Below are positions 1-30,609 of a stretch of DNA of 30,609 bases, in pieces. Location of the stretch: positions 1 through 30,609 of the IMG/VR virus record IMGVR_UViG_3300020042_001307. One strand, written 5' to 3'. The position numbers and the translations under genes were made by a program. Positions within the stretch are counted from its first letter, which is position 1; the number at the start of each line of letters is the position of its first letter. This DNA is from a virus. Its lineage: Duplodnaviria; Caudoviricetes. Below the pieces are notes generated by a model. It saw only the letters and a program-made list of their open reading frames with translations. It ran no database searches and was not told the origin of the DNA.

Positions 1-133
1 CTAGGTTCTTTGCCCGTCTAATTTCTTCGGGCGTGAAACCATCATGCGTGTCAGTATAAGGATTGGGGGGTATTTGTCCTATCTGAAACGCATTAATCTG
101 AAACGCTAAGACCTGAAATGCAGTCTGAAACAC
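1..133 (-). CDS. Hypothetical virion-module protein with N-terminal AFQ repeats (runs off the window end)
   Basis: Not in ORF track. GTG at 133-131 overlaps the TAG of the upstream gene. Translates MFQTAFQVLAFQINAFQIGQIPPNPYTDTHDGFTPEEIRRAKNL... with no stop before position 1. Explains the CTGAAA repeats at 83-130. Confidence 0.75.
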   Translation of the reverse strand, partial: MFQTAFQVLAFQINAFQIGQIPPNPYTDTHDGFTPEEIRRAKNL

Positions 134-399
134 TAGCAGTCCTCAGCACCAGCGTAGTCGCTAAAAGTCTTTAGAACCTCATATATGGCTGGGATTAAGT
201 CACCCTTTAAATCTTCCATACTGATATAATGTGCGTTTTCTTTGACTGTAGCCATGTTGCTTTGCCTTGCCGACTCGTCATAATGAATAGCGACTTGGAC
301 TTGTATTTGGTCTTTAGTGCCAAAGAAGTTAGTGATTCTAGCGTAGGCTTGTGGGGCTGGTACGCCAAATTGTGTTTGAACAGCGAGCTTCAGTGCCAT
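133..399 (-). CDS. Small fibre-associated protein (possible fibre chaperone)
   Basis: 88 aa, AGGAG RBS upstream, directly downstream of the 761-aa fibre gene. Confidence 0.7.
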   Translation of the reverse strand: MALKLAVQTQFGVPAPQAYARITNFFGTKDQIQVQVAIHYDESARQSNMATVKENAHYISMEDLKGDLIPAIYEVLKTFSDYAGAEDC

Positions 400-409
400 G
401 TAAATCTCC

Positions 410-2695
410 TTAGTAAGTCATTTCGGTTGTGCGGATTTGGCAAACTGTACGAATAGTCGTTGCCGCTTGCCCTGTAAAGGTAACTCTTATTCCACCATTA
501 GTCGTGTCTGCTGTTACTGCAATAGCCCAAGTTGCCGCACCGACATCAGCGTACATAGATGTGACTGTAGGAGTACCGACCAAGGCTGTAGATGCCGCAT
601 TAGCACCTCGTTTAATTACACCCTCGATAGTAAAACCTTTAGTGTTACCACCGCCAGTTACTCCTGATACCACTTCACCTCTAAAGAAGTAAGCAGAGTT
701 GTTAGGTAGTATTACTTGGTTTGTTCCGCTTGCAGCACTACTATCACTTCTTAATGCTGTAGCTGTGGCATCGGTGGTTTGAACAGCAAGAACTAATAAC
801 GCAGATTGTGTAAGACCACTTGCGTTTCCAAGCGGAATGCTACAAGCAGGTGTAACAAAGTTTCCAATTATTGACCTAGCAATTCCTTGCCTTCCACCTG
901 AAATAGTTGAGTAATTAGCATTTGCTGAATTATTGTTTCCACCACCGACTGCTGAACCGCTACCACTTGTTTTATTTGCATATCCGCCAGCTATTGTAGA
1001 AAATGACCCACTCGCTAAATGACCATCAAAAGTTGTTCCATCAGTACCGCCACCACCAACAAAAGAACCTATACCTGAAGCAGTATTCTTTGCACCCCCA
1101 CAAACAGTAGACCAATCTGCTGAAGCTACATTTCGTTGTGCCGCAGTACCAGCATCACCACCACCACCGATAAATGAATAACTACCTGTAGCTTGGTTAT
1201 TACCACCGCCTACTACTACTCCATGAGGATTAAAGAAAGATAGAGTGCTTGTAGATGAACCTGATGCGTTTTGGGAAAGGGTAAGACTTGTTCCTGATAT
1301 GGCGGCTACATAGGTATTTGGGAAAGTGTTAATGCTTGTGCCAGTAATTAGCTGACCAACTTTAATATTGGCATTAGAACCGCTTAATGTAACGGCTGTT
1401 GTGCCGTTCATTGTTCCTGACTGTGTAGTTACTGCGGCATTAGCTGTTCCGCTATTTGCATAACCACCGCCAATAGTTGAATAAAATCCTGTGGCAGTAT
1501 TAGAATAACCGCCAATAACAGATGAAATTGTTCCACTAGCAGTATTTAATATTCCACCAGCAATTACAGACCTAGTACCTGAAGCAAGATTAGTATCACC
1601 ACCAAGAATAGAGCTATAAACGCCAGTTACCCCATTTGAATATCCGCTTACAACGGCAGAATATCCACCTGATACTATGTTGTCATAACCAGCACCAATA
1701 AAAGCATTAGTAGCACTTGCAACTCTAGTAGCACCACCTCTTTGCATTTGTAAATCTACTGCGTATGCACCCCTAGCATTACCACCTGCTGTAGTAGATG
1801 TAGTAGCTTGTGCTTGTAATGCGCCTGTTCCTGCTGGTTGTAAATACAATGCACCATTAGACAGTAAACCTATTTCAGATACTCCACTAAAGGATAGGGT
1901 AGGAGTTCCGTAAACTGCTGTAGTGGTTGTGGGGATGTAGGTGTTGGCGGTTGAGCCAAGTTCTAATTGAACACCCCAAACATTGACAATATTTCCAGCG
2001 CCAGTATTTGTTTGACAACTTCCATCTGATGCTGTAATTGCTATATCAAATATAGTGCCACTAGAAAGCAAACCAGTTAAAGCAAGGCGATACCAACCAC
2101 TACCTGCATCGGTAGCTGTAAAGGTTGCCCCTGAAATTCCAACCGTGCTAGTTGCTAAAGTATCAAAATCAAAAAAAGCAACTCTATCACTTGTTCCTAC
2201 TAAACTGCCTAGTCTTAATCCAACATAACGCCAATTATTTTTCTTAACATAAGCTGAAAGCGTATATGTTGTTGTTGTGGTTGTAATAGATTGTCTTAAC
2301 AAACCACCAAAAGTAGAATTTACTGAAGTAATTGTTCCAGCAGTAGTTGTTCCGTTTGGGGCAGTAGTAACATTATCTACTCGTGTTACAGTTGAACTGC
2401 TCCATGTTGCATTATTGTAGGTTTGCGACTGTAAAGATAAATTCTGCCCAGTACCCCTTAACACTCCTGTCTGTCCTGTAATCGTAGTAGCGTTTACAGT
2501 AGATGGGGTAGTAGCACCGATAGTAGTGCCATTGATTGTGCCGCCAGTAATGGCTACTGCGTTGGCGTTTTGCTCTGCCATTGTGCCAAGGCCAACTAAG
2601 GTATGGTCAGCGTTCCAATCACTAGGGCGAACTAAACTGGTGTCCGCATCATCAGGAATGGTGCTGACTTTAGTGTGTTTAACTAATACGGTCAT
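410..2695 (-). CDS. Fibre/spike protein in the head module (carbohydrate-binding-like domain plus Gly-rich beta-solenoid repeats)
   Basis: 761 aa, G/T/S/A-rich. Contains a QNANAVAITGG fibre motif, a TTAPNGT...GWYR...WGVQLELGS...YIPTT domain typical of phage spike/fibre proteins, and many GGxxNxASGxxSxxxGG repeats. ATGA-coupled to the portal gene. Confidence 0.8.
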   Translation of the reverse strand: MTVLVKHTKVSTIPDDADTSLVRPSDWNADHTLVGLGTMAEQNANAVAITGGTINGTTIGATTPSTVNATTITGQTGVLRGTGQNLSLQSQTYNNATWSSSTVTRVDNVTTAPNGTTTAGTITSVNSTFGGLLRQSITTTTTTYTLSAYVKKNNWRYVGLRLGSLVGTSDRVAFFDFDTLATSTVGISGATFTATDAGSGWYRLALTGLLSSGTIFDIAITASDGSCQTNTGAGNIVNVWGVQLELGSTANTYIPTTTTAVYGTPTLSFSGVSEIGLLSNGALYLQPAGTGALQAQATTSTTAGGNARGAYAVDLQMQRGGATRVASATNAFIGAGYDNIVSGGYSAVVSGYSNGVTGVYSSILGGDTNLASGTRSVIAGGILNTASGTISSVIGGYSNTATGFYSTIGGGYANSGTANAAVTTQSGTMNGTTAVTLSGSNANIKVGQLITGTSINTFPNTYVAAISGTSLTLSQNASGSSTSTLSFFNPHGVVVGGGNNQATGSYSFIGGGGDAGTAAQRNVASADWSTVCGGAKNTASGIGSFVGGGGTDGTTFDGHLASGSFSTIAGGYANKTSGSGSAVGGGNNNSANANYSTISGGRQGIARSIIGNFVTPACSIPLGNASGLTQSALLVLAVQTTDATATALRSDSSAASGTNQVILPNNSAYFFRGEVVSGVTGGGNTKGFTIEGVIKRGANAASTALVGTPTVTSMYADVGAATWAIAVTADTTNGGIRVTFTGQAATTIRTVCQIRTTEMTY

Positions 2696-4971
2696 TGGAC
2701 ACCTACAATTTTTCCGTCTTGACCCCTAATGACAGTTTTAGGCTGGCTTAACTTATTCATCATTTCGCCTAGCATCATAGCCATTTGGTTGCTATTGTTG
2801 TTAATGGCGTTAGCAACGGTTTCCATTGGATTTTGCATAGCTTGTGCCATATCTTGCTCGTTAGCATAAGCCATTGCGCCATCGGAATCGTCTGAACCAA
2901 TACGGGCAACCTCGATCTTAGCCCCGTTATTGATGTGTGCCAATAAGACTTGGGTATTGCGTTCAGTCATCATCTTCATCTGTGCAACTTTTACTTCCAT
3001 CTCACGATCCATCATATTGCGCTGTTCTTCCAATTGGAATTTAAGCTGATTCTCTTGGGCTTGGTACTCTTGCTTGGCCTTCTCGAGTTCCATTTGCATC
3101 TGCATCTTTTGTTGTTCCATCTGCATTTCCATCTGCATTTCAGCCTGTTTAGCCTGTGCTTGGGATTGCATCTTGGCTTGTTCCATCTGCATTTGCATTT
3201 CCATCTTTTGCTGTTCAGGTGATGGTGGCTTGGGTTGACCTTCTGCTGCCTTGGCTTGCTGACGGAACTTATCTGCGGTTTCGTCAATCAATCCTTCTAG
3301 TCCTTTACCAGCCTTAAATGCGGTTACACCAAACTTGAGCATCTCTACTAGCATAGGCGTGAGTTCAGGTGTAGCTTGTGCGGCAGGTACGGCTTGACTT
3401 AGAAATCCGCTAACTGCGCTCAAGAACTCCAAGCGGTTTTGCTTCTCTTGCTGTTCATCCTGATAAATCATAGAATCCGTAGTCACTTCAATACGGAAGT
3501 TCTTAGCAGGTTCATCCTTCAAGAGTTGCAAGGCTTGTGGAATAAGCTGTTGATCTTGCTGGGATAATTGCATTGCACCACTAATCTTTAGGATGGTGTC
3601 ATCGGTAAAGTGCTGGCAAATAATCTGTGCTTTGATCTGCAATAGGGTAGTAGCAAAGTTCACTACCTCATGCTGCATAGTCTTTAAACGACCTGAAGCG
3701 TTGTTAGACTTAATGATTTGTGCGCCAAGGGTTTCATTTGGATCAGTCTGACCACGCTGAATATCAGCAATGCCCATGATCTCGTAGATTTGACCCTTAA
3801 CCTGCTCCATAGCCTGATAAGCCATGTTTAGACCTTGAGCGATTGGGGCAATATCTACAAGGTTAATAGCACCTACAAGTCCACCCTTCTCGCTAAATGC
3901 ACCGTAATTCTTAACGGGTAACAATGTATTGTTCTCACCTTCTGTGAACAAACGCTGTAAAGATGGCTCAGAAGCGTCATATACGCCCCGAACTTTAAGT
4001 GCTTGAATGAATCCATCAATACGGTCTGCAAGCGTATCTAACTGTCTTGCTTGGTCTTGGTACAGAACAAAGTCAGGAACAGGGATTAGGCTGTCTGTTG
4101 TCAAGGTAGAGAACATAGGTTTTGGGCAAGGCCAAAAGTTCTCAAGCTGCAACGGATCGTCACGGGTATCAAGAATCTTACCCATAGACTTGGATAACCA
4201 AATGACTTGACCTGTGGCTTTATCCCATATTTCGTAAATTAGGGCTTCCCGTGCCATTTCACCCATCTTTTCATTAAATGCTTTGGATGTTTCAGGCTTA
4301 GTATCAAGCGGAATCTTACCGCCTAATTCTTCGCCAAAGCGTTCAACAAGGGCAGCACGTTCCATATAGACTTTACGCCATACTGCGGTTACTTCTTCCC
4401 ATGTACGGGCAACGGTAAGTCCAAAGTCACGCCAGTAAACATAGTCAACTGGGGCGCACTCATACTCAATACGCTCTTGATCTTCACGGTAAATTCCGCC
4501 TTCGGTTTCCGCTTCGTCTGCATCTTCAGTTACTTGAAAGCCATCTTCAGGTGCGCCTTCTGCCTCACCGCCAGCTTGACCAACAATATGTGGCTCATAA
4601 CGAACCCATGCCGTACCACGCCCACCAAGTAAACGGTCTTGAACCGCTTGCTTCATTGCGCTGGCATAGTCACCATAATGCTCAATTTCGTACTCTAATG
4701 CCCGTTCTAGCATCATTGACGCTACACGCCCAATTGGGTCGTTATCACGGAATCTACGGCTTACATCGGGTCTTGGTAGTCTTGCAAATACCGCTGGGGT
4801 AATGGTTTGAACATTGCTCCACAGAATATTAAACTTAGCGGTTGGATTGTTTCGGCTGCGTGATTCGTCACGGTAACGCTTGACGATCTTATCGGCTCTG
4901 CCTTCCCATTCTTTAAATGTGCGCTCGTACTGCGCTATGCAGTTATACCAATCTTCGTATGTATGATCCAT
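2692..4971 (-). CDS. Portal protein (P22-like) with Q/M-rich coiled-coil C-terminus
   Basis: 759 aa, one gene downstream of TerL. Motifs FNILWSNVQT, GRGTAWVRY, GIADIQRG and ETLGAQ, plus a long Gln/Met-rich helical tail as in P22-type portals. Confidence 0.88.
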   Translation of the reverse strand: MDHTYEDWYNCIAQYERTFKEWEGRADKIVKRYRDESRSRNNPTAKFNILWSNVQTITPAVFARLPRPDVSRRFRDNDPIGRVASMMLERALEYEIEHYGDYASAMKQAVQDRLLGGRGTAWVRYEPHIVGQAGGEAEGAPEDGFQVTEDADEAETEGGIYREDQERIEYECAPVDYVYWRDFGLTVARTWEEVTAVWRKVYMERAALVERFGEELGGKIPLDTKPETSKAFNEKMGEMAREALIYEIWDKATGQVIWLSKSMGKILDTRDDPLQLENFWPCPKPMFSTLTTDSLIPVPDFVLYQDQARQLDTLADRIDGFIQALKVRGVYDASEPSLQRLFTEGENNTLLPVKNYGAFSEKGGLVGAINLVDIAPIAQGLNMAYQAMEQVKGQIYEIMGIADIQRGQTDPNETLGAQIIKSNNASGRLKTMQHEVVNFATTLLQIKAQIICQHFTDDTILKISGAMQLSQQDQQLIPQALQLLKDEPAKNFRIEVTTDSMIYQDEQQEKQNRLEFLSAVSGFLSQAVPAAQATPELTPMLVEMLKFGVTAFKAGKGLEGLIDETADKFRQQAKAAEGQPKPPSPEQQKMEMQMQMEQAKMQSQAQAKQAEMQMEMQMEQQKMQMQMELEKAKQEYQAQENQLKFQLEEQRNMMDREMEVKVAQMKMMTERNTQVLLAHINNGAKIEVARIGSDDSDGAMAYANEQDMAQAMQNPMETVANAINNNSNQMAMMLGEMMNKLSQPKTVIRGQDGKIVGVQ

Positions 4972-4979
4972 GTCTATTC

Positions 4980-5282
4980 CTAGGTAAAGTTACCTACTGC
5001 TATTACTTCAGCACCAGCACCCGTAGTTACTTTCCAAGCACCATTTTTAGAAAAAGTGTTTACTTCAATGGAATAAACACCGATTGCAGTATTGGCGGCT
5101 ACTAATACATGGGATGTAGTATTGTCTAAAAGGCTTACTGTGCTAGTTGCGGCAGTTCCTACAGCAATGACTAAACGGTGTAAATAATCGCCAGTTGCGC
5201 CTGTTGTGCCTAATACTTGGGCTGTTTGTGAAGCTGCTACATGCTCGTAGGGTAGTGCAAATGTTGCGGCTGCTGTTGTCAT
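4980..5282 (-). CDS. Small beta-rich hypothetical virion protein
   Basis: 100 aa, T/A/V-rich, abuts the TerL stop, lies between TerL and portal. Confidence 0.75.
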   Translation of the reverse strand: MTTAAATFALPYEHVAASQTAQVLGTTGATGDYLHRLVIAVGTAATSTVSLLDNTTSHVLVAANTAIGVYSIEVNTFSKNGAWKVTTGAGAEVIAVGNFT

Positions 5283-6626
5283 TTAAATTCTCCTGTTGAT
5301 TACTTTGGGGGTTTCTTTCCACATTTCGTTGAGCGTTACATCCGTTTGCCCGATATGAAGTCCTTTAATGCGGTTATCTTTAAGGATAGGGCTGTCCTCA
5401 TCCTTCCAAACAATGCTGAGATAGCGGAACGCATCGGCTGAATGGCTTGTCCAATCGTGCTTCGGGCGATCTCTAAATATCTTTTTATCATCATCCCATT
5501 CCCTTTGATATTGACGCAAACATTCGATTAATTCTTCACACTTATTATCAAACCAAGTGCGAGTTAATGCAAGTCGTGTTGCTTGTATTCCATCCTGAAT
5601 TGACAAATTTGGTACGATTTTTAGATGTTTTATGTCAATTTTTGCAGAAATCTGCTCGATTATGCTCTTTCCACCGCTTGCTAGTGTTTTTGCCTTAGCG
5701 TCATGGGGCAGCCAATGAGTGCCATATTTATACCCAAACTCATCTTCTTTTTGTTGCAATAACCCTGTGTAATACGGTATTGGCTGACCATTGCTGGAAT
5801 GGTGATCGAGTATTCTTATCTCTCCGTATACCGTCTGCCACCAAATAATTGCCGTTGAATCGTTATACCCCAAATCCCAAACCGTATTGCAGGGGAACAT
5901 CGGGTCATAATCTATGGTGGTAATACGCTCTAAGTCCGTGATTCTACGCATCTCCTGCCCGTAATACGCCCCAATTATGGCAGCCTCGAATGAGCAAAGG
6001 AACTCGGCCTCGTACTGATTAGTAGACATCATGCGCTGTGCATCTTCTAATTCAGCTTGTGGCAATAGACCTGACTGGTCTGCCCGTAGTGTCTTAGAGT
6101 ACCAATCGGGGTTGTTTTGAGCACCTTTGTATATGTCATAGAACCCGTTATGCCCACGAGGTGTCCCAATAAATACGGCATACCCGTTTCTGTCTGCAAG
6201 TGCTGGTCTTATGATTTCACCCCATACACGGGGTTTCATATCGGCAAACTCGTCAAGCACGATTCCGTCTATGTAATTTCCACGCAAGCTGTCAGGAGTA
6301 TCAGCACCAAATAGGCGAATCTTAGCCCCATTGTGCAGCTGTACCCATAATTCGGACTGATTAACCTTTTCTAGTGCAGGTGCAGCAAAGCGTAAAAGGT
6401 AGTCCCAAGCTACTGATTTTGCCTGTGAAAAGAGTGGGCAAAGGTAAAAGTACCTGCCGTCAGGCTTGCGTTCTTTAATTGCTCGTTTGATTAAGTCATT
6501 AATGCTGGCTACGGTCTTTCCTGCCCTGCGGTGACAGACTAGGACTGCCCAGCGTTCTTTACGCTTGTGGAAGTCTTTAAACGCATCCCTGACCTTGTAT
6601 TCAAACTCATGTACTACTTCACTCAT
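5283..6626 (-). CDS. terL: Terminase large subunit
   Basis: Walker A HRRAGKT, Walker B IVLDE, coupling motif FIGTP, RNase H-like nuclease motifs WDLGYND and HSADAFRY. Confidence 0.96.
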   Translation of the reverse strand: MSEVVHEFEYKVRDAFKDFHKRKERWAVLVCHRRAGKTVASINDLIKRAIKERKPDGRYFYLCPLFSQAKSVAWDYLLRFAAPALEKVNQSELWVQLHNGAKIRLFGADTPDSLRGNYIDGIVLDEFADMKPRVWGEIIRPALADRNGYAVFIGTPRGHNGFYDIYKGAQNNPDWYSKTLRADQSGLLPQAELEDAQRMMSTNQYEAEFLCSFEAAIIGAYYGQEMRRITDLERITTIDYDPMFPCNTVWDLGYNDSTAIIWWQTVYGEIRILDHHSSNGQPIPYYTGLLQQKEDEFGYKYGTHWLPHDAKAKTLASGGKSIIEQISAKIDIKHLKIVPNLSIQDGIQATRLALTRTWFDNKCEELIECLRQYQREWDDDKKIFRDRPKHDWTSHSADAFRYLSIVWKDEDSPILKDNRIKGLHIGQTDVTLNEMWKETPKVINRRI

Positions 6627-6912
6627 CTTGCCATTTGTAGATATGGGTTATAGGTGCAGTAGCATCCCCAGCGTGTTCAGTTCTAGCTAACTTAGGTACA
6701 TGGTATTCAGCGACTTGCATAAAGCAATCGAATGCGACTTTAGGCCCTAATTTTTCATTCGTAGCGATGTCATCAAGCCATTCTTGCAACTTATGGCTGT
6801 TACCATCCACGAACTTAGCGATCGCCTCTCTAGCAAGTGCTGTGGACTTATTAGGCACACCTGCGACCCTGCCGCCTGTCTTTTGTCTAGTCTTTTCTAC
6901 TTTAGAATCCAT
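6619..6912 (-). CDS. terS: Terminase small subunit
   Basis: 97 aa overlapping the TerL start. KTGGRVAGVPNK N-terminal motif and YHVPKL motif typical of small terminases. Confidence 0.8.
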   Translation of the reverse strand: MDSKVEKTRQKTGGRVAGVPNKSTALAREAIAKFVDGNSHKLQEWLDDIATNEKLGPKVAFDCFMQVAEYHVPKLARTEHAGDATAPITHIYKWQDE

Positions 6913-6931
6913 ACCTTACCCAAGTGGTTGA

Positions 6932-6950
6932 TTAAGATAAGTTAATTATA
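6932..6950 (-). promoter_or_regulatory. Operator-like site (one mismatch) with TATAAT -10 upstream of terS
   Basis: TTAAGATAAGTTAA at 6932-6945 versus consensus TTAAGATAACTTAA. Minus-strand TATAAT at 6950-6945. No consensus -35. Confidence 0.5.
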
Positions 6951-6952
6951 GG

Positions 6953-8680
6953 CTATTTTTTGCGTTTTAGGTCTTGTGGTACAAAACTGATAGCACCGCC
7001 TGTATTCTCGATGCCTTTATATCCTGCTTCATTGGCTATACGCTCTATTGCATTAGTGGCAGCGTTTTGATCCACGATGCCTTGGTATTGGTTGTACTGT
7101 CTAGCCAGTTTGTTTAGATTGTCGGGATCTTGGGCCACATTGTAGAAGTCAGTTAGATTAGCTTCGTATTGGTTCGGGCCTAGTCCAGCTTCTTTTGTAT
7201 TGGGGTTATTGTAGAAATAGGTGCGATTGCGTAATGCGTCTGCCAGCATTAAGCGTTTAGCTTCTGATCCCCGTATACCTGTGCCATACATAGTAGGGTC
7301 AGTTTGCAGTAAATCAGGTCTATTGCTGTAATGGTAGCCAGTTAATGCGCTTGGATTATTAGGCTGAATAAATGGTTTCATGTACTCGGGCATACCACCT
7401 TGGTACATAGGGTCAATCATTTCGGGCGGTAGTAGGAATGCCCTTTGATCTGCGTACTGAGTTTGTGAGCCAAGTTCTGCTAGTTTTGCATCATAAGGGG
7501 CAGTATCACCACCTTGCCGTGCTATGTTTTCCCGAGCCTGACGGATAGCGGCCATATCTTGCTGTAACTGGGCATTGATACCTGAGAAGTTTACAAAAGA
7601 GTTCTGCCCCCGTGTTTCAGTAGCAGCAGCCATCTTAGCTAGTGGGCTATATAACTGGCTGTGTGTGCCATATGCCAATTCTTCACCTCTAGGGCCAAAA
7701 CTTGCACCCGATGGCCCGTGACCGTAATAATCGTGTACCGCACGGAATACTTGGTTTTGGTTCAAACCTGTGTATGGATCAATTTTATTCAATAGTTGGT
7801 GCGGCTCACCACCACCAAATACATATAAATGGCGGTTTATTAGCGCATCTTCCAGCATTTGTGGGCTGTTTGCGTAGTTCAAATCGCCTTGATGATATGA
7901 CAATCGCATATCTTGATTAAGCATTCTGTCTAATTGCTTGGCGTTTTCTACCCCTAATTGCTCATAGCTGGCAGGTATTAGTTCTTGGTAATTGGTTGCG
8001 CCCGACTTTCTTACAGCTTCAGGGTAATTGCGTAAATATTGGGCGAATAGTTGGCTTTCTAATGCAGGGTCTATGCCTTTAGCCATTGTTTCGTATGTTT
8101 TGGCAATTGGAAACTGCTTTTGCAGGGATGAAGGTGACATGGCCTTCACCGCATCTAAATCAAAATAGGGGTTTATTCCCCTTGCAAGCTGAACAGAAGG
8201 GTTTAAATCAGGGTTTCTTAGGATTTGGGCGAGAATTGCGGCATCGCTTCTTCTAAGATTGGGTATTTCAATGTTTCCTTGTACTGATCTAAGTTCATCA
8301 GGGGTAAGCCGTGTTGGGTCAAGGCTTGATTGACTAATGCCAACCCGTCTAATATTTCCTGTGTCGAAAAATCCTTTTCCTGCTGCATTTTGAACACCTC
8401 TTTTTAATGCTGCTATTGGAACTAATGTTGCCGCTATGCCTAATGGCTCGCCTTCTTCATATCCAGTCATGTATTGCATATCGCTGGGATTTAATACGCT
8501 TGTTTGTGTAGGCGTTAAGCCTGTAGCCCCTGCTGCAAACCCTGTTTCTCTTGGCAATGGGTTTTTGCCTGTTACTGCTTGCGTAAATGCCTGTGGATTG
8601 GTAATAAACCGCTGTGCTTCCATAGGCAGATTGATGATCTTATCTGCACCTTGGCGCAAGAGTTCAGCCAGCGTAGCCAT
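6953..8680 (-). CDS. Multidomain effector-like protein: zincin-like HDxxGH domain and C-terminal ADP-ribosyltransferase-like domain (putative)
   Basis: 575 aa. FRAVHDYYGH...FGPRGEE...ETRGQNS metal-binding-like motif set. The C-terminal GYHYS...RTYFY...E pattern resembles ART-fold strands. Function is inferred. Confidence 0.6.
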   Translation of the reverse strand: MATLAELLRQGADKIINLPMEAQRFITNPQAFTQAVTGKNPLPRETGFAAGATGLTPTQTSVLNPSDMQYMTGYEEGEPLGIAATLVPIAALKRGVQNAAGKGFFDTGNIRRVGISQSSLDPTRLTPDELRSVQGNIEIPNLRRSDAAILAQILRNPDLNPSVQLARGINPYFDLDAVKAMSPSSLQKQFPIAKTYETMAKGIDPALESQLFAQYLRNYPEAVRKSGATNYQELIPASYEQLGVENAKQLDRMLNQDMRLSYHQGDLNYANSPQMLEDALINRHLYVFGGGEPHQLLNKIDPYTGLNQNQVFRAVHDYYGHGPSGASFGPRGEELAYGTHSQLYSPLAKMAAATETRGQNSFVNFSGINAQLQQDMAAIRQARENIARQGGDTAPYDAKLAELGSQTQYADQRAFLLPPEMIDPMYQGGMPEYMKPFIQPNNPSALTGYHYSNRPDLLQTDPTMYGTGIRGSEAKRLMLADALRNRTYFYNNPNTKEAGLGPNQYEANLTDFYNVAQDPDNLNKLARQYNQYQGIVDQNAATNAIERIANEAGYKGIENTGGAISFVPQDLKRKK

Positions 8681-8839
8681 TTACTTAACTTCTTTGTCCA
8701 AGTCTTTAAGTTTATTGGCGATCAGCTTCCTACGGGCAATGCGGTCAGCCTGATTCTTTTCTAATGTAGATGTATGCTCTTTACGCAGCATGGCATCTTC
8801 TTTTTTGTACTTGCGGCTCATTAGAGTAATAGGTGTCAT
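8681..8839 (-). CDS. Small basic hypothetical protein (52 aa)
   Basis: Not in ORF track. MTPITLMSRKYKKEDAMLRKEHTSTLEKNQADRIARRKLIANKLKDLDKEVK. TAATG-coupled to the upstream gene, and its stop abuts the next ATG. Confidence 0.75.
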   Translation of the reverse strand: MTPITLMSRKYKKEDAMLRKEHTSTLEKNQADRIARRKLIANKLKDLDKEVK

Positions 8840-9024
8840 TACATATCCTTCATCTTGTCACGAATCATGTCTTTACGGCTTTGTGGTTTAGCAGTCTTAG
8901 CAGCGTCTTTAAAGTCTTGTGCGCTAGGTCTGCCTTCTGCGCCCTTTTTAGCCATCTTTTCACCCGATCCAGCCTTGATCCTAGCCCGTTTAGCGTGAAT
9001 TGCAGCATAAAGTCCGTGTTTCAT
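8839..9024 (-). CDS. Small basic phage protein (GLYAxIHAKR family)
   Basis: 61 aa, K/R/A-rich, translationally coupled on both sides. Confidence 0.8.
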   Translation of the reverse strand: MKHGLYAAIHAKRARIKAGSGEKMAKKGAEGRPSAQDFKDAAKTAKPQSRKDMIRDKMKDM

Positions 9025-9518
9025 TTGTACGCTCCTACTACCAGTTTAAGTTCATCATCGCCCAAAAACTTGGCAACGGATTGGCAAAGCATATAAAAAT
9101 CTTCGTAGCTAAAGTCAGATTTCATGCGGTTAATTGCTTGGCATACCAGTATTGTATTGTCTTTTGTATAACCAATCTTGCTATCAATACGCTCAATAGA
9201 TACTGTGTTTAACTTACCTGCTTCAAGTGTCATTTCTAAACCTGAATAAGCACAAATTTTGTCTTGCTTATTCCAAAAGTCTACTATGTCATTGATTTCT
9301 AAAGAAAATTCTTGTTTGCGTTTGTTTGCACTATTTTTTGCGTTGCGTAAAAATATTTTAGCCCTAGTTTCAATTTTTGAATTAAGTTTTGCAACAACTT
9401 TTGCACCATTTATTCTGCAACAACCCTTGCACCAACTGTGCAAACCATCAAGAGTATTCGTACTTTTAAAGAAAAAAGTATTTTCGTGACTTGTTTTGCA
9501 TCTGAAGCAGGTTTTCAT
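9021..9518 (-). CDS. HNH-like (His-Me finger) endonuclease with N-terminal zinc finger
   Basis: CxxC...CxxC N-terminus and CAYSG...SIERIDSKIGYTKDN...VCQAINRMK signature. Start placed at 9518 (TAATG overlap). Visibly more AT-rich than its neighbours. Confidence 0.8.
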   Translation of the reverse strand: MKTCFRCKTSHENTFFFKSTNTLDGLHSWCKGCCRINGAKVVAKLNSKIETRAKIFLRNAKNSANKRKQEFSLEINDIVDFWNKQDKICAYSGLEMTLEAGKLNTVSIERIDSKIGYTKDNTILVCQAINRMKSDFSYEDFYMLCQSVAKFLGDDELKLVVGAYK

Positions 9519-9784
9519 TAACATTTCCACCTTGCTCTAGCTGCTTTGCCCCGTTCCCCAGTCCATCCTGCTGACCTTGCACAAAAACTATCGTGCCTTG
9601 GCCCACTAGACTGAGGTGCTTGTAAATTAGCGTTGTTCTTAGCATTGTATGCTTTGCGACCTGCTGCGGTCATACCTGCGCCTTCTTCTACCGATTGATA
9701 ATGACGGCCTTTGCCCTTAGTTGTCTTGGCAATAGGCTTATCGTGCTTTTCTACTGCGGCACGAATGTCATCCCTTCTACTCAT
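9518..9784 (-). CDS. Small basic protein, DUF6321-like
   Basis: 88 aa. GMTAAGRKAYN...NLQAP...RHDSFCAR...WKC pattern. Confidence 0.7.
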   Translation of the reverse strand: MSRRDDIRAAVEKHDKPIAKTTKGKGRHYQSVEEGAGMTAAGRKAYNAKNNANLQAPQSSGPRHDSFCARSAGWTGERGKAARARWKC

Positions 9785-9966
9785 GCTTTTTCTTCAATGT
9801 ATTTAGCGTAGGCATCTTCTAGCTTGGCTTTGCGGTCACCTTTGGCGTTCTCACGCTCAACGCTGAGTGCAATAGCTACGGCTTGTTTTTTAGGTTTGCC
9901 AGCTTTCATCTCGGTTTTGATGTTCTTACCGACTGCTTCGGCTGACCCTGATTTGATGAGTGGCAT
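9781..9966 (-). CDS. Small basic phage protein (KPxKQAVAIALS family)
   Basis: 61 aa, AAGGA RBS, ATGA overlap with the next gene. Confidence 0.8.
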   Translation of the reverse strand: MPLIKSGSAEAVGKNIKTEMKAGKPKKQAVAIALSVERENAKGDRKAKLEDAYAKYIEEKA

Positions 9967-9976
9967 AAATATCCTT

Positions 9977-10333
9977 TTATTTCAAGAACTTAAGTTTGTA
10001 AGTCGTAGTGTTGATAAGGTCTGCAATCTCATCAATGATGTTCTGTAGTTCGCTGTCTTGCGGCAAGTCTTGACGGGCTTCTGCCACAAATTTTTGCAAG
10101 GATTCCATGTAGCGTACTGGGTCTTTAGGCTGGTGGTATACGCTTGGAAAGCTGGTGAACTTGCCATACTTGCCCATATAAGATTCGGCAAAAGTATCGG
10201 TCAAATCCACGATGCCATCATAGTATTCGGCAAGTGCGCTGTGCTTAGAAAAGCTGTCAGTAGACCAATGAAAGAAATGCGTATTGGTCGCAGAATGTAG
10301 TAATGTAGCTACAAATAATGCACAGTTTTCCAT
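9977..10333 (-). CDS. Ferritin/Dps-like four-helix protein (DUF5856-like)
   Basis: HFFHW...H.AL.EYY...D.FAE.Y.G...NIIDEI...YKL pattern of Dps-like metal ligands. AAGGAG RBS. Confidence 0.72.
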   Translation of the reverse strand: MENCALFVATLLHSATNTHFFHWSTDSFSKHSALAEYYDGIVDLTDTFAESYMGKYGKFTSFPSVYHQPKDPVRYMESLQKFVAEARQDLPQDSELQNIIDEIADLINTTTYKLKFLK

Positions 10334-10356
10334 TAAAAAGCTCCTTTTGCTTTATT

Positions 10357-10641
10357 TTATAACACTTTTTGGATAATTCCTAACGCTCTTATTGCAGCAT
10401 CTACGCTATCTACACGGCTTACAGCACCGCCTTTCCACTTACCCATAAAGTCTAATTGGTCAGGTGTGAACTTAGCTTTAGCATCTTTTTTGATTTCCAT
10501 CAGCAGGGTTTCTCCTGCGTAGCCCACCAAAATGTCAGGTGTCCCGTGCTTAAGTGAGGCCATAGATACAACTGTAGCCCCAGCTTGTCGCAATGCAGCA
10601 ACAATTTCTTTATGGTTTATGTCTACTCTTGCGTATGTCAT
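10357..10641 (-). CDS. VRR-NUC / PD-(D/E)XK nuclease (Holliday junction resolvase-like)
   Basis: GTPDILVG...MEIKK...TPDQ..F motif in a 94-aa protein. Confidence 0.82.
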   Translation of the reverse strand: MTYARVDINHKEIVAALRQAGATVVSMASLKHGTPDILVGYAGETLLMEIKKDAKAKFTPDQLDFMGKWKGGAVSRVDSVDAAIRALGIIQKVL

Positions 10642-10696
10642 TGATTATTCTTACTTTTAAGTTAGTATTGGGAAACTTTATCATAAAGGATGTATT

Positions 10697-11680
10697 GTGG
10701 CTAAAGCAAACAAAAAGAAAGATGATGAATTTATTGCTTTGTGGAATGAATTAGGAAGTCCAACTTTAGTAGGTAAAGCAACTGGCACAAATCCAAGAAG
10801 TGCATTAAATAGACGAGCCAGTTTGGAAATAAGGTATGGTATTGAATTACCTACGCACGGTTCTTTGCGTGATCCTAAAAAAGAAAAACCAAAGAAAAGA
10901 GAATTGGCGGCTCACAATGTCCGCAGGGGCATAGATGTAGATAAAGTTAAGCGAGTGATTGTATTTAGCGATGCTCACTTTACCGATACAACAACAACAG
11001 CATTTAAGGCGTTGTTGTTAATGATTAAAGAATTTAAGCCGCAGGTCATTATTTGCAATGGTGATGCGTTTGATGGGCAGATATTAAGCCGTTTTCCAAG
11101 CATTAACTACGATAAAAAGCCTAATGTCTTGCAAGAACTTAACGCTTGCCGTTACCATTTAGACGAAATAGTTAAACACCGCCCAGCAGGGTGTGAGTTA
11201 ATTTGGACTTTGGGTAATCACGATATGCGTTATGAATCATGGTTAGTTAATAAAGTTCCTGAATACAGCGGTGTTGATGGTTTCAGCCTTAAATATCATT
11301 TTCCTGAATGGAAAACGTGCTGGTCTTACTGGATTGGGGAAGAAACTATAGTCAAACATCGGCATCGTGGTGGTCGAAATGCAGGTTATAACAATTTGCT
11401 GGCAGCAGGAAATACAAACATTATTACTGGCCATACCCATGTTTTAGCTACACAACCCATTACTGGGTATCAAGGAACTTTTTGGGGCGTACAGACTGGT
11501 TGCCTTGCTGATCCTATGTCACCTAGTTTTGAATATTGTGAAGATGGCCCTAAAGACTGGCGATCAGGCTTTGTAATGCTGTCCTTTGACCAAGGCAGAA
11601 TGTTAATGCCTGAGATGATTATGGTAACGGATGAGCAAGAAGGTGAGTTTGAGTTTAGAGGTTGTATCAACAAAATATGA
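10697..11680 (+). CDS. Calcineurin-like metallophosphoesterase with N-terminal HTH-like extension
   Basis: SDAH, NGDAFD, GNHD, H and GHTH motifs in canonical order. GTG start with AAGGA RBS. Confidence 0.9.
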   Translation: MAKANKKKDDEFIALWNELGSPTLVGKATGTNPRSALNRRASLEIRYGIELPTHGSLRDPKKEKPKKRELAAHNVRRGIDVDKVKRVIVFSDAHFTDTTTTAFKALLLMIKEFKPQVIICNGDAFDGQILSRFPSINYDKKPNVLQELNACRYHLDEIVKHRPAGCELIWTLGNHDMRYESWLVNKVPEYSGVDGFSLKYHFPEWKTCWSYWIGEETIVKHRHRGGRNAGYNNLLAAGNTNIITGHTHVLATQPITGYQGTFWGVQTGCLADPMSPSFEYCEDGPKDWRSGFVMLSFDQGRMLMPEMIMVTDEQEGEFEFRGCINKI

Positions 11681-12030
11681 AACTAACGCCTGAAATACTA
11701 AAAAATCTGTATTCATCGCTGTATTGCACTTACCCGTTTACCAAATGGCCTATGCCTTTGCCCGATGAAATTGAGTTTATTGTTACGGCTGATCCTGAAC
11801 TAATGGGCACTTACCTGCTAGATACAGGTGGGGATTATGAACATACTATTACCATATCTTCAGGGCGTTGCAGTCACTTCTATACTGTTTTGACTACGCT
11901 TGCCCATGAATGTATACACATGAGTTTTCATAAACAAAAAGGCGAAAAGTGGTCGCAGCATGGTCAGCCGTTTAGAACTCGTTGCAAAATGGTTGCAGCA
12001 GAACTAGGTTTTGATCCGCTAGAGTTGTAA
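11677..12030 (+). CDS. SprT-like zinc metallopeptidase
   Basis: TLAHECIH (HExxH) followed by HG..F. Start placed at 11677 (ATGA overlap with the phosphoesterase stop). Confidence 0.78.
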   Translation: MKLTPEILKNLYSSLYCTYPFTKWPMPLPDEIEFIVTADPELMGTYLLDTGGDYEHTITISSGRCSHFYTVLTTLAHECIHMSFHKQKGEKWSQHGQPFRTRCKMVAAELGFDPLEL

Positions 12031-12115
12031 TTGTGTACACAATTTCTTACAAAATGCCCCGTTCGGTAACTTTTTTGTAATTAACTACACTTTTTCTTAC
12101 AAATGCACCGTTCGG
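12025..12115. repeat. Imperfect tandem repeat (50-bp period, 2 copies) with an internal palindrome
   Basis: TTGTAATT-N3-TACAC-N2-TTTCTTACAAA(A)TGC(C/A)CCGTTCGG at 12025-12066 and 12075-12115. Perfect 16-bp palindrome AATTGTGTACACAATT at 12029-12044. Confidence 0.85.
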
Positions 12116-12121
12116 GAAATA

Positions 12122-12241
12122 TTAAATATTTCGGTGGTAAACATTTTTAGGGTTGTTAAGCATTGATTTAATAAGACTTTGTATATCAAAGAAGTATTGA
12201 ATTTCTTTCATGCCGTTGTGTTGCATGATCGTAAAGCTCAC
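12122..12241 (-). CDS. Micro-ORF (39 aa), hypothetical
   Basis: Not in ORF track. GTGA overlap with the upstream stop. MSFTIMQHNGMKEIQYFFDIQSLIKSMLNNPKNVYHRNI. Confidence 0.6.
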   Translation of the reverse strand: MSFTIMQHNGMKEIQYFFDIQSLIKSMLNNPKNVYHRNI

Positions 12242-12459
12242 TTCTTTGCTTTCTTAGATTCTTCTCTATGTAATTCCATTACCATTTCGGCTTGAATACA
12301 CATTTTGCTTTGTAAATCTTCCATCATGCTGCTTACTGCCCAAAGCGCACCACTATGCGGATCACCCACACCTTCTGCAATAAGCTCAACAACATCTCGT
12401 ATATTAGACAGTTTGTAAGATAATTCTTCTAAATCGTTAGCTGCATCCCATATAGTCAT
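12238..12459 (-). CDS. Hypothetical helical protein
   Basis: 73 aa, tightly packed in the operon. Confidence 0.7.
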   Translation of the reverse strand: MTIWDAANDLEELSYKLSNIRDVVELIAEGVGDPHSGALWAVSSMMEDLQSKMCIQAEMVMELHREESKKAKK

Positions 12460-12462
12460 TTT

Positions 12463-12612
12463 TTACCCTTTCGTAGCAATTAAGTAAGCCCCATAATTCG
12501 CAAAAGCATATCCAGCGTACATGCAAGCCAATCCAAAATCTCCTTTAAACAACTGCTCTCCAGCGATGTACACATAAATTAAGCCTGTAAGAATTATTAA
12601 GTTAGAACTCAT
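12463..12612 (-). CDS. Small two-TM membrane protein (49 aa), paralogue A
   Basis: Not in ORF track. MSSNLIILTGLIYVYIAGEQLFKGDFGLACMYAGYAFANYGAYLIATKG. Confidence 0.78.
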   Translation of the reverse strand: MSSNLIILTGLIYVYIAGEQLFKGDFGLACMYAGYAFANYGAYLIATKG

Positions 12613-12672
12613 GTTTTTACTTGGTATAACATTTTTTGTAATGTATAAAGTTCAAGTGTCATATTTTTAAAT

Positions 12673-12963
12673 TCAGGTATGTAACAATCCCCGTTCAAAT
12701 AACTCGGCAATAGTTCGCCTGTGGGCTTCTTCCCAAAATTCCACCCTTTCCGTTTTTGACATTCTTGTTCCTTGGTCAAGATCAGCGTGGCATTTAAAAC
12801 ACAAACTGGCAACTCTGTAGTCATGGGCTTTTATTCCCCTTCCTTTACCATCTCTTAATTGGTTTGAATGTGCTGCAACAACCGTGTCATCTTGTATGCC
12901 GCAAGACTGGCATGGAAAGCTGCTAATTAATTTTAGTAATTGTTTGTTCCTATACATAGCCAT
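12673..12963 (-). CDS. YbcO/DUF1364/DUF968-like zinc-binding putative nuclease
   Basis: PCQSCG...VVAAHSN...GKGRGIKAHD...LCFKCH...D motif set. Confidence 0.78.
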   Translation of the reverse strand: MAMYRNKQLLKLISSFPCQSCGIQDDTVVAAHSNQLRDGKGRGIKAHDYRVASLCFKCHADLDQGTRMSKTERVEFWEEAHRRTIAELFERGLLHT

Positions 12964-13126
12964 TTATGTGATCTACGGTCATCTGTTCTAACTTTTCTGC
13001 GGATTCAGCAATATCTACGCTGATCTCTAGCATTTGAGTTAGATCGTTGCGTCTTAAAGCGTCATCGTACATTTTAGATAGTAGTTTGAGAATAAGGAAT
13101 TCTTCTGTTATTTTTAATTGTGTCAT
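12950..13126 (-). CDS. Hypothetical protein (58 aa)
   Basis: Not in ORF track. ATGA overlap at 13123-13126. MTQLKITEEFLILKLLSKMYDDALRRNDLTQMLEISVDIAESAEKLEQMTVDHINGYV. Confidence 0.72.
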   Translation of the reverse strand: MTQLKITEEFLILKLLSKMYDDALRRNDLTQMLEISVDIAESAEKLEQMTVDHINGYV

Positions 13127-13452
13127 TTTAAGATTCTATCTTGGTTGCGGTTAGATACTTCTAAAGTTTGCCACGTAGAGTGTCGGAGGCGTGCTGCCTC
13201 CAATTCCCACTTAAGTTTTTCAGCATTTTCGGTTGCCGTACCTATGGCTTTACATAGGTCTTGGTATTCTTGACAGGCGTAGGCTTCACGCTCCTGCGCC
13301 CCTATTGTTTGTTCGCCTGACTTCTGCATCATTATGGCTTTTAGGCTGCTCTTAAAAGTTTCTAGCTGGGCCAACTCACCTTTAGCGGCTGCGTACTTAC
13401 CAGCGTTTTCAAGGATAAAATCTATACATTTATTGGGGTCTATCTCTCTCAT
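13123..13452 (-). CDS. Coiled-coil hypothetical phage protein
   Basis: Start placed at 13452 (MREIDPNK, ATGA overlap). Helical, with a QEREAY motif. Confidence 0.78.
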   Translation of the reverse strand: MREIDPNKCIDFILENAGKYAAAKGELAQLETFKSSLKAIMMQKSGEQTIGAQEREAYACQEYQDLCKAIGTATENAEKLKWELEAARLRHSTWQTLEVSNRNQDRILK

Positions 13453-13592
13453 TTTGTTTGCATCCATAATCCTATACTTCCTATTGAATAGCCTAAAAAT
13501 GCTACGGCTAAACCCATGTTGTCTTTAAAAAACGAATCTATAGCGGTGCAAAAATAGATTACGCCCACCGTTGCTACTAACCATCCGCTCAT
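13449..13592 (-). CDS. Small two-TM membrane protein (47 aa), paralogue B
   Basis: Not in ORF track. MSGWLVATVGVIYFCTAIDSFFKDNMGLAVAFLGYSIGSIGLWMQTK. ATGA overlaps at both ends. Confidence 0.78.
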   Translation of the reverse strand: MSGWLVATVGVIYFCTAIDSFFKDNMGLAVAFLGYSIGSIGLWMQTK

Positions 13593-13738
13593 TTTCCTAA
13601 CCTTTTTTTAATTAACATTTTCATGCGTTCTTCCGTATTTTTATCTTGTACAAGTAACCGTACAACTTCATCCCAGCCTCGTCTTTTAGCTACGCCTATA
13701 TACCAATCGACAAGGTAATCTTCATGCTTGTTCTTCAA
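13589..13738 (-). CDS. Hypothetical protein (~49 aa)
   Basis: Not in ORF track. TTG start (uncertain). KNKHEDYLVDWYIGVAKRRGWDEVVRLLVQDKNTEERMKMLIKKRLGK. Its stop overlaps the next ATG. Confidence 0.62.
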   Translation of the reverse strand: MKNKHEDYLVDWYIGVAKRRGWDEVVRLLVQDKNTEERMKMLIKKRLGK

Positions 13739-14105
13739 TTTGTTTTATTTTTTGGCTAATTCTTGCTCTCCATTGCTGCCAACCTTCACCTGCATAAGCC
13801 TGACAGCCGACTTCTTGCGCTTTGGCTTTGGTTAGTTCCTCACTAGAATACCAAGGCAATTCAGGTTTCTTGACCTTTTTTACTTCCATGTCTAGTTCAT
13901 CTTCCCAGCGGCCCTGATTCAACCAAGTTGCTGGATGCGGTATGTAGTCTTTTTCGGTCTGCTTTAACTTCCAATATTCAATGTGGTTAGAAAGGGCGTT
14001 AAAAGCATCTTCCTGATCGTTGTGGCTCAACCTATCCCAAGACTTTTCGGCTACTCTACGACCTTGTTTACGGGGATACAGGCTATAAAATTCAGAGAAG
14101 TTCAT
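13722..14105 (-). CDS. Stand-alone domain resembling the C-terminus of phage replication initiator / replisome-organiser proteins
   Basis: FSEFYSLYPRKQG...A...W and YIPHPATWLNQGRWEDE motifs. 127 aa, no N-terminal HTH. Confidence 0.7.
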   Translation of the reverse strand: MNFSEFYSLYPRKQGRRVAEKSWDRLSHNDQEDAFNALSNHIEYWKLKQTEKDYIPHPATWLNQGRWEDELDMEVKKVKKPELPWYSSEELTKAKAQEVGCQAYAGEGWQQWRARISQKIKQIEEQA

Positions 14106-14737
14106 CGTGTTATCTCGTCAAAGTTGTAGAACCATTCATCTTTAGCTGACCATTTGGCGTGGTTTTCAACGCTGTAGACTTCTGTTGGTATCTTAAAATC
14201 AGGGGTTTTTAGTTCGGCTGGCACAAGCGAAACATCGTACCAAAGGCAGCGATTATTAGGCTGGCAAGCAAATTGCCCGTTATCTAACTTTATAAAGTTA
14301 TAACTCTTGTGTTCTTCTACCCCTTCGCTAAAGGTTGTATCTAAGCGATTACTGTCAGGATCGGCAAAGTCAATGGTGAACAAGTAATTACCAAAGTGAA
14401 ACTGCTTATCCTTACCAAAGTATTTGACCTTTAAGCCACGCAGATTAGACTTCTCAATTACCGCCATGTCGTATGACAGGCAGTCCCAAATCTGCAAATA
14501 ATCTAGCGGCAGAGGCTCTGTTACTTCCTTCCATACATATGCACTAATTGGCAGCTTATCGTACAGCGCACCGTAATTGGTCAGCATGGATTCTATGCGA
14601 AAGGCTTGACCTTTAATGGCTTTAGCGGTCATCCATACACAAGGCTCTAATTCACCTTGTCCTTTTTCATGGTTGTAAAGGTACTCTTTACGCACAAAAC
14701 ATTTAACTGGGGGTATGTTAGCGACTAAAAATGTCAT
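14102..14737 (-). CDS. Phage protein of unknown function (VRKEYLY...GALYDKLP family)
   Basis: Start placed at 14737 (TAATG overlap). 211 aa, with EHKS and QPNNR motifs. Confidence 0.8.
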   Translation of the reverse strand: MTFLVANIPPVKCFVRKEYLYNHEKGQGELEPCVWMTAKAIKGQAFRIESMLTNYGALYDKLPISAYVWKEVTEPLPLDYLQIWDCLSYDMAVIEKSNLRGLKVKYFGKDKQFHFGNYLFTIDFADPDSNRLDTTFSEGVEEHKSYNFIKLDNGQFACQPNNRCLWYDVSLVPAELKTPDFKIPTEVYSVENHAKWSAKDEWFYNFDEITR

Positions 14738-14835
14738 TACTTTATCCAAAAAAGAAGTATGGCGGCAAGCACCATAAGGGTTGCAAATAGAATAAATACG
14801 CCTATTGCAAATACGATAACGATGGTTTCAATCAT
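14737..14835 (-). CDS. Single-TM micro-protein (32 aa)
   Basis: Not in ORF track. MIETIVIVFAIGVFILFATLMVLAAILLFWIK. Coupled at both ends. Confidence 0.68.
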   Translation of the reverse strand: MIETIVIVFAIGVFILFATLMVLAAILLFWIK

Positions 14836-14900
14836 ATGGAAAGGGCGAACATTGCGCCAAGAATTGCACCAAGTATGCAAGCACCTAATAAGTCTTTCAT
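14832..14900 (-). CDS. Single-TM micro-protein (22 aa)
   Basis: Not in ORF track. AGGAG RBS. MKDLLGACILGAILGAMFALSI. First ORF after the promoter at 14937-14965, with an ATGA overlap to the next gene. Confidence 0.65.
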   Translation of the reverse strand: MKDLLGACILGAILGAMFALSI

Positions 14901-14936
14901 GTCTATCTCCTATTTCACTCGATATTGAGTAATGCT

Positions 14937-14965
14937 AGTGTATTAAGTTATCTTAACTATTGCAA
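14937..14965 (-). promoter_or_regulatory. Sigma70-like promoter with operator in the spacer
   Basis: TTGCAA-17bp-TACACT on the minus strand. The spacer contains TTAAGATAACTTAA (14943-14956). Confidence 0.8.
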
Positions 14966-14989
14966 GTATTTTTTTAAGTGTCGTTTTTT

Positions 14990-15225
14990 AGTCATAGGTA
15001 TCCCAAAGGTGATAGCACCCCATCCATTCAAGATGTGTCTTGAACTAATGCTCCCGAAGGTAGTGTTCATTCGATACAAGGTTGTCTATCACCATTGTCC
15101 TTGTAACTTGTGTAGTCGCCACTCAACGCTACGGGGCTTGCTGTCAGGTGTAAACCAGCCCATGTTCTATTCCACGCCACCCAGTTAAGTGCTTAATATC
15201 GTTTGGAGTACGGCAGAAATAGAAA
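14990..15225 (-). ncRNA. Putative structured non-coding RNA (multi-hairpin, pseudoknotted, cUUCGg loop)
   Basis: No minus-strand ORF in the track. Pairings 15099-15105/15075-15081 and 15086-15093/15008-15015 (these two cross), 15065-15069/15041-15045 enclosing cUUCGg (15054-15059), 15027-15033/15038-15044, 15134-15138/15157-15161, 15165-15171/15218-15224. Confidence 0.55.
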
Positions 15226-15226
15226 A

Positions 15227-15346
15227 ACCCCTTAAGGTAGCTCTAAGTTGATCCCACTTGCTAAAAGATTCCACAACTTTTAGTAAATGCTCAAAGCTAC
15301 CCTAAAGGGTCTATTGGATTTTATACAACACAGGGATCAATCTGCC
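15227..15346 (-). ncRNA. Putative C4/P4-CI-like antisense/attenuator RNA
   Basis: 16-nt arms 15227-15242/15295-15310 enclose a 10-bp inner stem 15258-15267/15277-15286 and are followed by a U-run on the minus strand. The internal-loop 8-mer (15248-15255) is exactly complementary to an upstream site (15333-15340). Confidence 0.55.
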
Positions 15347-15349
15347 CCG

Positions 15350-15904
15350 TTAGTATAACCCAAGTCTTTCAAAATTAAAATCCCCGTGAAAGCCAAAGGT
15401 TTTAATGTTCGACAATTCACGCTCAAAACTAAAATATCGTGCCAGTTCTTCGGGGGCAAACCTTATACCTTGATTTTCTAGATATATACGGTTTAAGTGG
15501 CAAATTTGGTCATCTTCATTGTGGTCTGTGTACACAAATTCAGGGCTGGCGGTTAGTTCACAGAGCCGCTTTGAGCGTAGGCTAAAGCCACCATTGCCTA
15601 CTCGTCTACCCATAGGATGCCAATGCCATACTGCCCCAATGTAGTCATAGTCTAAAAATTGGTCGTTCCAAGCGTCAGGGTTAATAATGAATCCATCCCA
15701 TTGAACTATTAAAACAAAGTCCGTATGGATGTGTTTATGCAATTCTTGAAGGATAAATTTGTTATATGCTTGGCGGCTGTTGATTTGGGGGTCATTTATA
15801 AAGACTTCACCGCCAAAATCAAAATGTTCTTTACACCTGTTCATTGCCTTTTTAGCTTTGTCAGGTTGTACGGAATCAATACAAGCTAGGGTAATGTTAT
15901 TCAA
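15350..15904 (-). CDS. DUF5672-like protein (glycosyltransferase-like)
   Basis: VLIVQWDG...DYDYIGAVW...VGNGGFSLRSK...NEDD...FSFE...FGFH motifs. TTG start overlapping the Cro stop. Confidence 0.8.
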   Translation of the reverse strand: MNNITLACIDSVQPDKAKKAMNRCKEHFDFGGEVFINDPQINSRQAYNKFILQELHKHIHTDFVLIVQWDGFIINPDAWNDQFLDYDYIGAVWHWHPMGRRVGNGGFSLRSKRLCELTASPEFVYTDHNEDDQICHLNRIYLENQGIRFAPEELARYFSFERELSNIKTFGFHGDFNFERLGLY

Positions 15905-16118
15905 GTTCAGGCCAAATTAACCTGTAAGTGTTGGGAAAAAGCGACTTACGGGTAATTAGCCCATGCGATTCTTTTTCTAGGGTTGCAGCTAGGATTACCA
16001 GCTTATCCATTGGAATATCACCGTTTTGCCACATAGATACGGCTGGGACAGATACCCCGACCATCTTGGATACACGGGTACATCCACCCAATAATTTGAT
16101 AATTGCTGTTGCGTTCAT
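15897..16118 (-). CDS. Cro/YdaS-like HTH transcriptional regulator
   Basis: 73 aa. LGG..RVSKMVGVSVPAVSMW...IP HTH and C-terminal ITRKSLFP. First gene of a divergent arm. Confidence 0.85.
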   Translation of the reverse strand: MNATAIIKLLGGCTRVSKMVGVSVPAVSMWQNGDIPMDKLVILAATLEKESHGLITRKSLFPNTYRLIWPELE

Positions 16119-16154
16119 GTAAGGTATCTTAACTTATGTGTATCTTTTTTGCAA
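16119..16154 (-). promoter_or_regulatory. Promoter for the Cro-like gene with overlapping operator (probably leaderless mRNA)
   Basis: TTGCAA(16154-16149)-17bp-TAAGAT(16131-16126). The ATG lies 7 nt after the -10 and has no RBS. Operator variant GTAAGGTATCTTAA at 16119-16132. Confidence 0.7.
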
Positions 16155-16161
16155 ATACTTG

Positions 16162-16190
16162 TTGACTTGTGGTTTAAGTTATCTTAATAT
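16162..16190 (+). promoter_or_regulatory. Sigma70-like promoter of the rightward early arm with operator
   Basis: TTGACT-17bp-TAATAT. Exact operator TTAAGTTATCTTAA at 16174-16187. Confidence 0.72.
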
Positions 16191-16243
16191 CGTAGTACGG
16201 TATGTGCCGTGTTAACTACCCAAATGGGTGAGAAAGACTAAAA

Positions 16244-16465
16244 ATGAGTGATTACGACCAGCAGTTAGCAGACCAAGTTCAGATGCAGTTTGAACTGGAT
16301 GAAGTATTCAAAGACTTGGAAGATGGTGTACTTCTTACCAATCGTCAAGTAGACCTATTACGCCATTGCTGCGGATATGTCGCACCTAAACGCAATAACC
16401 ATGTAAACCCCGTCATTCGTGACATCGTGAACGACTTTGGTCAAATTTTTGGAGCAAACAAATGA
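16244..16465 (+). CDS. Hypothetical early protein
   Basis: 73 aa, first ORF after the promoter, ATGA overlap with the next gene. Confidence 0.72.
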   Translation: MSDYDQQLADQVQMQFELDEVFKDLEDGVLLTNRQVDLLRHCCGYVAPKRNNHVNPVIRDIVNDFGQIFGANK

Positions 16466-17076
16466 TTATTACTGATACACAAAAAGATTTTAAGATTGCC
16501 CCTGCTGGCTTACATATGGCACGGCTATATAGCATTATTGACCTAGGCCATCAAGCTACAGAGTGGGCTGGCGAAACCAAGATTATGCACAAAGTCGTAT
16601 TTACTTGGGAACTGCACGGTGACGATGACGCAGGACTTCCGCTAAAAACAGACGAGGGAAAGCCTTTGATCGTGTCCAAACGATATACCGTTAGTTTAGG
16701 CGATCAAGCCCGTTTACGGCAAGATTTAGAAAGCTGGTCAAATAAAAAAATGACTGCGGAAGATCGCAAGAACTTTGACCTAAAAGGCTTATTGGGTAAG
16801 TTTTGTATGGTAAACATCACGCATAGTGAAGATGGCAAATACGCCAACATTAGCGGCATTAGCCCTGTTCCTAGCGCATTGCGTAACGCCCAGCCTGAAG
16901 GCATTAACCCTACTAATCACTTTTGGCTGGCTGAATTTGACCAGTCTAAGTACGATGCGCTGCCTAAGTATTACAAAGAAAAGATTACGGAATCGTCTGA
17001 ATGGCGTGGTCAGAAACAGCGTGAAGCTGAGAAACCTACGCTTGTAGATGATGACTTATCTTCCATTCCGTTCTAA
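16462..17076 (+). CDS. Putative single-stranded DNA-binding protein
   Basis: 204 aa beta-rich core (IIDLGHQ, FTWEL, LLGKFCMVNI) with an acidic SSB-like tail DDDLSSIPF. Adjacent to an exonuclease. Confidence 0.72.
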   Translation: MIITDTQKDFKIAPAGLHMARLYSIIDLGHQATEWAGETKIMHKVVFTWELHGDDDAGLPLKTDEGKPLIVSKRYTVSLGDQARLRQDLESWSNKKMTAEDRKNFDLKGLLGKFCMVNITHSEDGKYANISGISPVPSALRNAQPEGINPTNHFWLAEFDQSKYDALPKYYKEKITESSEWRGQKQREAEKPTLVDDDLSSIPF

Positions 17077-17083
17077 GGCAAAA

Positions 17084-17827
17084 ATGATAGTTAAAGAAAA
17101 GGCACAAGAAAATGGTCATTGGTACAAGAAAGACGGCACTCCAGCCTATACAACCATCGGCAAGACTGGGGAAAGAGCCACAACGCTTCGTGACGCACGG
17201 AAGCTCGGACTTTTGCCTAGTGTTACGACAATTAACGGAATGTTATCGAAAGCAGGGCTTGATACATGGAAACAGCAACAAGTCCTCTTAGCAGCCTTAA
17301 CGCTGCCAAGGCAACCTGACGAACCTGAAGCCGACTGGTTGGCTAGGGTAATGCAAGATTCCAAAGCTACTGGTCGTGAAGCTGCGGAACGGGGTACGGC
17401 TATTCATGCCATTATTGAGTCGTATTTCGATCAAGTGTATATGCCTGAAAAACCACCGTACTTAGATGCGATTGATAGTACGCTTAAACGTACGTTTGGA
17501 GAGCAACTGTGGCTGCCTGAGAAATCGTTTGGGCATCCGCTAGGGTTTGGTGGCAAATGCGATTTAATGGCTAAAAACGGCTTTGTAGTCGATTTTAAGA
17601 CCAAAGACACCAACCTTGATAAAGTTGATGTTTTTTTCGAGCATGAGATGCAACTGGCGGCTTACCGTGAAGGCCTTGGCGTTCCAACAGCACGGTGCGC
17701 CATAGTGTTTGTTAACGGCACGACCAATCAGGTCAAGCTAATTGAAATAGAGCAGGATCGGCTTCAAAAGGGCTGGGAATGCTTTGAACACCTATTACGG
17801 GTCTATCAAATTAAGAACGGAATATAA
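17084..17827 (+). CDS. PD-(D/E)XK exonuclease (RecB/Cas4-like phage recombination nuclease)
   Basis: PSVTTI, RGTAIH, GKCDL, VVDFKT and QLAAY motifs. Start placed at ATG 17084. Confidence 0.88.
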   Translation: MIVKEKAQENGHWYKKDGTPAYTTIGKTGERATTLRDARKLGLLPSVTTINGMLSKAGLDTWKQQQVLLAALTLPRQPDEPEADWLARVMQDSKATGREAAERGTAIHAIIESYFDQVYMPEKPPYLDAIDSTLKRTFGEQLWLPEKSFGHPLGFGGKCDLMAKNGFVVDFKTKDTNLDKVDVFFEHEMQLAAYREGLGVPTARCAIVFVNGTTNQVKLIEIEQDRLQKGWECFEHLLRVYQIKNGI

Positions 17828-17832
17828 TGGTA

Positions 17833-17892
17833 GTTCCTTCACGGGAACGGGGGAAAGCAGGTACGCTTCGCATAACGGGCTGTGAGTACCCC
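17833..17892 (+). ncRNA. Putative small structured RNA with a loop-E/sarcin-ricin-type internal loop
   Basis: Hairpin GTTCC/GGAAC (17833-17848), then a GGGG/CCCC stem, a GAAA/GAGTA internal loop and a GCAG/CTGT stem (17849-17892). TATAAT at 17823-17828. Confidence 0.45.
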
Positions 17893-17945
17893 AACTATTA
17901 TGTTGTTTTTATGCAAATACTAGGGTAAGTCCCTATAAAATAGTA

Positions 17946-17974
17946 TTGACAAAGTTAAGATAACTTAATATACT
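17946..17974 (+). promoter_or_regulatory. Near-consensus sigma70 promoter with operator in the spacer
   Basis: TTGACA-17bp-TATACT. The spacer contains TTAAGATAACTTAA (17955-17968). Confidence 0.88.
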
Positions 17975-18016
17975 GGTGTTACTCCATTGGGGAGTGAGAA
18001 AGAAAAGGAGATGTAA

Positions 18017-18196
18017 ATGAGTAAGTGGAAAACAATAACGGTTTATGTTGTTAAAGCTGACGGCAAGTTTATTGACCAAGTTAATACAAAAGAAAAAGCC
18101 GAGCAAATAGCGGCTAAACACAAAGCCAAAGGCTGTAAAGTAATTATCAAAAAAACAACGGCAGAAACTATGTCAGTTAGCTTTGGGGTAATTTAA
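18017..18196 (+). CDS. Small basic hypothetical protein (59 aa)
   Basis: Not in ORF track. AAGGAG RBS. MSKWKTITVYVVKADGKFIDQVNTKEKAEQIAAKHKAKGCKVIIKKTTAETMSVSFGVI. TAATG overlap with the next gene. Confidence 0.8.
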   Translation: MSKWKTITVYVVKADGKFIDQVNTKEKAEQIAAKHKAKGCKVIIKKTTAETMSVSFGVI

Positions 18197-18420
18197 TGAA
18201 AAACAGAAACTATGTAATGTCTTTGTATTGCGGTGATACATACCTTGATGTGTACGGCAGTATTGATAAAGACGAACCCGATGTAGGTCATGTGGGTGGC
18301 GTAGACATTGAAGATGTCTTTATAGCCGATACCGAAATCAGCGTACTTGAAATGATTCATAGCCTAGGCTGGGATAAGTTCAACGACAAAGTTCAATCCG
18401 AATACACACCTGAAAGTTAA
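18196..18420 (+). CDS. Small acidic hypothetical protein
   Basis: 74 aa, D/E-rich, coupled to the previous gene. Confidence 0.75.
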   Translation: MKNRNYVMSLYCGDTYLDVYGSIDKDEPDVGHVGGVDIEDVFIADTEISVLEMIHSLGWDKFNDKVQSEYTPES

Positions 18421-18422
18421 AA

Positions 18423-18674
18423 ATGAAAAAATTACTGTTATTAACCCCATTGCTATTTGCAGCTTGCACATCGTACTCACCGCCCAATGTCAGCCTAGAA
18501 ACCGATAAACAGGCGTATCACATGACTAGGGCGCAGGTTATTCTAGGCATTAACGAATGCGAAGATGCTGGTACACGCCCCGTAGTTATTACTGCCAAGC
18601 GCAGAATTAACGGTGTTACTACCGATGTGCCTGTAGAAGTTACCTGCAACCCCCGTTATAAGATTTTTTATTAA
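18423..18674 (+). CDS. Lipoprotein
   Basis: MKKLLLLTPLLFAAC signal peptide II with lipobox. Two further cysteines in the mature part. Confidence 0.8.
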   Translation: MKKLLLLTPLLFAACTSYSPPNVSLETDKQAYHMTRAQVILGINECEDAGTRPVVITAKRRINGVTTDVPVEVTCNPRYKIFY

Positions 18675-18675
18675 C

Positions 18676-18762
18676 ATGAAAGACTTTATCTTAGGTGCTT
18701 TGATGGGGGTAGCGTTGTCTATATTTTTTTTCGTGGCTAACTACTTAATGGTGGGAATATGA
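18676..18762 (+). CDS. Single-TM micro-protein (28 aa)
   Basis: Not in ORF track. MKDFILGALMGVALSIFFFVANYLMVGI. Fills the gap exactly, with an ATGA overlap to the next gene. Confidence 0.68.
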   Translation: MKDFILGALMGVALSIFFFVANYLMVGI

Positions 18763-18965
18763 AACCAATAGCTTATATTACAAAAAACGGTGTTTTATTT
18801 AAAGAGTTACCACCTGCACCAATAAATTTAGAACCACTTTACGCCCATCCAATAAAAGAACTAACAGATAAGGAAATTGTAGATATTAATACTGAATTTT
18901 TAGCACCAAAAGGTTGTGATATTTACACTTTTGCTAGAGCAATACTAAGAAAGGCACAAGAATGA
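18759..18965 (+). CDS. Hypothetical phage protein (PLY.HP...LTD.EI...FARAI family)
   Basis: 68 aa, coupled at both ends. Confidence 0.75.
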   Translation: MKPIAYITKNGVLFKELPPAPINLEPLYAHPIKELTDKEIVDINTEFLAPKGCDIYTFARAILRKAQE

Positions 18966-19267
18966 ACAATAAATGGACTAAAGAAAACTTTGAAATCTAT
19001 GATGCAAAAAACCCTTGTATTTGGGAAATGTTTAAAAAGTTCTCATTGCAGGTAGCAGCTAAACGGCAATACTTTTCAGCTAAATGCGTGTTTCACCGTG
19101 TGCGCTGGGAAACCGTTATTGGCAATACAGGTGACTTTAAGATAGATGATGGCTGGATTAGTCACTACGCTAGGAAGTTTGCTCGGGAATATCCTGAACA
19201 CGAAAATCTATTTGAGTTTAGAACCCGTAAGAAAAGCTACCACAACGACCACTACGCACCGTTTTAA
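18962..19267 (+). CDS. Hypothetical phage protein (NP.IW...RWE...YAR.F family)
   Basis: 101 aa, aromatic/basic. Last gene of the early arm; its stop overlaps the endolysin stop. Confidence 0.78.
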   Translation: MNNKWTKENFEIYDAKNPCIWEMFKKFSLQVAAKRQYFSAKCVFHRVRWETVIGNTGDFKIDDGWISHYARKFAREYPEHENLFEFRTRKKSYHNDHYAPF

Positions 19268-19692
19268 GCGTATGGCCTTGTACCAGTTTTGTCGATAATT
19301 AAAGACTGTCTGCGAGGATTGCCCCCAGCAGTATTAGGCACAGAAATATGTGTCCAACGGTCAAATTCTCGAATAATTTGGTCATATCCAATCTCCGATG
19401 CAATAACAGCTTTAACGACTTCATCGGGGGTCATGCTCGGTACTCGTATATCTGCCGCACAACCAATCCGATGCTGGCTAGTGTCCTTTGATCCTACCGC
19501 ATCATTTACTTCTTTGCAACGAAAGGCTGAATTGACCATGATTGGCTTGCCGCCTATAACCGTTTTTACTTCTTCAAGAAACGCAGCCAAGCGCACAAGG
19601 TTAGCCATTTCTGTGGCGTTTGGCGTATTGTCAAACTGACGGTGATCTGTGTGAGTAAGTTCGTCTAAAGTAAAATGCGGACTTAGGTTCAT
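19264..19692 (-). CDS. Endolysin, peptidase M15A family
   Basis: LSPHFTLDEL, NSAFRC..VN..VG...SQH..G.AAD and WTHIS zinc-peptidase motifs. Confidence 0.9.
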   Translation of the reverse strand: MNLSPHFTLDELTHTDHRQFDNTPNATEMANLVRLAAFLEEVKTVIGGKPIMVNSAFRCKEVNDAVGSKDTSQHRIGCAADIRVPSMTPDEVVKAVIASEIGYDQIIREFDRWTHISVPNTAGGNPRRQSLIIDKTGTRPYA

Positions 19693-20057
19693 TTTTTAAG
19701 GTTAGCCATAATGCGTGTACCAAACAAAAACCCAAACGCAATGTTGGCGGCTTCTATGCCAATGCGCTGAATTTCAGGGGTAACAGATAAAAACAATGTA
19801 CCGATACCTACAACAATCACAAACAATGCCCCTAGATAGCGGCTAGATGCCCTTAAATCGACTACCCATTGGCTAGGTGAGCCGTAAGGGTTATCTAATG
19901 CAGCAAGGGCTTGTAGCTTGTTTATTTCGTTATTGTCTAGCTTTATCTGCTCATCAACGGAAATAGGCTTTACACCGCCTGTAACCATTCCAATAAGGCT
20001 TTTAATCCCGTCAATACCTACGGGAACTAAAGCACCAATAATGGTTTCTAGAATCAT
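19689..20057 (-). CDS. Putative holin
   Basis: 122 aa with hydrophobic segments and a GFLFGTR C-terminal motif, immediately upstream of the endolysin. Confidence 0.65.
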   Translation of the reverse strand: MILETIIGALVPVGIDGIKSLIGMVTGGVKPISVDEQIKLDNNEINKLQALAALDNPYGSPSQWVVDLRASSRYLGALFVIVVGIGTLFLSVTPEIQRIGIEAANIAFGFLFGTRIMANLKK

Positions 20058-20269
20058 TTTTTAAAAAATAACTCTGTTACATAACTAATACACGCACCTG
20101 CAACAGACGCTACGCCCATCAAGGCCCACAAAGACCCTTTAGACCTTTCTGCCATAGCGACTAACTTCTTAATATCAGATTCCATGCTATCTACTTTTTC
20201 TTGCAGATGCTCGACTTGGGCTACTAGACCACCAAATTTGAATGGATCAAATTCAAACTTATCGTTCAT
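20054..20269 (-). CDS. Coiled-coil plus C-terminal TM protein (lysis-associated, XhlA-like architecture)
   Basis: 71 aa. Heptad region followed by one TM helix. In the lysis cassette. Confidence 0.68.
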   Translation of the reverse strand: MNDKFEFDPFKFGGLVAQVEHLQEKVDSMESDIKKLVAMAERSKGSLWALMGVASVAGACISYVTELFFKK

Positions 20270-20406
20270 CCTAACCTCCGATTACTTTGCGACTTTTTTG
20301 CAGGACTTTTCCGTTTAGTCGCGACTTTTTTGCAAGGTTTAGAAACATTTAAAGTTTCCTTTTGAATGTATCCAAACCTATCAAATACCCAGTCAATGAT
20401 AAACAT
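20266..20406 (-). CDS. Small basic protein (46 aa)
   Basis: Not in ORF track. MFIIDWVFDRFGYIQKETLNVSKPCKKVATKRKSPAKKSQSNRRLG. Fills the gap, with an ATGA overlap to the next gene. Confidence 0.65.
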   Translation of the reverse strand: MFIIDWVFDRFGYIQKETLNVSKPCKKVATKRKSPAKKSQSNRRLG

Positions 20407-20408
20407 GA

Positions 20409-20678
20409 TTAGCCTTTAGGATACTTAGCTTTGATTGCCAAGCAGTCAGCAATGTATTTATCAATCTGTGCTTGGTCACCCTTTACTACACCATCAATGT
20501 AATCTGTGATGTTTGGATATTCTGATGCTCTTTTAGCAATATAAGCATGAGCATCTACATAAGCCTGAACTGCAGTTTTATCGTATGCGACTTCGTTGCC
20601 GTCTGCATCGTAAGCGACATCGCCACGAATGGTGACTACGGTTGGATTAAGAGCATAAATAGCGTAATGATTTGTCAT
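20409..20678 (-). CDS. Tail fibre assembly/chaperone-like protein
   Basis: 89 aa with a Y...RASEYP...IKAKYPK ending typical of genes that follow fibres. Confidence 0.7.
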   Translation of the reverse strand: MTNHYAIYALNPTVVTIRGDVAYDADGNEVAYDKTAVQAYVDAHAYIAKRASEYPNITDYIDGVVKGDQAQIDKYIADCLAIKAKYPKG

Positions 20679-21790
20679 GCCGCAATCTCCATAAGAGTTA
20701 TTCCTGAAGGACAGCTTGTAAGTTGTGCAAAAACAGTTCCAACTCCACCATATCTTGCATATGTTGTTTTATAAGTTGTTGCGGAAGTAGTTGCTGGAGA
20801 ATCTAAATACGATGTTGTGAAATAAATATCCATAGCACCCGTTCCATCAGATAAAGCCACCCTACCAGCAGTAATTAAATTAGTCGCACCCCTTAATAAT
20901 TTGATAGTTGCCCCACCATTATTTGCGGCATCATTATTAGCAAATATTTTTTGAGAAATTAAAATTAATATTTTGCTTGTTGAATATAGTGGTGTAATTG
21001 TTGCAGTTAATCCTGTATCAGAATCGCTTGTAGAAGTTGTAGAAACTTCTGTTGAAGTAGAACCATTAACCACTTGCAACACAGAACCAGTAGGTAATGC
21101 GGCACTAGGAATAGACTGACCGCTAGAGCCTGTGGTAATAATTGTGCCAGTTTCGTCTGGAATAGTTAAAGTTCTATTTGATGTAATAGCTGCTGAAGCA
21201 ATTAAATCTACATAGTTTGTTCCATTATCTGTATCTTCATACAAACGAACAGCAGATGGAGCTGTTGAATTTGCTGGGATTGATAAAAGACCAGATACAA
21301 CTCTTGCTGATTCCACTCCACCAACAGTCAAGCCTATAGTATCTGCTGCTGGAAAATAAATGCCTGTATTGGTATCTCCTGATGTAGTAATAGCTGGTAG
21401 TGATACTGAGCCAGCTTGTACTGTAGTTACACCTGTTGCAGATAATGTAGAAAACGCACCTGTATTAGCAGTAGTAGCGCCAATAGGTGTGTTATTGATT
21501 GAGCCGCCTGTAATAGCAACGGCATTAGCATTTTGTGGAGCAATAGTACCTACTTGACCAAAAGCAAGTGCATCTGTAGACGCTATTGCATTGGCTAACC
21601 CTGTAATGCGGTTGTTACCCATTTTAAGGTTGCCAGTAGCCGTAGTCTGTCCGTCAGAAGCTAATGATCCTGTAAGGGCGGTTGCCAAGTCAGTCATGGT
21701 GCTATTAGCCCATGTACTAGATATAGTTGTGCCAGTTACTACTGGATTACCAGCAGGTAAGGTGTATGTACCTGATCCATTCCTAGACAT
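20675..21790 (-). CDS. Tail fibre protein
   Basis: MSRNGSGTYTLPAGNPVVTGTTISSTWAN anchor domain, QNANAVAITGG, GDTNTGIYFP, GSVLQVV, YLDSPATTSATTYK and ITLMEIAA motifs. Confidence 0.85.
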   Translation of the reverse strand: MSRNGSGTYTLPAGNPVVTGTTISSTWANSTMTDLATALTGSLASDGQTTATGNLKMGNNRITGLANAIASTDALAFGQVGTIAPQNANAVAITGGSINNTPIGATTANTGAFSTLSATGVTTVQAGSVSLPAITTSGDTNTGIYFPAADTIGLTVGGVESARVVSGLLSIPANSTAPSAVRLYEDTDNGTNYVDLIASAAITSNRTLTIPDETGTIITTGSSGQSIPSAALPTGSVLQVVNGSTSTEVSTTSTSDSDTGLTATITPLYSTSKILILISQKIFANNDAANNGGATIKLLRGATNLITAGRVALSDGTGAMDIYFTTSYLDSPATTSATTYKTTYARYGGVGTVFAQLTSCPSGITLMEIAA

Positions 21791-23604
21791 TATTTTTTTC
21801 CTTTTCTTAATTCTTCTGCTATTTTTTCAGGCGAATAATTAATTGCTTCCTGCACTTGTTTGGTTAATCTTTGCTTTTCTAAGGCTTCTGATCCTACTTC
21901 AACCATTGGGCCAGCCAACGGAATTCTGTTTATTAACTTGCTAAATACTTTGTCCATAGCACTAGCTGTATTAGCGGTGTTTATTCCTAATGGAACATCG
22001 TAAACAAGTATGGCTGTATCACGCAAATTGCGTATTTCTTCAGCACCTTTTTTACCAAACAAATAGGTTAATTTGCCTGATTTATCAAGGTTTTTAACAA
22101 CAGTATCAAATTGGGCAGCAGAAACAATACGCCTTCCTGATTCATCCGTTTTAATGTTCTTGGTGATAGCTTCACGCATATATTCTATGGTTTGACCTAC
22201 CAGTTCACGGTATGCCTGTTGCCCTTCAGGGCCTGCCCTTTTAAGCGTTTGTCCAATTGCCTTAACATCATCAAGCGAACCATTTAAAATAGCGTGGTCA
22301 AATACCTTTTCAAAAGCTACAGCACGGTCAGTTGTGCCAGCTTTTTTGCTTAATAACTTGTCTACTACGCCTACATTCTCAAATTCTCTAGCGTAATTTG
22401 CCCGTAATTTTCTAGCATCTTGGTATAGATTGCCGCCCTTGCCTTCAGTAGATGCGTCAATTAACTTGTTAATTTCTCTACCAAATTCAGCATTTGTAGG
22501 AGTGCTGCCCGATAAACGACCTACCATCTTTCTAACTTCTTCAAGTTGATTAATGCTAATGTCACCAGCAGGTGCAAGCGTATCTAACTTCATCTTTGCG
22601 CTGGTAATAATTGGTGCATTAATAGCTTCAGCTTCCAAACTGTCTAAGAATGTTTTAATTGAATTTACATTAATTAATTCTTGGGTTTGACCTGATTCAT
22701 CAGCAAGTTTATAAGCGTTGCTAATTTCTTTTTTAGCTGCTTTGGCTTTGTTTACTAATGCGCTATCTACTACTTTACCTACTTCGTACAGGTTATCAGG
22801 TGCAGCAGTTTTTGAACCAATAGGCTCTAAAAATGCGTCAAAGTTAGATAATATGCGTTGGTTTTGATCTATTTTGCGATCAATAATTGGTCTACCTACA
22901 CCTTCAGGGTAGGTTTTCATTGTTTCCACTTCGAACTGCTGCTGACCTAGTTCTTTAGTAGCTTGTCCTTTGGTCAATGGTACTGGCACTCGTAACTGTT
23001 GTGCCATTTGCATACGGGTAATGGCTTCGGGGCTTTGCGCTGCACCTACGCCCGACATAGTAGACATAGGTGGTTCAGGCTGACGCAAGGCTTGTGCAAT
23101 GCGTGGCCCAGCTTCTTGTATTGTTTGTGCGGCTTGCCGTACTTGCGTAGGCGCACCACCTACTGCTCTTGCATAACTTGGAAGCATACCAAGGTTAGGA
23201 AGTACAGGCGGCAATTTAGATGCTTCAAACGCACTACCAATGCTTTGCAATACATCTTGACTTACAGGGCTTGTAGGTTGGAACATATTGCGTTCTGCCA
23301 TAGCCATTGGTGGTTCTTTTGTAATCAACGCAGATACAGCACTTGGTACAGTTAAAGCCGCACCTGAAATCATAGTTGCAGGAACTTCGTATAGAGCCTT
23401 TACTCGATCCATCATAGAACGAGTTGGTTGCTGAACTACGAGTGGATTTGGAACTTCGCCAACTACCGTAGGAACATCGCTGGTAATGATGTTGCCACCA
23501 CGATTTGTTTTTAAATAAACATCAGGGTTAAACCCTGCTTTTGCAGCAGAAGCGTTGCCTTTAGTTACTTGTTCTTGTAAGTACAAATCAGGATCGAAAG
23601 ACAT
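21790..23604 (-). CDS. Large internal virion / DNA ejection protein (putative)
   Basis: 604 aa, helical. Lies between the neck genes and tail fibre, as P22-type ejection proteins do. Confidence 0.62.
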   Translation of the reverse strand: MSFDPDLYLQEQVTKGNASAAKAGFNPDVYLKTNRGGNIITSDVPTVVGEVPNPLVVQQPTRSMMDRVKALYEVPATMISGAALTVPSAVSALITKEPPMAMAERNMFQPTSPVSQDVLQSIGSAFEASKLPPVLPNLGMLPSYARAVGGAPTQVRQAAQTIQEAGPRIAQALRQPEPPMSTMSGVGAAQSPEAITRMQMAQQLRVPVPLTKGQATKELGQQQFEVETMKTYPEGVGRPIIDRKIDQNQRILSNFDAFLEPIGSKTAAPDNLYEVGKVVDSALVNKAKAAKKEISNAYKLADESGQTQELINVNSIKTFLDSLEAEAINAPIITSAKMKLDTLAPAGDISINQLEEVRKMVGRLSGSTPTNAEFGREINKLIDASTEGKGGNLYQDARKLRANYAREFENVGVVDKLLSKKAGTTDRAVAFEKVFDHAILNGSLDDVKAIGQTLKRAGPEGQQAYRELVGQTIEYMREAITKNIKTDESGRRIVSAAQFDTVVKNLDKSGKLTYLFGKKGAEEIRNLRDTAILVYDVPLGINTANTASAMDKVFSKLINRIPLAGPMVEVGSEALEKQRLTKQVQEAINYSPEKIAEELRKGKK

Positions 23605-24923
23605 TATCTAATCCCTAAACGCTGGTTAATTTGTGCTGCTCTTGGGTCTGTAGGGTTTTTTCTAGCCCAGTTAAACGCTTCTTTATCTTGAGCATTTAAA
23701 CCTTGTGAGAAGGTTACAGGGTCAATAGTTTGCTTACCTTTAAAGAATGTTTGTTTAGTGGTTACAGGCCCAGCTAAATCAATGCTATCCCAATTGCCTT
23801 GTGGGTAATATTTTTTATTTAAATCAATTAATGTATTAAGGGCAGACATACGGCTTGAAATTGTTTTATTTGAGTTGCCTAAATTACCAGCAGCAGCCCT
23901 GTATGCTTCTGTATCTTTGTCAGATTGTGGGCCTTCAAAACGTGGTACTTGTGCAGTAAGTTTTTCACCCAAAATTGTTAATTTAGCATCGGCATCAGCA
24001 GCTTGAGTAGGAATATTAAAAAACTCAGTAACACCAGTTCCAATGTTTTGAAAACCACCTGATGTTGGTCTTCCAGTATTAAATATGTCTGCTGCATCTT
24101 TAATAACATTAAATGAATCTTGAGCGTTTTTAAGATTTTTATTTAAATCTGCATAAAATTTAACTGCTAATTCTTGGTTAGCTTTTGGAGATAAAGCTGG
24201 GTTGTTTACATATTGCGATTGTGTATTTGGTACTATTGTGTTGCTAACTTGTTGTGCAGGTGCATTACCTACTGGCATACCACCAGCAGCAGGAACATTG
24301 CCCATAGGCATACCACCACCAGTTCCACCAGTTATACCTTCGAATTGCATCCTAGCAGCATCAGCAGGGCTTACAGATTTAGGAATACGCTGCAATACGA
24401 CTGTAGGATTGTTAGGATCACGCAATTCAATGGCCGTACCCGTATCTATTTGTAATGGCGCACGGGGCTTTCCAGCACCAGTAAATACAGGCTTCATAGT
24501 TCTTGGGTCAATTAAAGTGTCTTCTACGCCTACTTTTATTGGGCCTTCATTCATCTTAGTAAAGGCAAATTGTCTTTGTGCGGCACTTGCTCTTGGATCA
24601 GCATAAAGATTTGCATAATCAACATTTCCAGCTTCTTTTCGTTGCATAAAGTCAGCCATAGCAGAAGTTTCGTCTGCTCTTAATCGTTTAGCTAAATCTA
24701 ATTGGGCTTGCTCTGCTCTTTCAACACCTCTTTGACCCATGTACAAATTTGCTAAATTACCAAGGTTTTGAAATATGCTAGGGGCAACATAACGACCACT
24801 AATCATTTGACCTTGTGGCTGTTGCATACCTTGTTGCATTAACATTTCAGCCATCTTTTGCTGGCGTAAAATCTGTTGCTGTTGCAACATCTGTTCGGGG
24901 TTTAGTGTTCCAATGTCAGCCAT
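23604..24923 (-). CDS. Internal virion / DNA ejection protein (putative)
   Basis: 439 aa, Q/M-rich N-terminus, VPRFEGPQSDKD motif, ejection-module position. Confidence 0.62.
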   Translation of the reverse strand: MADIGTLNPEQMLQQQQILRQQKMAEMLMQQGMQQPQGQMISGRYVAPSIFQNLGNLANLYMGQRGVERAEQAQLDLAKRLRADETSAMADFMQRKEAGNVDYANLYADPRASAAQRQFAFTKMNEGPIKVGVEDTLIDPRTMKPVFTGAGKPRAPLQIDTGTAIELRDPNNPTVVLQRIPKSVSPADAARMQFEGITGGTGGGMPMGNVPAAGGMPVGNAPAQQVSNTIVPNTQSQYVNNPALSPKANQELAVKFYADLNKNLKNAQDSFNVIKDAADIFNTGRPTSGGFQNIGTGVTEFFNIPTQAADADAKLTILGEKLTAQVPRFEGPQSDKDTEAYRAAAGNLGNSNKTISSRMSALNTLIDLNKKYYPQGNWDSIDLAGPVTTKQTFFKGKQTIDPVTFSQGLNAQDKEAFNWARKNPTDPRAAQINQRLGIR

Positions 24924-24925
24924 GA

Positions 24926-25258
24926 TTAATCCATTCCTGTGGTCATTGTTGATACTTGACCTTGACCAAATCCACCGTACACATTTTCAGAACCGTATTG
25001 CATTATTGCTGGAATAGAACTAGCGTAAACACCCATTTTGCTTCCTAAACTTTGTGGGTCTTTGTTACGCAACATTTGTGCTAAAACCATTGGGTTCATA
25101 CCGCCACCACCTTGACTTTGACCAGCTTGGTTTACTAACTGATTCTGCTGTGCAAGTGCCGCTGCTTGATTAGCTTGTTGCTGACCAAAGTTCTGAAATA
25201 CAGGCTGCAATCCGCTGACATCTTGCATTGGCTGTGGGGGAAGAATGTATGGGTTCAT
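24926..25258 (-). CDS. Small Q/G-rich internal virion protein (putative)
   Basis: 110 aa, low complexity, ATGA-coupled. Confidence 0.62.
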   Translation of the reverse strand: MNPYILPPQPMQDVSGLQPVFQNFGQQQANQAAALAQQNQLVNQAGQSQGGGGMNPMVLAQMLRNKDPQSLGSKMGVYASSIPAIMQYGSENVYGGFGQGQVSTMTTGMD

Positions 25259-26280
25259 AATTGTCCGTAATCTACGGCTTTATAGCCGTTATCAAGGGTT
25301 ATTACAGCATTGGGGTACATAGCCTCTACTTCGTGTGCCATCACGCCTGTGTGCGTTCCATGACCTGCTAGTGGGTGATCCTTAAATTCTTCTTTGTACT
25401 CGTATGTATATACGGGTAAACCATTAGGTAGCCAAGCAATGTGCTTAATGTTTTCTTTAGTGCGAATGTCAGACATTAGTGCTGCACCGCCAAGACTAAA
25501 TAAACCTTGAGTCATTGCATTATTAGCAGCATTTTGAGCATTAGCCGCACCCATTTGGGCGTTGTAGCCCATCTGCGTTGCACCTAAAATATCAGCACCA
25601 GCCGTATTTGCTTGCATAGCAGGGTTTACAAAACTAGGGCCTTGTACTTGCGCTCCAGTTCTAACAGCACTTAATGTATTAAGCGGCTCATTACGCAAAT
25701 ATGCTTGTTCTTGCAAAGCGGATTGACGGGCTTGCTGACCAACGCCAAAACCTTGTGTCGTAGCGGCAGCCAATAAATCGTTTTCACGCTGAGATTGAGC
25801 CATCATAGCTCTGTTATAGGCTTCTGAACCTACAGGAATGCCTTGATTTGCTAGTTTTACATCCAATGTTTCACGACCTTGCTGGATTTGAGGGGCAAGG
25901 CGTTGCATATAGGCATCTTGGTACGACTGACTAGGATTAAACCCTGTAGTCGGTAACTGGCTTACATCAAACGGGTTTTCCAGCATATTGCTGACATAAC
26001 CCAAGCCTTTTTGCGTTAAATTGCCAAGACCTAAACTCGTTTGATTTTGGTAATCTAGTAACTGTTGTTGGGTAGGAGCAAGGGATTGCGTGGAAGACCA
26101 AGTAGGGTTGCCATAGGGGTCTTCACCTGAAATCTTGTATTCAAGCGATCCATAAGGTGTGTATTGGTTTACACGATTGGCAGCAATGTTGGCACGGGCA
26201 GCTTCTAAGTTGCCTGCCGAAGTTTCTTTTGCCGCACCTATGTAATCGGGTGGCGGTGGCGCACTAGCCGACTTTCCCAT
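25255..26280 (-). CDS. Ejection/pilot-like protein with C-terminal peptidase S74-like autocleaving chaperone domain
   Basis: MGKSASAPPPPDY start, Q/A/N-rich body, then SDIRTKENI...GVMAHEV...VDY. Confidence 0.75.
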   Translation of the reverse strand: MGKSASAPPPPDYIGAAKETSAGNLEAARANIAANRVNQYTPYGSLEYKISGEDPYGNPTWSSTQSLAPTQQQLLDYQNQTSLGLGNLTQKGLGYVSNMLENPFDVSQLPTTGFNPSQSYQDAYMQRLAPQIQQGRETLDVKLANQGIPVGSEAYNRAMMAQSQRENDLLAAATTQGFGVGQQARQSALQEQAYLRNEPLNTLSAVRTGAQVQGPSFVNPAMQANTAGADILGATQMGYNAQMGAANAQNAANNAMTQGLFSLGGAALMSDIRTKENIKHIAWLPNGLPVYTYEYKEEFKDHPLAGHGTHTGVMAHEVEAMYPNAVITLDNGYKAVDYGQL

Positions 26281-26677
26281 ATCTTTCTCCTAAAAATCTA
26301 CATTTGTCTTTTGACATTACAAAAAACAACAAATCTCCAGTAGGAAAAACATCAAGTAATCGTGCTTGTTCCTCAAACCCCAATTTCTTGACAAACTCTA
26401 CCGACTTGTCGTTACTACTAATTACGGGGCAAACAATCTTATCTACCCCCAATTGTACAAAAGGATAATCAAAAATGGTATGTAAATATTGCTTATTTAA
26501 CCCGTTTTCTAGGTAAATATGGCAAGTTACTGACCTTTTATTAAAATCCTCATACCAAACTACTGATTCTATTTCATCTGTTACCCAGCCTATTGTGCTG
26601 GAATTCTCAGGTGTCCACACCATGTCTAACTTTTGAGCGATAAATGGCCCTAACAAATCTTTGTCAAAACATAGCAA
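26264..26677 (-). CDS. GNAT-fold virion-module protein
   Basis: 137 aa. FDYPFVQLG...N.KS..FVKKLGFE.. GNAT C-terminal motif. Follows the tail hub gene. Confidence 0.75.
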   Translation of the reverse strand: MLCFDKDLLGPFIAQKLDMVWTPENSSTIGWVTDEIESVVWYEDFNKRSVTCHIYLENGLNKQYLHTIFDYPFVQLGVDKIVCPVISSNDKSVEFVKKLGFEEQARLLDVFPTGDLLFFVMSKDKCRFLGERYGKVG

Positions 26678-28450
26678 TTACAGTACGCCCCCAGTTTCCA
26701 TTACATAATCCGTACTAGCCCAATGAAACTCAACACCTTGCGATGCCACATTTATGTTAATTGATCCAGCAAACCCTGTACCTGAAACCCCTTGCCAAAA
26801 TTTAGTAGTAGTCAAATTGCCACCCCAGTTAGCGTCATCCCACAAGGCTGTGTCCCAAATCGCAACATCTAATGTGGCAGGGTTAAAGGCTATTTGATTG
26901 GTTAAAGGTACTGTATCAAAATCGGTGCTAATACCGCATAGAACAGTCGGCAAGCCGTTATCGGTCTGTAGTATAGGGCGTACTAGCGTAAAGCGTTTAA
27001 GTTGCCCACGAGTATCAAAATAGCTATAGGCTTGCTGTGCAGTTGCAACAATATTTGAACCGTTATCAGAAGGCTGGGAATAAAACTCTCCGACAAAGCC
27101 GTTAGCCCCAAAGTAAATCTTGTTATTTCCTGATACTTCCCAGCAAATAGCGTTTATTCCTGTAAATCTTGCCCATGACTTAGTGATCGTGTGCATCACA
27201 TACTGTTCATACCCTGTGCCAGTAGGTATGTTCAAAATAAGCATATTTTCACTAGCAAAATAGTTAATCTGCCAGCCAAATTCAGCGTAATAAACAGTAG
27301 CCGCTTGGCTTACAGCAAAGAAAATTTTATCTGTGAGGTAAATTCGTGGGTCTAGGCGTGAAGATTGAAGTGCGCCAGCCATCGGTACTAGACCGTCTTG
27401 GGTTAGCAATAACAGATCACCGCCAAACTTAAAAAAGCACCTACGGCTAAAGGTTTGACCTAGTTGCCATACACCGACCTCACTCCAAGCATTAGGATCG
27501 CTGGGGTTTGTACCTTTGTAAACGATAACTTCACCCATGCTGGTAACAAAAGCGGATAGATCGTCTACCCCGTAACCAGCGTCTAAAGTCCATGTTCCCA
27601 TTGCTTGCAGGAAACCACCTGAACGGGCTATTGCCCCGAGTGGAAAGTCTAAAGCTGCGCCACCAATGGATTCCACATTCAAATACCAAAAGGTCATGCT
27701 ATCTTTTTGTACGAAAAAGAGCCTGTTTTGGCACATATTGACATTAACAAACACATTGCTGTTTACGCCAGTAATGCCTAAAACGGTATAAGTGCCGACT
27801 ACGGTAGCGTTTGCCGCAGGTGCAGTAGCCATTGTGTAAGTAAATGCGCTTGCACCCGTGACGGTAATAACATAAGTACCGTTGTAATTGGCTTCTGTAG
27901 CACCGCTAATAACAACCCGATTACCTGTTACAAGTCCATGCGGTGCAGCCGTTGTTAGGGTAGCCGTTAAGTTACCTGCGCCACCCCTTGTAATGGTGCT
28001 AATAGTCTGTGCGGTAGATGTAGTTGCCATCCTAAACCAGCGTGTACCGTCATAAACCATTGCGGAATCTTGACCGTTTACCGCAATAATGAAGTTACCG
28101 CCATCGGTAGAAATCATGCAATGCTGGAACTTGCTGTTAGCTAATCCACTAAATGCAACAGTAGCAACAGAAGTAGATGCGTTATAAATAACCCCGTTGG
28201 CTACCGCAAAAAGGGTGTTTGTGCCATCATATCCAGCGTAATTCATTAAGGTTTCTACATTACCCGTAATCCCTGTAGATGCTTGCGAAAAGCCTTTTCT
28301 AAGGGTTACATCGGAAGGCGTAGGAAAAAAGTTGACCAACTGCACCGCATCTAACGGCTGCATTTCAGCTAAAGAATCCCTAGCGTTCCAGCCCCCAATA
28401 GGGGAAGCTAAAGAAGTAGTCTTAGCGGTGTACCTTTTAGGAACTGGCAT
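26678..28450 (-). CDS. Tail hub / DNA stabilisation protein (P22 gp10-like) with an inserted small beta-domain
   Basis: 590 aa, beta-rich. SPIGGWNARD N-terminus, WDTALWD..W C-terminal motif, HGLVTGNRVVISG insert. Confidence 0.72.
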   Translation of the reverse strand: MPVPKRYTAKTTSLASPIGGWNARDSLAEMQPLDAVQLVNFFPTPSDVTLRKGFSQASTGITGNVETLMNYAGYDGTNTLFAVANGVIYNASTSVATVAFSGLANSKFQHCMISTDGGNFIIAVNGQDSAMVYDGTRWFRMATTSTAQTISTITRGGAGNLTATLTTAAPHGLVTGNRVVISGATEANYNGTYVITVTGASAFTYTMATAPAANATVVGTYTVLGITGVNSNVFVNVNMCQNRLFFVQKDSMTFWYLNVESIGGAALDFPLGAIARSGGFLQAMGTWTLDAGYGVDDLSAFVTSMGEVIVYKGTNPSDPNAWSEVGVWQLGQTFSRRCFFKFGGDLLLLTQDGLVPMAGALQSSRLDPRIYLTDKIFFAVSQAATVYYAEFGWQINYFASENMLILNIPTGTGYEQYVMHTITKSWARFTGINAICWEVSGNNKIYFGANGFVGEFYSQPSDNGSNIVATAQQAYSYFDTRGQLKRFTLVRPILQTDNGLPTVLCGISTDFDTVPLTNQIAFNPATLDVAIWDTALWDDANWGGNLTTTKFWQGVSGTGFAGSININVASQGVEFHWASTDYVMETGGVL

Positions 28451-28452
28451 AG

Positions 28453-29358
28453 TTAACTGCCATAACCAGTATCGGGAATGTTAGCAAAACCAATAAGCAC
28501 AGCACTTGGTTGAGGTGCAAACGATAGGGTAGCAGAGCCTTTATCGTTGGCTTTAGCAACGCTTAAATAACGACTGTAGTCTTGTTGCAATGCAGTAGTA
28601 TCAAACGACTTGATTTGGAAGTATTTAAGTTTTGTCAGCAATACGATAATTGCGTCATCTAGTACGGATGTATCGGTATCAACTGTAAAGCTGTTTTTTA
28701 CTGCATCAGCAGCACTTCTAACCCATCCCTTAGAACGGTACTCAAAACCTAAGTATTCAAGGGTATTGTAAGGCGGCCATATCTCAAATTTGTTGCCAAG
28801 AATACGCCAACGAACCCGAGGGCCTGTTGAGATATAACCTGACTTGAGCCATTGCCATTGCTGTGCATCGACTGGGCCAAGCATCTGCCAATGCTTTGTC
28901 TTATCCCAATGCGTGTTATCAGTAATGGTTTCGTAATCAGGCGGCAAGGGGTAAATAGTTTTGCTAAAAGTGACTGTACCGCCTACAGATGTTGCTGAAG
29001 ATAATTGGCTACTATTTAAGCTAGTTGCATTAAGAACTGTATCAACATAAGTATCTTGGGGAACACTTGTACCCACGATGGAATAGGTATTGTCCAAACC
29101 TGCGGTACTCGGAATATTATTTAATAAATAACTATTAATCGTTGTATCGCAGGTTGTAGTGATTGCTGTAGTGTAAAACCTATATTCCAGTTCCAACGCT
29201 TGCCAATTGTGTTCCTTAATCAGGTCGTACCCAGCACGGTTCATTAGCGCAAGAATCTGTTGCACATCTTGGCTAGTGTTCCCTGCTACATAAGTAGGTA
29301 CGGCTAAGTTAAGTTCAGCGGTGACTTGCTGGACAAGTTCAAGCATTGTTGATGACAT
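28453..29358 (-). CDS. Head-tail adaptor (P22 gp4 / tail tubular A-like) with inserted domain
   Basis: 301 aa. TMLELVQ...HNWQAL...YPLPPDY...IWP pattern. Directly upstream of the tail hub gene. Confidence 0.68.
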   Translation of the reverse strand: MSSTMLELVQQVTAELNLAVPTYVAGNTSQDVQQILALMNRAGYDLIKEHNWQALELEYRFYTTAITTTCDTTINSYLLNNIPSTAGLDNTYSIVGTSVPQDTYVDTVLNATSLNSSQLSSATSVGGTVTFSKTIYPLPPDYETITDNTHWDKTKHWQMLGPVDAQQWQWLKSGYISTGPRVRWRILGNKFEIWPPYNTLEYLGFEYRSKGWVRSAADAVKNSFTVDTDTSVLDDAIIVLLTKLKYFQIKSFDTTALQQDYSRYLSVAKANDKGSATLSFAPQPSAVLIGFANIPDTGYGS

Positions 29359-29359
29359 A

Positions 29360-30007
29360 TTAGGCTTCCTCTGTGGCTACCGCTTTCTTACGGGGTTTTT
29401 TCTCACCAACAGCGACAAGTATAGCGGCCATTTGATCTTGCATTTTAGCCAGCTTTGCATCTGTTTCTGCCTTTATTTTAGCAGTTTCTAGTTCCTTTTT
29501 GGCAAGTTCTTCTTTCAAAGCGTTAATTTCATGCTCACGCTTGTCTGTTTCTGCTACCGTTGTTGCTAGATTTAAAAATGCCTTTGCCTTGTCACGAAAC
29601 GAATAGGGTGACATTCCTGCAATCATTCCCATGCGCTGTAACTGCTGATCTGAAGCATTTGCAATAGATTCTACCGTTTGGAACTTAATTGCCCTTAATT
29701 CTTCAGCTTGGCTTTTTGATACTAAAGGCCATTCCGTTATAGGCGTTCCAACCACTTCCTCGTCATGCGCTCCCTGTCTATTCATGTAATTAGCCCATTG
29801 AATAGGGAAACGGGTCTTATGGTTTTGTAACGCATAAGTGTCGATTTCGGTTAGGGTATCGCCAGCAACGCAGATTTGCACAAAGTCAAAGTCTTTGTAG
29901 ATTGGTCTGCCAGCGTCTATGGATTCTTGCTCTTGTTGTACGGATTTCTTGTAAAAGCGTACTTGCAAACGAGCATCTGCTCCTTGTGTATCTGAAGGTA
30001 AAGCCAT
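29360..30007 (-). CDS. Hypothetical head-module protein with C-terminal coiled coil
   Basis: Start placed at ATG 30007 (AGGAG RBS), since the longer track ORF would begin inside the terminator. GTPITEWP and TVESIANASD motifs. Confidence 0.78.
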   Translation of the reverse strand: MALPSDTQGADARLQVRFYKKSVQQEQESIDAGRPIYKDFDFVQICVAGDTLTEIDTYALQNHKTRFPIQWANYMNRQGAHDEEVVGTPITEWPLVSKSQAEELRAIKFQTVESIANASDQQLQRMGMIAGMSPYSFRDKAKAFLNLATTVAETDKREHEINALKEELAKKELETAKIKAETDAKLAKMQDQMAAILVAVGEKKPRKKAVATEEA

Positions 30008-30043
30008 TTTTAATTCTCCTAAGTAGTTAGGTAAAGTTAAAGG

Positions 30044-30074
30044 AAAAAAGGGGTCAGCTTTGTGAGCCAACCCC
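30044..30074 (-). terminator. Rho-independent terminator after capsid and decoration genes
   Basis: GGGGTTGGCT-CACAA-AGCTGACCCC followed by TTTTTT on the minus strand. Confidence 0.85.
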
Positions 30075-30096
30075 CTGTTTTTACTACATTTTGCTA

Positions 30097-30390
30097 TTAA
30101 ACACTAGCTTTGCTGAACCAAGCATAATCGCCTGATGCCATAGAAGCACCTGACAAATATGTACCTGCACCCAAGGTAGCTTGGAATGTAGATGCGTTGA
30201 TTACGCAAGTAGCGGTTGAAGCCGCAATTGCAACACCAGCTTGGGCAAACACATAGCGGAAACCATCTGCGCCAAAAGTTTGCAGACCGAGTGGGCCAAT
30301 AGTTGGAACTGCTACACCAGCAGAGTTTAGGTTGCTGTAAGCATTTTCACCTAAATCTACACCAGCGATGGGAAGAGTTGAATATGACAT
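30097..30390 (-). CDS. Capsid decoration/cement protein (putative)
   Basis: 97 aa, A/G/S-rich, DGFRYVFAQA and GDYAWF motifs. Follows the capsid gene, precedes the terminator, AAGGA RBS. Confidence 0.65.
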   Translation of the reverse strand: MSYSTLPIAGVDLGENAYSNLNSAGVAVPTIGPLGLQTFGADGFRYVFAQAGVAIAASTATCVINASTFQATLGAGTYLSGASMASGDYAWFSKASV

Positions 30391-30418
30391 GATAATTTTC
30401 CTTTAATTAGTCAGTTGA

Positions 30419-30609
30419 TTAAGTGCCTGTCAAGATGCCTTGCAATGAAGCATTAGAGCAAGTAAGGTTACCAGCCCAGCCATACAGCTTCACGATTGCA
30501 TCTTGGTTAATCGATTGACGCTCACCACCGATAGGAACGAAATTACGCTCTTTGTGTGGGCGGAAGAAGATGTAATCGGTGTTCAAGAGGTACATATACA
30601 ATGCGTTCT
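30419..30609 (-). CDS. Major capsid protein, C-terminal fragment (5' part outside the window)
   Basis: YLLNTDYIFFRPH...NQDA.V....WAGNLTCSN...QG matches HK97-fold capsid C-termini. The frame is open to the window edge. Confidence 0.8.
   Translation of the reverse strand, partial: NALYMYLLNTDYIFFRPHKERNFVPIGGERQSINQDAIVKLYGWAGNLTCSNASLQGILTGT

Follow-up and report, generated by a model that had tools for sequence, protein, structure and literature searches.

Among the described systems that come close to the element considered here is RNA II of plasmid ColE1, whose rG stretch must pair with the dC stretch of the template according to the relevant section of PMC4412123, and for which, in the passage of PMC5043065 that treats it, the trigger of persistent hybrid formation is speculative even in ColE1. 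Phage origins that consist of a promoter and its transcript are represented by oriF and oriG of T4 (same section of PMC4412123). T4 differs in encoding its own replisome, and its R-loop origins are not known to need a conserved folded RNA. Among regulatory RNAs, the CI RNA of P4 controls termination ahead of the replication functions (PMC4825925, passage on CI), and the put RNAs of HK022 include putR, some 270 nt downstream of PR, the early promoter (PMC9378689, passage on putR). How does a phage locus with an RNA in the slot behind cro compare with these systems?

The source of the locus is a freshwater phage. Its record, which is also the window, that is, the whole stretch of DNA analysed (30,609 bases, 89% complete), carries terminase, portal, Cro-like, SSB-like and exonuclease genes; the sole hint of a host is a close relative inside a Betaproteobacteria MAG, and GC skew of the window is uninformative. 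On the minus strand, where the features described below lie unless stated otherwise, cro is followed by a DUF5672 insert, a stretch of 360 bases that codes for no protein, a promoter with a palindromic operator, two genes and finally the gene for a 127-aa protein. The upstream landmark of the slot is the Cro-like repressor gene (15897-16118, 73 aa), which matches phrog_35 and, under the curated cut-off, P22_Cro (E 1.2e-6). The original prediction that the slot after cro holds an RNA is borne out, but in the window a 184-aa DUF5672 gene (15350-15904), absent in most relatives, intervenes between cro and the RNA unit. Unrelated moron genes lie between cro and the RNA promoter in L385, L523, L328 and L381 as they do in the window, and the RNA unit remains intact. 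The claimed lack of a minus-strand ORF holds as well: no minus-strand frame there stays open for more than 42 codons. An 87-aa ORF on the plus strand (14925-15188) was rejected as a gene candidate, being open for at least 75 aa in only 4 of 144 homologues and having no family match.

The RNA transcript has a predicted -10 box TATACT at 15352-15357, recognised by its conservation; the consensus scan does not list it. Most relatives carry TG-n-TATACT directly after the cro stop codon, and the window has neither the TG nor a clear -35 box. The next promoter (14937-14965; -35 TTGCAA, -10 TACACT) parts the RNA from the downstream genes and is overlapped by the palindrome TTAAG-N4-CTTAA at 14943-14956. 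The same palindrome recurs at 16119-16132, 16174-16187 and 17955-17968, overlapping three promoter regions in all. It probably serves the Cro-like protein as operator; neither a CI nor an integrase was recognised in this phage. Most relatives display a second, conserved palindrome, TAGGG-N5-CCTA, between the A-run and the operator; the window has a deletion near 14970-14985. This second palindrome is possibly a protein site adjoining the proposed origin. Metatranscriptome contigs from each of 8 of the 15 listed runs include pieces on the RNA; the runs were chosen by this stretch, 5 of the 8 also cover neighbour genes, and the contigs give no strand, ends or level.

The RNA itself, which we call type A, spans about 240 nt (14984-15227), occurs in one copy per genome and is part of a longer unit beginning near 15346. 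It comprises P1 (a lone pair and an inner hairpin), P2, P3, P4, a 2-bp cUUNGg hairpin, P6 and pseudoknots. The original prediction had picked out the stem UACAAGG (15099-15105)/CCUUGUA (15075-15081), its loop GGUGAUAG (15086-15093) with a complement at 15008-15015, a cUUCGg hairpin (15053-15060), the helix UUCAAGA/UCUUGAA (15027-15044), a G-tract (15016-15025) and an A-run (14984-14989), and all of these are present. As clues from a single sequence they stay at chance level: the fold of the region has an MFE z of -1.10, with 29 of 200 shuffles equally good, and an 8-nt complementary pair is found in 53% of shuffles. The structured element is nevertheless real in homologues, which were collected through the 127-aa protein, two RNA motifs, a divergent Cro and the SSB-like gene. 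The collection yielded 221 full-length type A copies, 66 after de-replication, of which 65 were aligned and one (L201, with its 5' part replaced) was left out.

The covariation check proposed together with the prediction reveals a conserved, covarying type A structure. The RNAalifold consensus of the 65 sequences contains 35 pairs, 20 of them with double changes. A 41-pair model is paired in 97.1% of cells, against 81.4% in shuffled alignments and 32-44% in slid controls, and double changes occur at 27 of its pairs (428 cells versus 114 shuffled, a level that 0 of 500 shuffles reach); the model was drawn from the same 65 sequences and relatedness inflates the covariation counts. Single pairs underwent up to 15 joint changes on the tree. 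The alignment holds 69 G-U cells and no A-C cells, which identifies the minus strand as the folding strand and supports the orientation originally proposed. Covariation and G-U/G-T polarity do not separate RNA from single-stranded DNA, a caveat that Weinberg 2017 raises for plasmid motifs (PMC5737381, passage on these motifs), and the structure might act as single-stranded DNA, in the manner of a primosome or single-strand origin signal. We regard this as improbable in view of the c-UNNG-g loop, the -10 box, the U-tailed terminator in front and the GNRA loop of a sister allele. Two of the proposed details did not survive the comparison: UUCAAGA/UCUUGAA is a conserved covarying helix instead of a competing hairpin, and the G-tract fails as a conserved hybrid signal, GGGGU being present in just 57 of 144 homologues. 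The UUCG tetraloop is found in 65 of 144 by a pattern-biased count, with UCCG in L621.

The novelty of the element can be judged from several searches. The window RNA matches no Rfam family, ribozymes included, at the gathering threshold or E 10, so the allele of the window is without a match, but a sister allele in the same slot is a known Rfam motif and the novelty is slightly reduced. No tRNA was found in the region, and blastn of the region gave no match among 50,697 GenBank phages, and none in plasmids. Likenesses to a group I intron, a T-loop and a tRNA, seen by eye, were discarded, as the segments concerned vary or pair elsewhere. The literature consulted holds no description of the element, pieces of which may sit among the candidates in those parts of Fremin 2023 (PMC10690425) and Weinberg 2017 that list them. 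One divergent member, GenBank MW202674.1 (L621), was reached through protein instead of blastn; in the stretch 833-1640 its annotation places tiny minus-strand hypothetical genes over the type A RNA, which scores 122 bits and carries an additional insertion at the 3' side, and it omits the plus-strand cro-like gene. Even if the origin reading developed below fails, type A is an uncatalogued RNA family of about 240 nt with a predicted two-state pseudoknot.

An all-pairs scan uncovered a crossing helix, PK1, that the original prediction had overlooked. Its 5' strand, which lies in the P3 loop (15120-15123) and reads A(G/A)UG, pairs with CA(C/U)U behind P4 (15062-15065). Every one of the 142 unique sequences can form PK1; 37 of them come from a later scan and may include the same phages; the variable pair is A-U or G-C, with 4 joint changes on the tree, and the other three pairs never vary. 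MW202674.1, a late independent find, also keeps PK1, together with the leader, cro and the operator. The pseudoknot that had been predicted is upheld in part: divergent members support a 5-bp core but not the full 8-bp helix, which is without any double change when aligned with MAFFT and frays at its outer end, where three pairs fail in 12, 8 and 11 of the 65 sequences. The core is formed by segment Y, GGUGA in the P4 loop (15089-15093), and its 3' partner Z, UCACC (15008-15012), which change together in the L166/L418 clade and in L621. The pairing reads AGUGG/CCACU in L418, with 9 perfect pairs that need a 1-nt alignment shift and belong to a single lineage, and GGUGG/CCACC in MW202674.1. An alternative partner of Y is segment X, CACC in the P2 loop (15147-15150), a direct repeat of Z; X and Y are complementary in 65 of 65 sequences, with one double change. 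Because the X:Y and Y:Z pairings are mutually exclusive, we infer a two-state switch.

Upstream of type A, a 5' leader (15313-15346) can pair with both loop and bulge of the next hairpin and is predicted to be an antiterminator strand or antisense target. The hairpin (15223-15312) is long, covaries and ends in a U-run, as befits a predicted intrinsic terminator. Most relatives share this order, with a leader of 30-40 nt and a long U-run hairpin, behind which come a single RNA allele, an A-run and then the promoter of the following genes; two loci, L525 and L526, both with allele B, are without leader and terminator. The duplex of leader and hairpin amounts to -19.9 kcal/mol in the window. Across 52 hairpins the cognate pairings average -26.1 kcal/mol versus -16.0 kcal/mol for non-cognate ones, and 47 of the 52 cognate pairs are stronger than their own non-cognate mean: leader/hairpin pairing is allele-specific. 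In the window it is the predicted best fold at a transcript length of 100-106 nt, after which the complete terminator wins. This arrangement differs from ColE1 RNA I in that the control resembles attenuation on the same strand; the promoter scan lists no plus-strand promoter at the hairpin, and no antisense promoter was found. It has likenesses to the CI RNA of P4 and the c4 RNA of P1, where the loop and bulge of a hairpin likewise have their complement in a same-strand leader. c4 is the antisense RNA of P1. The Rfam c4 model (RF01695) gives no match, and, unlike P4 CI and c4, the window has no second downstream target, possesses an intrinsic terminator and continues into an RNA instead of protein genes.

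Five or more unrelated RNA alleles can fill the slot, never more or fewer than one at a time. Among 212 unique post-cro slots, from sets selected by protein or RNA, 210 were assigned to an allele by motif (116 A, 52 B, 23 D, 17 C, 2 E), the remaining 2 being unclassified and D-like by eye, and no locus has both A and B. Of 80 loci selected by the SSB-like gene, 12 were set aside because they were too short or had no cro; an allele is present in 68 of 68 evaluable loci and a full initiator in none. Distant cro relatives, with their slots read by translation, have an initiator with a DnaB-like (L528) or primase-like (L530) gene and no RNA allele.

Allele B is the Rfam motif RF02932 (Betaproteobacteria-1), with scores of 86-108 bits against a gathering threshold of 49.4; the window itself has no match to this model at gathering (49.4 bits) or E 10, and RF02932 was not found among 150 other sampled genomes. 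Conversely, neither the model nor the profile of type A picks up allele B, and against 17 loci with B, C, D or E the model returns only fragments at E of at least 0.15 (default filters). The Rfam model covers 120 of the roughly 195 nt of allele B and is listed as an sRNA with no function given. Allele B keeps 97.7% of its 33 pairs and has two covarying pseudoknots and a GNRA loop; it resembles type A in its slot, its leader and terminator, its multiple pseudoknots, and a GGUG segment with a terminal CACC-N4 word. In L041 (2115-2426), L066 (3136-3477) and L072 (1375-1725), allele B is directly followed by an HNH endonuclease gene (Pfam HNH in L041) or another small ORF. Homing could drive the exchange of alleles. 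Allele D (L001, L022, L331) shows a covarying loop pairing of its own; the ORF behind it, 65-68 aa long and with no Pfam match, is one of two unrelated kinds. Allele E, known from 2 unique loci (L398, about 1600-1800; L402), is short and pyrimidine-rich, with a G7-TA-G6 tract that we take to resemble mitochondrial CSB II. A further allele may be seen in L522 (about 1830-2100), its 5' end weakly C-like (E 2e-4) and without Rfam match.

What replicates such phages? The original prediction noted that the only initiator-like gene lacks its DNA-binding part, and indeed the matches of the 127-aa protein (13722-14105) to initiator families (phrog_9474, phrog_270) are confined to their C-terminal third; the protein also has a small helical domain. 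Longer homologues carry HTH_36, Phage_rep_O or similar N-domains; the short form is a stable stand-alone family. In the window and in the complete relative G154, this C-terminal domain is all that was found of an origin-binding initiator. The observation that no helicase, primase or polymerase is visible also extends to G154 (33.9 kb), where none of these, nor an integrase, was found in 48 of 53 ORFs of at least 55 aa; nor did they occur among 21 further ORFs of G153 and G155. Such enzymes are therefore unlikely to be hidden in the missing 11% of the window genome. A similar stand-alone initiator C-domain also occurs in an Achromobacter prophage-like locus (L516, 5510-5940), preceded by some 400 nt in which no gene is evident and which match neither alleles A-D nor Rfam.

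The suggestion that the RNA is a scaffold or guide, making up for the DNA-binding domain that the 127-aa protein lacks, draws on the presence of both in 142 of the 148 type A loci whose downstream sequence is long enough, 6 lacking the gene nearby, and on a weak likeness of the second domain to SAP/LEM-type folds (Z about 4). Fold searches with the 127-aa model gave no clear match. The L166/L177 clade and the phage G156 keep the RNA without a detectable gene, and near-identical 127-aa proteins accompany all alleles, which weakens the suggestion to the point where we consider it very improbable. In G156, a 67-kb phage, type A heads an operon before genes for a ParB-like protein, an SF2 helicase and a Toprim primase (30 of 50 ORFs scanned). 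With a helicase and primase of its own behind it, the RNA of G156 need not be a primer.

The leading position in the G156 operon also fits a cis-acting RNA that, like put, modifies RNA polymerase for terminator read-through in place of N or Q. HK022 put shares with type A a structured RNA in the early right operon, its distance from PR is compatible with such a role, and no N- or Q-like gene was recognised in G154. It is hard to reconcile with the sizes, put being a two-stem RNA of about 70 nt and type A one of about 240 nt behind a terminator, or with the new operator-controlled promoter that follows type A at once and makes the downstream genes independent of the polymerase that made the RNA; we think this role improbable. 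An alternative way to do without an initiator is recombination-dependent replication by the phage SSB and exonuclease.

The reading that we favour is that type A is a cis-acting, R-loop-forming origin RNA of ColE1 kind, gated by an attenuator, and from the sequence comparisons we would give it an even chance of being right. One clue comes from a repeated word. The internal and 3'-terminal words of allele B share a longest stretch of 6.59 letters, compared with 4.60 ± 0.19 in shuffled pairs (0 of 2000 shuffles; 39 distinct word pairs), and their co-change includes the preceding dinucleotide. No complement of the word sits at a constant place from 220 nt upstream to 60 nt downstream, and a pooled complement control shows a small excess (5.92 vs 5.69 ± 0.10). 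Identity maintained without an RNA partner is the pattern expected if the transcript pairs with template DNA. Repeat words of allele C are concordant in 19 of 19 and could represent one lineage; allele D ends in CTATGG in 27 of 28. The base after CACC is identical at X and Z in 132 of 141 type A sequences, with about 2 shared changes only, and the repeat signal of type A is weak because CACC identity already follows from X and Z both pairing with Y. The exchange of alleles and the covariation of direct repeats lend new indirect support to the putative R-loop primer.

The comparison with ColE1 itself points in both directions. The likenesses are the absence of a full initiator, a long structured transcript and upstream RNA-RNA control (both predicted here) and an end in CTATG with an A-run; a copy of an internal tract near the 3' end is strongly indicated in allele B and weakly in type A. 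In NC_001371 (ColE1), G6 occurs on one strand at 928-933 and 1175-1180, which we take to be the rG-dC positions, followed by CCTATGG and A5. The 3' tail of type A, CCUAUG with the A-run (14984-14998), has CTAT in 114 of 142 and is a candidate zone for the RNA-to-DNA transition; CCTATGG, found in 29 of 142, is the commonest tail, and the window has CCTATGA. These tail likenesses were spotted after the fact and serve as leads only. Unlike ColE1, type A measures about 240 nt rather than 555, has no conserved G-tract and belongs to a lytic phage. The plasmid comparison gave no sequence match at E 10, and the type A model does not hit NC_001371. Type A is not a member of the ColE1 family; that it works like ColE1 RNA II has, in our view, an even chance.

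The main competitor of an origin RNA is a free, trans-acting RNA made early in infection, whether a regulator, a decoy for a protein or polymerase, or a ribozyme, with its position in the replication slot being incidental. Type A has two or more pseudoknots and numerous unpaired bases that never vary, which suggests a compact ligand-binding or catalytic fold; the RNA is bounded by its own promoter and the next one, Rfam files allele B as an sRNA, and the RNA is kept beside a primase in G156. Such an RNA leaves unexplained the one-for-one replacement by unrelated alleles, the missing replication genes and the partnerless co-varying repeat of B, and no ribozyme family is matched; we therefore find it rather unlikely.

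If type A is an origin RNA, its action might proceed as follows. The promoter at the end of cro would make the leader, and the balance between the terminator fold and leader/hairpin pairing with read-through would set RNA output. The RNA would fold during synthesis with X paired to Y, until the emerging Z captures Y and frees X; X, having the same sequence as Z, could then pair with the template strand there. The hybrid would extend through the CCUAUG/A-run tail and then either be cleaved by the RNase H of the host or persist as an R-loop. The host's Pol I and primosome would load on the displaced strand, aided where present by the 127-aa C-domain. By analogy with ColE1, the predicted persistent hybrid would open, and possibly prime, replication.

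Taken at its widest, our proposal is that of a widespread freshwater phage group without protein initiators, in which at least five unrelated multi-pseudoknot origin RNAs are swapped as cassettes behind an allele-specific attenuator, each pinned to the template via a repeated word freed by a folding switch; we advance it tentatively, at somewhat less than an even chance. If true, it would provide a function for the Rfam Betaproteobacteria-1 motif, a catalogued orphan RNA, and several unrelated RNA folds would have reached an RNA-opened origin. Natural compensatory variants would make the trigger of persistent hybrid formation testable, and the alleles would be a source of small orthogonal replicons. 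A common group of tailed phages would then replicate mainly from RNA-opened origins of the ColE1 kind.
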